The position numbers and the translations under genes are program-made. The notes beneath the pieces are model-generated. The model had not been told where the DNA came from, ran no database searches, and was given only the letters and a program-made list of their open reading frames with translations. DNA of 64,000 bases from Gemmatimonadota bacterium (GTDB taxonomy: Bacteria; Gemmatimonadota; Gemmatimonadetes; Gemmatimonadales; GWC2-71-9). Location: contig JANMXA010000042.1 of assembly GCA_031394255.1 (NCBI GenBank), forward strand, positions 25,505 through 89,504, in the 5' to 3' direction. Positions 1 to 64,000 of the stretch are shown one piece after another (within the stretch, counting starts at the first letter, position 1; each line of letters opens with the position of its first letter).

Positions 1-49
1 CTCTCCAGTACACGGTATTTCTTGGACTCGCGGTCAGCGGATTGCTGCA

Positions 50-595
50 ATGGCGCCGGTCCCTCGCCTCGTCCTGACCGGGTCGGAGTCGACCGGCAAG
101 ACGACTCTGGCCGCCGGGTTGGCCGCTCATTATCGAACATCCTGGGTGCCGGAGTTCGCCCGCGCCTACGCCGAGGCCCGGGGCGGGGTCCTCACCGCCG
201 CCGATGTCGAACCGATTGCTGCGGGCCAACGGGCCGTGGAGGATGCGGCGCCGGGGAACGCCGGGCTGATCGTGCTCGACACCAACCTCCTGAGTACCGC
301 GGTGTATGCCCGGCATTACTACGGTCTGACGGTCGACTGGCTTGAAGCTGCCCTCGTCCCGCCACCCCCCGCGTTCTATCTCCTCTGCGATATCGATCTT
401 CCCTGGACCGCCGACGGCATCCGGGATCGGGGAGACGATCGCCAGGCGATGCAGGGCCGGTTCAGGGACGCGTTGGAACAGCGCGGCCTGCCGTTCGCCC
501 CGATCAGGGGAATTGGCCCGGAACGGCTCGCAGGGGCGATCGCCGCAGCCGATCGATGGCTCGCCGGGTTGGAACCGAGCTTCAGGACCCGGTAG
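50..595 (+). CDS. NadR-type P-loop AAA ATPase (ribosylnicotinamide-kinase-like domain)
   Basis: 181-aa ORF with Walker A GSESTGKTT near the N-terminus. Overall pattern (LVLTGSESTGKTTLA...WVPEFAR...D) resembles the NadR C-terminal kinase / AAA_28 family. Confidence 0.6.
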   Translation: MAPVPRLVLTGSESTGKTTLAAGLAAHYRTSWVPEFARAYAEARGGVLTAADVEPIAAGQRAVEDAAPGNAGLIVLDTNLLSTAVYARHYYGLTVDWLEAALVPPPPAFYLLCDIDLPWTADGIRDRGDDRQAMQGRFRDALEQRGLPFAPIRGIGPERLAGAIAAADRWLAGLEPSFRTR

Positions 596-1946
596 ACGCC
601 CGCCGCGACCAATACCAGTAGACCGGGATGCCAAGCACGATCAGCCCGATCCCGCGGGCGGCGTTGCCCGGGTTCGACGCCACGGAGCCCGCCACCACAT
701 AGATCGCCGCCGCGATGAACAGCAGCTCCGGAATCGGTGAACCAGGGGTCTGGAAGGCGGGCGGCGCTTCGTTCGCGCGCCGGCTCCGGGCGCGCAGGAA
801 CAGGAGGGACGCAGCCGTCGAGCCAAAGAAGATCCAGTCGGCGAATACCACATAGTCGAGGAGGTGGCCGTAGCTCCCACTGGACAGGAGGACAACCGAC
901 CAGATGCCCTGAAACACAATTGCCACGACCGGCGTCCGCCACCGCGGGTGCAGGCGTGCGAATGACTCGAGAAACAACCCGTCCCGCGCCATCGCCTGGT
1001 AGACCCGGGGCGAGAGCAGGGTAATGGCGTTGAGGAACCCGCCGGTCGAGATCACCACGCCCAGCGCAATCAGTTTCCGGCCCAGCGGGCCCATCACCGC
1101 ACCGAGGGTTTCGGCCGCCGGAGCCGTACTCGCGGCCAGTCCCCCCACGCCGAGCACTCGGAGGTAGGCCGCGTTCGCGGACAGATAGACGAGGACCACA
1201 ACGGCGACACCGAGGAGCAGCGCCCTGGGAAGATTGCGCTCCGGCGCGACGATCTCCTCCGCGATGAAGTTGGTCTGCTGCCAACCACCATACGCAAAAA
1301 GCACCGGCACGAAGGCCGTGGCCATGGCCAGCACGGTCCCCAGCAGCGTGGCCGGCGCCGCCACGGTGCAGTGGTCGCAGGCCACTGGAAGGACGCCGCT
1401 CGCCGGACTGAGCCACAGGCCGGCGCATATCAGCAATGCCAGCGCCCCTAATTTCAACAGCACGAACACATTCTGCGTCCAGGCACCCAACTGGACGCCG
1501 AAGATATTGATAATCGTAAAGATCCCGATGGCGCCGATCGCGAGCGGGGTCCGGAAGGACGGAGCCAGGCCGAAGAGGTCGGCGGCGTAGGACGCGAAGG
1601 TGTAGCTCACCGCGGCCCCGGCCCCGGTTGCCATGATCAGCAGCAAGGCCCAGGCGTACAGAAACCCGGCCAACGGATGAATGCCGGCCCGGAGGTAGGC
1701 GTACGGTCCCCCCGCCTTCGGGAGCCGACATCCCAGCTCGGCGTAGATGAAGCCACCGAGAATGGCCACCACGCCACCCAGAACCCAGGCCAGCAGCGTG
1801 AGCGACGCAGTGCCGACCCGCTGCGCCACGATCGCCGGATTGAGGAAGATTCCCGACCCGATGATCCCGCCGATCACCGACATGGTTCCGCTGAACAGGC
1901 CCAGTCGTCGGGCATAGCTGACCGGCTCGGCCGGGGGACGGGGCAT
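582..1946 (-). CDS. APC-family amino acid permease
   Basis: 454-aa polytopic hydrophobic ORF. N-terminal signature SVIGGIIGSGIF is typical of amino acid/polyamine/organocation transporters. Its 3' end overlaps the convergent upstream gene by 14 nt. Confidence 0.85.
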   Translation of the reverse strand: MPRPPAEPVSYARRLGLFSGTMSVIGGIIGSGIFLNPAIVAQRVGTASLTLLAWVLGGVVAILGGFIYAELGCRLPKAGGPYAYLRAGIHPLAGFLYAWALLLIMATGAGAAVSYTFASYAADLFGLAPSFRTPLAIGAIGIFTIINIFGVQLGAWTQNVFVLLKLGALALLICAGLWLSPASGVLPVACDHCTVAAPATLLGTVLAMATAFVPVLFAYGGWQQTNFIAEEIVAPERNLPRALLLGVAVVVLVYLSANAAYLRVLGVGGLAASTAPAAETLGAVMGPLGRKLIALGVVISTGGFLNAITLLSPRVYQAMARDGLFLESFARLHPRWRTPVVAIVFQGIWSVVLLSSGSYGHLLDYVVFADWIFFGSTAASLLFLRARSRRANEAPPAFQTPGSPIPELLFIAAAIYVVAGSVASNPGNAARGIGLIVLGIPVYWYWSRRASTGS

Positions 1947-2090
1947 TCGGTTTCTCCAGAGATCGGGATGGCGAGCTTGTCAATAGTGGCGCCGATCCGG
2001 TCCCAAGGCGAGGTACCGGTGTCGGCCGCCTGGCTCGCGCCGCCGAGCCGGGATACAATTGCATACCGTTTTCTCTTGCCGGAGTCAGCC

Positions 2091-3428
2091 ATGGATTCCA
2101 TCGCCACCCTCGAAGCCGATCTCCTGCGCCGCTACCGGGAAAGAACGCCCCGTTCGGCCGGGCTCCACCAGCGCGCGGCCAAAGTGATGCCCGGCGGCGA
2201 CACCCGGACGGGAACCTTCCACCTGCCCTATCCTATCTACGTGTCGCGAGGGCAGGGCTGCCGTCTCTGGGACGCCGACGGCAACGAATACAGCGACTTC
2301 CTGAACAACTTCACGTCCCTGTTGCACGGACACGCCCACCCCGCGGTGCACGAGACGCTGGTGGCCCAGGCCGCCCGGGGTACGGTGCATGGAACCGCCA
2401 ACGAATTTCAGGTGGACTTGGCCGAACTGCTGTGTGGACGAGTTCCGTCGGTCGAGCGGATCCGGTTCTGCAACTCGGGCACCGAGGCGACGCTGTTTGC
2501 GCTCCGAGCCGCGAGAGCGTTCACCGGCCGAGCCAAGATCATGAAAATGGGCGGCGGCTATCATGGATCCCACGATCAGGTGGCCGTTGCCATGGCGCCG
2601 CCCTACGGCGTCGGCGCGAATCTCGGCCTTTCACCCGGCGCGCTGAGCGAGGTCGTGCTCGGTTCCTTCAATAACCTCGATTACACCGCCGACCTGATCC
2701 GGCGCTACCGGAACGAGCTGGCCGCGGTCATCGTGGAGCCGATGATGGGCTCGGCCGGCGCCCTGCCGGCAGACCAGGCATTCCTCAGAGGGCTACGGGC
2801 GGTCACCGAGGAATGTGGCGTCCTGCTCATTCTCGACGAAATCATCACCTTTCGCCTCGGCTACGGCGGGTTGCAGGAGCACTACGGCATCCGTCCCGAC
2901 CTCACCACCTTCGGCAAGATCGTCGGGGGCGGATTGCCGATCGGGGCGTTTGGGGGACGGGCCGACATCATGGCAGCCTACGATCCAGCGAGCAGGACTC
3001 CGATCGTCCATTCGGGGACCTATAACGGCAACGCAATCACCATGGCGGCCGGGCTCGCCACTCTCCGGCGCTACGACCGGCGGGCCGTCGTCCAGCTCAA
3101 CGCCACCGGCGACCGGCTTCGGGCGGAACTGAACCGGGCCATTGCCGCCTCCGGGGTCGACGCCACAGTCGCGGGATATGGCAGCGTCATGCAGCTGCAC
3201 TTTCTGAAAGGGCCGCTGCGGACTGCCGACCAGGCGGGTGAGGGCGACAAGCGACTCCTGCGACTGGTTCACCTGGCCCTGCTGGTCGATGGCATCTTCA
3301 CCGCCAGCCGACAGATGTACGTGCTGTCCACGGCCATGACCCAGCCGGTCCTGGACGAATTCCAGGCTCGATTTTCGGCGGCCCTCGGCGCGATCCCCCA
3401 ACCATCCGCGCACGGCGCGGGGAGATGA
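2091..3428 (+). CDS. Class III PLP aminotransferase (glutamate-1-semialdehyde 2,1-aminomutase-like)
   Basis: The track ORF 1677-3428 was trimmed to the in-frame ATG at 2091 (MDSIATLEADLL...), because the upstream part overlaps the permease gene. Motifs MPGGDTR, FCNSGTEA and LILDEIITFR are typical of the HemL-like family. Confidence 0.8.
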   Translation: MDSIATLEADLLRRYRERTPRSAGLHQRAAKVMPGGDTRTGTFHLPYPIYVSRGQGCRLWDADGNEYSDFLNNFTSLLHGHAHPAVHETLVAQAARGTVHGTANEFQVDLAELLCGRVPSVERIRFCNSGTEATLFALRAARAFTGRAKIMKMGGGYHGSHDQVAVAMAPPYGVGANLGLSPGALSEVVLGSFNNLDYTADLIRRYRNELAAVIVEPMMGSAGALPADQAFLRGLRAVTEECGVLLILDEIITFRLGYGGLQEHYGIRPDLTTFGKIVGGGLPIGAFGGRADIMAAYDPASRTPIVHSGTYNGNAITMAAGLATLRRYDRRAVVQLNATGDRLRAELNRAIAASGVDATVAGYGSVMQLHFLKGPLRTADQAGEGDKRLLRLVHLALLVDGIFTASRQMYVLSTAMTQPVLDEFQARFSAALGAIPQPSAHGAGR

Positions 3429-4396
3429 CACCCATGGCAACATTCCGATGGTATCTGCTGCTCGGTTGCCTGATCGGGCCCAAGCCGCTGAGGGCCCAGG
3501 CACTCGACGCCGACCTCACCCGGATGCTGGACGGACTCAAGGCCCGCAGCTCGCTCTATGCGAAACATCTGCCTTCCGGCCGGACCATCGCCATCCGGGC
3601 CGACCAGCCGATGAACACGCTCAGCGTGATCAAACTTCCGGTCATGATCCAGGTCTTTCGCGACGTCGAAGCGGGACGACTCAAACTCACCGACCGCTAC
3701 CAGATCCGGGCCGAAGACCGGCGGCGCGGCAGCGGCCTGATCCAGGGGTTCGACGTCGGACTGAATCCCACCATCCGTGACCTGGTCCAGCAGATGGTGG
3801 TCACCAGCGACAACACGGCCACCGACATTCTCATCGGCAAGGTCGGGATTGCCCGCGTAAACGCGACTTTGGCTCAATTGGGTTTCAAGGAAACCCGTCT
3901 CCGGTCCACCACCGGTGACCTCTTCCGCGAGGTCTGGATCCGCGACGACCCGAAGAACGCCTCGTTGACCAACGCCGAGGTGTTCGATCGGGGCTTTCCG
4001 ACCGACACCGGCAGTGCCAGCCGGACGTTCAAGCTCGAAGGCGACTCCACCCGCTGGCTGGGCCGGACCACGGCCCGGGAGATGGCCCAGTTGCTCGAGG
4101 GAATGCAGACCGCCAAGTACGCCTCGAAGGAGCACAGCCAGATGATGATCAACATCATGCTGGAGCAGTTTTACAGTTCGCGGCTGCCGCAGCGCCTGGC
4201 CTGGACGCCCGGCGTTTCGATCGCCCACAAGACCGGCGACTGGCCGCCGTATGCCGGCAACGACGTGGGGATCATCTTCTACAAGGGCGGACCGATGATC
4301 GTCGCGGTGTTCACCGGCCAGAACACCGGGGACTTCTTCGAGCTCGAGGCCACCGAGGGCCGGATCGCAGAGCGGCTGGTCCGGGACTGGAAGTAG
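3425..4396 (+). CDS. Class A beta-lactamase-related serine hydrolase, secreted
   Basis: Signal-like N-terminus, an SxxK motif (LSVIK), an SDN motif (TSDNTAT) and a KTG motif (HKTGDW). The start overlaps the upstream stop (ATGA). Confidence 0.7.
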   Translation: MTPMATFRWYLLLGCLIGPKPLRAQALDADLTRMLDGLKARSSLYAKHLPSGRTIAIRADQPMNTLSVIKLPVMIQVFRDVEAGRLKLTDRYQIRAEDRRRGSGLIQGFDVGLNPTIRDLVQQMVVTSDNTATDILIGKVGIARVNATLAQLGFKETRLRSTTGDLFREVWIRDDPKNASLTNAEVFDRGFPTDTGSASRTFKLEGDSTRWLGRTTAREMAQLLEGMQTAKYASKEHSQMMINIMLEQFYSSRLPQRLAWTPGVSIAHKTGDWPPYAGNDVGIIFYKGGPMIVAVFTGQNTGDFFELEATEGRIAERLVRDWK

Positions 4397-4447
4397 TCAT
4401 TGGAAGGACCCGATAGCGACCATCGCTTCCCGACGGCGTCTGACGGG

Positions 4448-6553
4448 GTGAAGCGAATCTCAGGCATCCTGATCCGGGTGGTGGCAAGCGCGGTTGTCGC
4501 CGTGACGACAGTGGCGGCGCAACGACCCGGGTCCGGTCACGGCCGGCCCGAAGTAATCCGTACCGAGCATGGGGTTCCCCACATTTACGCCGACGACTTC
4601 TGGCAGGCCGGATACGGTCTCGCCTGGGTCGAGCTCGAGGACTATGGCGGTCGCGTCGCCCTGGCCTTGATTGACGGGCGCGGCGAACGCGGCCTCGTAT
4701 TCGGGCGGGACAGTATCGAGGCCGACTTCAGCGCCCGACCGATGAATACCCGGGCGCGGACCATGTGGCCTCGCCTGAGCCCGGCGACCCGCGACATGTA
4801 CGATGGATTTGCCGCCGCGGTCAACGATTACATCGCAAGCCACCGCAGCGAGTTCCCGACGACGATCCGGACCGGATTCGAAGGCTGGGACGTCCTCGCC
4901 AACGAGATCCCCACGGCCAACACCCGCGCCGCCCTCCGCCTTCTCCAACGGAGCCGACCGGCAACCGTTCCGAGCCGTTCCACGGATGAAGGCTCCAACG
5001 CCTGGGCGCTCGCGCCGAGTCGGACCAAATCCGGCCATGCGATTCTGCTCCGCAATCCCCATCTCGACTGGGACGCCGGCTACTACGAGGCCCACCTTGT
5101 CGTACCCGGCCAGCTCGATTTTTACGGCGATTTCCGCATCGGGGGGGCGTTTGCCGTTGTCGGCGGGTTCAATCGGGATTTGGGCTGGGCAACGACCAAC
5201 AATGCGGTCGATACCGACGAGCTCTACCAGATTCCCCTGGCAAAGGGGCGCAATGATCGGATCGTGCTCGACGGTCAGGCGGTACCGCTGACTCGAAGCC
5301 GCGTCACTGTCCCGTTCCGAACAAGATCCGGTATCGGGCGGGAGACCCGGGAGTTCTGGACCTCGCCGTACGGCCCCGTGATCGACCGGCGTCACGGCCA
5401 GGCCTTTGTGCTCAAAGCGGCGGGGGTCGGCGAATACCGCGGCGGCGAACAATTCCTCCGGATGATGCGGGCCCGCTCCTTTGCCGAGTGGGAGAGCGCC
5501 ATGCAGCTTCGGGCGCGCATCACATCGAACCTGACCTACGCCGATCGAGCCGGGAACATCTTCTACGTCTGGAACGGCGCTCTGCCGGCCCTCCCCCACC
5601 CTCCCGGGGGAGATTCGACCATCTTCCCGGTGCGATCCGCCAGCGAGATGTGGCAGCACCTGGTCCCCTGGGACTCTCTGCCCCACCTGATGAATCCTGC
5701 GGGCGGGTATCTCCACAACGAGAACGACTCCCCGCACTTTACCTCGCTTGAGGCGCCACTCGACCCCGCTCGACTTCCAGCCAATGTCGAGCCACCGAGC
5801 CTCCGGCTTCGAAGTCAGCATGCCCTGGATCTGGTTCGCCATCCCGAAGATCGATTCTCCCTTGAGGATGTCGTCCACCTCAAGCACAGCTACCGGATGC
5901 TGCTGGCTGAACGGATCCTGCCCGATCTGTTGACGGCGGCCGGCCATCAGATCCCGGCTCCGCCGGCCGACGCCATACAGGTGCTGCGAAATTGGGATCG
6001 GTCGACAGCGCCGAATTCGCGCGGCGGGGTACTGTTCGAGACCTGGTGGCGACTGTACGAGGCGAAGGTGAAGCAACCGTTCGGCACCGTGTGGTCGATC
6101 ACCTCCCCGACCGCCACGCCAGCCGGGCTGGCCGACCCGACCGAGGCGGCCGGCCTGATCCGGCTGGCGGCCGACTCGGTCCGCCATCGATTCGGGCGCA
6201 TTGACGTCTCGTGGGGCGACGCCCACCGGGTTCGGATTGGCGCGACGGACGTCCCGGTCGGCGGTTGCCGGGGTGACCTCGGCTGTTTTCGGGTCCTCTG
6301 GTACCGCGACGAGCCCGATGGCAAACTGGCCGCTGAGGGCGGCGACGGCTGGGTTCTGGCAGTCGAGTTCGGCGACGTCCCGCGGGCCTATTCGGTTCTG
6401 GTCTATGGTGAAAGCAACCGACCCGATTCCCCCTGGTTCGGGGATCAGGCCGTTCGGTTTGCCGCGGGAAATCTGAAGACCGTTCTGCTCGATCGACCAA
6501 CCATCGAAAAGTGGGCGATACGGCGCTACCGCGCTGGAAGGAACCGCCCATGA
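4448..6553 (+). CDS. Penicillin amidase / acyl-homoserine-lactone acylase family (Ntn hydrolase, peptidase S45)
   Basis: About 700 aa. The processing/nucleophile motif EGSNAWALAP is present. The N-terminus VKRISGILIRVVASAVVAV is a signal anchor. The start is ambiguous: GTG 4448 is preferred and TTG 4400 is the longest option. Confidence 0.8.
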   Translation: MKRISGILIRVVASAVVAVTTVAAQRPGSGHGRPEVIRTEHGVPHIYADDFWQAGYGLAWVELEDYGGRVALALIDGRGERGLVFGRDSIEADFSARPMNTRARTMWPRLSPATRDMYDGFAAAVNDYIASHRSEFPTTIRTGFEGWDVLANEIPTANTRAALRLLQRSRPATVPSRSTDEGSNAWALAPSRTKSGHAILLRNPHLDWDAGYYEAHLVVPGQLDFYGDFRIGGAFAVVGGFNRDLGWATTNNAVDTDELYQIPLAKGRNDRIVLDGQAVPLTRSRVTVPFRTRSGIGRETREFWTSPYGPVIDRRHGQAFVLKAAGVGEYRGGEQFLRMMRARSFAEWESAMQLRARITSNLTYADRAGNIFYVWNGALPALPHPPGGDSTIFPVRSASEMWQHLVPWDSLPHLMNPAGGYLHNENDSPHFTSLEAPLDPARLPANVEPPSLRLRSQHALDLVRHPEDRFSLEDVVHLKHSYRMLLAERILPDLLTAAGHQIPAPPADAIQVLRNWDRSTAPNSRGGVLFETWWRLYEAKVKQPFGTVWSITSPTATPAGLADPTEAAGLIRLAADSVRHRFGRIDVSWGDAHRVRIGATDVPVGGCRGDLGCFRVLWYRDEPDGKLAAEGGDGWVLAVEFGDVPRAYSVLVYGESNRPDSPWFGDQAVRFAAGNLKTVLLDRPTIEKWAIRRYRAGRNRP

Positions 6554-8595
6554 ACGGGAACTGCTGGATCCCGCTGGCCCTTCTGACGTCGGCGTCCGGA
6601 TGTTCCGGACGGACCCCGGCCCCGACGCCCGTCGATCTGCTCCCGCTCCAGACCCTCCTTGCCCCGGCCACGAACCTGGCGCCCACCATCAGTCCGGACG
6701 GCCGCTGGATCAGTTTCCTCCGGCCCGTCGAAGGAGCGCTCAACCTGTTTGTGGCGCCGGCCGATTCGATCGGCGCCGCCCGCGCGATCACCACGCGCCG
6801 GGGCCGCGGGCTCCAACCGTTCGATGTGAGCGGCAATGTCCTGTACCGGTGGGCGCACGACAGTCGCCGCATCCTGTTTCCGCAGGACAACAACGGCGAC
6901 GAGAAGTGGAATCTGCACGTCGTCGACATCGCGACCGGTGCGGAGCGGAACCTGACCCCGCTCCCCGGTGTCGAGGTTTCCTTCCTCGCGTTCTCGGAAT
7001 CGGATCCCAATCAGGCCGCGGTCTCGATCAAGGATCGAAGCCCGTACTTCCCCGATCTGTACCGCCTGGACCTCACGACCGGCAACCGGACCCTGATTCT
7101 CCGCAACGACAAGATGGTGGCGGTCCTGCCGGACCACGACCTCCGGCCCCGAATCGGCATTGCGATCGCCGCGGACGGGACCCTGGACCTGTACCGGCCA
7201 ACCACCGATGGCTGGGCCATGCTCTGGGACATCGGACCGGATGACGTGGCCGCACTCAACGCCACCAGCTACCAGCGGGCCTGGGAGTTCGACAGCGAGA
7301 ACCGCCATCTGCTGATGTATGACACCGAGGGGCGGGACCTGACGGCCCTCGTCGCGGTGGATGCGGAATCGGGACAGCGCACACTGATTGCAGAGAACCC
7401 GGAGAGCGATTTGGCGGGGGTGCTCTATCATCCGAAAACGCACCGGCTGCAGGCCTACGCCACGATGTGGACCCGAACCACATGGCACGCCGTCGACCCC
7501 TCGGTCGCCGCCGACTTCAAGCGGCTGGCGCACGTTGCGGACGGCGATATCAAGGTCGTGGGCCGATCCGATGACCTCGGTCGTTGGATCGTCCAGTACA
7601 CGCTCTCGGACGCGCCGATTGCCTACTACCTCTACGAGCGGGCCTCCGGGCGCACGACCCGGCTGTTTACCGGCACCCCCGCCCTCGAAGGCCTGCCGCT
7701 GTCGAAGCTCCACCCCTTCGAGATCAGGACGCCGGACGGTCTCCGGTTCGTGTCGTACTACCTGCTGCCGCCGTGGGCCGACGCCGACGGCGACGGGCGG
7801 CCCGATCACCCCCAGCCGACGGTCGTGCTGGTCCACGGTGGACCAAGCGACGAGCGGGCCCAATGGGCCTACGGACCGTTCGTTCACTGGCTCGCCAATC
7901 GGGGATACGCGATCCTCTACGTGAACTACCGGGGATCGCCGGGGTTTGGGAAACGGTTCATGAACGCCCAGAACCTCGAATGGGGCGGTCGAATGCACAC
8001 CGACGTTCTGCAGCAGGTCGACTGGGTGATCGAACACGGGATCGCCGCGGCAGGCCGAGTGGCGATCATCGGCGGGAGTTACGGCGGCTATGAAACACTC
8101 GTCGGCATGACCATGACGCCGGATCGGTTTGCCTGCGGCGTCGATCTGGTCGGCCCGTCAAACCTCGAACGGTTCATGCCCCATTGGAACGTCGATCGGA
8201 TGTCGAAGGTGGTCGGCGACCCCAGGACACCCGACGGGCGAGCCCTCCTCCGTTCCCGATCACCGATCAATTTTGCCGCTCAAACCAGGCATCCGGTCCT
8301 GATTGGCCAGGGTACCAACGACGCCCGGGTTCCGAAGTACCAGTCGGACACGGTCGTAGCGGCGATGCGAACCGCCGGTGTTCCCGTGATCTACGCGGTC
8401 TATCCCGATGAAGGCCATGGCCTGCTGCGCCCCGCCAACAGCTTTTCGTTCTGGGCCATCGGGGAGCAGTTTCTCGCCCGGTGCCTGGGCGGACGAGCCG
8501 CGCCGCTCGGGACGGCGTTGTCGGGGTCAAGCGTTCGAATCGAGGCCGGCGCAGACTACATCCCGGGCCTCGCCGACCTGTTGAAAAACCGCTAG
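6550..8595 (+). CDS. S9 family prolyl oligopeptidase / dipeptidyl aminopeptidase
   Basis: N-terminal beta-propeller-like region and a C-terminal alpha/beta hydrolase domain with the nucleophile motif GGSYGGY and DEGHG near the end. ATG 6550 overlaps the upstream TGA (ATGA). Confidence 0.85.
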   Translation: MNGNCWIPLALLTSASGCSGRTPAPTPVDLLPLQTLLAPATNLAPTISPDGRWISFLRPVEGALNLFVAPADSIGAARAITTRRGRGLQPFDVSGNVLYRWAHDSRRILFPQDNNGDEKWNLHVVDIATGAERNLTPLPGVEVSFLAFSESDPNQAAVSIKDRSPYFPDLYRLDLTTGNRTLILRNDKMVAVLPDHDLRPRIGIAIAADGTLDLYRPTTDGWAMLWDIGPDDVAALNATSYQRAWEFDSENRHLLMYDTEGRDLTALVAVDAESGQRTLIAENPESDLAGVLYHPKTHRLQAYATMWTRTTWHAVDPSVAADFKRLAHVADGDIKVVGRSDDLGRWIVQYTLSDAPIAYYLYERASGRTTRLFTGTPALEGLPLSKLHPFEIRTPDGLRFVSYYLLPPWADADGDGRPDHPQPTVVLVHGGPSDERAQWAYGPFVHWLANRGYAILYVNYRGSPGFGKRFMNAQNLEWGGRMHTDVLQQVDWVIEHGIAAAGRVAIIGGSYGGYETLVGMTMTPDRFACGVDLVGPSNLERFMPHWNVDRMSKVVGDPRTPDGRALLRSRSPINFAAQTRHPVLIGQGTNDARVPKYQSDTVVAAMRTAGVPVIYAVYPDEGHGLLRPANSFSFWAIGEQFLARCLGGRAAPLGTALSGSSVRIEAGADYIPGLADLLKNR

Positions 8596-8616
8596 CCAGG
8601 TACGGAGGAGGCATTC

Positions 8617-10260
8617 ATGGAACGTCGGCAGTTCGTGGCGTCACTGGGTGGAGCCGCTACCCTGGGACTGGGTCTTCGGAATCCGGCCCTCGTGCTCATC
8701 AACGGCAACATCGTCACCATGGACCCGGCCCGGCCCCGGGCTCAGGCGGTGGCCATCTTCGAGGGCCGCTTTCTGGCGGTGGGCACGAACGCCGAGGTGA
8801 TGCGACTGGCCGGGCCGCTGACCCGCCGGATCGACCTTGGCCACCGTACGGTCGTGCCGGGATTCATCGACGCCCATTCGCATCCGGCCAGCTCCGGTCT
8901 CATGCATTTGACCCGGATCGACTGCGACCTCCGATCGATCGAGGCCATTCAAGCCGCGGTGCGCGAGCGCGCGACCCGGACCCCGGCGGGCGAATGGGTC
9001 CTGGGCTTCAAGTACGATGACACCAAGACGAGAGAGGGCCGCGCCCTCCTCAAAGCCGACCTCGACCAGGCGGCGCCGCACCATCCGGTCCTGGTCGAGC
9101 ATCGCGGCGGCCATACTGCTTACGGCAATACGCTGGCGTTCGACAAAGCGGGCATTACAGCGACGACACCGGATCCCAAAGGCGGGAAGATCGATCGCGA
9201 CTCGGCCGGCGGCCCAGCGGGGCGACTGGCTGAGACCGCGGTCGACCTCGTCACCCGATTGATCCCGGTTCGCGAAACGGTGGCCGACCGGCAGGAAGGC
9301 GTGAAGATCATCTCCCGGATGCTGGCGAAGACCGGGATCACATCCGTCCATGATGCCAGCGCGTCCGTGGCCGACTTCCGAGCGTATCAGGACGCCCGGG
9401 CCGCCGGTGATCTTGGCACCAGAGTCTATTCTCTCATCTTTGCCGCGGAGATCGACCAAGTCATCGCGGCCGGCATGCGACAGGGCATGGGGGATGAGTG
9501 GGTTCGTCTCGGAGGCATGAAGACGATCTGCGACGGCTCGATCTCGGAGCGTACGGCGCGACTGTCCGAACCATACATCGGCCGCCCCAACGACTTCGGG
9601 ATCATCGTCACCCAGCCTGAGGAACTCTGGCCTCAGTTGGAGAAAGCGCACCGCGCCGGGCTTCAGATCGGCGTTCACGCCAATGGTGACGTGGGTATCG
9701 GCATCGTCGTCGGGCTCTACGAGCGGCTGCAACAGGCCTATCCCCGCAAGGATCCGAGGTTCCGGATCGAGCACTGTACCGTGGTCACGCCCGACCTTGT
9801 GCGGCGCATCAAGGCGCTTGGCGCCATCCCGACACCATTCTCGACCTACGTCTACTGGCACGGCGAGAAGATGCGTGAGTATGGCGCTGAACGGCTCGAG
9901 CGGATGTTTGCGCTCCGGACTTTCATGGACGCCGGCATTCGGCCCACCTTCGCCTCGGACTACCCGCCGGGGCCCTTCGAGCCGATGATGGGGCTCCAAT
10001 CCATGGTGACTCGCACTGACATGAAGGGCACCACCTGGGGCGCCAGCCAGCGGATCACGATCGACGAAGCGATCCGGGTCGCGACCATGAACGGGGCGTA
10101 TGGCTCGTACGAAGAGAACGACAAGGGCTCGATCGAGACCGGCAAACTGGCCGATCTCGTGGTGCTGGGTCGCGATCCGTACCGCGAGCCACCGGCATCG
10201 CTCGTGACCATCCCGATCGAACGGACGATGGTCGGTGGGCGGTGGGTCTACGAGAGTTGA
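8617..10260 (+). CDS. Amidohydrolase family protein (YtcJ-like, Amidohydro_3) with Tat-like signal
   Basis: The ORF begins MERRQFVASLGGAATLGLGL. It carries the metal-binding motif GFIDAHSHP. A GGAGGAGG Shine-Dalgarno lies just upstream. Confidence 0.8.
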   Translation: MERRQFVASLGGAATLGLGLRNPALVLINGNIVTMDPARPRAQAVAIFEGRFLAVGTNAEVMRLAGPLTRRIDLGHRTVVPGFIDAHSHPASSGLMHLTRIDCDLRSIEAIQAAVRERATRTPAGEWVLGFKYDDTKTREGRALLKADLDQAAPHHPVLVEHRGGHTAYGNTLAFDKAGITATTPDPKGGKIDRDSAGGPAGRLAETAVDLVTRLIPVRETVADRQEGVKIISRMLAKTGITSVHDASASVADFRAYQDARAAGDLGTRVYSLIFAAEIDQVIAAGMRQGMGDEWVRLGGMKTICDGSISERTARLSEPYIGRPNDFGIIVTQPEELWPQLEKAHRAGLQIGVHANGDVGIGIVVGLYERLQQAYPRKDPRFRIEHCTVVTPDLVRRIKALGAIPTPFSTYVYWHGEKMREYGAERLERMFALRTFMDAGIRPTFASDYPPGPFEPMMGLQSMVTRTDMKGTTWGASQRITIDEAIRVATMNGAYGSYEENDKGSIETGKLADLVVLGRDPYREPPASLVTIPIERTMVGGRWVYES

Positions 10261-10287
10261 ACCGATGAGCCGGAAGGGATAGCCGCG

Positions 10288-11283
10288 ATGTCGCGCCTGA
10301 GCCGCGTTGCGCTGCTGGCGGGTGGTTTGGCGCTGGCCGCGTTCGTCATCTGGCACAGCGGGCCGGCAGCCCTCTGGGCGGGCATCAGCGCGACCTGGTG
10401 GGTCGTCCCGATCATCGTACTGCTCTGGGGCGTCGTCTACCTGGGCAATACGATCGCCTGGCGGCTCCTGATCCCGGCCGATGCCCCTCCCCTCCCGCTG
10501 CATCAGGCCTACGCGATCACGGTGAGCGGGTTCGCCGTCAACTTCGCGACGCCTCTCGTCAGCTTCGGCGGCGAACCGGTCAAGGCGGCGCTCGCGTCAC
10601 CGATCATCGGCGGAGCCCAGGCGGCGGCGTCCGTGATCGCCTTCCGGCTCCTCCATACGGTCAGTCATCTCCTGGTGAACCTGATCGCCATCGCGCCAGC
10701 GTTCGTGCTGTTCCCGGCGACCCCGGTGATCCGCGTCGCCTTGGGGGCGATGGCCGTAATCCTCACCGCGATCATCTGGTTCCTGCTTGGGCGCCATCGC
10801 GACGGCCTGCTGGTCGACCTCGTGACCCTGATCGGTCGGATTCCGCTGGTCGGCCGGCTGGCTCGGCCGCTGCTCCCTTCGGTAGCGCGCCTGGAGGAGA
10901 TCGACCGGCACTTCACCGACACCTACCGCCAACGGCCGGCAGCGTTCCGGCGGGCGATGGCGGCGGAGATGGTGGCGCGCATGTTGAGCATGGTCGAGTT
11001 CGTCTTCGTCCTCTGGGCCCAGAGCGGGGAGTTCCGGCCCTTTGCCGCGCTGGCGCTCGGCGCATTCTCCTCGTTGTTCGTCAACGCCGCGGCGTTCGTA
11101 CCGTACGAGCTGGGGACCCGGGAGATCGTTCTCTATGGGCTGTTCCACACCATCGGACTCGACCCGGCCATGGGGACCCAGGCCGCCGTCCTTACCCGGG
11201 TCCGCGAACTCATCTGGATGACGATCGGCCTCCTGCTACTGAGCGCGATCCGACCGGCCAAGACGCGGACGCCAGCCGCCTGA
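10288..11283 (+). CDS. Flippase-like (lysylphosphatidylglycerol synthase TM region / UPF0104) membrane protein
   Basis: 331-aa polytopic membrane ORF. The N-terminal pattern (W..V..L.N.IAWRLL) is typical of the LPG_synthase_TM family. Confidence 0.6.
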   Translation: MSRLSRVALLAGGLALAAFVIWHSGPAALWAGISATWWVVPIIVLLWGVVYLGNTIAWRLLIPADAPPLPLHQAYAITVSGFAVNFATPLVSFGGEPVKAALASPIIGGAQAAASVIAFRLLHTVSHLLVNLIAIAPAFVLFPATPVIRVALGAMAVILTAIIWFLLGRHRDGLLVDLVTLIGRIPLVGRLARPLLPSVARLEEIDRHFTDTYRQRPAAFRRAMAAEMVARMLSMVEFVFVLWAQSGEFRPFAALALGAFSSLFVNAAAFVPYELGTREIVLYGLFHTIGLDPAMGTQAAVLTRVRELIWMTIGLLLLSAIRPAKTRTPAA

Positions 11284-12726
11284 TCAGGCTTCGTCGATCG
11301 TCATCGAGACGTACTTGATGTCGAGATATTCCTCGATGCCCCACTTGCCGCCTTCGCGACCCAGCCCGGAGTGCTTGACCCCCCCGAACGGGGCCTGCGC
11401 CGTCGAAGGCACACCGTCGTTGATGCCCACGATCCCGTATTCGAGAGCTTCGGTCACGCGGAACGCGCGGCTCAGATCCCGGGTCCACAAATAAGCGGCC
11501 AGGCCGACCGGCGTATCGTTGGCCCGGCGAATCACCTCCTGCTCATCGCGAAACCGGATCACCGGGGCCACAGGGCCAAACGTTTCCTCGCCCAGAATTC
11601 GCATGCCGGGAACGACGTCGCTCAGTACGGTTGGCTGGAAGACGGTTCCCCCCCCGGCTCGGCCACCGACCAGCGCGCGCGCCCCCTTGCTGATCGCGTC
11701 ATCGACATGACACTGGACCTTGGCGAACACGTCACCATCCACCAGCGGTCCGATCTGGGTGGTCTCGTCGAGCGGGTCCCCGGTCTTGAGCGAGGCGACG
11801 AGGGGGACGAACTGTTCCAGGAATCGATCGTACACCGACTCATGCACGTAGATCCGGTTGGTGCAGACACAGGTCTGCCCGCTGTTCCGGTATTTCGAGG
11901 CGGCCACGTCGCGTGCGGCCCGTTCCACGTCGGCATCGCCAAATACGAGGAACGGGGCATGACCGCCGAGTTCGAGGGAGAGGCGCTTCATCGTCCGGCT
12001 GGTCTGGGCGTACAGTCGCATGCCCACCTCGGTACTGCCCGTAAACGAAAGCTTGCGGATCCGATCGTCCTCGAGCAGCACGGTCGATACCGGCACCGGA
12101 TCGGCACAGGGAAGAACCTGCAGAGTCCCCGGAGGGCCGCCGGCTTCGAGCCAGAGTTCAGCTACCCTGAGGGCCGTGAGCGGCGACTGCTCGGCCGGTT
12201 TGACGATCATTGTGCACCCGGCGGCGAGCGCCGGCGCCGCTTTCCGGGTGATCATTGCGGCCGGAAAGTTCCACGGGGTAACGGCGAACGCGGGACCGAC
12301 CGGCTGCTTGAGAGCGAACAGGCGCTTCGTGGCGAACTGGCTCGGAATCGTCTCGCCATACACCCGTTTTGCCTCCTCAGCGTAGAACTCGACGAAAGCA
12401 GCGGTGTACCGGACCTCGCCGCGGGCCTCCACGACGGGCTTCCCCATCTCGAGGGCCATCAATCGGGCCAACTCATTCTGATGGGCGACGATGAGATCGT
12501 TCCACCGGCGAAGAATGGCGGCTCGTTCGTAGGCTGTCGTCTTTCGCCACGTCGCAAAGGCCGCGACCGCGTGGTCAGCCGCCCGCCGAGCCTCCGTCGC
12601 ACCGCAGTCCGTCACCTGGGCCAGCACGACGCCCGAGTAGGGGCTCTTCACCTCGAATGTCGAACCGTTGGCGACCCAATCGCCGCCAATCAGTGCTCGG
12701 GTCGGACTGGAACCGATCTCGTTCAC
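11284..12726 (-). CDS. gabD: NAD(P)+-dependent succinate-semialdehyde dehydrogenase
   Basis: Near full-length similarity to GabD by memory: ITPWNFPAAMITRKAAPALAAGCTMI, SLELGGHAPF, GQTCVCTNR (catalytic Cys) and GGVKHSGLGREG. Its stop codon abuts the stop of the convergent upstream gene. Confidence 0.9.
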   Translation of the reverse strand: MNEIGSSPTRALIGGDWVANGSTFEVKSPYSGVVLAQVTDCGATEARRAADHAVAAFATWRKTTAYERAAILRRWNDLIVAHQNELARLMALEMGKPVVEARGEVRYTAAFVEFYAEEAKRVYGETIPSQFATKRLFALKQPVGPAFAVTPWNFPAAMITRKAAPALAAGCTMIVKPAEQSPLTALRVAELWLEAGGPPGTLQVLPCADPVPVSTVLLEDDRIRKLSFTGSTEVGMRLYAQTSRTMKRLSLELGGHAPFLVFGDADVERAARDVAASKYRNSGQTCVCTNRIYVHESVYDRFLEQFVPLVASLKTGDPLDETTQIGPLVDGDVFAKVQCHVDDAISKGARALVGGRAGGGTVFQPTVLSDVVPGMRILGEETFGPVAPVIRFRDEQEVIRRANDTPVGLAAYLWTRDLSRAFRVTEALEYGIVGINDGVPSTAQAPFGGVKHSGLGREGGKWGIEEYLDIKYVSMTIDEA

Positions 12727-12750
12727 CCGCTACGCTCCCTTCCCTCGAGT

Positions 12751-14010
12751 TCAACGCCGCCGGGTACGGTCGACCACCACCGCCCCGCCCTTCATCACCC
12801 AGCGAACCCGCCGCGTCACCGCCGTGATGTCCGTGGTCGGATCACCCATGACCGCCACGACGTCCGCAAAGTAGCCGGGCGCGATCCGCCCAAGCGAGTG
12901 CTCCTGCCCAAGGACGGCGGCCGCGTTCGTGGTCGCCGTGGCCAGCGCTTCGACCGGAGTCATGCCCGCCTTGATGAACCATTCCAGCTCGAGCGTATTC
13001 TCCCCGAAACCCGTGAACACCGCATCCGACCCCATCCCGATCCTGACTCCGGCCCGGAAGGCGCGTCGCGTCGTTTCCAGGTTCCGGGCCACGAAGGCCA
13101 TGAGATCGCGCCCGTTCGCCTCGGTATAGCCGAACTCGGTCCGGTGATCGGCGTAGTAGCGGTTGTGATCGATGGTGGGCACGTACAGCGTCCCGCGCCG
13201 CGCCATCTCCCCAAGGGTGTCGTCGTCCAGATCCACCGCGTGCTCCACCGATTCGGCCCCGGCGAGCACCGCGTCGCGGGCCGCGATCGGTCCGTAGGAG
13301 TGAACCGTGACCCGCCGGCCGAGGGCATGCGCCTGGTCGACGACGGACTTGAGTTCCTCGAAGGTGAACGTCGGCGTGCCGCTCAGGTCGTCCGCGCTTC
13401 CGGTCGAGCCGAAGACCTTCACGAGATCGGCCCCCTGGTCGATTTGCTCCTTGGCCGCGCGGGCAACGGCCTCTGCCCCGTGTCCGGTGGCACCGCAAAA
13501 CTTCTTGTCGGGTTGCATGACCAGGCCGCAGCCCGCGACAAACATCCGCGGCCCGACGAGGTGACCATCAGCAATCAAGTCACGCAGGTAGACGCCGGTC
13601 CGGTCGGCGGCATACAGGTCGCGAACGGTCGTCACCCCGGATTCGAGGGTGCGTTCGAGATTGTCGCGGGCCAGAACCAGGAGGGTCGGCGCCGGTCGTT
13701 GGCCAAGTTGGTCCCAGGGCTTGCTTCCCGGTTTCTGGTCCCAGTAGTAGGTCATGTGAACGTGCAGATCGATCAGCCCGGGTACGGCCGTATACCCGCG
13801 GAGGTCCCGGACAACCTCACCAGCCGACGCCCCGATCCGCCCCCGGGCGACCTCGACGATCCGGTCCTGATCCACGGTGATGGTTCCGGGGCGGATGACC
13901 TCTCCGGTACCCGTGACGATGGCCCCGAATTGAAGTCGCTGGCGCTGGGCGACGACCGGGGTCATCGGAATCGCCAGCATCAGGGCGAGGACGCGAAACG
14001 AAGTCGGCAT
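12751..14010 (-). CDS. Amidohydrolase family protein, secreted (imidazolonepropionase / Xaa-Pro dipeptidase-like)
   Basis: Signal peptide MPTSFRVLALMLAIPMTPVVAQ, an HxH motif GLIDLHVHM, and later VHSYG and MGSDA motifs. Confidence 0.8.
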   Translation of the reverse strand: MPTSFRVLALMLAIPMTPVVAQRQRLQFGAIVTGTGEVIRPGTITVDQDRIVEVARGRIGASAGEVVRDLRGYTAVPGLIDLHVHMTYYWDQKPGSKPWDQLGQRPAPTLLVLARDNLERTLESGVTTVRDLYAADRTGVYLRDLIADGHLVGPRMFVAGCGLVMQPDKKFCGATGHGAEAVARAAKEQIDQGADLVKVFGSTGSADDLSGTPTFTFEELKSVVDQAHALGRRVTVHSYGPIAARDAVLAGAESVEHAVDLDDDTLGEMARRGTLYVPTIDHNRYYADHRTEFGYTEANGRDLMAFVARNLETTRRAFRAGVRIGMGSDAVFTGFGENTLELEWFIKAGMTPVEALATATTNAAAVLGQEHSLGRIAPGYFADVVAVMGDPTTDITAVTRRVRWVMKGGAVVVDRTRRR

Positions 14011-14074
14011 GGATACCTGTGGCGGAGTGACGTCCTGAGGCTACGTTACATCCTGACCCAACGCTAGGTGCGGA

Positions 14075-14365
14075 ATGTCTCGGGCGTTCGTAAAGGAAGA
14101 CAGTGAAGGGGCGGCGCCGCGCTACCCACTTCCGCCCGCGGCGGACCCGGGCTTCCCCCTGGCTTCCGCACGGGCCCTGCTCCAGGCCGCCAACCGGGCC
14201 GAAACCCCGAGCGCGGAGGAGGCAACCGGGTACACCTGGGGTGACCCCCGCCTGGTGGCCGAGATCCGCCGACTCCGCCAGGAAGCGATCGACGAGAAGA
14301 ACGACAGGATGGAAACCCTGTCGGAGCGGTTTCTGCGGACCGCGGGCCTTCCGATCGACGGATAG
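14075..14365 (+). CDS. Hypothetical protein (96 aa)
   Basis: The ORF begins MSRAFVKEDSEG. It sits in a gap between real genes with GC3-rich codons. No family assigned. Confidence 0.4.
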   Translation: MSRAFVKEDSEGAAPRYPLPPAADPGFPLASARALLQAANRAETPSAEEATGYTWGDPRLVAEIRRLRQEAIDEKNDRMETLSERFLRTAGLPIDG

Positions 14366-14403
14366 CGCTTGCCACCACCAACGGCGACGAGGCAACTTCC
14401 GGT

Positions 14404-16191
14404 ATGACCAACACCCAGACGAAGCGGGTTCAGTACGATGCGGTCGTGGTCGGCTCCGGCGCCGGCGGCGGCATGGCGGCTTTCCAGCTTGCCGTGAATG
14501 GGCTCAAGGTTTTGCTGCTCGAGGCCGGCCGAAACTACGACCCGCTCCGCGAAACGCCGATGTTCCAGTTGCCCAAGGACGCCCCTCTCCGGTCCGAGGG
14601 CACGGTCGACAAGCCCTTCGGGTTCTACGACGCCACGGTCGATGGCGGCTGGCGGGTGCCCGGCGAGCCGTACACCGTGGCTGAGGGATCGGATTTCATG
14701 TGGTGGCGGGCCCGGATGCTCGGCGGGCGGACCAACCACTGGGGTCGCATCTCACCGCGCATGGGGCCTTACGATTTCAAGCCGCGCTCCCGCGACGGCT
14801 TGGGGCTTGATTGGCCGCTCACCTACGACGAACTCGAATCCTATTACGACAAGACCGAAGCCCTGATCGGGGTCTACGCCCACGATCAGAGCCTCGAGAA
14901 TACCCCGGTCTCCCGGCATGGGACCCAGCTCCCGCCGCCCAAGCCCCGGGCCTTCGAGCTGCTGACAAAGAAATACGCCGCACCGCTCGGCATTCCGGTC
15001 ATCCCTGCCCCGATTGCCGTGCTGACCCGGATGCAGGACGCGGATCACTGGCCCGCGAAACTGTTTCCCGGCAATCCGCTCGCCCAGCGCGTCGTCCGGC
15101 AGTCCATGCGGTCGCGGCTCGCCTGCATCTATGCCACCGGATGCGGCCGCGGCTGTTCGCTCCGGGCGAACTTCCAGTCCACCACCGTACTACTCCCCCC
15201 CGCCCTCGCGACCGGCAACCTCACCATCGTCCCCAACGCGATGGTCCGGGAGGTCACGGTTGACCAGCGCGGCCGTGCCACCGGCGTGAGCTACGTCGAC
15301 AAGGCATCCCGGACGGACCGGCATGTCAGGGCCCGCATTGTGGTGCTCGCCGCCAGCGCCTGCGAAACCGCGCGCATCATGCTCAACTCGAAATCGGCGC
15401 TGTTCCCCAACGGCATCGCCAACACCAACGGGCTGGTCGGCAAGGGGCTGATGGACACGGTGGGTGCCGGTATTGGCGGCCAGATTCCGATGCTCGAGAA
15501 CCTGCCGCCCCATAACAACGAAGGCACCACGCGGCTCCACATGTACGTGCCGTGGTGGCAATACCAGGAACAACTCGCGGGCAAGCTCGACTTCGCCCGA
15601 GGGTACCATGTCGAGTTCGGCGGCGGCCGCGACATGCCCGATGCCGGAATCTTCTGGGGACTCGAGGACTACACCAACGGCGCCTACGGCAAACGGTTCA
15701 AGGAGGAAGCGCGCCGGTACTACGGATCGTTCGTCTACTTCGACGGCCGCGGGGAGATGATTCCGAATGACGACTCCTATTGCGATCTCGATCCCACGGT
15801 GGTCGACCAGTGGGGTATTCCCGTGCTCCGGTTCCACTGGAAGTGGAGCAAGCACGAAACCAACCAGGCATCCCACATGGTCAAGACCTTTGCCCAGCTG
15901 ATCGAATCCATGGGCGGCAAGGTCGTGGGCAAGCTCGAGACGGACGGCACCAAGGTGATCGCCAAAGGCGGCCAGATCATCCACGAAGTGGGAACCGTCC
16001 GGATGGGAGACGACGCCAGAACGTCGGTACTGAACGCCCACTGCCAGGCATGGGACGTCAAGAACCTGTTCGTCAGCGACGGAGCCCCGTTCGTCTCGAA
16101 CGCCGACAAGAATCCCACCATCTCGATCCTGGCACTGGCGTGGCGGACCACCGACCACATTCTCGCGGAAATGAAACGGGGGAACATCTGA
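14404..16191 (+). CDS. GMC family FAD-dependent oxidoreductase (gluconate 2-dehydrogenase flavoprotein-like)
   Basis: N-terminal Rossmann motif DAVVVGSGAGGG and a C-terminal GMC motif HEVGTVRMG. Confidence 0.85.
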   Translation: MTNTQTKRVQYDAVVVGSGAGGGMAAFQLAVNGLKVLLLEAGRNYDPLRETPMFQLPKDAPLRSEGTVDKPFGFYDATVDGGWRVPGEPYTVAEGSDFMWWRARMLGGRTNHWGRISPRMGPYDFKPRSRDGLGLDWPLTYDELESYYDKTEALIGVYAHDQSLENTPVSRHGTQLPPPKPRAFELLTKKYAAPLGIPVIPAPIAVLTRMQDADHWPAKLFPGNPLAQRVVRQSMRSRLACIYATGCGRGCSLRANFQSTTVLLPPALATGNLTIVPNAMVREVTVDQRGRATGVSYVDKASRTDRHVRARIVVLAASACETARIMLNSKSALFPNGIANTNGLVGKGLMDTVGAGIGGQIPMLENLPPHNNEGTTRLHMYVPWWQYQEQLAGKLDFARGYHVEFGGGRDMPDAGIFWGLEDYTNGAYGKRFKEEARRYYGSFVYFDGRGEMIPNDDSYCDLDPTVVDQWGIPVLRFHWKWSKHETNQASHMVKTFAQLIESMGGKVVGKLETDGTKVIAKGGQIIHEVGTVRMGDDARTSVLNAHCQAWDVKNLFVSDGAPFVSNADKNPTISILALAWRTTDHILAEMKRGNI

Positions 16192-16820
16192 TGGATCGTC
16201 GACACGCCCTCAAGGTGCTCGGCGCGGCCGCGGCCCTGCCGGCACTCGCCCCGGCGGACAGCGCCAAGGCGCCTGACCCGGCCATTCAAGGACCGGCCTG
16301 GACCGGTCCCGCCGGCACGCCGTCGGATCCGAACCTGGTCACGCCCCGGGTCTGGTGGCCGAGGAAACTGCTGGCTGGGGAACTGGTCACCCTGACCGCT
16401 CTCTGCGACACGATCATCCCGGCCGACAGCCACAGCCCAAGCGCCAGCGCCGTCGGCGTTCCCGGATATATCGACGAGTGGGCCAGCGCCCCCTACGACG
16501 ATAACCGGGAATCACTCGTGAAGTTGCGGGGCGGCCTGGCCTGGCTCAACGCCGAATCGGAGCGCCGGTTCGGGCGGCCGTTTGCCAGACTGGCGGAGAC
16601 GGAGCGACACCAGATCGCGGATGACATCTGCTACGAACCGAAGGCCAAATCCGAGTTCAAGGGCCCGGCCCAGTTCTTCGACATGATCCGCGACCTCACG
16701 GCCACGGGGTTCTACACGACCCATGAGGGCATGAAGGATCTCAAATACATTGGCAACGTGCCGCTCCAGAGATTTGACGGGCCACCGCCCGAGGTCCTGA
16801 AACACCTGGGACTCGCCTGA
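16191..16820 (+). CDS. Gluconate 2-dehydrogenase subunit 3-like Tat-signal protein
   Basis: The track ORF 15780-16820 was trimmed to ATG 16191 (MDRRHALKVLGAAAALPALAP, a twin-arginine signal). The start shares one nucleotide with the upstream TGA (TGATG). Confidence 0.75.
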   Translation: MDRRHALKVLGAAAALPALAPADSAKAPDPAIQGPAWTGPAGTPSDPNLVTPRVWWPRKLLAGELVTLTALCDTIIPADSHSPSASAVGVPGYIDEWASAPYDDNRESLVKLRGGLAWLNAESERRFGRPFARLAETERHQIADDICYEPKAKSEFKGPAQFFDMIRDLTATGFYTTHEGMKDLKYIGNVPLQRFDGPPPEVLKHLGLA

Positions 16821-16856
16821 GGCGCCGGCTGGGTTTGGCGTTTTTCGGCAATCGAC

Positions 16857-17576
16857 TCAAACCCTAGGCAAGGCAGCCATCACGGCCTCGAGTCGGGCCC
16901 GGTTCGGCATGCTCGCCCGGCCATATCCCTGGTCGGGCGACTTGTTGTCGAGAATCACACCTGACAGGTGCACCTCGGCAACGCCTGTTTCGCGCACCAG
17001 TTGAGCCACGTGCTCCCCCAGAACTCCGCCGCCGGCCAGGATCACAAGCCGACCGGCCGCACGGCGGGTCATCTCCGCCAGCACCCCACGGCCGGCAAAG
17101 GCCGTTGTGGGCCCTCCTGAGCTGAGCACCCTGACCACGCCCAACCTGACCAGTTGCTCGAGGGCCTCGGACAGGTCCGGCACCTGATCGATCGCCCGGT
17201 GGAACGTCACGGGAAGCGTCTCGGCGGCGGCGACCATGGCGCGAGTCGCTGCCTGGTCGATGTGCCCCGAACCGGTCAGGGCCCCGATCACGACGCCGTT
17301 CGCCCCCGCCTCCCGGGCGCGTTTGACATCCTCCGCCATGACTTCGACCTCGGACCAGTCGTATTGGAAGCCCCCGCCAGCCCCTCGAACCATGACGAAC
17401 ACGGGAACCCGGACTCGGCGTCGGACGGCCGCCAGGAGGCCCGGACTCGGGGTAAACCCTCCGAGTTCCAGACACTGACACAGCTCGATCCGGTCGGCCC
17501 CCAGGGCCTCGGCCATGATCGCTGAGGCCACGGAATCAACTGCGACCTCGACCAGGGTACGTTTGGGGGTTAGCAT
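16857..17576 (-). CDS. cutC: Copper homeostasis protein CutC
   Basis: Sequence LVEVAVDSVASAIMAEALGADRIELC...GGFTPS...TFHRAID aligns with CutC by memory. The start was trimmed to MLTPKR (17576), because the longer ORF to 17624 would overlap the divergent gene. Confidence 0.8.
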   Translation of the reverse strand: MLTPKRTLVEVAVDSVASAIMAEALGADRIELCQCLELGGFTPSPGLLAAVRRRVRVPVFVMVRGAGGGFQYDWSEVEVMAEDVKRAREAGANGVVIGALTGSGHIDQAATRAMVAAAETLPVTFHRAIDQVPDLSEALEQLVRLGVVRVLSSGGPTTAFAGRGVLAEMTRRAAGRLVILAGGGVLGEHVAQLVRETGVAEVHLSGVILDNKSPDQGYGRASMPNRARLEAVMAALPRV

Positions 17577-17613
17577 CTCTCTGGTTTCCGCCCTTTTGAG
17601 TGCAGGATCCGAC

Positions 17614-18057
17614 ATGACGAGCAAGGCCGATTCGGCGAATCTGATTCTCCGTCTCTACGAACTGAGGCGCGAGCAGACCCTGCGCGACGCCCGCGACTGG
17701 TTCGTCACCCGGTTCCATCCCAAATCGGCCGAAGAGGTCTTCTCGGTCTGGATGGGCCGGGACAGCGCCCCGTACCGGATGGTCACCACCTATTGGGACA
17801 TGGCCGCCGCGCTCGTGAATCATGGCGGCATCGATGCCGCCATGTTCAACGAATCCAACACGGAACACAACGCCGTGTTTGCCAAAGTGCAACCCTTCCT
17901 GCCCGAGTTGCGCCGCCGGGCCAGAATGCCGGACTATCTCGCCCACCTCGAGCGGCTGGTCCTGGCCCAGCCCGACGCCGAGGCTCGGCTCGACGTGTTC
18001 CGTCGCTACATGACTCACAAAGCCGCGCCCGCAGCCCCCACTACGGAGGTTCCATGA
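17614..18057 (+). CDS. Hypothetical protein (147 aa)
   Basis: Trimmed to ATG 17614 (MTSKADSANLILRLYELRREQ...). Soluble, with no recognised family. The stop overlaps the next start (ATGA). Confidence 0.5.
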   Translation: MTSKADSANLILRLYELRREQTLRDARDWFVTRFHPKSAEEVFSVWMGRDSAPYRMVTTYWDMAAALVNHGGIDAAMFNESNTEHNAVFAKVQPFLPELRRRARMPDYLAHLERLVLAQPDAEARLDVFRRYMTHKAAPAAPTTEVP

Positions 18058-18434
18058 CTGACCAGCGGCCCGGCCCGGGCGGTACGCCCGGCGGCTTGAG
18101 TGGCTTCCTGATCGGACTCGCTCTGGTGGTTGGCGGCGGTTACCTGATCCTGAACCAGGTGACCGTCACGACGACCTTCTGGTCGCTGTACGGCTACAAC
18201 GCCTTCGGCCTGTCGTTGATTCCGCTGCTGGTCGGGATCGGCGTCCTCTTCTTCAACGGTAAATCGGTCGCCGGCTGGTTCCTGACCGGTGCGGGAGCGC
18301 TGATCATCCTGCTGGGCGTCATCACCCACCTCCAGATCTTCTTCCAGGCGACCAGTCTGTTCAACACCCTGCTCATGCTCGGTGCCCTGGCGGCGGGCCT
18401 GGGTCTGATCGCCCGGTCGCTCAGGTCGAGCTGA
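18054..18434 (+). CDS. Small integral membrane protein (126 aa)
   Basis: Trimmed to ATG 18054 (MTDQRPGPGG...). Four predicted hydrophobic helices. Translationally coupled to the upstream gene. Confidence 0.55.
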   Translation: MTDQRPGPGGTPGGLSGFLIGLALVVGGGYLILNQVTVTTTFWSLYGYNAFGLSLIPLLVGIGVLFFNGKSVAGWFLTGAGALIILLGVITHLQIFFQATSLFNTLLMLGALAAGLGLIARSLRSS

Positions 18435-18446
18435 TCGGGGGAGGCG

Positions 18447-18920
18447 GTGCGAGCGCCCTACCAGGTGATCACCCGGACCGCGGAGGTTCGCCGAGGTACC
18501 GCGGTATTCGCCGGGAGCCGGGTCCCGGTCCGGACTCTGATCGACCATCTCGATCGGGGCGGAGCGCTGGAGGAATTCCTCCAGCGAAATCCCCAACTCG
18601 ATCGGGAAACGGTCCTCGCTGCCTGCGCCCTGGGGCTGGAAACACTGATCGGTACGGTACCGATCGAGCCCGCGGTCGAGCAAGGATCCCTGCTGCCCCG
18701 ACTTGACCAGGACGGCGCCATCGCCAACGCGCTCGAGTTGGGTGCGGCCCAGGTGGTGGGGCGCCGAGTCCTCTGCCCCGGATGCCGGACTCTGGTCTTC
18801 CGCTCCTGGCCAGAGGGATGGGACGGCCACGCCGCGAAGCGGTGCCGCGGTCTCAGGGCCCGCGAGCCCGAGGCTAGAAAGGTCGAGTTCAAACGGCGGT
18901 TCGAACACCTGTTCCGCTGA
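18447..18920 (+). CDS. DUF433-domain protein with Cys/His-containing C-terminal extension
   Basis: GTG start preceded by GGGGGAGG. The N-terminal roughly 70 aa match the DUF433 pattern (G.AVFAGSRVPVRTLIDHL..G..LEEFL...P.L.RE.V.AA). The C-terminus has CPGC...WDGHAAKRC. GC3 is high in this frame. Confidence 0.6.
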   Translation: MRAPYQVITRTAEVRRGTAVFAGSRVPVRTLIDHLDRGGALEEFLQRNPQLDRETVLAACALGLETLIGTVPIEPAVEQGSLLPRLDQDGAIANALELGAAQVVGRRVLCPGCRTLVFRSWPEGWDGHAAKRCRGLRAREPEARKVEFKRRFEHLFR

Positions 18921-19050
18921 GACCCCGGGGCAGGCCCCCTTCCGGCATTCGTGCTCGTCGCTCGACCGAAGCCCCCTTAGACTCCAGCGGCGGGGGCCGG
19001 CGGTCGGACCGGCGACGCTCTGCGCATCCTTGAACTCGATCCGTGAGACC

Positions 19051-21843
19051 ATGGTACTCATTCTTCTGTCCATGCTTGCCGTGCTCCAGCCCCAACCACC
19101 CCGGCCGAGTCGGCCCATGCCCCTCGACCCGGCGGTGGTGAGCGGAACGCTTCCGAACGGGCTTCGCTACTACATCCGTCACAACCCCCGGCCGGCCAAC
19201 CGGGCCGAATTACGACTGGTGGTAAACGCCGGTTCGATCCTCGAAGACGGGGATCAACGCGGACTGGCTCACTTCGTCGAGCACATGGCCTTCAACGGCA
19301 CGACCCATTTCAGGAAACAGGCGCTGGTCGACTATATCGAAGGAATCGGCATGCGGTTCGGCGCCGATCTCAACGCCAGCACGTCGTTCGATGAGACCAT
19401 CTATCAGCTCCAGGTTCCGACCGACACGGCAAAACTGCTCAACACCGGACTCGAGATTCTCGAGGATTGGGCGCGGGGGGTCAGCTTCGATACCTCCGAA
19501 ATCCGGAAGGAGCGGGGGGTCGTCATCGAAGAATGGCGACTCGGGCAGGGCGCGTCGAACCGGATGTTCAAGTCGCAGTTCCCGGTGTTGTTCCGCGGAT
19601 CTCGCTACGCGGAACGGGTGCCGATCGGAACCAAAGAGGCGCTCGAGACGTTCGCGCCGAAGGCCCTGACCCGTTTCTATCGCGATTGGTACCGGCCCGA
19701 TCTCATGGCGGTGATCGCCGTCGGCGACTTCGATGTTGCCTCGATGACCCATTTGATCCGGACCCGTTTCGGCCGGATTCCAGCCCGGGCCGCCCGGCGG
19801 CCGCGGCCCGCCTACGCTGTCCCCGCCCGCGATTCCACAGCCGTCGCTATTGCAACCGACCCCGAGGCGACCGGCACCGGGTTCTCCGTGTACTACCTCA
19901 AGCCCGGCCGGGTCGATCCCTCGATGGCGGGGTACCGGCGGTCGCTGGTCGGTGAGATGTATGCCCAGATGCTGAACCAGCGCCTCTACGAATTGACCCA
20001 GAAGGCCAACCCGCCCTTCATTGGCGCGGGAGGCGGCGAAGGCCGCCTGGTCCGGGGAAATGCCTCGTTCTCGCTTGGCGGGGCCGTGGCGGACACAGGG
20101 CTGGAGCGGGGTATCGAGGCCGTCATGACCGAGGTTGAGCGGATCGAGCGCCACGGATTCACTGCAACCGAACTGGCCCGTACCAAAGTCGACCTGACCC
20201 GAAGCTATGAACAGGCCTACGCAGAACGGGACAAGGCCGAGTCCGGCAACCTGGTCGAGGAGTACGTCCAGCACTTTCTCACCGGCCAGCCCGCCCCGGG
20301 AATCGCGGTTGAATTCGCTCAGATCAAGGCCCTGCTCCCGGCCATTCAGCTCGACGACGTGAACGCCGCCGCCCGGGCCTGGCTGGGACTCAAAGACCGA
20401 GTCCTGCTCGTCAATGCCCCTCGGAAGCCGAATCTGACGGCGCCCGACGGCCCTCGGCTGCTCGGCACTTTGGATCGGGTGAATCGGACCGAAGTTCCTC
20501 CCTATCACGACAACGTGTCCGATGCGCCGTTGGTGGCCGATGCCCTGGTGCCCCGGCCCGTTGTGACGGAAACCCGTGACTCGGTGCTCGGCATCACGCG
20601 GTGGACACTGGCCAATGGCGTTCGGGTTGTGGTCAAGGCGACGGATTTCAAAGCGGATGAAGTGCTCCTGGCGGCGTTCAGTCCCGGTGGCACCTCCGTT
20701 GAACCCGACAGCCTGTATGCCGCCGCCGCATTCGCCACCCAACTGGCCGGGCTCGGCGGCGTCGGAACCTTCAGTGCGGTCGAACTCCAGAAGAAGCTCA
20801 CTGGGAAAGCGGTGTTCGTGTCCCCGTTCATCGGGACCTACCAGGAGGGATTTCGCGGCCAGGCCTCTCCTAAGGACCTCGAAACGCTGTTCCAGCTGAT
20901 CTACCTCCAGTTCACTGCTCCCCGGGCCGATCCGGAGGCCTTCGAGGCGTTCAAGAGCAACGCCCGAGCGTCCCTGGCCAACCGAAGCGCCAACCCGGCC
21001 ACGGCCTTCCGCGACACGCTCAGCGTCACCCTCACGCAGCACCACCCCAGAAGCCGACCGATCTCGCCCGCCATCGTCGATTCGTTCGACCTCGGCCGGT
21101 CACTCGCCGTCTACCGTGACCGATTCGCCAATGCCGGTGATTTCACCTTTCTGGTCGTCGGCGCCGTGTCGCTCGACAGTCTCAGGCCGCTCGTTGAGCA
21201 ATACCTGGGCAATCTGCCGAAAACCGGCCGCACCGAGACCTGGCGCGACATCGGCGTGGAAGCGCCAGCCGGCGTGGTCGAGCGGGAAGTACGCAAGGGC
21301 CTCGAACCGAAGAGCCAGACGGAACTGGTGTTTTCCGGGCCCATGGCGGACGACCGGTTTGAGCGGTTCGCGCTGCGTGCCCTGGCCGACATCCTGGAGA
21401 TCAAACTGCGGGAACAGCTCAGGGAGGAACTGGGCGGAACCTACGGCGTCTCCGTCGCCGGCGGCGCGGCGCGAGTGCCGCGCCACGAATACTCCGTGAC
21501 GATCGACTTCGGCTCCGCGCCGGACCGGGTTGCCGAGCTGGTTCGGGTCGTGTTTGCGGAAATCGACTCGCTCCGGCGCTTCGGACCTTCCGAGAAGGAC
21601 CTGGCCAAGATCCGGGAAACCACCATCCGAAGCCATGAAACCGATCTCCGGGAAAACGGTTTCTGGCTCGGGCAGCTGAGCGCGTTCGAGCAGTTTGGCG
21701 GGGACCCAAGGGCATTTCTCAGGATCGACGATCTGGTGGCCACGATCACCGCCGACCGGATCAAGGCCGCAGCCGTCCGATACCTCGATCCTGGGCGGTT
21801 CGTTCGAGTCACCCTGTTGCCGGAGGCCAAGTCCACCCCGTGA
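19051..21843 (+). CDS. M16 family zinc peptidase (insulinase/pitrilysin-like, two-unit)
   Basis: The track ORF 18703-21843 was trimmed to ATG 19051 (signal-like MVLILLSMLAVLQ). Inverted zinc motif HFVEH followed by NGT. The roughly 930-aa length implies active plus inactive M16 halves. Confidence 0.85.
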   Translation: MVLILLSMLAVLQPQPPRPSRPMPLDPAVVSGTLPNGLRYYIRHNPRPANRAELRLVVNAGSILEDGDQRGLAHFVEHMAFNGTTHFRKQALVDYIEGIGMRFGADLNASTSFDETIYQLQVPTDTAKLLNTGLEILEDWARGVSFDTSEIRKERGVVIEEWRLGQGASNRMFKSQFPVLFRGSRYAERVPIGTKEALETFAPKALTRFYRDWYRPDLMAVIAVGDFDVASMTHLIRTRFGRIPARAARRPRPAYAVPARDSTAVAIATDPEATGTGFSVYYLKPGRVDPSMAGYRRSLVGEMYAQMLNQRLYELTQKANPPFIGAGGGEGRLVRGNASFSLGGAVADTGLERGIEAVMTEVERIERHGFTATELARTKVDLTRSYEQAYAERDKAESGNLVEEYVQHFLTGQPAPGIAVEFAQIKALLPAIQLDDVNAAARAWLGLKDRVLLVNAPRKPNLTAPDGPRLLGTLDRVNRTEVPPYHDNVSDAPLVADALVPRPVVTETRDSVLGITRWTLANGVRVVVKATDFKADEVLLAAFSPGGTSVEPDSLYAAAAFATQLAGLGGVGTFSAVELQKKLTGKAVFVSPFIGTYQEGFRGQASPKDLETLFQLIYLQFTAPRADPEAFEAFKSNARASLANRSANPATAFRDTLSVTLTQHHPRSRPISPAIVDSFDLGRSLAVYRDRFANAGDFTFLVVGAVSLDSLRPLVEQYLGNLPKTGRTETWRDIGVEAPAGVVEREVRKGLEPKSQTELVFSGPMADDRFERFALRALADILEIKLREQLREELGGTYGVSVAGGAARVPRHEYSVTIDFGSAPDRVAELVRVVFAEIDSLRRFGPSEKDLAKIRETTIRSHETDLRENGFWLGQLSAFEQFGGDPRAFLRIDDLVATITADRIKAAAVRYLDPGRFVRVTLLPEAKSTP

Positions 21844-21905
21844 TAAGGCTCCCGGGGGTTCGGAATTCTGATATCTTGCCCCAAACGGCGACTGGGTTGG
21901 CGAAG

Positions 21906-23561
21906 ATGCGACATGGGATCTGGCTGGGACTTTTCGGCCTCACAATGGTCGCGCTCGGGCCCAGACGGGCTCAGGGTCAGGCCCAGGCGGACACCACGGT
22001 CCTGGTGGACCGGATCTTTGGTGAGCTGAACCGTGCCGACGGCCCGGGCTGCACGCTCGGGGTCGACCGAGGCGGCGATCCAATCATCCGCAGGGGTTAC
22101 GGCATGGCCAGCCTCGAATCGCGGACGCCCCTCACGGAATTCGCGATCCTCGAATCCGGATCGGTGGCCAAACAGTTCACGGCGGCGGCCATCGTGCACT
22201 TGGCCCTCCGTGGCAGGCTCGACCTCGATGACCCGGTCCGGAAGTACATCCCGGAACTGCCCGACTACAACCGACCGGTCACCATCCGGATGCTCCTGCA
22301 CCATACCAGCGGCGTCCGGGACATGTGGACCCTCTTTGCCCTGGCTGGAAACGAACCCGGCACAGTCCTGTTCACCATGGCCCAGGCGCTCCGGATGGTC
22401 TACCGGCAGCGCGAGCTCAACTTCACCCCGAACGACCGGTACCTGTACAGCAATAGCGGGTTTCTCCTGCTCAGTGAGATCGTCAAACGGGTGTCCGGAA
22501 TGCCGCTTTCGCAGTTCTCGAGGGATGTCTTCTTCCGGCCGCTCGGGATGGACCACACCCAATGGCGGGATGACTGGAATCGCGTCGTACCCGGGCGCGC
22601 GACCGCCTACAGCCCCGCAGCCGAGGGCGGCTTTCGGGTCGACATGCCCTTCATGAACGTCTACGGCGCCGGCGGCTTGCTCACCACGGTGGGCGATCTC
22701 CTCAAATGGAACGCCAACCTCGACCAGCCCAGGATCGGCGGATCGGTTTGGGCCGATACCATGCAACGACGTGGCCGGCTGAACGATGGCCGCACCATTG
22801 AGTACGGGTTTGGCCTGGTCGCCACGACCTACCGCGGTGAGCGAGAGATTTCCCATAGCGGGGCAACCGGCGGGTACCGCACGTATCTCGCCCGCTGGCC
22901 GGACCGCCGGCTGTCCATCGCCATCCTCTGCAACGTCGCCAATGCCAATCCGGTCGCTCTGGGCCATCAGGTAGCGGACATCTACCTCGGCCCCAAGCCG
23001 GTCGCTCCGCCGACAACCTCGCCGGCGTCAGCGACCGCCGGCACGGGCCCGGTCGCCTCCCTCCTCGGTCGCTACCGAGCCTCGGCGACAGAGGACGTCC
23101 TCACCATCGCCGAGAAGGAGGGCCACCTCGTCGTCGATCTCGGGGCGCCCTTTCCGCTGACTGCCGTTTCACCGGATCATCTTCGCGCCATCGATATCAA
23201 CGCCGACCTCCTGATCCTGCGGACCGGGGATCGGATCAATCACCTTACTGTGGTTGTCGGCGGGGACTCGACTGTCTACGATCCCGTGGTCGTTCCGCCA
23301 TCTCGGCCGGATGAACTGACCGGATTCGTCGCCGACTACCACAGCGACGAACTTGGCGTCACCTACCGAGTGAGCGTTACCGGCCCGGATCTCATGGTCG
23401 AGGTTGGCGACCACGAGCCACTGACGGCAGCGCGGACCGGGCCGGACTCATTTGGGCTCCCGGGCGGGCGCGCACTGAGATTCACGCGAACCAAGGGCCG
23501 TGTTGATGGCTTCTTGCTGTTTGCCGGCCGAGTACGAAACCTTCGTTTTGCGAGGCAATGA
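21906..23561 (+). CDS. Serine hydrolase (beta-lactamase class C / PBP4* family), secreted
   Basis: Trimmed to ATG 21906 (MRHGIWLGLFGLTMVALG). SxxK motif SGSVAKQF and YSNSG (a YxN-like motif). There is an extra C-terminal domain. Confidence 0.8.
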   Translation: MRHGIWLGLFGLTMVALGPRRAQGQAQADTTVLVDRIFGELNRADGPGCTLGVDRGGDPIIRRGYGMASLESRTPLTEFAILESGSVAKQFTAAAIVHLALRGRLDLDDPVRKYIPELPDYNRPVTIRMLLHHTSGVRDMWTLFALAGNEPGTVLFTMAQALRMVYRQRELNFTPNDRYLYSNSGFLLLSEIVKRVSGMPLSQFSRDVFFRPLGMDHTQWRDDWNRVVPGRATAYSPAAEGGFRVDMPFMNVYGAGGLLTTVGDLLKWNANLDQPRIGGSVWADTMQRRGRLNDGRTIEYGFGLVATTYRGEREISHSGATGGYRTYLARWPDRRLSIAILCNVANANPVALGHQVADIYLGPKPVAPPTTSPASATAGTGPVASLLGRYRASATEDVLTIAEKEGHLVVDLGAPFPLTAVSPDHLRAIDINADLLILRTGDRINHLTVVVGGDSTVYDPVVVPPSRPDELTGFVADYHSDELGVTYRVSVTGPDLMVEVGDHEPLTAARTGPDSFGLPGGRALRFTRTKGRVDGFLLFAGRVRNLRFARQ

Positions 23562-24088
23562 CGATGACCGTTCCTGATTATGATCGGCCGGGGCCCGGCG
23601 AACACGCCCCCTACCACAGCCTGTATGTCGACAAGGTGCCCGCCGGCGACCTTCTGACCCTGTACGCTGAACAGTTGGCCGAGGTCCAGGCCACTCTCCG
23701 GCCGGTCACCGAAGCCAGGGCGGCAACGGCGTACGCCCCGGGCAAGTGGACCATCAAGGAAGTAATCGGCCACATCAGTGACGCCGAACGCGTCTTTACC
23801 TACCGGGCTATGCGCATCGCCAGGGCCGACTCCACCCCGCTGGCCGGGTTCGACGAAAATGCCTGGGTGCCGCCCGCCCGGTTCAATGACCGTTCTCTGG
23901 CCAGCCTGCTCGATGAATGGGTGGCGATCCGGGGCGCATCGATCGCGCTGTTCGCCGGCCTGCCCCGGGAGGCGGTGACGCGAAAGGGCCAGGCCAGCGG
24001 ATACGACGTATCGGTCCGCGGCATCGCCTACGTCGTCCACGGCCACATGGCTCACCACCTCGGCGTCCTGCGCGACCGTTACCTCTGA
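23558..24088 (+). CDS. DinB family protein (DinB_2 / YfiT-like)
   Basis: 176 aa. His-rich metal triad pattern (VIGHISDAE ... HGHMAHHLG). The start overlaps the upstream stop (ATGA). Confidence 0.7.
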   Translation: MTMTVPDYDRPGPGEHAPYHSLYVDKVPAGDLLTLYAEQLAEVQATLRPVTEARAATAYAPGKWTIKEVIGHISDAERVFTYRAMRIARADSTPLAGFDENAWVPPARFNDRSLASLLDEWVAIRGASIALFAGLPREAVTRKGQASGYDVSVRGIAYVVHGHMAHHLGVLRDRYL

Positions 24089-24091
24089 TTT

Positions 24092-25045
24092 GTGACGGAG
24101 CCCGAGCAGGAGCGTACCACCGGAGAAACACCCCCGAAGGATCTTGGGTTCGGGGGCGCCCTGTCCCGAGGCGGACGGGGGCGTCTGCTCCGCCGGGACG
24201 GGAGCTTCACGCCCCGTAGAGTCGGACTTGGCTTCGCCGAGTCGTTTGGCCTCTATCACTATCTGATCACGACGAGCTGGCCCTACTTCCTGCTCTGGGT
24301 CACCCTCGCGTTCGTTGGTCTGAACGGTCTGTTCGCGGTCGCCTACGTGACCCTCGGACCCGGGGCCCTCCGGGGAGCGACGGCCGCTACCACCCCGGAC
24401 CGACTCGTCGAAGCGTTCTTCTTCAGCGTGCACACCTTCACCACCATCGGCTACGGCAACATCGTGCCCCTTTCAACCGGGGCCAACATCGTCAGCGCTG
24501 CCGAGGCGCTCGTCGGGCTGATCGGCGCCGCGATCCTGGCAGGCCTCGCCTTCGCCAGGGTCTCTCGTCCCACGGCCGGCATCATGTTCAGCGACACGGC
24601 GGTGATCGCACCCTACCGGGAGCGGTCCGGACTGATGTTCCGGCTCGCCAACGCCCGCAGGAATGAGCTCATTCAGGTTCGTGCCGTGGTCAACCTCTCC
24701 CTGGTGCGCCCTGACGGAACGCGGAGTTTTACCCAGTTGTCGCTGGAGCGACAGAGCGTCGATTTCATGCCGACCAGCTGGACGGTCGTTCACCCCATCG
24801 ACGATGCCAGCCCGCTGGCGGGCCTCGACGAGACGGCCCTCGCCGCCCTGAGCCCCGAGCTCTACGTCCTGCTGACGGCCACGGAGGAGGTCTTTTCCCA
24901 GACCGTGCACACCCGCACCTCCTACGCGGGCCCGGAGATTGTCTGGGGAGCCCGGTTCACGAATATTCTGGAGTACGACGAGATCGGGGCCGTGGCCCGG
25001 GTCGACGTCAGCCGGCTCAGCGAAACCGAGTCGGTCCCGGTCTGA
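24092..25045 (+). CDS. Prokaryotic inward-rectifier-type K+ channel (KirBac-like)
   Basis: Two TM helices flank a pore helix with the selectivity filter TTIGYGN. A C-terminal beta-rich cytoplasmic domain of about 170 aa is typical of Kir. GTG start. Confidence 0.8.
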   Translation: MTEPEQERTTGETPPKDLGFGGALSRGGRGRLLRRDGSFTPRRVGLGFAESFGLYHYLITTSWPYFLLWVTLAFVGLNGLFAVAYVTLGPGALRGATAATTPDRLVEAFFFSVHTFTTIGYGNIVPLSTGANIVSAAEALVGLIGAAILAGLAFARVSRPTAGIMFSDTAVIAPYRERSGLMFRLANARRNELIQVRAVVNLSLVRPDGTRSFTQLSLERQSVDFMPTSWTVVHPIDDASPLAGLDETALAALSPELYVLLTATEEVFSQTVHTRTSYAGPEIVWGARFTNILEYDEIGAVARVDVSRLSETESVPV

Positions 25046-25098
25046 CCCGAGCAAAACCGTCGGACCGGCAATACCTTTGGGATGAACTCTTCGGCTGA

Positions 25099-26967
25099 AT
25101 GGTGGCACCCATGTCCGCACCAACTCAAACTCCGGCGGCCCGCGTTCCTCGCGATGCCGTCGTCATCCGGTTCGCCGGTGACTCCGGCGACGGTATGCAG
25201 ATTACCGGCTCCGAATTCATGGCCGAGACGGCGCTCGCTGGCAACGACCTCTCGACCTTCCCCGACTACCCGGCCGAGATCCGGGCACCGGCCGGCACGA
25301 CTTTCGGCGTTTCCGCCTTTCAGATTCATTTCGGCACCCGCGAGGTCATGACCGCGGGAGACGATCTCGACGCCTTGATTGCGATGAACCCGGCGGCCCT
25401 CAGGGTCAACCTCAAGGATCTGAAGCCTGGCGGCGTCCTGGTCTGCGATCTCGGCGCCTTCACTCCCCGGAACCTGACCAAGGCCGGCTACGCCGAAAAC
25501 CCGCTCGAGAACAACTCGCTGTCGGAGTACCGGGTTCTCAAGCTCGACGTCACCAAGCTGAACGCCGAGGCGGTGAAGGGCTTTGATCTGGGAGCCAAGG
25601 AAGCGGTTCGGTCCCGGAACATGTGGACCCTGGGGCTGATGCTGTGGATGTACGGCCGCGATCGGCACGCCACGGTGGCCTGGCTCATGAAAAAATTCGC
25701 CAAGAAGCCGGAAATCGCCAAGGCGAATGTGGCCGCGATGAACGCCGGCCATGCCTTTGGCGAAACCGCCGAGCTCGCCGCCCCATCCTATAGCGTCGCA
25801 CCCGCTTCGGTCGCGGCGGGAACCTACCGGACCATCACCGGCACCGAATCGCTCGTGTGGGGCCTGGTTGCCGGAGCCCAGGCCGCGGCTCTCCCCCGGG
25901 TGGTGATGGCGTCGTACCCGATCACACCGTCGTCCCCGGTACTCCACACGCTGGCGGGATTGAAACAGTTCGGGATCGTCACGTTCCAGGCCGAGGATGA
26001 GATTTCGGCCATGTGCGCGGCGATCGGCGCGGCTTATGGCGGAGCCCTGGCGATCACCTCGAGTTCGGGACCCGGGATCGCGCTCAAGACCGAAGCGATT
26101 GGGTTGGCCGTGATGACCGAACTCCCCGTGGTGATCATCAACAACCAGCGCGGCGGCCCGTCGACCGGCCTGCCCACCAAGACCGAGCAGTCCGATCTCT
26201 ACCAGGCGATCTATGGCCGTAACGGAGACACCCCGCTCCCGGTCCTGTCCACGGCCACTCCGTCTGATTGCTTTGAGGTGGGGATGGAAGCCGTGCGAAT
26301 CGCCACCAAGTACATGACCCCGGTCATGCTGCTGACCGACGGATACCTGGCCAATGCGTCGGAGCCATGGCTGATTCCCGACGCGACCAAGCTCCCCAGC
26401 TTCCCGGTCCGGTTCCGGACCGAGCCCGAAGGCTTCCAGCCCTATCTCCGGGACCCGAAGACATTGGGCCGCGTCTGGGCCGTCCCCGGTACCCCTGGAT
26501 TGGAGCATCGGATCGGCGGAATCGAGAAGGACTACGACACCGGCCACATCTCGTACGACGATGCGAACCACCAGAGGATGACCGATACCCGGGCCGCCAA
26601 GATTGACGGGATCGCCAACGACATTCCGCTCCAGACCGTGGCCGTCGGTGAGGACCACGGCACGATGGCTGTCGTTGGCTGGGGATCGACCTATGGGCCG
26701 ATCCACCAGGCGGTTCGCGCCCTCAGGGCCGAGGGACATCAGGTATCCCAGATACATATCCGGTACCTCAAGCCGTTCCCCCGAAACCTCGGCGACCTGC
26801 TGCGCCGTTTCGACCGGGTCTTGGTGCCCGAGATGAACAATGGCCAATTGGTATCGGTACTCCGGGCCGAGTATCTGGTCCCGGCAGAGAAGCTCTCGAA
26901 AGTGACCGGCAAGCCGTTCAAGATCGCTGAACTCGTCGCGGCGATCCGCGGCCGATTGGAGAAGTGA
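25099..26967 (+). CDS. korA: 2-oxoglutarate/2-oxoacid:ferredoxin oxidoreductase, alpha subunit
   Basis: 622 aa with the motifs FAGDSGDGMQ, SYPITPSS and NNQRGGPSTGLPTKTEQSDL, all typical of KorA. Confidence 0.9.
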   Translation: MVAPMSAPTQTPAARVPRDAVVIRFAGDSGDGMQITGSEFMAETALAGNDLSTFPDYPAEIRAPAGTTFGVSAFQIHFGTREVMTAGDDLDALIAMNPAALRVNLKDLKPGGVLVCDLGAFTPRNLTKAGYAENPLENNSLSEYRVLKLDVTKLNAEAVKGFDLGAKEAVRSRNMWTLGLMLWMYGRDRHATVAWLMKKFAKKPEIAKANVAAMNAGHAFGETAELAAPSYSVAPASVAAGTYRTITGTESLVWGLVAGAQAAALPRVVMASYPITPSSPVLHTLAGLKQFGIVTFQAEDEISAMCAAIGAAYGGALAITSSSGPGIALKTEAIGLAVMTELPVVIINNQRGGPSTGLPTKTEQSDLYQAIYGRNGDTPLPVLSTATPSDCFEVGMEAVRIATKYMTPVMLLTDGYLANASEPWLIPDATKLPSFPVRFRTEPEGFQPYLRDPKTLGRVWAVPGTPGLEHRIGGIEKDYDTGHISYDDANHQRMTDTRAAKIDGIANDIPLQTVAVGEDHGTMAVVGWGSTYGPIHQAVRALRAEGHQVSQIHIRYLKPFPRNLGDLLRRFDRVLVPEMNNGQLVSVLRAEYLVPAEKLSKVTGKPFKIAELVAAIRGRLEK

Positions 26968-26968
26968 A

Positions 26969-28003
26969 ATGACCGTCCTCACCCCGCCTCCCGCCGGGAA
27001 GAAAATCACCGCCGCGGACTTCGAATCGGATCAGGAAGTTCGTTGGTGCCCCGGCTGCGGCGACTATGCGATCCTCAAAGCCGTGCAACGCACCCTGGCC
27101 GAGGTCGGGGCCCGGAAAGAGAACACGGTCTTCGTATCCGGGATCGGGTGCTCATCGCGGTTCCCGTATTACGTCAGCACGTACGGATTTCACACGATCC
27201 ACGGGCGGGCGCCCGCGGTGGCAACCGGGCTCAAGCTCGCCCAGCCCGACCTCGACATCTGGCTCGTGACCGGCGACGGAGACGGCCTGTCCATCGGGGG
27301 CAACCATCTCCTCCATGTGCTGCGCCGCAACGTCAACATGCAGTTGATGCTGTTCAACAACGAAATCTACGGCCTGACCAAAGGACAGTATTCGCCGACC
27401 TCACGTGTGGGAACCCGCTCTCCGTCCACACCGCTCGGGTCGGTCGACATGCCGGTGTCCCCCACGCTGTTTGCCCTGGGCGCCGGCGCCCGGTTCGTGG
27501 CCCGGTCGGTGGATACCCAGCAGCCCCACCTGGTCGGCGTCCTCAAGCGGGCCCACGCCCACCAGGGCACCAGCTTCGTGGAGATCTTTCAGAACTGCGT
27601 GGTGTATAACGACGGCGTGTTCGACGAATTCACGGACAGGAGCGTAGCGCCCGACCGGCAACTTTTGGTCGAGCACGGGAAGCCACTCGTCTTCGGGAAG
27701 GAAAAGAATCAAGGCTTGCGGCTCAAGCCGAACGCCTTCGAACTGGAGGTCGTCACGATTGGGGAGAATGGCGTCTCCATCGCCGACATCTTGGTCCACG
27801 ACGAGCGGAATCGGGCCCTGGCCTCGCTCCTCGGCTCGCTCCACCCGCCGGACTTTCCCCAGGCCCTAGGCGTTCTCTACTGCGATCCGGCGCCGACCTA
27901 CGAGGACGCCGTGTTCGGGCAGATGAAGGCCGCCGCCAACGTCGGGCCGAAGGATCTCAACAGCCTGATGCGAACCGGCCGGACCTGGACCGTGGGCGGA
28001 TAG
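26969..28003 (+). CDS. korB: 2-oxoglutarate/2-oxoacid:ferredoxin oxidoreductase, beta subunit (TPP-binding)
   Basis: Motifs WCPGCGDY, GIGCSSRFPYY and GDGDGLSIGGNH. It starts 1 nt after the korA stop. Confidence 0.9.
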   Translation: MTVLTPPPAGKKITAADFESDQEVRWCPGCGDYAILKAVQRTLAEVGARKENTVFVSGIGCSSRFPYYVSTYGFHTIHGRAPAVATGLKLAQPDLDIWLVTGDGDGLSIGGNHLLHVLRRNVNMQLMLFNNEIYGLTKGQYSPTSRVGTRSPSTPLGSVDMPVSPTLFALGAGARFVARSVDTQQPHLVGVLKRAHAHQGTSFVEIFQNCVVYNDGVFDEFTDRSVAPDRQLLVEHGKPLVFGKEKNQGLRLKPNAFELEVVTIGENGVSIADILVHDERNRALASLLGSLHPPDFPQALGVLYCDPAPTYEDAVFGQMKAAANVGPKDLNSLMRTGRTWTVGG

Positions 28004-29044
28004 CTACCGCCCGCGGCATGCGTACCCAAGGATCCCGTCGAGATCCTTTGGTGTCTTGAGTTCATTGTAGAAGTCATCGATGTAGCCGATCGCCTCTTTC
28101 ACGCGGCCCGGTTCAAAATCGGGGATGGCCCGCACGATGGCGTTGATCGAGTCGCGCTTGGCGCGGAACAGTTCGACCGTCGGCCATAGCTCCTCGACCT
28201 TCTTGCAGGGGCCGCGATAGAGCCGTTGCCGGACCGATTTGATCGGGAGCCGGTAGTCGGGAACCGCGTAGGACGCGCCCACCAGACCCGAAAAATCGAA
28301 ATCGTACGCGACGGGGAAATAGGTGTCTTTGCCTTCAACAGCGAGCACCCGGAAATTGTGGATCATGGCGACCGACCAGTCCGTGTTTCCGATGAAGTAC
28401 TCCCACACCATCATCAGATCCAGAAGCGGTTGATCCATCTCGTCGTACTTTCCACCCGTCTGCATCAGGATCGTCCCGCGATTCCGCTTCGCCATCTCTT
28501 CGTCATTCTCGACGAAGAAGCCGTACTTGGTCACAGCCTTCGTGGTGTCGTCCGTCGGGATGTAATGGACCTTGACCAGCCTGGTTCTGAAGGAGAACGG
28601 CGTCAGCAAATTGTGGATCCGGTAAATCGACTCCTCCAGAAGCAGGTTCTGCTCGAACCGACCCCCATTCTGACAGTGGGTCGTCAACTTGAGTCCGCCC
28701 TGGCCGGAAAATTCCGTCCCCTTGGCCTTCTCCTTGTCGAACCGGACCTTGATCGGGACAAAGGAGCAGGTCGTGGACTTGAGCCGGAAATGGCCCCGGG
28801 TCTCCAGCGTGACCGGAATCGACGTCTCTCCCGCCTTCGGGTCCTTGAATTCGATGGTACCGTCGACCGGCTTCACTTTGAGCGTGTCCCGGTTCTTGAA
28901 CAGCTCCTTGAGGGGCGCGCGGAGGGTAAACTCGAGAACCTCCCTGCTCCGGAACAGCCGCTGGGGTTCGGTTTTCTTTTCCTGCGCGGCCGCAGTGGCG
29001 GTGATGAACCCTGTGACGACGACAGCCGCAATCAGGCGGTGCAT
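28004..29044 (-). CDS. Secreted hypothetical protein with CotH-kinase-like sequence pattern
   Basis: Trimmed to the signal-peptide start MHRLIAAVVVTGFITATAAAQ (29044); the longest ORF runs to 29071. The protein is rich in Lys, Phe, Glu and Asn and visibly lower in GC than its neighbours. The patterns LLLEESIYRI...VKVHYI...GFFVENDEEM and IGNTDW....IHNFRVL.....YFPVAYDFDFSG resemble the CotH family by memory. Confidence 0.6.
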   Translation of the reverse strand: MHRLIAAVVVTGFITATAAAQEKKTEPQRLFRSREVLEFTLRAPLKELFKNRDTLKVKPVDGTIEFKDPKAGETSIPVTLETRGHFRLKSTTCSFVPIKVRFDKEKAKGTEFSGQGGLKLTTHCQNGGRFEQNLLLEESIYRIHNLLTPFSFRTRLVKVHYIPTDDTTKAVTKYGFFVENDEEMAKRNRGTILMQTGGKYDEMDQPLLDLMMVWEYFIGNTDWSVAMIHNFRVLAVEGKDTYFPVAYDFDFSGLVGASYAVPDYRLPIKSVRQRLYRGPCKKVEELWPTVELFRAKRDSINAIVRAIPDFEPGRVKEAIGYIDDFYNELKTPKDLDGILGYACRGR

Positions 29045-29183
29045 GGAAAACCTCCGGAAGTGATGGAACATTGGCGCTGGCTGATTGTACTGTCGTCAGG
29101 CCCGTCCCGCGAGCCCGGCCCGTTCCTCTCGGGCCTCCGGGCCCCTATTATCTCTTGTGGTCGTCCCGAGAATTCAAGGACAT

Positions 29184-30764
29184 ATGCCCGCTTTCGATCG
29201 CCAACCCTGGCTCGTTGTGAGCGCTGCGCTGTTGGTCGGCGCCGCCTCGTGTTCAGGCGCCGCCACCCCATCCGTGCCCCCGGTATCGGCCCCCAGGCCG
29301 ACCCTGCTCCTGTTCATCACCGTCGACCAGATGCGGCCGGACTACCTCGAACGGTTCAAGCCCCAGCTTCACGGCGGGCTGGCCCGTCTGGTGGCCGGCG
29401 GTGCCTATTTCGTGGATGGGCATCAGGATCACGCCATTACCGAAACGGCGCCCGGACACGCCAGCACCATGTCGGGCCGGTTTCCTCGAAGCACCGGGAT
29501 CACCCGAAACCTCGCCGGCGTCAACGACGCCAAGTCTCCGTTGATCGGCGCCGGGGACCTCGGGGCATCGCCCTTCCGGTTCCGCGGCACGACGGTCACC
29601 GACTGGCTGACGGCGGCGGATCCGGCCACCCGGGCGCTGTCAGTCTCGGCCAAGGACCGGGCTGCCATCCTTCCGATTGGACGGTCCAAACAACAGGTGT
29701 TCTGGTACGCCAACAACGGCCTGTTCACCACCAGTTCCTGGTATGCCGACACGCTTCCGACCTGGCTTCGGGCCTTCAACGCCCGCCGGTTGCCTCAGAA
29801 TTACGCGGGTAAGGCGTGGCTGCCCCTCCTCGACACCAACGCCTACAGCGAGCCCGACAGTGTCCCGGTCGAGAGTGATCGAAAGAACGTGGCCTTCCCC
29901 CATCCGTTCCCGGCGGACTCGGCGGCGGCTGCGGGCCAGGTCCGGTTCACGCCGATGATCGATGAACTCACCGCCGCCGTTGCTCTCCAGGGTGTGCGGG
30001 CGATGAACCTCGGGGGCGGCTCCACGACCGACGTGCTGGCCGTCTCCTTTTCGGCCACGGATTATGTCGGCCACTTCTTCGGACCGGAGTCCAGGGAACA
30101 ACATGACCAGATTCTCCGCCTCGACCGGGTCCTCGGCGCCTTTCTCGACACCCTGTTTACGCTGCGCGATTCAACCCGGATCATCATCGCGCTGACGGCG
30201 GATCACGGCGGCGGGTTCATTCCCGAGTTGCACGGAGGGTTGCGGATTGACATGGATCCTGCCGTTTCCGCCGCACGGGCCGTCGTGGCCCGGGCCGGAG
30301 GCGACACCCTGGCGATCGACTTCGAAAGCGGCGCCTTCTTCTTCGACCGGGCCAGGGCCGGGGCCGCGTCTGCTGATCAGGTCACAACGGCGTTCGTTCA
30401 GGCCGCGATGACCGTGCCGGGTGTACTCCGCGCCGATCGCTTTGCGGACCTCGGTCGCCAGGATACCACCAAAGACTACGTCGCCCGCCGCTGGCTCCAC
30501 ATGTTCCCGGACGACATGCTGCCGGTAGCGGTGGTCACGCTCAAGGAAGGCGACATCTACAACCTCCCGATCGTGGCCACCCACGGGTCGCCGCACAATT
30601 ATGACTCTCACGTTCCAATGCTGTTCTATGGGTCGCCCTTCAAACCCGGTCGTTATCCGGGCTTCGTTCGTACGGTCGATTTCGGACCGACCCTCGCCCG
30701 GGTCCTGGGAATTACACCGATGGAACGACTCGACGGACGCGTGTTGGGCGAGGCGATCAGGTAG
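29184..30764 (+). CDS. Alkaline phosphatase superfamily protein (nucleotide pyrophosphatase/phosphodiesterase type), lipoprotein
   Basis: Trimmed to ATG 29184 (MPAFDRQPWLVVSAALLVGAASCSG, with a lipobox-like Cys). Motifs TVDQMRPDY, TETAPGHAS (nucleophile Thr) and TADHGG. Confidence 0.8.
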   Translation: MPAFDRQPWLVVSAALLVGAASCSGAATPSVPPVSAPRPTLLLFITVDQMRPDYLERFKPQLHGGLARLVAGGAYFVDGHQDHAITETAPGHASTMSGRFPRSTGITRNLAGVNDAKSPLIGAGDLGASPFRFRGTTVTDWLTAADPATRALSVSAKDRAAILPIGRSKQQVFWYANNGLFTTSSWYADTLPTWLRAFNARRLPQNYAGKAWLPLLDTNAYSEPDSVPVESDRKNVAFPHPFPADSAAAAGQVRFTPMIDELTAAVALQGVRAMNLGGGSTTDVLAVSFSATDYVGHFFGPESREQHDQILRLDRVLGAFLDTLFTLRDSTRIIIALTADHGGGFIPELHGGLRIDMDPAVSAARAVVARAGGDTLAIDFESGAFFFDRARAGAASADQVTTAFVQAAMTVPGVLRADRFADLGRQDTTKDYVARRWLHMFPDDMLPVAVVTLKEGDIYNLPIVATHGSPHNYDSHVPMLFYGSPFKPGRYPGFVRTVDFGPTLARVLGITPMERLDGRVLGEAIR

Positions 30765-30801
30765 GACGGGGCCGGCGCCTTGCCTGCGCGGCGACCCCGG
30801 G

Positions 30802-31677
30802 TCAGCCCAAGAACCGGATCAATTCGCCTGCGGTCTCGGCAGGCGCCTCTTCGGCGATATAGTGCCCGCAGTCGAGGGCTCGACCGGTCACCGAATGAAC
30901 TCGCTCACTCCAATCTTCGATCGGGCGGAAGCACCGGTCGATGATGCCATGCCGCCCCCACAGTACCAGCAGAGGAGCCCGAATCCGGCGGGGGAGGTCG
31001 GCTTCATCGTGCTCGAGATCGATCGAAGCCGCCGCCCGGTAGTCCTCACACGTGGCGTGAATGGTCGCGGGATCCCGAAATGCAGCCCGATACTGCTCCA
31101 GTGCGTCGCGGTCAAACGCCTCGAGGCCCCCGTGCCGCATGCCCAGGTGGTAGTTGAGGAAGAACGTCGGATCCGCGGCAATCAGCCGCTCGGGCAACGG
31201 GGCCGGCTGGATCAGGAAGAACCAGTGATAATAGGCCTGGGCGAAGGTTCGATCCGTTCGCTGATACATCGTGCGGGTCGGAACGATGTCGAGAACCGCC
31301 CAGCGGTCGATCAGTGATTCGTGGTCGAGCACCAGCCGGTGGGCCACCCGCCCGCCCCGATCATGCCCCACGACGGAAAACCGCTCGAACCCGAGGGAGG
31401 TCATGACACGGACCTGATCGTCGGCCATGGCGCGCTTGGAGTAGGCGCTGTGGTCCGACGGGCCTTCGGGCTTGCTGCTCTTGCCGTAACCGCGGAGGTC
31501 GGTGGCCACGACGGTAAAACGACTGGCCAGACGAGCAGCCACGCGGTGCCACATCGCATGAGTCTGCGGATAGCCGTGCAGCAGCAGCAGTGGCGGTCCC
31601 GAGCCGCCCACCACCCCGGCGACGACGGTGTCACCGACCTCGAACCATCGCGGTTCGAATCCTGGGAATAGTGACAA
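30802..31677 (-). CDS. Alpha/beta hydrolase, haloacetate (fluoroacetate) dehalogenase / epoxide hydrolase-like
   Basis: The track ORF 30802-32232 has no ATG near the conserved N-terminus. The TTG at 31677 gives (M)SLFPGFEPRWFEV..GGSGPPLLLLHGYPQTHAMW. Other motifs are the nucleophile VGHDRGGRVAHR, YYHWFF and CEDYRAA. It begins 15 nt after the upstream gene's stop. Confidence 0.75.
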   Translation of the reverse strand: MSLFPGFEPRWFEVGDTVVAGVVGGSGPPLLLLHGYPQTHAMWHRVAARLASRFTVVATDLRGYGKSSKPEGPSDHSAYSKRAMADDQVRVMTSLGFERFSVVGHDRGGRVAHRLVLDHESLIDRWAVLDIVPTRTMYQRTDRTFAQAYYHWFFLIQPAPLPERLIAADPTFFLNYHLGMRHGGLEAFDRDALEQYRAAFRDPATIHATCEDYRAAASIDLEHDEADLPRRIRAPLLVLWGRHGIIDRCFRPIEDWSERVHSVTGRALDCGHYIAEEAPAETAGELIRFLG

Positions 31678-31691
31678 GGGGGTGGCCTCGC

Positions 31692-34016
31692 TCAGAGCCG
31701 GAAGAGGTAACTCAGTTTCCCGAAGAAACCGTCGTTCTCGCGGGCCAGTTGCCGAAACCGGAACGGATCCGCTTCGACCATAGTTGATCCGTAACCGAGA
31801 TAGAACAGCGTGCCTGGTGTCGGACGGTAGCTGAAGAGCCAATCCATTCGGAATTGATTTCGGCGGTCGCCCGTGTCGCGGACCCGGTCGGCGAGAATCG
31901 GCCGACCGTTGCGATCCACCGCCGCCGTTCGTTCGATCGCGCTGTACTGCCCGATGAACCGCACGAAGAGGGCCCGATTGACCTGGTACTCGACCTTGAG
32001 ACGCGGAATCGTTTCGTTGGAGTACCGGGACCCATCCCGCGCCCGATTGATGACGAGTCGAGTGAACTGCAACGCGCCCCGGAGGGATCCGGTCGGACGG
32101 AGATCGAGCGTCACGTCCAATCGCTCGTTTCGCCCCGGCGCAGCCTCCCGGAAAATGGGGGTCTTGCCGCCGCTGACGCTCGCGGTAGCGGTGAAGAAAC
32201 GGTAGGTCGGAGTCGTAACGCGGGCCGACCACCCGACCTGACCCGCCTCCCGCCCGGGCACGGTAAACGCAGCCGTATCGCCCGAAGCCCGAACAACGGT
32301 GTAACCGCTGTAGAATGTCGGATCATAGCTGAAGTAACTCCGGCTGACGCTGCCACCCAACTGCCAGCCGCCCCGCAGCGTCGCCGAGGGAAAGATCGAC
32401 TCGCTGCCTTCGATCGTGCCGTCGCCGGGAGCATCGTATGCCCAAAGCCTGGTGACCCCCATGAAGGCGCCGTAGGTCTGCACGAGAGCCCCGGGCTTGC
32501 CGTACCAGCTGACCCGATTGAAGGCGTCGCCCTGAATGATGCCGGTTCGGTTGACGAACCCGGCCGCAGCGGCAAAATCGGGCCCGATGGCCTTGAGGTC
32601 GTAGTGGAAACCCCAGCCCCGGCCCGTCCGGTCCCAGGCCGCCTGAAGCAACGGCCCCGCCACATTCGATGCCCCGGCCCGAGTCCACGACTGAACTGCC
32701 TGGAGCTCGATGTAGTACAGGCGATTGTGATACAGACGGAAATCCGCGCCGGCAAGACGGGAATGGTCCGCCCCCTCCTCGCGATCGGTGATCACGGCGC
32801 CGAGTGTCGATCGGGGGCCCAGGTCGGTCCGGAACCGCGTGGCGGAAAAAATTGGGGTCTGCCGGCCCCTCGCCGACTGGTCCTGCCCATCCGCGGCCAC
32901 AAGCGTTGCCACATTGAAGGGGCCAACCTTGCCCGCCAATTTGAGCCCGCCATCCGGATTGCCGATCCGCCTGGTGTAGATCAGCTGGTTCGGCGTGTCG
33001 AACAGTTCAAGGCCGTCGAGAAAGAACGGTCGTTTTTCCGGATAGAACAGCGCGAATCGCTCGTTCAGGGTAACCTGACCCACGTCCGCCTCGACCTGGG
33101 AGAAGTCCGGGTTCACCGTCCCGTTCATGGTCAGATTCTGGCTGATGCCCCACCGGACGTCGGCTCCGAAATCCTGGTGACCATCGTAGTGCCAGCCTCG
33201 GGGCGATTGCGGGGTTCCATCCAGCCGGGCAGTCGCCGTGGGGGTCATCTCAAGAACGATCCCCCTCTTGAGATCATGAAGGCCCTGGAGCGTGCCGGAT
33301 TGGCCGAGAAAGCTGGCGTTGGCGCGCACGGCGGGGGCCCAGGAATCCTGCATGCCGGAATGCTGCACCCGACGCAGAACGTTGATGCCCCATGTCTGGC
33401 TGTTCCCTTCCTGGTACCGAAGAGCCTTGAAGGGAATCCTGATTTCGATTTCGTACCCGCCGTCCACCAGGCGGCCTTTCGATTCGAACGCGAAATCCGG
33501 GTTCAGATCGACATTGCCATCCAGGTAGTTGATGGTGCCAAAACCACCCCCGGGACCGGATCGCCCGCCGGCACCACCACCGAAGTTGTCGCTCCGGGTG
33601 CCATCCTGCTGTACACCGAGGGCGTTGCTGCCGAACAGGAACGCGATCCGGCGATCATTATACGTATCGAGGAGGATCTGGATATGATCCTCGCTGTTGA
33701 TGTTGTCGCGATTGGCCTTCGTCGCACGGATGACGTCGCCGTGAAGTTCTCGCGCCCGGACGCCGAAATAGATGGCGTCCCCGGCGTACCAGACCAGGAC
33801 CTCGGTCGGATCCTGGGCCGCTTCGCCGTCCACCGGCTGGTACTGCGAGAAACCGGTGAGTCGGGCCGCTCGCCCCCAGACCGCCTCGTCAAGGCGCCCG
33901 TCGATCGTGGCGGCCGTATCGAAACGGGGCACGTGGACATCGAGGCGGCGGTCACGCCCGCTATAAGAGGCCGTGTCCTGCAAGAGGGACGCGGCGATGA
34001 GAAGGATGGAGACCAT
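31692..34016 (-). CDS. DUF5916 / carbohydrate-binding family 9-like outer-membrane protein
   Basis: 774 aa. The N-terminal CBM9-like segment (IDGRLDEAVW..A....F.Q..P) is followed by long alternating beta-strand sequence ending ...GKLSYLFRL, a beta-barrel-type terminus. Confidence 0.7.
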   Translation of the reverse strand: MVSILLIAASLLQDTASYSGRDRRLDVHVPRFDTAATIDGRLDEAVWGRAARLTGFSQYQPVDGEAAQDPTEVLVWYAGDAIYFGVRARELHGDVIRATKANRDNINSEDHIQILLDTYNDRRIAFLFGSNALGVQQDGTRSDNFGGGAGGRSGPGGGFGTINYLDGNVDLNPDFAFESKGRLVDGGYEIEIRIPFKALRYQEGNSQTWGINVLRRVQHSGMQDSWAPAVRANASFLGQSGTLQGLHDLKRGIVLEMTPTATARLDGTPQSPRGWHYDGHQDFGADVRWGISQNLTMNGTVNPDFSQVEADVGQVTLNERFALFYPEKRPFFLDGLELFDTPNQLIYTRRIGNPDGGLKLAGKVGPFNVATLVAADGQDQSARGRQTPIFSATRFRTDLGPRSTLGAVITDREEGADHSRLAGADFRLYHNRLYYIELQAVQSWTRAGASNVAGPLLQAAWDRTGRGWGFHYDLKAIGPDFAAAAGFVNRTGIIQGDAFNRVSWYGKPGALVQTYGAFMGVTRLWAYDAPGDGTIEGSESIFPSATLRGGWQLGGSVSRSYFSYDPTFYSGYTVVRASGDTAAFTVPGREAGQVGWSARVTTPTYRFFTATASVSGGKTPIFREAAPGRNERLDVTLDLRPTGSLRGALQFTRLVINRARDGSRYSNETIPRLKVEYQVNRALFVRFIGQYSAIERTAAVDRNGRPILADRVRDTGDRRNQFRMDWLFSYRPTPGTLFYLGYGSTMVEADPFRFRQLARENDGFFGKLSYLFRL

Positions 34017-34054
34017 CCCCCCAATCTAAAGTACCCCGGGATATATTGCCCTTC

Positions 34055-35215
34055 ATGTCTCGATCCCCGACTGCTCGCCGCACCCACTCCTTCACGGAGT
34101 CCGTGATCCGCGGCATGACCCGCCTGGCCAACGAACACAACGCGATCAATCTCGCCCAGGGCTTCCCCAATTTCCCGACGCCCGATCTCCTGAAAGAAGC
34201 CGCGGCCCGGGCCATTCGGGATGACGTCAACCAGTATGCCATTACCTGGGGCGCCAAACGCCTTCGGAACGCCATAGCCCGGAAGTACCTGGACTGGTAC
34301 GGGATGACGGTCAATCCGGAAACGGAAATCACCGTTACCTGCGGCGCCACCGAAGCCATGGCCGCCGTCCTCCTCGCGCTGATCAACCCCGGCGAGGAAG
34401 TCATCGTGTTCGAACCCTTCTATGAGAACTACGGGCCGGACGCCATTCTCTGCGAGGGCAAGCCGGTATTCGTCCCGCTGTTGCCGGGCGAGCCCCTGGA
34501 CCTGGACCGCCTGGCGCGGGCTTTCAACCGGAACACCCGCGCCATCATCGTGAACACGCCCGGCAACCCATCCGGACGAGTGTTTTCTCGCGCCGAACTG
34601 AGCGGCATTGCCGATTTGTGCCGGAAACACGATGTCTGGGCTGTCACCGACGAGATCTACGAACACATTTACTACGACGGCGAACACATCCCGATGGCCA
34701 CGTTGCCGGGCATGCGCGACCGGACGATCACCATCAGCGGCGCCTCCAAGACCTACAGCATCACGGGATGGCGAATTGGCACCGTCATTTCCCCGCCGGA
34801 AGTCACTGATGCCATCAGGAAGGTCCACGATTTCCTGACCGTGGGAGCCCCGGCCCCCCTGCAGGAGGGACTGGCCGTGGCCATGGAAGCGCTTGGCCGC
34901 GACTACTACGTGAACTTGGCCCACGAGTACCGGGCCCGGAGGGATTTGCTGGTAGGGGCGCTGCAGAAGGCCGGGTTTCGGTGTCGGGCGCCCGAGGGGG
35001 CGTACTACATCCTCGCCGATTTCACGGCGATCCGGAACCTGCCAGCCGATGAATTCGCCCGATGGCTCACCATCGAGGGTGGGGTCGCCACCGTTCCCGG
35101 AACGAGTTTCTTTGCCGATCCCGCCGCCGGACGGAACCTTACCCGCTTCGCCTTTTGTAAGACCGAAGACATGCTGCACGCCGCAGTCGAGCGACTCGAG
35201 CGCCTCGCGCGATAA
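34055..35215 (+). CDS. Class I/II PLP aminotransferase (YbdL / kynurenine-aminotransferase-like)
   Basis: Trimmed to ATG 34055 (MSRSPTARR...). Motifs NLAQGFPNF, NTPGNPSG and the PLP lysine motif SGASKTYSITGWRIG. Confidence 0.85.
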   Translation: MSRSPTARRTHSFTESVIRGMTRLANEHNAINLAQGFPNFPTPDLLKEAAARAIRDDVNQYAITWGAKRLRNAIARKYLDWYGMTVNPETEITVTCGATEAMAAVLLALINPGEEVIVFEPFYENYGPDAILCEGKPVFVPLLPGEPLDLDRLARAFNRNTRAIIVNTPGNPSGRVFSRAELSGIADLCRKHDVWAVTDEIYEHIYYDGEHIPMATLPGMRDRTITISGASKTYSITGWRIGTVISPPEVTDAIRKVHDFLTVGAPAPLQEGLAVAMEALGRDYYVNLAHEYRARRDLLVGALQKAGFRCRAPEGAYYILADFTAIRNLPADEFARWLTIEGGVATVPGTSFFADPAAGRNLTRFAFCKTEDMLHAAVERLERLAR

Positions 35216-35234
35216 GCCGACTCGCTCCGTCGAT

Positions 35235-36152
35235 CTACCCCTCCTGGATCGACGTGTCGCCCTCCCGGGCGCCGGTAGCCAGCAGGCTGGTCAGGATCTC
35301 TTCGTAGCGGTTGGTAAGCAGGGACACATGGCCTTCCTCGGGATAGTAGCGTGCCTCGGAGCGAGCGAAGGCCCGCGCGAGATACCGCCCGGCCGAGGGC
35401 GAAACGTTGGCGTCGCGCCCGCCAAACCACAGATTCATGACCATGGGGACCTGAGCCAGCGCAAAGCCCCACGGGCGGCTGGCGAGCTGGATATCGACCA
35501 CCGGTCCTTCCTCCCCCTGCCGGAACGCCTCCTTCATCGAAACGATGAACGCATCCAGGCAGCCAGGCTCCTCGAGAACCCGTCGGTCGGCCTCAGGCAG
35601 TAGCTTGACCCCTTCGAGCATGGTACCGATGGACATGGTAGTCATCTGTTGGCGCTGCCGCCGGACCATTCGCCGCAGGCCCCAGGTGAAGTAGCGGCCA
35701 AGCCAGAACAACGCCCGGCTCTCCCGGCTCATCCCCTGGCGAGCTGCTGGTACCTCCATCGGCGCGATCCCGGCTACCACTCCAACCGACCGGAGCCGGT
35801 GCGCGATGCGATAGCCGCAGGCCGCGGCGTAGGGCCCTCCACCGGAGACGCCGTACACCGAAAACCTGCTGAGACCAAGAACGTCCGCAAATTCAGCCAC
35901 ATCCGCTGGCCAGTCGAGCACCGTTCGGCGTGGCTGGGGACCGGAAAGGCCAATGCCAGGGCGGTCGATCGCAAGTACTCGGATCCCGAGACGTTCCGCC
36001 ACCTGATCGAGCCCCGGGATGGCCCCCTCGAGTCGGCTGCTGGGAGTCCCGTGGAAGTGCAGCACTGGCATGCCACCCGGGTCGCCCCACTCCGCGTATC
36101 CCAACGCCCTCCCGTCGCGGAGGGTTACGACATTGTCGGGTTGGACCGCCAT
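35235..36152 (-). CDS. Alpha/beta hydrolase
   Basis: 305 aa with the HG oxyanion motif (VLHFHGTPSS) and the nucleophile elbow YGVSGGG. Confidence 0.75.
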   Translation of the reverse strand: MAVQPDNVVTLRDGRALGYAEWGDPGGMPVLHFHGTPSSRLEGAIPGLDQVAERLGIRVLAIDRPGIGLSGPQPRRTVLDWPADVAEFADVLGLSRFSVYGVSGGGPYAAACGYRIAHRLRSVGVVAGIAPMEVPAARQGMSRESRALFWLGRYFTWGLRRMVRRQRQQMTTMSIGTMLEGVKLLPEADRRVLEEPGCLDAFIVSMKEAFRQGEEGPVVDIQLASRPWGFALAQVPMVMNLWFGGRDANVSPSAGRYLARAFARSEARYYPEEGHVSLLTNRYEEILTSLLATGAREGDTSIQEG

Positions 36153-36243
36153 GATGCTTCTCCTGGCCTGAGCCGCCGCCGGACGGGTGGACCCCCTGGC
36201 ATGTCCTGCTACTACATTCTGACACCCTATACGGAACTACGCC

Positions 36244-37452
36244 ATGCTTCAGCTTACCCGTACACTCGCCCGGGTCGCCTGCCTTCTGGTCCTCGCCTCT
36301 CAAACCGCGAATGGGCAGAAGCCCCGCGCGCGCGGCCTCGGAATTCCACTGGACGGCGTGCCAGGCCCGCTCAATGCGATTTCAGACGTGGCTGGGGTCG
36401 AAGTCGGGTTTACCACGCTGATCTCGGGAGACGGCAAGCTCGTCGTCGGCAAAGGACCGGTGCGGACGGGCGTCACCGCAATTCTTCCCCGGGGCAAGAC
36501 CAGTGACGCCCAGACCTATGCCGCCTGGTTCACCCTGAACGGGAACGGCGAGATGACCGGAACAACATGGGTTGAGGAATCGGGATTCCTCGGCGGCCCT
36601 GTGATGATCACGAACACCCACAGCGTCGGCGTGGTGCACGACGCCGTCATTGAATGGGTCGTCAAACGCGGGAAGGCGTTCTCCTGGTCGCTTCCGGTCG
36701 TGGCCGAAACCTGGGACGGCGGCTTGAACGATATCAACGGGTTCCACATCACCCGGGAGCACGCCCTCGCAGCTATCGACAACGCCAGGACGGGCCCGGT
36801 CGCCGAAGGAAACGTCGGGGGCGGCACCGGCATGGTCTGCAATCAGTTCAAAGGCGGAACCGGTACATCCTCGCGGCGAATCACGATCCTCGGCCAGGCC
36901 TACACGGTGGGTGTTCTGGTGCAATGCAACTACGGGGGACGGCCGCGCCTGTCGGTGGCTGGGGTGCCGGTCGGCCAGGAGATCCCCGACCTCCTCCCCT
37001 GCAACACCCGACTCTCCGATGGAACCCTGGCCGGTCGCAACGATTGCGAGTCGGGTCGCGGTCAGGACGGCGGCGATCAGGGATCAATCATTGTCGTCGT
37101 CGCCACCGACGCACCCCTATTGCCCCACCAACTGAAACGGGTCGTGAAGCGAGCCGCACTGGGAATCGGCCGAATGGGCGGCATCGGAGGGGATTCCTCC
37201 GGCGACATCTTCATTGCCTTTTCGACGGCGAACCCCGGAGCCGACGCCGCCGATCACATCGTCACGGTACAAGGGGTGCCCAACGACCAGATCAATCCAG
37301 TCTTCGAAGCAACGATCGACGCTACATCGGAAGCCATCCTGAACGCGATGCTCGCGGCCGAAACGATGACCGGAGCCGATGGAAGACGGGTCTACGCGCT
37401 ACCCCACGATCGGCTGCTCGCAGCCCTCAGGAAATACGGCCGGATGCGCTGA
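36244..37452 (+). CDS. P1/S58 family peptidase (DmpA-like L-aminopeptidase/D-esterase), secreted
   Basis: Signal peptide present. NAISDVAGVEVGFTT near the N-terminus and GGGTGMVCNQFKGGTGTSS are typical of the self-processing DmpA/BapA family. Confidence 0.8.
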   Translation: MLQLTRTLARVACLLVLASQTANGQKPRARGLGIPLDGVPGPLNAISDVAGVEVGFTTLISGDGKLVVGKGPVRTGVTAILPRGKTSDAQTYAAWFTLNGNGEMTGTTWVEESGFLGGPVMITNTHSVGVVHDAVIEWVVKRGKAFSWSLPVVAETWDGGLNDINGFHITREHALAAIDNARTGPVAEGNVGGGTGMVCNQFKGGTGTSSRRITILGQAYTVGVLVQCNYGGRPRLSVAGVPVGQEIPDLLPCNTRLSDGTLAGRNDCESGRGQDGGDQGSIIVVVATDAPLLPHQLKRVVKRAALGIGRMGGIGGDSSGDIFIAFSTANPGADAADHIVTVQGVPNDQINPVFEATIDATSEAILNAMLAAETMTGADGRRVYALPHDRLLAALRKYGRMR

Positions 37453-37455
37453 GGC

Positions 37456-38379
37456 CTAGTCGACCGTCCGGCCCAGCCCCGACGGCGCCCGCACGCGGCC
37501 GGCCACCCCGGTCAGAGCGGCCAGCGCGAGTAGGTACGGTAACATCAGGAAGAACTGGTACGGGACGTCCAGCGCCATCGCCTGGAAGACATACTGCACC
37601 GCCGTCGCAGCGCCAAACGCCAGGGCGGCGAGCACGATCCCGGCCGGATGCCAACGGCCCAGTACCACGATCGCGATCGCGATGAACCCGCGACCGGCGG
37701 TCATTCGCTCGGCAAAAGTTCCGACTTGGGCCAGGACCAGCGTCGCACCGCCAATCCCGGCCAATGCCCCGCCGACCACCACGGCCCCCGTCTGGATCAG
37801 CCGGACCCGGACCCCCTGAGCCCGGGCAGCCTCGGCCGCTTCCCCTGCCGCCCGGAGTTTAAGCCCGAGGGTCGTTCGGTAGAGGACCAGCCAGATCAAC
37901 ACCACCGCGAGGCCAGCGAGGTACGTCGGAACCGGTTGGACGAACAGAACCGGCCCAACGAACGGAATCGCTCCGAGTCCGGGAAGTGGCGACGGTTCAA
38001 GGGTCACAACGGAAAGCCCGGCGGCCCGCCCGCTGGTCGCCTGGCGATAGATCAGTCCCGTCACACCCACCGACGCCATCGTAAGGGCCGTGCCCGCAAT
38101 GATTTGATCCGTCCGCGCCCAGATGGCCACGACCGCGAACCCGAAGGCGACGATCGCACCGGCGGCGAAGCCGGCGGCCATCCCCATCCACGGGTTACCG
38201 GTCGCATAGGCCCCGATCGCGGCCCCCAGACAACCGGCCAGCATCGATCCTTCCACTGACAGATTGATGACACCGGCCCTCTCGGCCAGAACCTCGCCCG
38301 CGGCCGCCCACAGCAACGGCGTGCCGATCCGGACCGCCGCGGCCAGGAAACCGACCAGGGGCGCGACTCCCCCACTCAT
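37456..38379 (-). CDS. ABC transporter permease (BMP/nucleoside-type, YufQ/NupQ-like)
   Basis: 307-aa polytopic ORF and the last gene of the BMP-type ABC transporter set. Overlaps the upstream permease by 4 nt. Confidence 0.8.
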   Translation of the reverse strand: MSGGVAPLVGFLAAAVRIGTPLLWAAAGEVLAERAGVINLSVEGSMLAGCLGAAIGAYATGNPWMGMAAGFAAGAIVAFGFAVVAIWARTDQIIAGTALTMASVGVTGLIYRQATSGRAAGLSVVTLEPSPLPGLGAIPFVGPVLFVQPVPTYLAGLAVVLIWLVLYRTTLGLKLRAAGEAAEAARAQGVRVRLIQTGAVVVGGALAGIGGATLVLAQVGTFAERMTAGRGFIAIAIVVLGRWHPAGIVLAALAFGAATAVQYVFQAMALDVPYQFFLMLPYLLALAALTGVAGRVRAPSGLGRTVD

Positions 38380-39407
38380 GCGGCAGCCTCAGGCCGGGCC
38401 AGACGGGCCCGTGCGACCGCGAGTAGCGCCACGACGATGATCGTGGCCTGAACGACGCTTACCGCGACGGCCGGCACACCGGCATCCCGCTGCATCCCTG
38501 CTGCCCCTGCCTCGAGGGCGCCGAAGCCCAGACCGGCGAACAGAATGCCGACTGGATCAAGCCTGGCGATCAGCGCCACCGCGATCGCCGTAAAGCCGTA
38601 CCCCGGGGAAAGATTGAGGAAGAGGGCGTAGGTCACGCCAGTCACCTCCAGCGCACCCGCGAGCCCGGCAAAGGCCCCGGACCAGAGGAGAGCCTGAGTC
38701 GTCGTCCGGGCGACGTCCATCCGACCGGAAACTTCCGCGGCCCTCGGGGCTGCGCCGACCGCCTTCAACCGAAAGCCCCAGATGGTTCGAGAAAACACGA
38801 TGGCGACAAACCCGGCGAGCGCGACAGCCAACGGGAATCCCAGATGGAGTCTCGTTCCCGGGAAAAGAGGGAGCCGGGCGGCAATGGCGATAGGGTCGCT
38901 CTGCGGATAGATCCGCTTCGATTCCTGAAGCGGCCCCTGAACCATGAAGCTCACCAGCGCGTCGGCCACGAAATTCAGCAGCAAGGTGCTGATGACCTCC
39001 TGGACCCGGTACCGCCGCCGGAGAATGACCGGAACGACCACCCAGGTGGCGCCCCCGATCGCGCCCGCGAGCAAGACGGCCGGTACCGCAACCAGACCGG
39101 ACCAACGACCCACAAACAGGCCTACCGCAGTCGCCGCCATCGCCCCGGCGGAGAATTGCCCCTCGGCCCCAATGTTCAGTGCACCCGCTCGGAAGCTGAT
39201 GGCGATCCCCAAGCCGATGACGATGAGCGGCACTGCCCGAACGAGCGTGGCCGAGGTGAAAGCGTACCAGGAACCAAACGCCCCCCGACCGAGCGCAGCC
39301 AATGCCGCCGGTGCGTCGTACCCCAACGCCGAAAGGCCAAGAGCGAGGACCGTCAGACCCAGTACCGCCGCGACCAACGGAGCCCGAAAACGCGAGAGAA
39401 CACTCAC
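38376..39407 (-). CDS. ABC transporter permease (BMP/nucleoside-type, YufP/NupP-like)
   Basis: 343-aa polytopic ORF with the pattern NIGAEGQ typical of this permease family. 4-nt overlaps on both sides. Confidence 0.8.
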   Translation of the reverse strand: MSVLSRFRAPLVAAVLGLTVLALGLSALGYDAPAALAALGRGAFGSWYAFTSATLVRAVPLIVIGLGIAISFRAGALNIGAEGQFSAGAMAATAVGLFVGRWSGLVAVPAVLLAGAIGGATWVVVPVILRRRYRVQEVISTLLLNFVADALVSFMVQGPLQESKRIYPQSDPIAIAARLPLFPGTRLHLGFPLAVALAGFVAIVFSRTIWGFRLKAVGAAPRAAEVSGRMDVARTTTQALLWSGAFAGLAGALEVTGVTYALFLNLSPGYGFTAIAVALIARLDPVGILFAGLGFGALEAGAAGMQRDAGVPAVAVSVVQATIIVVALLAVARARLARPEAAA

Positions 39408-40819
39408 GATGTGGCCCCGATCATCATCGCGCCGATTTCCTCGCGGGACGCTCCGGCCGGGACCGGAAGAACCCGACGCCGGCTGACAACGACCAACCGG
39501 GTGGCGAGCGATAGTACTTCATCGAGGTCGGACGAGTACACGACAACCGCAGCACCGCCCGCTGCGGCCCGCCGGAGTCGTTCATGGACGAACCAGGTTG
39601 CGTGGACGTCCAGGCCACGAGTTGGATTCTCCGCCACGATCACACGGGGTGCCGCCTCGAGTGCCCGGGCGAAGATCATTTTTTGCTGGTTCCCGCCCGA
39701 CAGCGTTCGGGCCGGAAGCTGGGCCCCCGCCGCCCGAATGGAGAATTCACCGAGGAGCTGATCCATTCTCGCCTCGGCTGCTCGCCAGTCAATCAGCGGA
39801 CCTCGGCGCCACCGCTGGTCTCCTGGGAGGCCCAGCACCAGATTTTCCGTCAGGGAGAAGGCAGGGATGAGTCCTTCGGTCGATCGGTCTTCGGGGATGA
39901 ACGCCACTGGCCCAGTGACCTCCGCGCCAATTGCCGGGAGAACACCAGCCAGCCGGCGTAGCAGGTCCCGCTGCCCGTTCCCCTCGATGGCCGCGATGCC
40001 AACGACCTCCCGGCCCCTGATGGACAGACCGTCCACCTGGGCGAGCACCGGACCAAGGGAGCCGGCGGTCTCAATGGTTGCCTCCCGGTCGGCTGTTCCT
40101 ACCATGACCGCCGTCAGACCAATTACGGTCTGCCCTGCCACGGGACCAGTGAACTGCACCCGCCCGCCACGGAGAACCGTCACGCGGTCCATCACGGAGA
40201 AGATCTCGGCCAACTTGTGGGTGATCAGCACGACCGCACCGCCGGCACCAGCGAAATCACGGAGCAGCACGAGCAACTCCGCAACCTCCTGTGGGGCGAG
40301 CACAGCGGTCGGTTCGTCCAGGAGCAAAACGTCACCGCCGACTGCCAAGGCCTGGAGTATCTCGAGTCGCTGTTTCGCCCCGACCGGAAGAGATGAGACG
40401 ATATCGGTCGGCGCCAAACCCTCCCAGAGCCGCCGTCGTAGCCGCGCCGCCGCGGCACCGGTCATCGCCGATCCATCCGGCCGCCCTGCCTCGGCCCCGT
40501 AGCGCCCAGCGGCCAACCAGAGGTTCTCGGCCACGGTCATTTCGGGAATCGACGTGAAGTGCTGGTGAACCATGCCGATCCCGGACCGCTTGGCATCACT
40601 GGGGTCCCGGAACCGGGTCGGCACCCCGCGAACAATGACGCGGCCTGCATCCGGAGCGATCATCCCGAACGCGACGTGCATCAGTGTTGACTTGCCGGCC
40701 CCGTTTTCCCCAAGGAGCCCGTGGACCTCTCCCGGCGCCAGATCAAACGAGACGGAGTCCAGAGCCGCAACGGACCCAAATCGCTTGGAGATGCCTGCGA
40801 GCTCGAGGACCCGGCTCAC
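39404..40819 (-). CDS. ABC transporter ATP-binding protein, duplicated ATPase (sugar/nucleoside type)
   Basis: Walker A GENGAGKST, signature LPVGAKQRLEI, Walker B LLLDEPT, and a second degenerate cassette with LSGGNQQK. Confidence 0.85.
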   Translation of the reverse strand: MSRVLELAGISKRFGSVAALDSVSFDLAPGEVHGLLGENGAGKSTLMHVAFGMIAPDAGRVIVRGVPTRFRDPSDAKRSGIGMVHQHFTSIPEMTVAENLWLAAGRYGAEAGRPDGSAMTGAAAARLRRRLWEGLAPTDIVSSLPVGAKQRLEILQALAVGGDVLLLDEPTAVLAPQEVAELLVLLRDFAGAGGAVVLITHKLAEIFSVMDRVTVLRGGRVQFTGPVAGQTVIGLTAVMVGTADREATIETAGSLGPVLAQVDGLSIRGREVVGIAAIEGNGQRDLLRRLAGVLPAIGAEVTGPVAFIPEDRSTEGLIPAFSLTENLVLGLPGDQRWRRGPLIDWRAAEARMDQLLGEFSIRAAGAQLPARTLSGGNQQKMIFARALEAAPRVIVAENPTRGLDVHATWFVHERLRRAAAGGAAVVVYSSDLDEVLSLATRLVVVSRRRVLPVPAGASREEIGAMMIGATS

Positions 40820-41598
40820 AGACCGGTCGGATGGTGGTGGAACTCCCAGGGAAGGCCGAAGCGGGCAGCGAGATGCGCGGTCAGGGCCTTTACGCCGACC
40901 TGCTCTGTGGCGTAGTGACCGGCATAGATCACATTGACCTCAAGCTCCATGGCGTCGAAGTAGGTATGATGGGCACCCTCGCCGGTGATGAAGGTGTCCA
41001 ACCCCGCGGCCTTGGCGCTCGCAATGCGAGAGCCGGCTCCGCCGGTGATGATGCCCACGCGCCGTGCAGTTTCGGGACCGCCCGGGATGAGCTTGGCCAC
41101 CGTGCCAACGATGGCGTTGATCCGGGACATCAGATCATCCCGCGGTTCCGGTTGCATCAGAACCCCCTGAACCCCAATCGCGACACCCTTGTAGGTATCG
41201 AAAGGCGATCGGTCCGCCAGCCCCAGTTGCTCGGCCATCACGGCATTGTTCCCGAAATCCTGGTGGACATCGAGCGGAATGTGAGCCGAATACAGGGCAA
41301 TGTCATGCTCGAGGAGCGCCCCCAGGCGTCGGTAGCGACGGCCGGTGATCGGCTGATTGCCGTCCCAGAATAACCCATGGTGGACCAGGACCAGCGGGGG
41401 GGCTTCGAATCGGCTCCTCGCCGCAATGACACCGTCGATCGTGGCTTGCGATGCATCAACCGCGGCGACGAATCCACCCACGCGGCCCCGGTTCTCCACC
41501 TGAAGACCATTCACCGCACCAGGTTCGTCCGGGACTTCCCGAATCCGCAGGAGAGCGTCGAGATAGTCCACCACATCGCCGAGGAGTGTACTCGTCAT
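40816..41598 (-). CDS. Nif3-like dinuclear metal centre protein (YbgI/YqfO family)
   Basis: 260 aa. Motifs LVLVHHGLFW, YSAHIPLD and FITGEGAHHTY...YAGHYATE match the Nif3 family. It sits between the binding-protein gene and the ATPase gene. Confidence 0.8.
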   Translation of the reverse strand: MTSTLLGDVVDYLDALLRIREVPDEPGAVNGLQVENRGRVGGFVAAVDASQATIDGVIAARSRFEAPPLVLVHHGLFWDGNQPITGRRYRRLGALLEHDIALYSAHIPLDVHQDFGNNAVMAEQLGLADRSPFDTYKGVAIGVQGVLMQPEPRDDLMSRINAIVGTVAKLIPGGPETARRVGIITGGAGSRIASAKAAGLDTFITGEGAHHTYFDAMELEVNVIYAGHYATEQVGVKALTAHLAARFGLPWEFHHHPTGL

Positions 41599-41604
41599 GT
41601 CGAC

Positions 41605-42579
41605 CTAACGCCCGCCCAGGGGTCGGAGGGTTCCGGCAACAATCGAATCCCGAGCCGCGGTGAGCCGGGCTTTGATGGCCGACGGAATGGACGCCTCGAG
41701 CGCGGCATTGGGCTGATAACGAATCACCCCGCCTTCGAGGCCGAAAGATTCGACCTTGGGAGAAAACCGGCCGGCTTTGACTTCCCGCGCGACGGCAAGG
41801 AAGGCACGGGGAAGATCGATGATGGCCGAGCCGAGCACCCGGTCAGGAGCCAGTGCCGTCTGGTCCGCATTCGCTCCGAACACGAAGACGCCGGGGCTCT
41901 CCTTGGCGGCCTGGAACAATCCCTTGCCCGCTTCGTCCGCATTGTGGTGCAACATGTCGACACCGAGGCGAATCATCGCCAGGGCTGCTTCCCTGCCGGC
42001 GGCCGCGTCGTCAAAACTGTTCAGGTAGGTGATCCGCGTTTCGATCTTGGCGTTCATCGAACGGGCGCCGTTAACCCATCCTTGGTATCCATTGCGAATC
42101 GGCGGCAGCTCGATGCCGCCAACGAAGCCGATCTTCCCCGACTTCGACATCCCGCCGGCGACGATTCCGGCCAGGAACGTCCCCTCCTCCAGCCGGAAGA
42201 TCAGCGGCGCGACGTTGCCCCGGACACGCTCTCCCGACGTAATCACGAATATGACCTTGGGATACTCGACGCTCACCCGCTCGGCCGGCTGTTGGAACTC
42301 GAAGCCATGGCCGAAAACCAGATCGTACCCCTGAGCGGCGTACGCCCTCAGAGCCTCTTCCTGAGCACCTGGCGTGCGCGCTTCCTGATGGCTCACCGCC
42401 AGGCCGAGGGAGTCCTTGATCATTGTGAGGCCGGCGAAGGCACCGGCGTTCCAGGCCGCATCCGCGATAGAGCCGGGCGTGATCAACGCCACCCTCAAAC
42501 CTTTGGCGGGCTCTGGCGCCCGGGCACACGCGGAGGCGACCAAGACTGCGCCGGCGACGAGACAGGTGACGTTAGGCAT
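41605..42579 (-). CDS. BMP family ABC transporter substrate-binding lipoprotein
   Basis: The track ORF 41605-42804 was trimmed to ATG 42579 (MPNVTCLVAGAVLVASACARAP, with a lipobox Cys). The pattern LITPGSIADAAWNAG...GFEF is typical of Bmp/PnrA-like nucleoside binding proteins. Confidence 0.8.
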   Translation of the reverse strand: MPNVTCLVAGAVLVASACARAPEPAKGLRVALITPGSIADAAWNAGAFAGLTMIKDSLGLAVSHQEARTPGAQEEALRAYAAQGYDLVFGHGFEFQQPAERVSVEYPKVIFVITSGERVRGNVAPLIFRLEEGTFLAGIVAGGMSKSGKIGFVGGIELPPIRNGYQGWVNGARSMNAKIETRITYLNSFDDAAAGREAALAMIRLGVDMLHHNADEAGKGLFQAAKESPGVFVFGANADQTALAPDRVLGSAIIDLPRAFLAVAREVKAGRFSPKVESFGLEGGVIRYQPNAALEASIPSAIKARLTAARDSIVAGTLRPLGGR

Positions 42580-42976
42580 TCCTGGCCGCCTGATCCGATT
42601 CCATCCGAATCGCTCCATTGAGCTGACCACCTTCCTGGATGAGGAGACGCGGCGTGACAATGTCCCCCAGAACCCGCGCGGTCGCCTGGACTTCAACCCG
42701 GTCCGTTGCGGAAACGGTGCCATGCACCTCGCCCGCGAGGACGGCTTCCCGGGTCTCGAGGTCTCCCTCGACCACTCCGCCTTGCGTGAGCAGAATCTGA
42801 TCACCCGCGGAGACGTTGCCGGCCACGCGGCCTTCGATCCGAATCACGCCATCGGCCTTGAGATTGCCGGACACAACCATGTCCGACGCTACGATCGACA
42901 CGGCGTGGCCCTCGGCGCGCCGCTTCGCCGGAGCACTGCTGGCGGCCTGAGTACTGGTCGAAAAGATACCCATCAA
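42572..42976 (-). CDS. Bactofilin (polymer-forming cytoskeletal protein, DUF583)
   Basis: 134 aa. The repeated beta-helix pattern (G.L.A.G.IRIEGRV.G.V.A.D.I.L...G.VEGDL....A.L.GEVHG.V.A...V.V...A.V.GDI....L.I.EG) is characteristic. Confidence 0.85.
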   Translation of the reverse strand: MMGIFSTSTQAASSAPAKRRAEGHAVSIVASDMVVSGNLKADGVIRIEGRVAGNVSAGDQILLTQGGVVEGDLETREAVLAGEVHGTVSATDRVEVQATARVLGDIVTPRLLIQEGGQLNGAIRMESDQAARNA

Positions 42977-43767
42977 CGGGGCTCCCGGATCAAGGTCATG
43001 GGATCAATCGAGACCCCATTGTGGCGGATTTCAAGATGCAGATGGGGAGCGGAGGAACGACCGGTATTGCCCGTGCGTCCCAGGACATCCCCTGCACGCA
43101 CTCGGCCACCCTGGGCGGCGACCACGCGAGACAGATGGCCGTACATCGACTGATAGCCATTGGGGTGTTGCAGCAGAACGAAGTGCCCGTATTCACGATC
43201 GTCGCCAACCTGCAGGACAGTGCCTCCGCCCGACGCCCTCACGAGCGCCCCGACCGGTACCGCGACGTCGATTCCCGGGTGCGCCTCCTCGGGAGTTGAG
43301 TCCGCGCCGACTTGACCGCGGGTCCGATAGCCTCGTTCGTCCAGCGGCCAATGCCGCGGGATCGAAGCACCAGACTCATACCGGGGCCGGTTCGAACCGG
43401 GGCCAACCGTGATCGCGGGTGCCACTAGGAGAGGGGACGCCAGCAAGACCGGGTCTGGGGCGATGTCGGCCCCCACCAACGCCCGGAGCTTGCCATATTG
43501 GGCCTCAACGCTGTCGAGGGCGAGCGCCAGCGTGCGGATGCGTTGATTGTCACCCGTCAGCCGTTCAACTTCCCGTTGCAACGCGGGGATTTTGGCCGCT
43601 TGGCGCGCAATAGGCCCGACGTAGGCAAGGCCGAGAACCAGTAGAAGGCCGACGACCACAAGGACCACTACCGCCGCCCGATAGGCCAGCAGCGGAAGAC
43701 GGATGGTGGTGGACGACAGCTCTCCGTCTCGCAGGATGGTAACGGTGACATCCCGGCGTGAGGTCAT
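42973..43767 (-). CDS. M23 family (LytM-domain) peptidoglycan metallopeptidase with N-terminal TM/coiled-coil
   Basis: N-terminal membrane anchor, then a coiled-coil segment. The C-terminal LytM motifs are HPGIDVAVPVG, MYGHLS and HLHLEI. Confidence 0.85.
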   Translation of the reverse strand: MTSRRDVTVTILRDGELSSTTIRLPLLAYRAAVVVLVVVGLLLVLGLAYVGPIARQAAKIPALQREVERLTGDNQRIRTLALALDSVEAQYGKLRALVGADIAPDPVLLASPLLVAPAITVGPGSNRPRYESGASIPRHWPLDERGYRTRGQVGADSTPEEAHPGIDVAVPVGALVRASGGGTVLQVGDDREYGHFVLLQHPNGYQSMYGHLSRVVAAQGGRVRAGDVLGRTGNTGRSSAPHLHLEIRHNGVSIDPMTLIREPR

Positions 43768-44636
43768 CCTCGATACGGCTCTCCGAGCATCACTTCGAGC
43801 AGGCGCGCGAGGTCGTCATTCGAATAGTAGGCAATCGTCACGAACCCCCGCCCCCGTCGGCGGGCCGTGACCCGGACGTCGGTCTGCAGACGCTGGCGCA
43901 ACGCTTCCTCGACCCGCTGGACGTCGGCATTGACCGGCCCCGCCGGCTTCGCCTTCCGTCGGACCGGCCCCTGCCCGCGGACCCGAGCCTCGAGTTCCCG
44001 GACGGACCACCCATGCTCGACGGCCGCCGTGGCAAAACGGCTGATATGGCGATCGTCGGACAGACCGAGCAGAGCACGGGCGTGGCCTTCGGAAAGTGAC
44101 CGCTTCTCCACCAGGCCACGGACCTCCTCGGGCAACTTGAGCAACCGGAGGGTATTCGCCACCGTCGCTCGATCCTTGCCGACCAGACGAGCCACATCGG
44201 ACTGGCTCAGATGAAATTCCTGGACCAGCCGATCGTAGCCCAGAGCTTCATCAATCGGCGTCAGATCGTCCCGTTGCAAGTTCTCGATCAGCGCGAGGGT
44301 CAACAGGGCCTGGTCGTCGACGTCCTTCACCACTACGGGCACCTTCTGCCAGTGAAGCTGCTGGATCGCCCGCCAACGGCGCTCGCCCGCAATGAGTTCG
44401 TAACGACCCGACGGCCTCGGCCGCACGATCAAAGGCTGCAGCAGGCCCGAGGCCGCGATAGAATCAGCCAACTCCTGGAGCGCCGCCGGCTCGAACACCC
44501 GTCGGGGCTGGTAAGGATTGGCATCGATCGAACTGACTGCGATCTCCCGAAGGGCCCCTTGGGCTTCAGCCTGCTCCTTGCTGATCGGCCCAAGCAACGC
44601 TTCGAGACCACGTCCAAGCCGCCGAGATTCGCTCAT
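43764..44636 (-). CDS. parB: Chromosome partitioning protein ParB/Spo0J
   Basis: Contains RLGRGLEALL, NPYQPRR, GLLQPLIVRP, ELIAGERRWRA and an HTH segment. 4-nt overlap with parA. Confidence 0.95.
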   Translation of the reverse strand: MSESRRLGRGLEALLGPISKEQAEAQGALREIAVSSIDANPYQPRRVFEPAALQELADSIAASGLLQPLIVRPRPSGRYELIAGERRWRAIQQLHWQKVPVVVKDVDDQALLTLALIENLQRDDLTPIDEALGYDRLVQEFHLSQSDVARLVGKDRATVANTLRLLKLPEEVRGLVEKRSLSEGHARALLGLSDDRHISRFATAAVEHGWSVRELEARVRGQGPVRRKAKPAGPVNADVQRVEEALRQRLQTDVRVTARRRGRGFVTIAYYSNDDLARLLEVMLGEPYRG

Positions 44637-45430
44637 GCGCCCTCCATCATTGCGGTCGAGCCTCGTTCGGTGCGTTTCAGAAGGTCCTGAGCAACCGCGA
44701 TGTAGCTCTTGGCACCCACCGACTGCACGTCGTACATGAGAATTGGTTTGCCGAAACTGGGAGCCTCCGCGAGTCGAACGTTGCGCGGAATGACCGTCTT
44801 GAAGACCTTGGCCCCGAAATACTCCTTGGCTTCTTGAGCAACCTGTCGACAGAGATTGAGCCGGGCATCGTACATCGTCAACAGGACTCCCTCGATCGCA
44901 AGATCAGGATTGAAATTCTGTTGCACGAGTCGTACGGTGTTGAGCAGCTGGGAAATCCCTTCGAGGGCGTAATACTCGCACTGGATCGGAATGAGAACAC
45001 CACGGGCCGCGGTCAGGACATTCAGAGTGATGAGCCCCAACGACGGCGGACAGTCAATAAGTATGAAATCATATGCCGCATCCAGTGTCCGAAGAGCATC
45101 TCGTAGGCGGGTCTCGCGGTTAGGCAGCCCCACCAGTTCGAGTTCGGCACCAACGAGATCCTGAGTTGAAGGCAACGTCGCAAGAAACGGAAGATCGCGA
45201 TCCGGAACAATCCCGTCAGTAGGGGATCGACCGTCGACGATGACATCGTAGAGCGAGACCCGATCGGTTCCCTTCGGAATACCCACACCACTACTGGCGT
45301 TGGCCTGGGGGTCGGCGTCAATCAGAAGGGTCCGTTGCTCGGCGATCGCGAGCGAGGCGGCGAGATTGACAGCGGTCGTCGTCTTACCGACGCCACCTTT
45401 CTGATTGGCGATCGCAATAATCCGTGCCAT
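44633..45430 (-). CDS. parA: Chromosome partitioning ATPase ParA/Soj
   Basis: Begins MARIIAIANQKGGVGKTTTAVNLA (deviant Walker A). 265 aa. Confidence 0.95.
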   Translation of the reverse strand: MARIIAIANQKGGVGKTTTAVNLAASLAIAEQRTLLIDADPQANASSGVGIPKGTDRVSLYDVIVDGRSPTDGIVPDRDLPFLATLPSTQDLVGAELELVGLPNRETRLRDALRTLDAAYDFILIDCPPSLGLITLNVLTAARGVLIPIQCEYYALEGISQLLNTVRLVQQNFNPDLAIEGVLLTMYDARLNLCRQVAQEAKEYFGAKVFKTVIPRNVRLAEAPSFGKPILMYDVQSVGAKSYIAVAQDLLKRTERGSTAMMEGA

Positions 45431-45534
45431 ATCTCCGCCAAATCGTTGTCAAATAAAGAGATACACGTCAAATCTACAGCAAAATCTGTCCTTAACAGGG
45501 AATATACGCCCGGAACAACACCTTTGCTACGGGT

Positions 45535-45550
45535 TGTTTCACGTGAAACG
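45535..45550. promoter_or_regulatory. parS centromere-like site 1 (TGTTTCACGTGAAACG)
   Basis: A 16-mer containing the perfect palindromic core GTTTCACGTGAAAC. It matches the widely conserved parS consensus tGTTNCACGTGAAAca. It lies in the AT-richer mnmG-parA intergenic region. Confidence 0.85.
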
Positions 45551-45567
45551 GCTGATTCTGAACGTCC

Positions 45568-45583
45568 TGTTCCACGTGAAACA
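45568..45583. promoter_or_regulatory. parS centromere-like site 2 (TGTTCCACGTGAAACA)
   Basis: As far as I recall, this 16-mer is identical to the Bacillus subtilis-type parS sequence. It lies 17 nt from site 1 and 4 nt beyond the mnmG stop codon. Confidence 0.85.
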
Positions 45584-45587
45584 TGTC

Positions 45588-47444
45588 CTACGGCCTGCTA
45601 ATTCTCTGAAGTTCCATAACAATTCCGTGGAGATCGCTCGGCGAGACCCCAGGGATCCGACCGGCCTGACCGAGGGTGGTTGGTCGTATCCGCGAGAGCT
45701 TCTCTCTCGCCTCAGTGGAAATGGCCTGGAAAGCCCCGTAATTTGCGCCCACAGGCAAGGGATAGCCCTCCATTTCGGCGAGTCGGACGGCCATTTCCCG
45801 CTCACGATCGAGGTATCCGGCGTACCGGATTTCGATCGCCGCCCAACGCGTCGTTTCGTGGTCTCTCGGAACACCGGCCATCACTAGCAGGTCGGCCAAA
45901 TCAATGTTCGGTCTCTTTGCCAGCTCCGAGATTCGTGTCGGTTCCACAATTGACGTCTCACCGGCCATCCCAAGCATTCCATTGACCTGATCCGGATGAA
46001 CGGTCGTCGCGGAGGCCAGGTCCATGACCTCCCGCTCGGCCTCAAGCCGACGAGTCACCCGCTCTTCCTCTTCTGTGCCATACAGGCCAAGCGCCGTTGC
46101 AACCGGTGCCAGACGTCGAAGGGCGCTGTCCTGGCGCAGGAGAAGCCTGAACTCGGATCGGGAGGTGAACAAGCGGTAGGGCTCGTCAACGCCTCGTGTG
46201 ACTAGGTCATCAACAAGAACCCCGATGTAGCTCATGGATCGATCAAAGACCACCGGATCCCGTTCAAGTGCCCACGCCGCCGCATTGATGCCGGCGACGA
46301 CGCCTTGGCCGGCAGCCTCTTCGTAACCCGTTGTTCCGTTGATCTGGCCGGCGAAGTACAGGCCCTCCACCTGCCGCACCGCCAAGGTCCGGTCAAGCTG
46401 GGTCGGTTGGAAGTAGTCGTACTCGATGGCATAGCCTGGCCGGGTCATCTCGGCCTGCTCCATCCCTCCAATGGCTCTGAGCAGGCGGAGCTGAACATCA
46501 ACCGGGAGCGATGTGGACAGGCCGTTGACATACATCTCGGCGGTCTCGAGGCCCTCTGGCTCCAGGAAGATCTGGTGTCGGATGGCCCCCGGGAACCGAA
46601 CGATCTTGTCCTCGATTGACGGGCAATACCGTGGCCCTCGGCCGCCGATCGCCCCACCGTACATGGCGGATTCCTGCAAATGCGCCGCGATGATGTCTCG
46701 AAGCGCCTCGGAGGTGTGGGTCAAATAACAAGGCACCTGAATCGGGTGTGCCGGCTCGGCAAAGTGGGAAAACCAATAGGGAGTCGCGTCCCCATCCTGC
46801 CGCTGAAGGCGGGCAAGATCAACGCTCCGTCCGTCAATCCTTGGCGGGGTTCCCGTTTTGAAACGTTCGGTTGTAAGCCCCAATGCGGCAATATCTTGCG
46901 AGATATCCTCAACCGGGGATTCGCCGGCCCGGCCACCGGGAATGACGGTATCGACACCGATGAAGATGCGACCCCGCAGAAAGGTGCCGGCGGTCAGCAC
47001 AACGGCCCGGGCGGCAAACTCACGCCCATCGGCCGTCACAACGCCGTCAACCCGATCTCCCTCGAGCCGAAGACGGGCAACCGTCCCCTGGCGGAAATGA
47101 ACGTTAGGCAGCGCTTCCAGTTCCGTCCGAACCGCCCGACGGTACAGCCCACGGTCGCACTGGGCCCGAGGCGACCAGACCGCCGGCCCTTTCGAACGGT
47201 TGAGCATCCGGAACTGAATCCGAGCCCGATCCGTCGCCCGCCCCATGACCCCGCCAAGCGCATCGACCTCGCGGACGACGGTCCCCTTGGCAATCCCACC
47301 GATCGCGGGATTACATGACATCTGGCCGATCGTCTCGAGGTTCTGGGTCAACAGGAGCGTCCTGGCCCCCGAGCGGGCCGACAACGCGGCCGCCTCGGTC
47401 CCAGCGTGGCCGCCTCCAATCACGATCACATCTGCGCTTTCCAT
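45588..47444 (-). CDS. mnmG: tRNA uridine-5-carboxymethylaminomethyl(34) synthesis enzyme MnmG (GidA)
   Basis: The track ORF 45588-47945 was trimmed to ATG 47444 (MESADVIVIGGGHAGTEAA). Further motifs are SCNPAIGGIAKG and GTTGYEEAAGQG. About 618 aa. Confidence 0.95.
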   Translation of the reverse strand: MESADVIVIGGGHAGTEAAALSARSGARTLLLTQNLETIGQMSCNPAIGGIAKGTVVREVDALGGVMGRATDRARIQFRMLNRSKGPAVWSPRAQCDRGLYRRAVRTELEALPNVHFRQGTVARLRLEGDRVDGVVTADGREFAARAVVLTAGTFLRGRIFIGVDTVIPGGRAGESPVEDISQDIAALGLTTERFKTGTPPRIDGRSVDLARLQRQDGDATPYWFSHFAEPAHPIQVPCYLTHTSEALRDIIAAHLQESAMYGGAIGGRGPRYCPSIEDKIVRFPGAIRHQIFLEPEGLETAEMYVNGLSTSLPVDVQLRLLRAIGGMEQAEMTRPGYAIEYDYFQPTQLDRTLAVRQVEGLYFAGQINGTTGYEEAAGQGVVAGINAAAWALERDPVVFDRSMSYIGVLVDDLVTRGVDEPYRLFTSRSEFRLLLRQDSALRRLAPVATALGLYGTEEEERVTRRLEAEREVMDLASATTVHPDQVNGMLGMAGETSIVEPTRISELAKRPNIDLADLLVMAGVPRDHETTRWAAIEIRYAGYLDREREMAVRLAEMEGYPLPVGANYGAFQAISTEAREKLSRIRPTTLGQAGRIPGVSPSDLHGIVMELQRISRP

Positions 47445-47470
47445 GGCCGAGAACCTACCCCGCCGCCAGC

Positions 47471-47507
47471 AAAACAAAAGGGCGGGGGCCGTGTTCGGCC
47501 CCCGCCC
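47471..47507 (-). terminator. Rho-independent terminator of the ABC-2 exporter operon
   Basis: On the minus strand there is a 12-bp GC stem (GGGCGGGGGCCG / CGGCCCCCGCCC) with a 4-nt loop, followed by TTTTGTTTT. It starts 24 nt after the permease stop. Confidence 0.8.
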
Positions 47508-47530
47508 CCCGCCTTTGAGCTCCCCGGCGA

Positions 47531-48850
47531 TCAGGTCGCCCGAACCCAGCGAAAAATGTCCTTGAACGAAGCCCGCTTTCCATACATCAAAATGCCGACC
47601 CGGTAGACGCGCGCCGTCACCCAAACGATCATGAGCAGGCCGACGATCATCGTAGCGACATATAGCAGCAACTCCGGCAGGGGAATCCGGGCGATCGAAT
47701 ACCGAACCGGGACGACAAAGGGGGCAAGCGGCGGAATGAGGCTCGCCGCCTTCGCGAACGAGCTGGTGGGATCCCGTAACAGGGCAAAGGCGCTGAACCA
47801 TCCAGCGATCGTCATCACCATGACCGGCGTTTGCAGCTGCTGGGCCTCCTGGACCGTGTTGCACATCGACCCAATCGCTGCATAGACCGATGAGTAGAAG
47901 AGGAACCCCAGAACGAAGAAGCCAAGGAACACCACCACAAGCCACGGATCCATGGTCGGGAGAATCGATGCGATCCCGCTCCCGGCACTCGCCACGCCGA
48001 AGATTCCCAGGATCTTGGCCTGGTTCTGCTGCAGCAGGAGAAACGCCCCGGCCCAGATGCCTAGCTGTAACAGACTGACCATGCCGACGCCGACCACCTT
48101 CCCCAGCATCATCTGGAAAGGGGTCAGACTGGATACCAGCACCTCGACGATACGGTTCGACTTCTCCTCGATGACGGAAGTCATGACCTGAGTCCCGTAA
48201 AGGACGAGGGCCATATACAGGATGATTCCCATGGCATACGCAAGCAGGAAAGTGCTCGCGCCGGACTCGGCCGTGAGTTTGCCCTCGGCGACCTTCCTCG
48301 TATCAAGATCAATCGGCGCCGCTGCTCGCATCGCGACGGCCGGATCCACCCCGACCGACCGAAGCCTCTCGGAGATCATCAAGGGCGTCAGGCTGGAGCG
48401 GAGCTGCCGCATGTCCTCCATACTCCCGACATTCTTGCCGTAATACCGCAGCTTGCCGGTCGTCACTGATCCCTCGTCCACGATCAGCAAACCATCCAGA
48501 TTCCCTGCGTTCTTCTTCGACAGGCCGGTCTTCAGTACCAGTGAATCCACCACATCCTGTACCCGGCCGACCGCCGCCACCCGCACTGATGCGTACACCG
48601 GCTTCCCGTTTGGCCCATCCCCCGTCCTGGCTGCGGCAAGAACCGTCTCGATTCGCCCACCGAAGGCCTCCGCGGTCCCGTCCACTATGACGACTCGCTG
48701 CCCGGCGCTCCCACGACTCAGCAGCAGCCCAGGAACGATGGCCATCGCTCCGAAAAAGATCGGGCCGAGGACCGTGCCGATGATGAAGGCCTTGGTTCGG
48801 ACTCGTTCAACGAACTCACGCCGTATGACGGCAACTGTCTTCCGTAGCAT
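47531..48850 (-). CDS. ABC-2 type transporter permease (NatB-like)
   Basis: The track ORF 47531-48979 was trimmed to ATG 48850 (MLRKTVAVIRREFVERVRTKAF). One N-terminal TM helix, a large extracytoplasmic loop and a C-terminal cluster of TM helices. Confidence 0.8.
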   Translation of the reverse strand: MLRKTVAVIRREFVERVRTKAFIIGTVLGPIFFGAMAIVPGLLLSRGSAGQRVVIVDGTAEAFGGRIETVLAAARTGDGPNGKPVYASVRVAAVGRVQDVVDSLVLKTGLSKKNAGNLDGLLIVDEGSVTTGKLRYYGKNVGSMEDMRQLRSSLTPLMISERLRSVGVDPAVAMRAAAPIDLDTRKVAEGKLTAESGASTFLLAYAMGIILYMALVLYGTQVMTSVIEEKSNRIVEVLVSSLTPFQMMLGKVVGVGMVSLLQLGIWAGAFLLLQQNQAKILGIFGVASAGSGIASILPTMDPWLVVVFLGFFVLGFLFYSSVYAAIGSMCNTVQEAQQLQTPVMVMTIAGWFSAFALLRDPTSSFAKAASLIPPLAPFVVPVRYSIARIPLPELLLYVATMIVGLLMIVWVTARVYRVGILMYGKRASFKDIFRWVRAT

Positions 48851-48864
48851 TGTGTCGCATCTCC

Positions 48865-49833
48865 TCAGTTTCCGTCGGTGATCGCGGCAGGCCGCGCGCC
48901 GTCCACGCCGACCTTCGCGATGAAAATGGACTGCAGCGACGCCTCGGCCACCTCGAATCGCGAGAGTCCCACATCGCACCCGACCAGCGCCCGCAACAAC
49001 GCCTCCGGACTGGCCCCGGCCGTCAGCTCAACCTCTGCCGTTGCTCCTCGGTCATTGACCCCTTTGACCAGGCTCGCATCCTCGAATACCGGCCGGGCCG
49101 CATCACTGTTCCTCGAGAAAGTGATCGCGACATGCCGCCCACCGAACTCGCGCTTGATGTCCGCGAGAGCCCCATCCACCACCTTGGCGCCGTGCGCGAT
49201 AATCGCGATACGGTCACACATCTGCTCCGCGTGCTCCATGATGTGAGTGGAAAACAGAACCGTTCGCCCACCCCGAGCCACTTCCACAACCACATCCCGC
49301 ATCACCTGACTGTTGACTGGATCGAGCCCGCTGAAGGGCTCATCGAGGATGACCAGTTCCGGATCGTGAAGGAGGGTCCCGATGAACTGGACTTTCTGCT
49401 GCATCCCTTTCGAAAGATCCTCGACCTTGTGATTGGTCCAGTCACCCAGGTCGAGCCTCGACAGCCAGTGCAAGGCCTTCGCCCGACCCTCCCCGCGGCG
49501 AAGCCCTTTCGTCTCGGCGAAAAAGATCAACTGGTCCAACACCTTCATCTTCTTGTAGAGACCACGTTCCTCAGGCAGGAACCCGATCCGTTCCGAAAGG
49601 GCGCGACCACCCGCCGTCGTGCCGAACAATGAGACCCTCCCCTCGTCCGGCATGATGATGTTCATGATCATCCGGATCGTGGTGCTCTTGCCGGCTCCAT
49701 TGGGTCCGAGAAGCCCAAAAATTCCCCCCTTCGGAACCGAGAGCGTCAAATCACGAACCGCCGTATGCCCTGCGAACCGTTTCGTTACGCCCTCGACGGC
49801 GATGACCGCCTCTCCCATTGTCCTGGCCTCCAT
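48865..49833 (-). CDS. ABC transporter ATP-binding protein (ABC-2/NatA-like)
   Basis: Walker A GPNGAGKST, signature LSKGMQQK and Walker B LVILDEPFSGLD. The start could instead be MGEAVI at 49818. Confidence 0.9.
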   Translation of the reverse strand: MEARTMGEAVIAVEGVTKRFAGHTAVRDLTLSVPKGGIFGLLGPNGAGKSTTIRMIMNIIMPDEGRVSLFGTTAGGRALSERIGFLPEERGLYKKMKVLDQLIFFAETKGLRRGEGRAKALHWLSRLDLGDWTNHKVEDLSKGMQQKVQFIGTLLHDPELVILDEPFSGLDPVNSQVMRDVVVEVARGGRTVLFSTHIMEHAEQMCDRIAIIAHGAKVVDGALADIKREFGGRHVAITFSRNSDAARPVFEDASLVKGVNDRGATAEVELTAGASPEALLRALVGCDVGLSRFEVAEASLQSIFIAKVGVDGARPAAITDGN

Positions 49834-49854
49834 AAGGTTTGTGAATCCCGACGG

Positions 49855-50061
49855 TCACCCCTCGGGCGATGGCTCCGGGCTGAAGATCCCTTCGATCGGC
49901 ATGCCGAACAGCCGGGCAACAGCAAAGGCCAGAGGCAGGCTCGGGTCGTACTTTCCGGTCTCGATCGCGTTCACCGTCTGCCGGGACACGCTGAGCCGCT
50001 CGGCTAAGTCGCCCTGCGACCACCCGTGCTCGGCCCGCAGAACCCTGAGGCGGTTCGTCAC
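49855..50061 (-). CDS. XRE-family helix-turn-helix transcriptional regulator (YozG-like, 68 aa)
   Basis: LRVLRAEHGWSQGDLAERLSVSRQTVNAIETGKYDPSLPLAFAVARLF is a classic Cro/C1 HTH of the short standalone type. Confidence 0.9.
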   Translation of the reverse strand: MTNRLRVLRAEHGWSQGDLAERLSVSRQTVNAIETGKYDPSLPLAFAVARLFGMPIEGIFSPEPSPEG

Positions 50062-50456
50062 CGATACTTCCGGCGAACCACCACAAGACCCAGGGACCAG
50101 AACACGAAAATCGCTAACCAGAGGAACGGGAATACCTGGCTCACGCGAAAATCCGGCACCAAACCTGCCTTGGCAAGCATCCCGTAGCTCATGACGAGAA
50201 TCCCGGTGGCGCCAAACTGCACCAGGATCGCCTCGTGGTGGATCATGCGCTCCAGCTCATCCAGATCCCTGAGCCAACGAGCGATCCGGAAGAAGAAGAA
50301 GACCAACGGCACAACCGGGATCAGTACGACAACCGGCCGCAGACCGGTCGGCAACGCGCCCCAGTGGTCCAGGGCCGAGACGGCGAGCGCCAAACCGGCG
50401 GACACCATCGCCAAGCCAAGTACCGATCGGGTGTACCGTGAGGTGGTCGGTCGCAT
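50058..50456 (-). CDS. Small membrane protein co-transcribed with the HTH regulator
   Basis: Trimmed to ATG 50456 (MRPTTSRYTRSVLGLAMVSAGLALAV), because the longer ORF to 50516 would begin inside the palindrome. Four hydrophobic helices. 4-nt overlap with the HTH gene. Confidence 0.6.
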   Translation of the reverse strand: MRPTTSRYTRSVLGLAMVSAGLALAVSALDHWGALPTGLRPVVVLIPVVPLVFFFFRIARWLRDLDELERMIHHEAILVQFGATGILVMSYGMLAKAGLVPDFRVSQVFPFLWLAIFVFWSLGLVVVRRKYR

Positions 50457-50490
50457 CCCAAGTTCCCTGTCGCTTTCGGACACGAAAACA

Positions 50491-50527
50491 GTAAAGCAAC
50501 ATTGACATATTGTCAATGTTGCTTTAC
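50491..50527. promoter_or_regulatory. Perfect 37-nt palindrome (17-nt arms, 3-nt centre), a candidate operator overlapping a promoter
   Basis: The sequence is GTAAAGCAACATTGACA-TAT-TGTCAATGTTGCTTTAC with no mismatch. Read on the minus strand, a TTGACA (50516-50511) is followed by 17 nt and then TACTGT (50493-50488). That places it about 30 nt upstream of the membrane protein/HTH/ABC-2 operon start. Confidence 0.55.
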
Positions 50528-50562
50528 ATGATAAACTCGGTCTGCCGCTCCGCGGCTACTGA

Positions 50563-50847
50563 TTATGGATCGCCTGGCGCCGCAAACCTGACCAGATCCC
50601 GGATCTCATTTGTCGGCACCACTAGATGCTTGTGAGCCGCTTGCACCCCGAATTTCCACTGTCGCCCGATCCATTCGGCAAACGGGGTACTACCAGACTC
50701 GTCGAACGCCGCGACGTCATGAAGCAGGACCCCCCGGGCACTGGTTTCATGGTACCGCCCGACGTATCGGCGCCCGTCAGCGCAGGTCACGAGCACCGTG
50801 ATCCCATGAAGGGCTTCATGCCCCGGATGAAATACGTGGCCGGACAC
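50563..50847 (-). CDS. Hypothetical small protein (94 aa), last gene of the suf cluster
   Basis: Starts 3 nt after the bacilliredoxin stop. The beta-rich segment ITVLVTCADGRRYVGRYHE...VLLHDV is vaguely Sm-fold-like. No family assigned. Confidence 0.45.
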   Translation of the reverse strand: MSGHVFHPGHEALHGITVLVTCADGRRYVGRYHETSARGVLLHDVAAFDESGSTPFAEWIGRQWKFGVQAAHKHLVVPTNEIRDLVRFAAPGDP

Positions 50848-50850
50848 GTA

Positions 50851-51273
50851 TCAAGCCGGGCAGTGCCGGTCAAACGCGACGCCCAGCTCCGCCGCGATCG
50901 CCTCTGGGCCTCGGCCCTCGATCTGATGACGGTGCATGAAATAGACGACCTCTCCGTCCTTGAGCAAGGCGATCGAAGGCGAGCTCGGCTGGTAGTCCGC
51001 GAAATAACTCCGGGCGCGTGCGGTCGCCTCGAGGTCCTGACCCGCGAAGACCGTGAACAAGCCCGCCGGCTTCACGGACCCCCGCAGCGCCAACGACAGG
51101 CCCGGTCGCGCGGAACCCGCCGCACAGCCACAAACCGAGTTCACGAACAGCAATTGCGTTCCTTGCGGATCGCCCAGAATGGCATCGACCTCCGCAACCG
51201 ACGTCAGTTCCTTCACCCCGTGCCGGACCAGCTCAGCCCGCATCGGGGCAACCAGTCGCTCATCATAAGGCAT
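50851..51273 (-). CDS. Bacilliredoxin BrxA/BrxB (YphP/YqiW, DUF1094) family thiol-disulfide oxidoreductase
   Basis: VAPMRAELV...LLFVNSVCGCAAGSARP...TVFAGQD.EAT...Y....PSSPSIALLKDGEVVYFMHRHQIEG aligns closely with Bacillus YphP by memory, including the CGC active site. Confidence 0.85.
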   Translation of the reverse strand: MPYDERLVAPMRAELVRHGVKELTSVAEVDAILGDPQGTQLLFVNSVCGCAAGSARPGLSLALRGSVKPAGLFTVFAGQDLEATARARSYFADYQPSSPSIALLKDGEVVYFMHRHQIEGRGPEAIAAELGVAFDRHCPA

Positions 51274-51748
51274 GCTTGGTCACACTCCCCTTTGCTCGTT
51301 CCGCGCCCTCATCGACCGCCTTCATCAAGGCATGCCAGGCGAGGGTCGCACATTTCACCCGGATTGGAAACGCGGCCACGCCCGCAAACGCACTGAGGCA
51401 GCCGAGGCTCTTCCGTGCCGCACTCTTGTCGCCTTCGTCGGCAGGGGCCCGGCCGGTCACCATCCGGCGGAACCGCTCGAACAGATGCTGCACTTCCTCA
51501 ACCGGCTTCCCCTTGATGATCGTGGTCATCATGGACGCAGAGGCCTTGGAAATAGCGCACCCTTGCCCCAGGAAAGCCACATCCGTCACCACACCATCGG
51601 CAACGGACACCCATACGTCGAACGTATCACCGCAGAGAGGATTCCGCCCCTCAGCGTGGCCGGAGGGCGACCCGATCTGCCGAAAATTCCGAGGCGCCCT
51701 GTTATGGTCCAGGATCAACGTCTGGTACAGGTCGTCCAGATCGCTCAT
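51263..51748 (-). CDS. sufU: SUF system NifU-family Fe-S cluster scaffold/sulfurtransferase SufU
   Basis: The track ORF 51263-51901 was trimmed to ATG 51748 (MSDLDDLYQTLILDHNRAPRN). Motifs NPLCGD, GQGCAIS and the C-terminal Cys (KCATL). The start overlaps the sufS stop (ATGA). Confidence 0.9.
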   Translation of the reverse strand: MSDLDDLYQTLILDHNRAPRNFRQIGSPSGHAEGRNPLCGDTFDVWVSVADGVVTDVAFLGQGCAISKASASMMTTIIKGKPVEEVQHLFERFRRMVTGRAPADEGDKSAARKSLGCLSAFAGVAAFPIRVKCATLAWHALMKAVDEGAERAKGSVTKHAL

Positions 51749-52998
51749 TGGCCAAACACTTTCTGGGCCCGCCTCACGCCGGCTACCAGGGCCGCCACGT
51801 CCTCCTCGATCGAGTACGGCCCGAACGACGCACGGACGGTAGCCGGGACCCCCAGCTTCGCCATCAGCGGCTGAGCGCAGTGATGGCCCGCGCGGACGCA
51901 AACACCACCGGCGTCCAGTGCGGTCCCAACGTCGTGAGGATGAACCCCGTCGACCGCAAACGTCACCACGCCAACCCGTTCCTGGGGGGCACCGAACACC
52001 GTAACGCCGCTCATCGCCGCCAACTCGCTCCGAGCCCGCTCGACCAGCCCAGCCTCAAAGCGCCCCAGAGCCTCCCAGTCCCACGCCCCGAGATACTCGA
52101 GCACCGCACCCAGCCCATACACTTCCCCGATCGGCGGCGTCCCTGCCTCAAACCGTGCTGGCGGGGGGGCGTACGTCGAGCGCTCAATAGACACCGAGCC
52201 GATCATGCCGCCCCCACCCTGCCACGGCGGCATTGCTTCGAGCAGGGCACGCCGCCCGTACAACAACCCGAGTCCGGTCGGCCCGAACAACTTGTGGACG
52301 GACACTGTGTAGAAATCACACCCCAGCGCGACAACGTCTACCGGCAAATGCGGCGCTCCCTGGGCACCGTCGACGACACAGACCGCGCCAACCTCATGGG
52401 CGAGGTCGGCAATTCGACGAACTGGGTTGACCGTACCCAGAACATTCGAGACATGGCATACTGCGACAACCCTCGTTTGGCCCGACCGGTTCCGGGCCAG
52501 CCAATCCAGGTCCAGATCACCCGAGCTGTCAATCGGAATGGCGCGGATCGTCGCGTTCGTCGCCTGGGCGACAAGTTGCCACGGCACCAGGTTCGAGTGG
52601 TGCTCCAGCTCTGAGACAAGGATCTCCCCGCCGCCCTTCCCCAGCCTCTGGCGACCGATGGTCTGGGCCACCAGGTTGAGGCTCGCGGTGGTACCGCCGG
52701 TAAAGACCGTCTCCCCGGGGGTCGCACCGAGAAACCTGGCCGCGGCCGCCCGCACATCCTCGAACCGTTCCGTCGCCTCCTGGCTCGGTGTGTGTACCCC
52801 ACGAGCAACATTCGCGCTGACATGGCGGTAATACTCGGACACCGCATCAACCATCAGCTGGGGCTTGAGCGCCGTGGCCGCGCTATCGAGATAGACGAGG
52901 GGGTTGCCGCGCAGGGCCCGCGCCAACATCGGGAACTCCGCCCGGACCCGCCCGCCGTCCCATACCGCGGTCCCGGCGGCTGGCTCGCCAACCCGCAT
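51745..52998 (-). CDS. sufS: Cysteine desulfurase SufS (class II)
   Basis: Motifs YLDSAATALKP, SELEHHSN, SVHKLFGPTG (PLP Lys) and RAGHHCAQP (catalytic Cys). Start chosen at MRVGE (52998); the longest ORF to 53034 would overlap sufD. Confidence 0.9.
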   Translation of the reverse strand: MRVGEPAAGTAVWDGGRVRAEFPMLARALRGNPLVYLDSAATALKPQLMVDAVSEYYRHVSANVARGVHTPSQEATERFEDVRAAAARFLGATPGETVFTGGTTASLNLVAQTIGRQRLGKGGGEILVSELEHHSNLVPWQLVAQATNATIRAIPIDSSGDLDLDWLARNRSGQTRVVAVCHVSNVLGTVNPVRRIADLAHEVGAVCVVDGAQGAPHLPVDVVALGCDFYTVSVHKLFGPTGLGLLYGRRALLEAMPPWQGGGGMIGSVSIERSTYAPPPARFEAGTPPIGEVYGLGAVLEYLGAWDWEALGRFEAGLVERARSELAAMSGVTVFGAPQERVGVVTFAVDGVHPHDVGTALDAGGVCVRAGHHCAQPLMAKLGVPATVRASFGPYSIEEDVAALVAGVRRAQKVFGQ

Positions 52999-53008
52999 CG
53001 CGTGCCTC

Positions 53009-54340
53009 CTACCGGTCCGAAGCGAGACGCCCATGAATCAACTGATCGAGCACGGTCCGCACCGGCTCGGCCGAAATCTCGTTGAGCACCTCGGCGGCGA
53101 ACGCATATGTCAGCAACTCACCGGCAACAACGTCGGGAATCCCCCGACTCGTGAGGTAGAACCGGGCCAGCGGATCCAGGTTGCCGACCGTGGCTCCATG
53201 GGTGCATTTCACATCGTCCGCAAAAATCTCCAGTTGCGGCTTGGTATCGATCCTGGCCGTATCGGACAACAACAACGCCCGATTCGTCTGTTTCGCATCG
53301 GTCTTCTGGGCAATTGGCTGGACGATGATCTTGCCGTTGAACACCCCATGAGCCCGGTCGGTGAGAATGCCCTTGTAGACTTCCCAGCTCCGGCAGTCCG
53401 GCTGGTCGTGAAAGATCGTCGTGTGATTGTCCACCAGTTGATCGCCGCGCCCGAAATACAGGCCGTACAAGAGTGCTTCCGCCCCGGACCCGCCCAGGCG
53501 CGAACGGAGGTCGTGGCGCGCGATCGCCCCACCGATCGCAAACGCGAATGACCGGAAATGACTGTCGGCGTCCTGGCGAACTTCCGTTACCCCCGTATGG
53601 AACGACGCCTCCGACTCCCGCTGAATCCGGGTGTGCTCGACCCAGGCACCGCGAGCGAGTCGGACGTCGCATACCGGGTTCGTCCAGTAGCGACCCGAGC
53701 CAGGCAGCCCGACATAGCTTTCGATCAGTTGGGCTCGGGCCCGGGCGCCGACCACCGCCAGCAACCGCGGGTGGGTTGCTGCGCCGTCAGCGCCGGGAGT
53801 GGTGACATGCAGAACATGGAGAGGCTCATCCATGATGGCTTCGTCGGCCAGACGAAGCACGGTCCCGTCAATCCCCAGGGCGGCATTCAGTGAGGCAAAC
53901 GATGTCACCGTGCGACCCGAGGCCTCGGCCAGATCAGACGCCACATGCTCGTCGCCGGATCGTACCGCCGATGCGAGGTTCGCGATCGCCAGGCCAGGCA
54001 CCGACGGCAGTCGGGACAACTCTGGCCGGAACCGACCATCGACCAGCACGAGGCGTGGCCAGTCCGTGCGACCGAACAAGAATGGCTCCAGATCGGCCAA
54101 GCCGACGGGGGCCGCACTGGCGGCAGGCCGGAACGCCGCCCGAATCAGGGGGGCGATGGGCGTAAAGCGCCATTCCTCGTCCTTCGGTCCCGGAAACCCC
54201 GACACCCTGAACTGTTCAATCGCATCAGCCTGCAGGGATCGGAACCAACCCGGCGCCGCCGCAACCCCCTGGGCGGAGGCGACCTCGTATTGGTGGAGGT
54301 AGTGCTCGATCACACCCGCTCCGGAGTACCAGTCAGCCAC
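53009..54340 (-). CDS. sufD: Fe-S cluster assembly protein SufD
   Basis: 443 aa. The C-terminal beta-helix region has NGKIIV...[42 protein letters not shown]. An alternative GTG start at 54313 would overlap the sufC stop by 4 nt. Confidence 0.9.
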
Positions 54341-55074
54341 TCATAGCCCCGGGCTTCGAGCTCGAGTGCCAACTCCTTGCCGCCCGTCTTGATTAACTGG
54401 CCGTCCGCCAGCACATGGACGATGTCGGGAATGATATGGTCCAAAAGCCGCTGATAATGGGTCACGACCACATAGGCGTTGTCGGGTCGTTTGAGGGCGT
54501 TGACTCCGTTCGCCACGATCCGAAGGGCATCGATATCCAGGCCGGAATCGGTTTCGTCCAGTAGCGCCAGCTTCGGCTCGAGGACGGCCATCTGAAGAAT
54601 CTCGTTCCGCTTCTTCTCGCCGCCCGAAAAACCCGCGTTGACCGCCCGCCGCATGATTTCGGGGCCCCACTCCACGAGCTTGAGCTTTTCCTCGAGAAGA
54701 TCGATGAAGTCGATCGGATCCATCTCCTCGAGCCCACGGGCCTTTCGCACCTCGTTGTAAGCCGCCCGCAAGAAATAGGCGTTTGTGAGGCCCGGGATTT
54801 CGACCGGATACTGGAATGCGAGGAATATGCCGGCCTGGGCCCGCTCCTCCGGAGGCATTTCGCCGATGTCGATCCCATCAAACCGGATCGTTCCCCCTGT
54901 GATCGCGTACGCCGGATGCCCGGAGATGACCTGGACCAGCGTACTCTTGCCGGATCCGTTCGGCCCCATGATCGCATGCACTTCACCCCGGTTCACGACG
55001 AGATCGATGCCCTTGAGAATGGGCTTGTCCCCGACGTTGGCCCGGAGGTCGCTGATTTCAAGTAGTGGTGCCAC
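54310..55074 (-). CDS. sufC: Fe-S cluster assembly ATPase SufC
   Basis: Walker [10 protein letters not shown], signature [13 protein letters not shown] and Walker [16 protein letters not shown]. Confidence 0.95.
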
Positions 55075-55083
55075 GTTGACTCC

Positions 55084-56538
55084 CTATCCGACGCTTCCCT
55101 CGAGGCTGATCCCGAGCAATTTCTGAGCTTCCACGGCGAATTCCATCGGGAGCTCGCGGAAGACCTCTTTGCAAAATCCGTTGACGATCATCGAAATGGC
55201 GTTTTCCGTGTTCAAGCCGCGTTGCTTCAGATAGAAGATCTGGTCCTCACCGATTTTCGACGTCGACGCCTCGTGTTCGACAGCCGCGGTTCGGTTCTGA
55301 ACATCGATATACGGAAACGTGTGCGCCCCGCACCGATTTCCGATAAGCATCGAATCGCACTGGGTGTAGTTCCTCGCGCCGTCGGCCCGCGGCATCACCT
55401 TTACCTGACCGCGATAGCTGTTCTGGCCGCGCCCGGCCGAAATTCCCTTCGACACAACCGTGCTCTTCGTATTGCGGCCGATGTGAATCATCTTCGTTCC
55501 GGTGTCGGCCTGCTGGCGGGCATTCGTGACCGCCACCGAGTAGAACTCGCCGATGGAGTTGTCACCCTGCAGAATGACACTGGGGTATTTCCAGGTGATG
55601 GCGGAGCCGGTTTCGACCTGGGTCCAGGAAATCTTGGCGCCGGCACCGGCACATTTCCCGCGCTTGGTGACGAAATTGTAAATGCCACCCTTGCCGTCCT
55701 CGTCCCCGGCATACCAATTCTGGACGGTGGAGTACTTGATCGTCGCGCCGGCCATGGCCACCAGCTCCACCACCGCCGCATGCAGTTGATTCTCGTCCCG
55801 CTTGGGCGCCGTACAACCCTCCAGATAGCTGACGTACGACCCCTCATCGGCGACGATCAGAGTGCGTTCAAACTGGCCGGTATTCTGGGCGTTGATCCGG
55901 AAGTACGTCGACAGATCCATCGGGCATCGGACGCCCTTCGGGACGTAGACGAATGATCCGTCGCTGAACACGGCCGAATTCAGCGCCGCGAAGAAGTTGT
56001 CGCTCGCTGGGACCACGGAACCAAGGTAGCGCTCGATGAGATCCGGATACTCACGGACCGCTTCGGAAAATGAACAAAATATGATCCCCATCTCGCCCAG
56101 CTGCCGGCGATAGGTCGTACCCACCGAGACGCTGTCGAATACTGCGTCGACCGCGACCCCCGACAGGATCTTCTGTTCGGTCAGGGGGATGCCAAGCTTG
56201 TCGTACGCCTCCCTGATCTTGGGGTCGACCTCATCCAGGCTGCCAAGCGGCGCCTTGGTTCTGGGCGCGGCGTAATACACCATCCGTTGATAGTCGATCG
56301 GGGGGTACGTCACGTTCGGCCAATGGGGTTCTGTCATCTTGAGCCAACCCCGGTAGGCCCTGAGGCGCCATTCCAGCAGAAACGGCGGCTCGCCTTTCTT
56401 CGCCGATATAAGGCGAACCACGTCTTCGTCGAGACCAGCCGGAATCTGGTCAGTCTCGATGTCGGTTACAAAGCCCCATTTGTAGTCGCGATTGACTAAC
56501 GACTCGACAGACTCGCTCACGCGCCCTCCCTCGGACAA
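55084..56538 (-). CDS. sufB: Fe-S cluster assembly protein SufB
   Basis: Contains [13 protein letters not shown], ...[15 protein letters not shown]...YRG.V... and [20 protein letters not shown] start at 56538; an alternative GTG at 56520 is preceded by GGAGGG. Confidence 0.95.
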
Positions 56539-56556
56539 TCAGCTCTTCAACATTGA

Positions 56557-56585
56557 ATCCTAAGTGAAAAAGTCGGGATTGTCAA
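56557..56585 (-). promoter_or_regulatory. Candidate sigma70-type promoter of the suf operon
   Basis: On the minus strand, TTGACA (56585-56580), a 17-nt spacer and TAGGAT (56562-56557). It lies about 20-40 nt upstream of the sufB start candidates. Pattern match only. Confidence 0.4.
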
Positions 56586-56728
56586 ACAACCTGGGGTCGC
56601 AGACTCCAGCCGTCCAACGCCCGCTCCGTTCGGCCAAACCGATGATCGATAGTCGTAGTTTTAACAACTCCTTTAATAATTTCGAACGAGACTTGCGCAT
56701 TGCCGCGTCAATCCCTGTATTGGGAGCC

Positions 56729-57292
56729 ATGACGATCCACCGCATTCGCCTGCTTGGCGACCCAATTCTCAGGACCAAGTGCGCCACGATCTCCCATCCG
56801 GGCTCAGCTGCGGTTCGCATGATCGTCGACGACCTTCGCGAAACACTACGTGACTGGCAGTCCCGTTTTGGGACTGGGCGAGCCATCGCTGCCCCCCAAA
56901 TCGGAGCACCGGTCCGGATGGTCTACGTCGAAATGGATCGCCCCTGGCCACTGATCAATCCCGAAATCGTGGATATAGGCACGGAGGATTTCGTGGTGTG
57001 GGACGATTGTTTCTCGTTCCCCAACATGCTGGTCCGGGTCCAACGGGCCTATCGGGTTCGACTCAGGTACCAGGACATGCGGGGCGAAACCCACGAAATC
57101 GAACTCGAAGGGGATCGTGCGGAGCTGGTCCAGCACGAGGTGGATCACCTTGACGGCGTCTTGGCCGTTGACCGTGCGCACGGAACCGATCCGTTCTGCC
57201 TCCGCGAAGAGTGGAATCGATGGTACACGTCCACCGATCGGTGCAGCCCGCCCGAACCCCGAACCGAACACCTCCACAGCAGCATCCTCTGA
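56729..57292 (+). CDS. def: Peptide deformylase
   Basis: The track ORF 56564-57292 was trimmed to ATG 56729 (MTIHRIRLLGDPILR). Motif 1 is GRAIAAPQIG. Motif 2 is divergent (DDCFSFP) but retains the Cys. Motif 3 is QHEVDHLDG. Confidence 0.85.
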   Translation: MTIHRIRLLGDPILRTKCATISHPGSAAVRMIVDDLRETLRDWQSRFGTGRAIAAPQIGAPVRMVYVEMDRPWPLINPEIVDIGTEDFVVWDDCFSFPNMLVRVQRAYRVRLRYQDMRGETHEIELEGDRAELVQHEVDHLDGVLAVDRAHGTDPFCLREEWNRWYTSTDRCSPPEPRTEHLHSSIL

Positions 57293-57347
57293 GCCCCGAC
57301 CCAGCCGGCTGTGCAGCATTGACCTGACCCCAACCAGCGAGCCTTCA

Positions 57348-58025
57348 ATGGGCGAAGTGATCCGCTTCCCTGCCAACGGACACTCCACGTCCGGCTACCT
57401 GAGCCTTCCCTCGACCGGGCCAGGGCCGGCGCTGCTCGTGATCCAGGAGTGGTGGGGGCTGGTCGGCCACATCACGGACGTCGCCGACCGGTTTGCGGCC
57501 GCCGGGTTCGTGGCGCTGGCCCCCGATTTCTACGACGGTCAGTCAACCCAGAGCCCTGATAGGGCGGCGAAGTTGTTCATGGCATTGAATATCGAACGCG
57601 CCGCCGCCGACCTTCGGGGAGCCGCCGACTACCTCCTCGGCCGACCCGACGTCACTTCGAACCGGGTCGGAGCTCTCGGGTTCTGCATGGGTGGTCAGTT
57701 GGCTTTGTATGCCGGCACCGAATTTCCCGACCGATTCGGAGCGGTTGTTGATTTCTACGGCATTCACCCCAAGGTACCGGTCGATCGCCAGCGCCTCCGG
57801 GTCCCTGTGCAAGGTCATTTTGGACGACGCGACACCTCCGTACCCGTTGCGACCGTAGAGGACCTGGCCATGGGCGTCCGCAGCGGAGGCGGCACATTCG
57901 AGACCCACTTCTACGACGCCGGCCACGCCTTCTTCAACGACACGAGACCCGGCGTCTTTGACCGAGCCGCAGCCGACCTGGCGTGGACCCGATCGGTCAG
58001 TTTTCTGACCCGGCATTTGGGGTGA
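57348..58025 (+). CDS. Dienelactone hydrolase family protein
   Basis: The track ORF 57117-58025 was trimmed to ATG 57348 (MGEVIRFPANG). Contains LLVIQEWWGL, the nucleophile motif GFCMGG and HAFFND near the C-terminus. Confidence 0.85.
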   Translation: MGEVIRFPANGHSTSGYLSLPSTGPGPALLVIQEWWGLVGHITDVADRFAAAGFVALAPDFYDGQSTQSPDRAAKLFMALNIERAAADLRGAADYLLGRPDVTSNRVGALGFCMGGQLALYAGTEFPDRFGAVVDFYGIHPKVPVDRQRLRVPVQGHFGRRDTSVPVATVEDLAMGVRSGGGTFETHFYDAGHAFFNDTRPGVFDRAAADLAWTRSVSFLTRHLG

Positions 58026-58109
58026 GCGGCCACCTTCCAGACCCCCTTGCGCCGGCCCCACTCACCCCCTAACCTGAGCCTCGGTCAGGCCAACAATTCT
58101 GGAGCCATC

Positions 58110-58373
58110 ATGACGTACATTATCACCGAAGCCTGCATCGGCGTTAAGGATCGGGCCTGTGTCGATGTCTGTCCCGTAGACTGCATCTACGAGGGCGACG
58201 ACCAGCTCTATATCCATCCCGATTAGAGCATCGATTGAGGTGCGTGTGAACCGGAATGACCGGTCAGCGCGATCTTCCCCGAGGAAGAGGTCCCGGCCAA
58301 TCTGACCGCTTTTATTTCGAAGAACAAGGACGTTTTTGGCGGCGCCAATCCTCCTGGTCGTCCCAAACGCTAG
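58110..58373 (+). pseudogene. 7Fe-type (FdxA-like) ferredoxin reading frame interrupted by three in-frame stop codons
   Basis: GGAG lies 6 nt upstream of ATG 58110. The frame reads [84 protein letters not shown]. The stops are TAG 58224-58226, TGA 58236-58238 and TGA 58257-58259. The canonical family motif is HPDECxDCGACEPxCP. It is absent from the ORF track because every fragment is shorter than 60 aa. Confidence 0.8.
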
Positions 58374-58392
58374 ACGCCCACGATCCCATTGC

Positions 58393-58422
58393 AGAAGGGC
58401 GACCCCGTGGGGTCGCCCTTCT
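58393..58422 (+). terminator. Rho-independent-type hairpin downstream of the ferredoxin frame
   Basis: A 14-bp perfect stem (AGAAGGGCGACCCC / GGGGTCGCCCTTCT) with a 2-nt loop, followed by TGCTTGT. It begins 20 nt after the frame's final TAG. Confidence 0.65.
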
Positions 58423-58503
58423 TGCTTGTAACCCCGGCTCCGTGGGATGACTTGACCCGCCCCGGGAACGGATTGGGACCGCGACACCCCTCTCAATCCG
58501 CGG

Positions 58504-59730
58504 TCACCGAAGGCTCTGCAGGAATTTGAGGATTGCCCGTGTCGTCGGCACCGGCTGCTCGACACAGGGCAAATGACCCGCCCCGGGGATCTCAACCAAC
58601 CGGCCCTCCGGCAACGCCGCCGCCATCGCTTCTGAAATCGCCGGGGGGGTGATCACATCCTCCTGCCCTACCACAACGAGCGTGGGAATGCCCAACAAGG
58701 CCCCAAGTAACGGGGTACTATCGGGCCGGTCCCGCATGGCTGTCAACGCCCCGACAATACCCGGAACCGGCGCACCCAGGATCATCGTCCGAATCGCCTC
58801 GATGATTGCCGGCGGAACAACTGGAGTAAAGAACCTCGGCAGCATTGCCTCAGCCGCGGCCATGGCGCCCTGCTCGCGCACTTTGGCAACCAGGCCATCA
58901 CGCGCCTTCCGCCCTTCGACACTGTCCGCCTCCGCCCGGGTATCCATCAAGATCAGACCGCGGACGCGCGAGCGATAGCGACGAAGGAACTCGAACCCGA
59001 TATAGCCACCCATCGAAAGGCCGCAGAGCACGACGCGGTCTTCGCCCAACGCGTCGAGCAGGCCGGCGAGATCATCGGCATACATGGCGATCGAATAACC
59101 CAGATCAGGCGCATCCGACTGGCCCAACCCTCGAAGATCGTACGCGATCCGGCGGTACCCCGTCAACGTGTCGAGCTGATGCCGCCAGACATGGCGATCA
59201 AGCGGGAATCCATGAATGAAGACAATCGCCGGCCCTGAACCGCGGGTCTCAATCGCCAGACTGACCCCGTTTACCGTCACCCGATCACTCGGCTCCGATG
59301 ATCGGCCGGCGCGAAAAAACCGTCCAAGGTCATCGGGAACCCCTTGCGGATGACCCTGCGCGTCGACACACACGAAGAGGAACTCTGCCGTGGCCACGGC
59401 GACGGCATCGGACGCCCGATGGGCGACTTGACGGAGAGTGAAACTGGTCCGGCCGAAGTGGGCGAGGGTCTGCTGGAACCGCAGGGCTTCGCCGGCGCGC
59501 ACCGGGGCATGGAAGTCGAGCACACTCCGGCGGATCGTCGGCCAAAGCCCCAGGCGTGAAAAGACGTCGACCCCCGGGCCGCGGCTCAACTGGTCCCAGC
59601 GGGCCCGCTCGAACAGCCTCAGGAATGCGGCGTGGCTGGCCACCCCAAGCGGATCACAGTCATCCGGAAAGACCGTCAGTTCAACGTCCGCCTCGTGCAT
59701 CGTACGATTTGCCATTCGCTTGGGGCCCAT
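58504..59730 (-). CDS. Fusion protein: 4HBT/YbgC-type acyl-CoA thioesterase (N-terminal) plus alpha/beta hydrolase (C-terminal)
   Basis: The N-terminal roughly 135 aa have a hotdog-fold pattern (VFPDDCDPLGVASHAAFLRLFERAR...). The C-terminal part has IVFIHGFPLD, the nucleophile elbow CGLSMGG and GAGHLP. Confidence 0.75.
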   Translation of the reverse strand: MGPKRMANRTMHEADVELTVFPDDCDPLGVASHAAFLRLFERARWDQLSRGPGVDVFSRLGLWPTIRRSVLDFHAPVRAGEALRFQQTLAHFGRTSFTLRQVAHRASDAVAVATAEFLFVCVDAQGHPQGVPDDLGRFFRAGRSSEPSDRVTVNGVSLAIETRGSGPAIVFIHGFPLDRHVWRHQLDTLTGYRRIAYDLRGLGQSDAPDLGYSIAMYADDLAGLLDALGEDRVVLCGLSMGGYIGFEFLRRYRSRVRGLILMDTRAEADSVEGRKARDGLVAKVREQGAMAAAEAMLPRFFTPVVPPAIIEAIRTMILGAPVPGIVGALTAMRDRPDSTPLLGALLGIPTLVVVGQEDVITPPAISEAMAAALPEGRLVEIPGAGHLPCVEQPVPTTRAILKFLQSLR

Positions 59731-59833
59731 TCAAACTACGCCAACAGGGTTCCCCATCGCTACCTTTCGCTCCGGTGCAGGTTCCCAGACTCTTCAACGC
59801 GGCCCCAGTGAATTGACCACCAGCCCTCCATTG

Positions 59834-60955
59834 ATGATCGACACCCCGGCCGCCCTCGAGTCATTGATCGACGGATGGATGGGGGAACCGGTGGTTGGTA
59901 TCGACACCGAAGCTGCCAGCTTTCACCGCTACCGCGACCGCGTGTACCTCGTTCAGCTCTCCACGCCGGCTGCCACCGTAATCGTGGATCCGTTGGGGAC
60001 GGGCGGCATCGAGGCATTCGGCCGCTGGTTCGAGGCCGACAGTACTGAATTCATTTTTCATGACGCCGACTACGACTTGCGTCTCATGCACCGGGAGGCC
60101 GGGCTCCGCGTTCGCCGACTCTTCGACACCCGGATCGCAGCGCAGTTTCTCAATCTCCCTGGCATTGGACTCGGGGCCATCCTCGAGCAGCGGTTCGGCG
60201 TTGCGACCGACAAGCGGTTCCAGCGAGCGGACTGGTCCGCCCGACCGCTGAGCCGGGAAATGATCGCGTATGCGGCAACTGACACCCGGTTCCTCCCCAC
60301 GCTCCGGGGAGCCTTTCTCGCCGAACTCGAGGGGCTGCGCCGTCTCGACTGGGTCCTTGAGGAGTGCAAGCTACAAACCGGGGTCGAGTGGGCCCCGACG
60401 GATCCACCGGAGCTCAGCTTCTTCCGCATCAAGGGCGCTCGCGACCTTGATCGCCGCAGTCTGGCAGTTCTCCGAGAGGTTTTCGTATGGCGGGAGCGGA
60501 CGGCCGAGCGTCTTGATCGGGCCTCATTCCGCATTCTTGGAAACGAAACTCTGCTGCTGTTGGCAGACAGGAAGCCCCGCAACACCAGCGACCTGGGCGG
60601 GCTCCGTGGGGTAGGTCCCGACAATGCCGCACGCTGGGGGACCGAGGTGGTCGCCGCCGTGAACCGGGGCCTCGAGATTCCCGATGACCAGTTGCCTGCC
60701 TTCGAACGTACGCCCCGCTTTCGGCCGGACCCCGCGTTCGAGGTTCGTCTCGACCGACTGAAGCAGTGGCGGACCGGCCTCTCGGCTCGCATTGGGCTCC
60801 CCCCCGGGATCCTGGCTCCCAACGGAACGCTGGAGGGCATTGCCCGGTCGGTCCCGACTACGCCGACTGCCCTACTGGGTGTAGTCGGCGTTCGCCGTTG
60901 GCAGGTAGCCGAATTTGGGAACGAAATCCTGACCGAGGTTGGCCGCCCGGCCTAG
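59834..60955 (+). CDS. rnd: Ribonuclease D (DEDDy 3'-5' exonuclease with HRDC domain)
   Basis: The track ORF 59438-60955 was trimmed to ATG 59834 (MIDTPAALESLI). Exo motifs VGIDTEA, FHDADYDL and YAATDTRFL, plus a C-terminal HRDC-like region. Confidence 0.85.
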   Translation: MIDTPAALESLIDGWMGEPVVGIDTEAASFHRYRDRVYLVQLSTPAATVIVDPLGTGGIEAFGRWFEADSTEFIFHDADYDLRLMHREAGLRVRRLFDTRIAAQFLNLPGIGLGAILEQRFGVATDKRFQRADWSARPLSREMIAYAATDTRFLPTLRGAFLAELEGLRRLDWVLEECKLQTGVEWAPTDPPELSFFRIKGARDLDRRSLAVLREVFVWRERTAERLDRASFRILGNETLLLLADRKPRNTSDLGGLRGVGPDNAARWGTEVVAAVNRGLEIPDDQLPAFERTPRFRPDPAFEVRLDRLKQWRTGLSARIGLPPGILAPNGTLEGIARSVPTTPTALLGVVGVRRWQVAEFGNEILTEVGRPA

Positions 60956-61248
60956 CCGAGAAAAGCGCGCACCCGGGGATCCATCCGCTCGGGGGTCCAG
61001 TACGGCTCCCAAATCAGCTCAACCTCCGCGCTGTTCACGCCCTCCATCTGCTGCGCCACCAATCGCGCATCTCCGAGAATCTCCGGGCCGGATGGACAGC
61101 CCGGGGATGTGAGGGTCATCTGAATGTGTACGTCTCCGGCGTCAGAAACCGTGATGTCGTACACCAACCCAATATCCACGATGTTGAGCCCCAACTCCGG
61201 ATCTTTGACCGCTCGGAGAGCTTTGCGCACGAGTTCTGGCGTCACCAT
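60952..61248 (-). CDS. DUF59 / MIP18-family metal-sulfur cluster assembly factor (SufT/PaaD-like)
   Basis: 98 aa. The sequence DPELGLNIVDIGLVYDI...MTLTSPGCP is the DUF59 hallmark. The 3' end overlaps the convergent rnd by 4 nt. Confidence 0.85.
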   Translation of the reverse strand: MVTPELVRKALRAVKDPELGLNIVDIGLVYDITVSDAGDVHIQMTLTSPGCPSGPEILGDARLVAQQMEGVNSAEVELIWEPYWTPERMDPRVRAFLG

Positions 61249-61319
61249 AGTTCAGTCTTCCTTGGCCGTAGACGGGCGGAACCTACTCCCCGGGCCCGGA
61301 CAGGTCAAAGACGAACACC

Positions 61320-62453
61320 TTACGGGTGAGGGGCCTTGGACGCCATGGCCGCGCCGACGGCGTCAGACAATCGGCTCCGGAGTTCGCGCATGGCTCGAAA
61401 GGTGGACCGAGCATTCGACCCCAGACTCCGATTCGTGAGCAGCACCACAAAGATGTCTCGTACCGGATCGAACCACAGAAAAGTGCCCGTCCAGCCCGTG
61501 TGACCATAGGTGGTCCCGGTGGCCGACCGACCAAAGGCGGACCGATCGAGATGCTGTGGATCCGGGATCTCCCATCCAAGCGCTCGCCTGCCCCCATGCG
61601 GATCGTGCTCGAGAAACCGGCGGACCGTCGCCGACCCCACCCATGGCCCGCGCGGGCCGGCACCAGACCGGAGCCAGGTCTGGGCGAATCGGGCAAGGTC
61701 GAGCCCGGTCGCGAACAGGCCGGCGTGTCCGGAGATCCCGCCCATCGCCCACGCATTGCGATCATTGACCTCGCCCGGCGCCGGGCGACCTCCGTGGGCA
61801 ATGCTCGGAGCAGCCATGGTTCGATCGGCAACCGCGAAGGTGGTCCGCCCCATCCCCAGTGGGGAAAACACGGCCTGCGCCGCAAAGCGGTCCAGGGTGG
61901 TGCCGCTCAGTGCCTCGACGATCAGACCCAGCAGAATCGCGTTGAGGTCACTGTACGTCGTCCGGGTACCCGGCGTAGCGATTAACGGCACCTCGAGCAG
62001 TTGATCGATCACACCTTGGCGCCCGATCGCGGTCCGATAGAAGGGCATGAAAGCTGGCAGACCGCTCGTATGGTCGAGCAACATCCGGAGAGTGACCGCA
62101 GACTTCCCTTCCCCGGCAAAGAGCGGCAGGTATCGCTCCACCGGTTGGTCGAGCTCGAGTCGCCCCTCATCCACCAATGTCATGATCGCGCTGGCCGTGG
62201 CCACCACTTTGGTGAGTGACGCGAGGTCCCACAGGGTCACCGCCGGATCAGGCGGGGCGGCGGCCTTGTCCCAAGAAACCCGTCCGAATCCCCTGGCGAA
62301 GAACACCGAGTCCCGGTTCCCCACCACGACAACCGCCCCGGGAAACAGACGCCGCCGGATCGCCCCGTCGACAATGGCCATCGCCGGCCTCCAGGCTGCG
62401 ATTGGCCCCGGCGATCCGCCGAGCGAGAGAAGGAGCAGGAGTGTCGGGGTCAC
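61320..62453 (-). CDS. Serine hydrolase (beta-lactamase class C family), secreted
   Basis: SxxK motif ASLTKVV, YSDLN (YxN) and a HTGWTG (KTG-like) motif. Confidence 0.8.
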   Translation of the reverse strand: MTPTLLLLLSLGGSPGPIAAWRPAMAIVDGAIRRRLFPGAVVVVGNRDSVFFARGFGRVSWDKAAAPPDPAVTLWDLASLTKVVATASAIMTLVDEGRLELDQPVERYLPLFAGEGKSAVTLRMLLDHTSGLPAFMPFYRTAIGRQGVIDQLLEVPLIATPGTRTTYSDLNAILLGLIVEALSGTTLDRFAAQAVFSPLGMGRTTFAVADRTMAAPSIAHGGRPAPGEVNDRNAWAMGGISGHAGLFATGLDLARFAQTWLRSGAGPRGPWVGSATVRRFLEHDPHGGRRALGWEIPDPQHLDRSAFGRSATGTTYGHTGWTGTFLWFDPVRDIFVVLLTNRSLGSNARSTFRAMRELRSRLSDAVGAAMASKAPHP

Positions 62454-62456
62454 GGA

Positions 62457-63272
62457 TTATGGCGTAGCCGGTTCTCGAAGCGAGCCTGGTGGAAGCGAAT
62501 AGAGCAGAGCGACTGTCGCCCAATCCCTGGCCGAGAGCGCCGGCCGACGCACGGTCGGATACATGATATCACCTGAATCCCCCGAATGCGGCAAGCCCAA
62601 AGCGTGCCCCAGTTCGTGCATGGCGATTGCCCTTATTTCGGCCTGCTCAAGACGTCGCCCGCTGGGTTGGGCCATCGCCAGCGTCACCAAGGCGCGTTGC
62701 GCCTCTCCGTGCCCATTCCATTCCATCTGGGTCAGGCCTGTCCGTCCGACCGATTCACCCGGCGAGGACCCTGCCTCAGGCTCGAACCGTTCGACCCATT
62801 GCACCACCACATCGGCGCCCGTGGTGTCCACAACATCGGTGAGCACCATGCCATGCCCCACCGACCGCCACTCCCGGACGGCCGCTTGAACCTCGGCCAC
62901 TAGGGCAGGATTGCCTGACGGCGGCAGGACCGCAACGCGCAGCTCAAGCCGCTCGTTCCAACGCCGCAGGGTAGAATCCGAATCGGCGAATGCGGAGTCG
63001 AGATACACCGCCCGCCCGGCCCACCCGATTCGACGCCGCGATTCGGCTCGGGCCAATCGCTCGATAACGGGCGTCAACGTGGTCGGCTCCGCTGCCATGG
63101 CAACCCTGGGAGCGGTGGTCGGCTGAACCAGGCCTCCCGGAACCACCGATCGATGGAGAGCCGAAGCGTGCGGCCCCGGCGCCACCGACACCGCCCGGGA
63201 ACCTGACCGGAGCAGCCGGCTCACACCGACCATGCCGACGAGTAGGGCGAGTACCAGCCATAGCAGTCGCAT
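62457..63272 (-). CDS. Matrixin-like (M10 family) zinc metalloprotease, membrane-anchored
   Basis: The track ORF 62457-63620 was trimmed to ATG 63272 (MRLLWLVLALLVGMVGV). Metzincin motif HELGHALGLPH followed by the Met-turn DIMYP. Confidence 0.75.
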   Translation of the reverse strand: MRLLWLVLALLVGMVGVSRLLRSGSRAVSVAPGPHASALHRSVVPGGLVQPTTAPRVAMAAEPTTLTPVIERLARAESRRRIGWAGRAVYLDSAFADSDSTLRRWNERLELRVAVLPPSGNPALVAEVQAAVREWRSVGHGMVLTDVVDTTGADVVVQWVERFEPEAGSSPGESVGRTGLTQMEWNGHGEAQRALVTLAMAQPSGRRLEQAEIRAIAMHELGHALGLPHSGDSGDIMYPTVRRPALSARDWATVALLYSLPPGSLREPATP

Positions 63273-63405
63273 ACCGAACTCCAAGTGCAAGACCAAAGCC
63301 GCGAGGTCGGCTGGCCGGAGGGTGGAAACCCCTTTACATTCCCAAGCGTAGCCGAACCCAGCCTTCCAAGGCGAACCGCTTGTCCCGCCTGCACATGGAG
63401 CACCG

Positions 63406-64000
63406 GTGATCCTGAGCACCATCGCCCGCGTCCTGGTGAGGTGGCGGTGGCCGGTCATCGCCCTTTGGGCGATCGTCGGGACAATCGCGTTCATCCGCGC
63501 CCCCAAAACCCCCGACCGTCTCGACCTGCGCGGCGGCACCCTCAAACCGACCGAAGGCCGGGCGGCCGATAAGCTGCTCGCCACCCGATTTGCCCGGCCA
63601 TTCGGCGAGTTCTTCGCCATTACCGTCGATGGTCCAAGTTCCTTTGCCGACGGACCGGCCCGGGCGGTACTGGACTCGTTGACCGTCGCCGCCCGTCGCC
63701 AGGTGTACGTCCAGAGCGTGGTCTCCTACGCGACCCAGGGCGACTCGCTGTTTCTTTCCAAGGATCAGCGCACCACCTTTTTCCTCGTCGCCCTGTCGAC
63801 CAAAGTCACCGGCGACAGCGCCAACCTCCTCGTCCGGGCCTTCCGCGCCGAAATGCAGCGAACGCTGGCCGTCGTTCCCAACCGCCCGGCGTACGTGCTC
63901 CGGGTCACCGGACGGTCCGCGCTCGATCTCGACATCCGAACCGTGAGCGCCCAGGATGGCAGCCGGTTCGAGCTGCGTTTGTTGCCGGCCACCCTCATCA
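63406..64000 (+). CDS. MMPL/RND-superfamily transporter, N-terminal fragment (runs off the window)
   Basis: Not in the ORF track, because there is no stop within the window. The frame is open from the stop at 63349-63351, and the first start is GTG 63406. It translates to (M)ILSTIARVLVRWRWPVIALWAIVGTIAFIRAPK...LATRFARPFGEFF...LRVTGRSALDLDIR, which matches typical MMPL N-terminal architecture. Confidence 0.6.
   Translation, partial: MILSTIARVLVRWRWPVIALWAIVGTIAFIRAPKTPDRLDLRGGTLKPTEGRAADKLLATRFARPFGEFFAITVDGPSSFADGPARAVLDSLTVAARRQVYVQSVVSYATQGDSLFLSKDQRTTFFLVALSTKVTGDSANLLVRAFRAEMQRTLAVVPNRPAYVLRVTGRSALDLDIRTVSAQDGSRFELRLLPATLI

Follow-up and report, generated by a model that had tools for sequence, protein, structure and literature searches.

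Conserved cysteine codons that read as in-frame TGA in metagenome-assembled sequence look exactly like the signature of a selenoprotein, which calls for caution. A case of this kind lies within the 64,000-nt stretch of DNA analysed here (the window; G+C content 64.5%), in a 7Fe ferredoxin gene. As it stands, this copy would pass in annotation for a pseudogene of a core electron carrier; it adjoins the suf genes for Fe-S assembly, and a 2-oxoacid:ferredoxin oxidoreductase is encoded in the window, too. The question raised by the locus is whether its three premature stops are decoded, have inactivated the gene, or do not belong to the organism at all.

The ferredoxin gene and its neighbourhood

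The 87-codon ferredoxin frame carrying TAG, AGC, TGA and TGA, described in an earlier note on this DNA, is correct base for base (Table 1), and it is closed by a TAG (58371-58373). In its translation, the first cysteine motif, CxxxxxxxCxxxCP, is present (C9, C17 and C21-P22). The second, CxxCxxCxxxCP, is not intact and reads (stop)S-I-D-(stop)-G-A-C-E-P-E-(stop)-P, where the expected block, invariant in every homologue examined, is HPDECIDCGACEPECPV. Translation from the ATG yields at most 38 aa, which would hold the first half-motif only. Following the AvFdI numbering, we take C9, C17 and C50 to be the ligands of the 3Fe cluster and C21, C40, C43 and C46 those of the 4Fe cluster. The earlier count of four single-nucleotide changes, three stops and three lost cysteine ligands stands, with the correction that the last ancestral codon is TGT and not TGC.

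Table 1. Features of the ferredoxin locus in window coordinates
Feature	Position	Strand	Details
Dienelactone-hydrolase gene, anchor for the same-strain search	57348..58025	+	exact 225-aa product on Logan contig L038
GGAG ribosome-binding site	58101..58104	+	5-nt spacer to ATG; conserved in L008 and L009
FdxA-type 7Fe ferredoxin gene	58110..58373	+	87 codons; syntenic orthologue, broken in the window copy only
TAG for Glu39 (GAG)	58224..58226	+	private G>T at 58224; GAG in L039, L036, L037, L008 and L009
AGC (Ser) for Cys40 (TGC)	58227..58229	+	private T>A at 58227; T in same-strain L034 and in L039
TGA for Cys43 (TGC)	58236..58238	+	private C>A at 58238; C in L034 and L039
TGA for Cys50 (TGT)	58257..58259	+	private T>A at 58259; T in L034, L039, L036 and L037
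GC-rich hairpin between the convergent ferredoxin and thioesterase/hydrolase genes	58391..58425	.	terminator-like, no U-run
4HBT thioesterase/alpha-beta hydrolase fusion gene, second anchor	58504..59700	-	exact 398-aa product on Logan contigs L034 and L035

The assignment to the FdxA-type family, made in the earlier note, is borne out once the four bases are reverted. The reverted protein scores 125.3 bits against the NCBIfam model FdxA_Actino (NF045480), just over the cut-off of 125 bits, a match that holds for the gene lineage and not for the product of the window copy. It also matches Pfam Fer4 families and aligns end to end with the PDB structures 1H98 (E = 1.6e-31), 2V2K (1.4e-30) and 1BC6 (5.9e-30), as well as with Azotobacter FdI. 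In a protein search, 87-aa homologues at 77-89% identity numbered in the thousands, with names pointing to metagenome bins of Gemmatimonadales and Gemmatimonadota.

The ribosome-binding site and the terminator had both been called intact. The GGAG is indeed in place, and a strong hairpin follows the gene (-29.4 kcal/mol, z = -6.0 on folding); however, it lacks the canonical U-run on both strands and was not picked up by a canonical terminator scan. Its arms, GGGCGACCC...GGGTCGCCC, are kept in the relatives L008, L009 and L036, among which small changes in the loop and the outer stem are seen. Lacking the U-run, the hairpin may be a bidirectional, non-canonical terminator.

The same gene order is found in the window and in the related contigs L002-L019, L036 and L037. 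It runs sufS-sufD-sufC-sufB (-), peptide deformylase (+), dienelactone hydrolase (+), ferredoxin (+), 4HBT-thioesterase/alpha-beta-hydrolase (-), RNase D (+) and DUF59/FeS_assembly_P (-). Given this conserved neighbourhood, the window copy is a syntenic orthologue and no stray fragment. In Gemmatimonadales metagenome bins, the 7Fe ferredoxin thus sits within a conserved neighbourhood for Fe-S biogenesis (window 51745-61248). Some of the neighbours deserve a remark of their own. The dienelactone-hydrolase gene is uncalled or just 89 aa long in several relatives with ferredoxin P0015 (L002, L005 and L006, around 5200-6004), and the window protein departs from four otherwise invariant columns (I82, A105, G117 and E160 of the 302-aa ORF); in this clade, the gene may be evolving fast or be in decay. 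The longest ORFs at 58504-59730 and 59438-60955 overstate their genes, as the hydrolase has 398 aa in all relatives, with its true start at 59700, and RNase D has 373-383 aa versus 505 aa for the longest ORF. Exact-product look-ups fail for the hydrolase and RNase D unless the true starts are used.

Alignment with the orthologous fdxA loci, which the earlier note had proposed as a check, gave a uniform picture: ECIDCGACEPEC is kept in 20/20 syntenic Gemmatimonadota relatives, and all of these genes are intact. Among GTDB representatives, L008 and L009 are the closest species-level relatives, L008 having a neighbour protein with 93% identity and DNA with about 84%; each has an intact gene, and the two were used to polarise the changes on the lineage of the window. 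At least eight synonymous changes were assigned to this lineage, with transitions accounting for 6/7 of the unambiguous ones, and outside the block there are 0 amino-acid replacements and 0 indels; the remaining codons are family-typical, as had been claimed. With only synonymous change outside the block, strict purifying selection acted on the gene essentially up to the present. Departures of the window from otherwise invariant columns number 6/665 in the neighbouring genes versus 4/12 in the block.

Independent assemblies of the same and near-identical strains

For the same-strain search, the exact products of the two flanking genes, trimmed to their true starts, were matched to Logan contigs. 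L038 (run SRR20217210) equals window positions 55604-58222 with 0 mismatches in 2619 nt, and L035 (run SRR20217174) equals positions 58349-60703 with 0 mismatches in 2355 nt. L034, from the same run as L038, equals positions 58227-61791 except at 58227 (T), 58238 (C) and 58259 (T). In the same strain, independently assembled, codons 40, 43 and 50 thus read TGC, TGC and TGT, within about 8.5 kb of same-strain flanks that are 100% identical to the window.

The whole ferredoxin gene is intact in L039 (ENA ERZ28573522), which stems from another sample and assembly and has flanks 99.5% identical to those of the window. Positions 625-888 of this contig match the window gene at 260/264 nt, and the differences are the four sites only, where L039 has GAG, TGC, TGC and TGT; with 58224, 58227, 58238 and 58259 set to G, T, C and T, the match becomes 264/264 nt. 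In L036 and L037 (92.7% DNA identity overall), the gene is again intact, with one further nucleotide different. For position 58224, the GAG reading rests on L039, L036, L037, L008 and L009, as no contig with 100% identical flanks spans this base. A fifth lineage-specific change in the block, the synonymous GCC>GCG at 58244, is common to the window and the same-strain contig L034, and is thus ordinary divergence.

The intact (reverted) protein is on record as an exact product. Conversely, the products of the mutated allele (the 38-aa fragment, a 59-aa form starting at TTG, a 177-aa minus-strand ORF and a 64-aa ORF in the +2 frame) are absent from an index of 153 billion genes. An exact DNA pattern that left the four sites as N had no match in genome_contigs or metagenome_contigs. 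By comparison with the intact contigs, the four changes are private to this sequence copy. The earlier note had taken GAG and TGC at these positions in the reads as the sign of an assembly or sequencing artefact. These codons were found in independent assemblies instead of reads, and with the second cysteine motif intact in both same-strain L034 and L039, the anomaly is, by that standard, not a stable biological feature.

Origin of the four bases

Chance was evaluated for four random substitutions in the ferredoxin gene, giving a probability of 0.008 for a span of at most 36 nt, of 1.6e-4 for at least three nonsense changes and of 1.5e-6 for both together. From this joint probability, and with no other difference across about 8.5 kb of same-strain sequence, it follows that independent mutations cannot explain the cluster, and the view that random decay did not produce it is thereby upheld. 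All four changes are transversions, against a transition-rich background, and each of them puts in an A on one of the two strands (a "to A" pattern, with a probability of about 0.05 by chance). The block is rich in nonsense targets, with 7/28 of the gene's total falling in these 12 codons, because of its Cys (TGY) and Glu (GAR) codons.

Several sources for such a cluster were considered and rejected. A donor for template switching or gene conversion finds no candidate within the window, whose best non-self matches are at chance level (18/28, 16/23 and 31/55), and no useful inverted or direct repeat occurs in 58150-58330. The arms of the RNA-level hairpin are complementary as DNA at just 11/18 positions (hand count), with mismatches left uncorrected in between the "improved" positions, so that a single template switch cannot account for the cluster. 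The change at 58259 turns TGTCCGGTCA into a perfect 10-bp palindrome, TGACCGGTCA (58257-58266); quasi-palindrome correction could account for this change alone among the four, and the fit may be a coincidence. An oxidative (8-oxoG) signature fails as well, as G:C>T:A accounts for just 2/4 changes once the last codon is corrected to TGT. Poor assembly in general is rejected, given the 0 other mismatches to the same-strain contigs and the clean neighbouring genes.

Programmed recoding, in which both TGAs would be selenocysteine and the TAG would be read through to give a ferredoxin with a Se-ligated Fe-S cluster, draws on the alignment of both TGAs (codons 43 and 50) with invariant cysteine ligands and on a hairpin after the first TGA (-23.7 kcal/mol, z = -2.4), with a 16-nt spacing to its loop. 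However, codon 39 is a TAG, which comes before both TGAs, and TAG also closes the gene itself, so that selenocysteine cannot rescue the frame; the replacement of Cys40 by Ser would, in addition, be unexplained. The same strain has TGC and TGT at these positions (L034), and no relative has a TGA. The intact allele folds as well (-23.9 versus -23.7 kcal/mol); the hairpin is thus a property of the coding sequence that did not arrive together with the stops, and an acquired SECIS is rejected. The bSECIS model has an apical loop of 3-9 nt, with G in the first two loop positions, at 16-37 nt from the UGA, and the loops AAUGA (after the first TGA) and CCGA (after the second, z = -0.75, not significant) are without the G that this rule requires (PMC13188914). 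Rfam gave no match for the region, SECIS included, and no tRNA genes were found in the 64-kb window; a degenerate double-TGA pattern, allowing any synonymous spelling, had 0 matches in 241 million metagenome records, and FdxA-type ferredoxins are absent from a 2026 list of prokaryotic selenoproteins. Recoding, already held unlikely in the earlier note, is thus regarded by us as extremely improbable. We give equally little credence to an old pseudogene under relaxed selection, or to a genetic code with TGA and TAG as sense codons, for either of which one gene with three in-frame stops would speak. Against these, the window copy shows no replacement, indel or loss of frame beyond the block, the same strain has an intact allele, and all but the four sites are identical to the intact L039 allele; the ribosome-binding site, length (87 codons) and hairpin are conserved, and such clustering is improbable under independent hits. 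The long coding-like ORFs of the window end in TGA (22, including 6551-6553 and 16189-16191, the examples of ordinary TGA stops given before) and TAG (15), and this stop-codon usage excludes a reassignment of either codon, just as the strict purifying selection up to the present excludes an old, decaying pseudogene.

Both leading explanations, a local error in this assembly and a very recent knock-out, are ordinary. In our judgement, the four bases that disable the gene (58224 T, 58227 A, 58238 A and 58259 A) are probably a non-biological error patch private to this assembly. We infer that such a patch would have arisen in sequencing, assembly, consensus building or later sequence handling; as a speculative hint, the "to A" pattern would fit the insertion of A opposite a damaged template, with duplicates amplified in a low-biomass library, or, alternatively, a conversion of N to A. 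The site is also one where other assemblies break: the Logan contigs of the same strain end at 58222 and resume at 58227, leaving a 4-nt gap (58223-58226) whose 34 missing 31-mers are consistent with synonymous variation at 58223 and 58226 (GAT GAG versus GAC GAA in co-occurring relatives; k=31), and the second-run contig L035 likewise breaks inside the gene, at 58349. The ultra-conserved ferredoxin gene is thus a tangle point in the assembly graphs of co-occurring relatives; however, assembly tangles join real alleles and do not, by themselves, invent stop codons. Also against an error patch, the window contig is at least 64 kb long and otherwise flawless versus the independent contigs, k-mer assemblers normally require at least two reads per k-mer, so that a four-error patch in a well-covered contig would itself be unusual, and the intact contigs could stem from a sister sub-population and not from the window's own cells. 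The competing account, less probable though by no means negligible, is a real and very recent knock-out allele, in which a natural glacier-stream-type Gemmatimonadota sub-population would have acquired four base changes inside 36 nt by a single multi-nucleotide event (e.g., error-prone translesion synthesis over a damaged stretch) and the allele would have dominated the sample of the window. In that case, these cells would be able to do without the ferredoxin, perhaps with another one encoded elsewhere in the genome as a backup. The length and otherwise error-free state of the contig argue for good read support, the transversions fit one unusual event, and the Cys and Glu codons of the block make nonsense changes easy to reach there. 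Nevertheless, with no replacement on the lineage and 77-89% identity over thousands of homologues, a null allele should be strongly selected against, and one stop would be enough for inactivation where three stops and ligand loss are found. Moreover, an intact gene is seen both in the same strain from a different run and in a near-identical strain from a second sample, the cluster has no local donor or inverted-repeat template to account for it, and the 64-kb window holds no second CxxCxxCxxxC ferredoxin. If the allele were real, it would be a modest observation, that of an otherwise invariant fdxA being dispensable in this sub-population, together with a naturally occurring translesion-type patch of four mutations, and no new decoding mechanism.

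Implications and comparison with known systems

In a Gemmatimonadales-like Gemmatimonadota bacterium, the locus itself is most likely an ordinary fdxA-type 7Fe ferredoxin gene, functional and in its syntenic place. As the gene is intact in independent same-strain assemblies, metabolic reconstructions of this genome should count the ferredoxin as present. The korAB genes (25099-28003), brought forward in the earlier note as a reason for the relevance of the ferredoxin, are a genuine 2-oxoacid:acceptor oxidoreductase alpha/beta pair, and they have no bearing on the anomaly. The general lesson is that a TGA at a cysteine codon of metagenome-assembled sequence calls for comparison with independent assemblies or with reads before a selenoprotein or the loss of a core gene is called.

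No 7Fe ferredoxin is known to be a selenoprotein. In the known case of HgcB, the selenocysteine is placed close to the C terminus and does not take the position of a cluster ligand (PMC13188914). With bacterial selenoprotein genes (fdhF-type, with an in-frame UGA and a bSECIS read by SelB), the window copy shares TGA at the cysteine positions of homologues and a stem-loop directly downstream of the first TGA. It differs from them in its upstream in-frame TAG, in a loop that does not follow the rule, in a hairpin that is not specific to the TGA allele, and in TGAs that are missing from the same strain and every relative. Unitary pseudogenes formed by nonsense mutation are similar in having premature stops in a recognisable gene with intact expression signals; in contrast, real pseudogenes carry scattered replacements and indels, usually shared by close relatives, whereas every defect of the window copy falls inside a 36-nt stretch, and not even the same strain shares any of them.

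A further likeness in pattern is to local consensus and assembly error patches of metagenome-assembled genomes and to clustered multi-nucleotide mutations, in which several substitutions fall within a few tens of bases, the spectrum is unlike the background, and the changes are private to one assembly and sited where the contigs of other assemblies break. Typical metagenome misassemblies, on the other hand, are chimeras of real alleles and would not create new stops. Finally, the reverted sequence has the CxxxxxxxCxxxCP and CxxCxxCxxxCP spacing of the 7Fe [3Fe-4S][4Fe-4S] ferredoxins of Thermus thermophilus (1H98), Mycobacterium smegmatis (FdxA, 2V2K) and Bacillus schlegelii (1BC6) and of AvFdI. 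The window copy departs from these by its stops at codons 39, 43 and 50 and its Ser at codon 40, and the Gemmatimonadota family as a whole is set apart from them by its compact 87-aa form.
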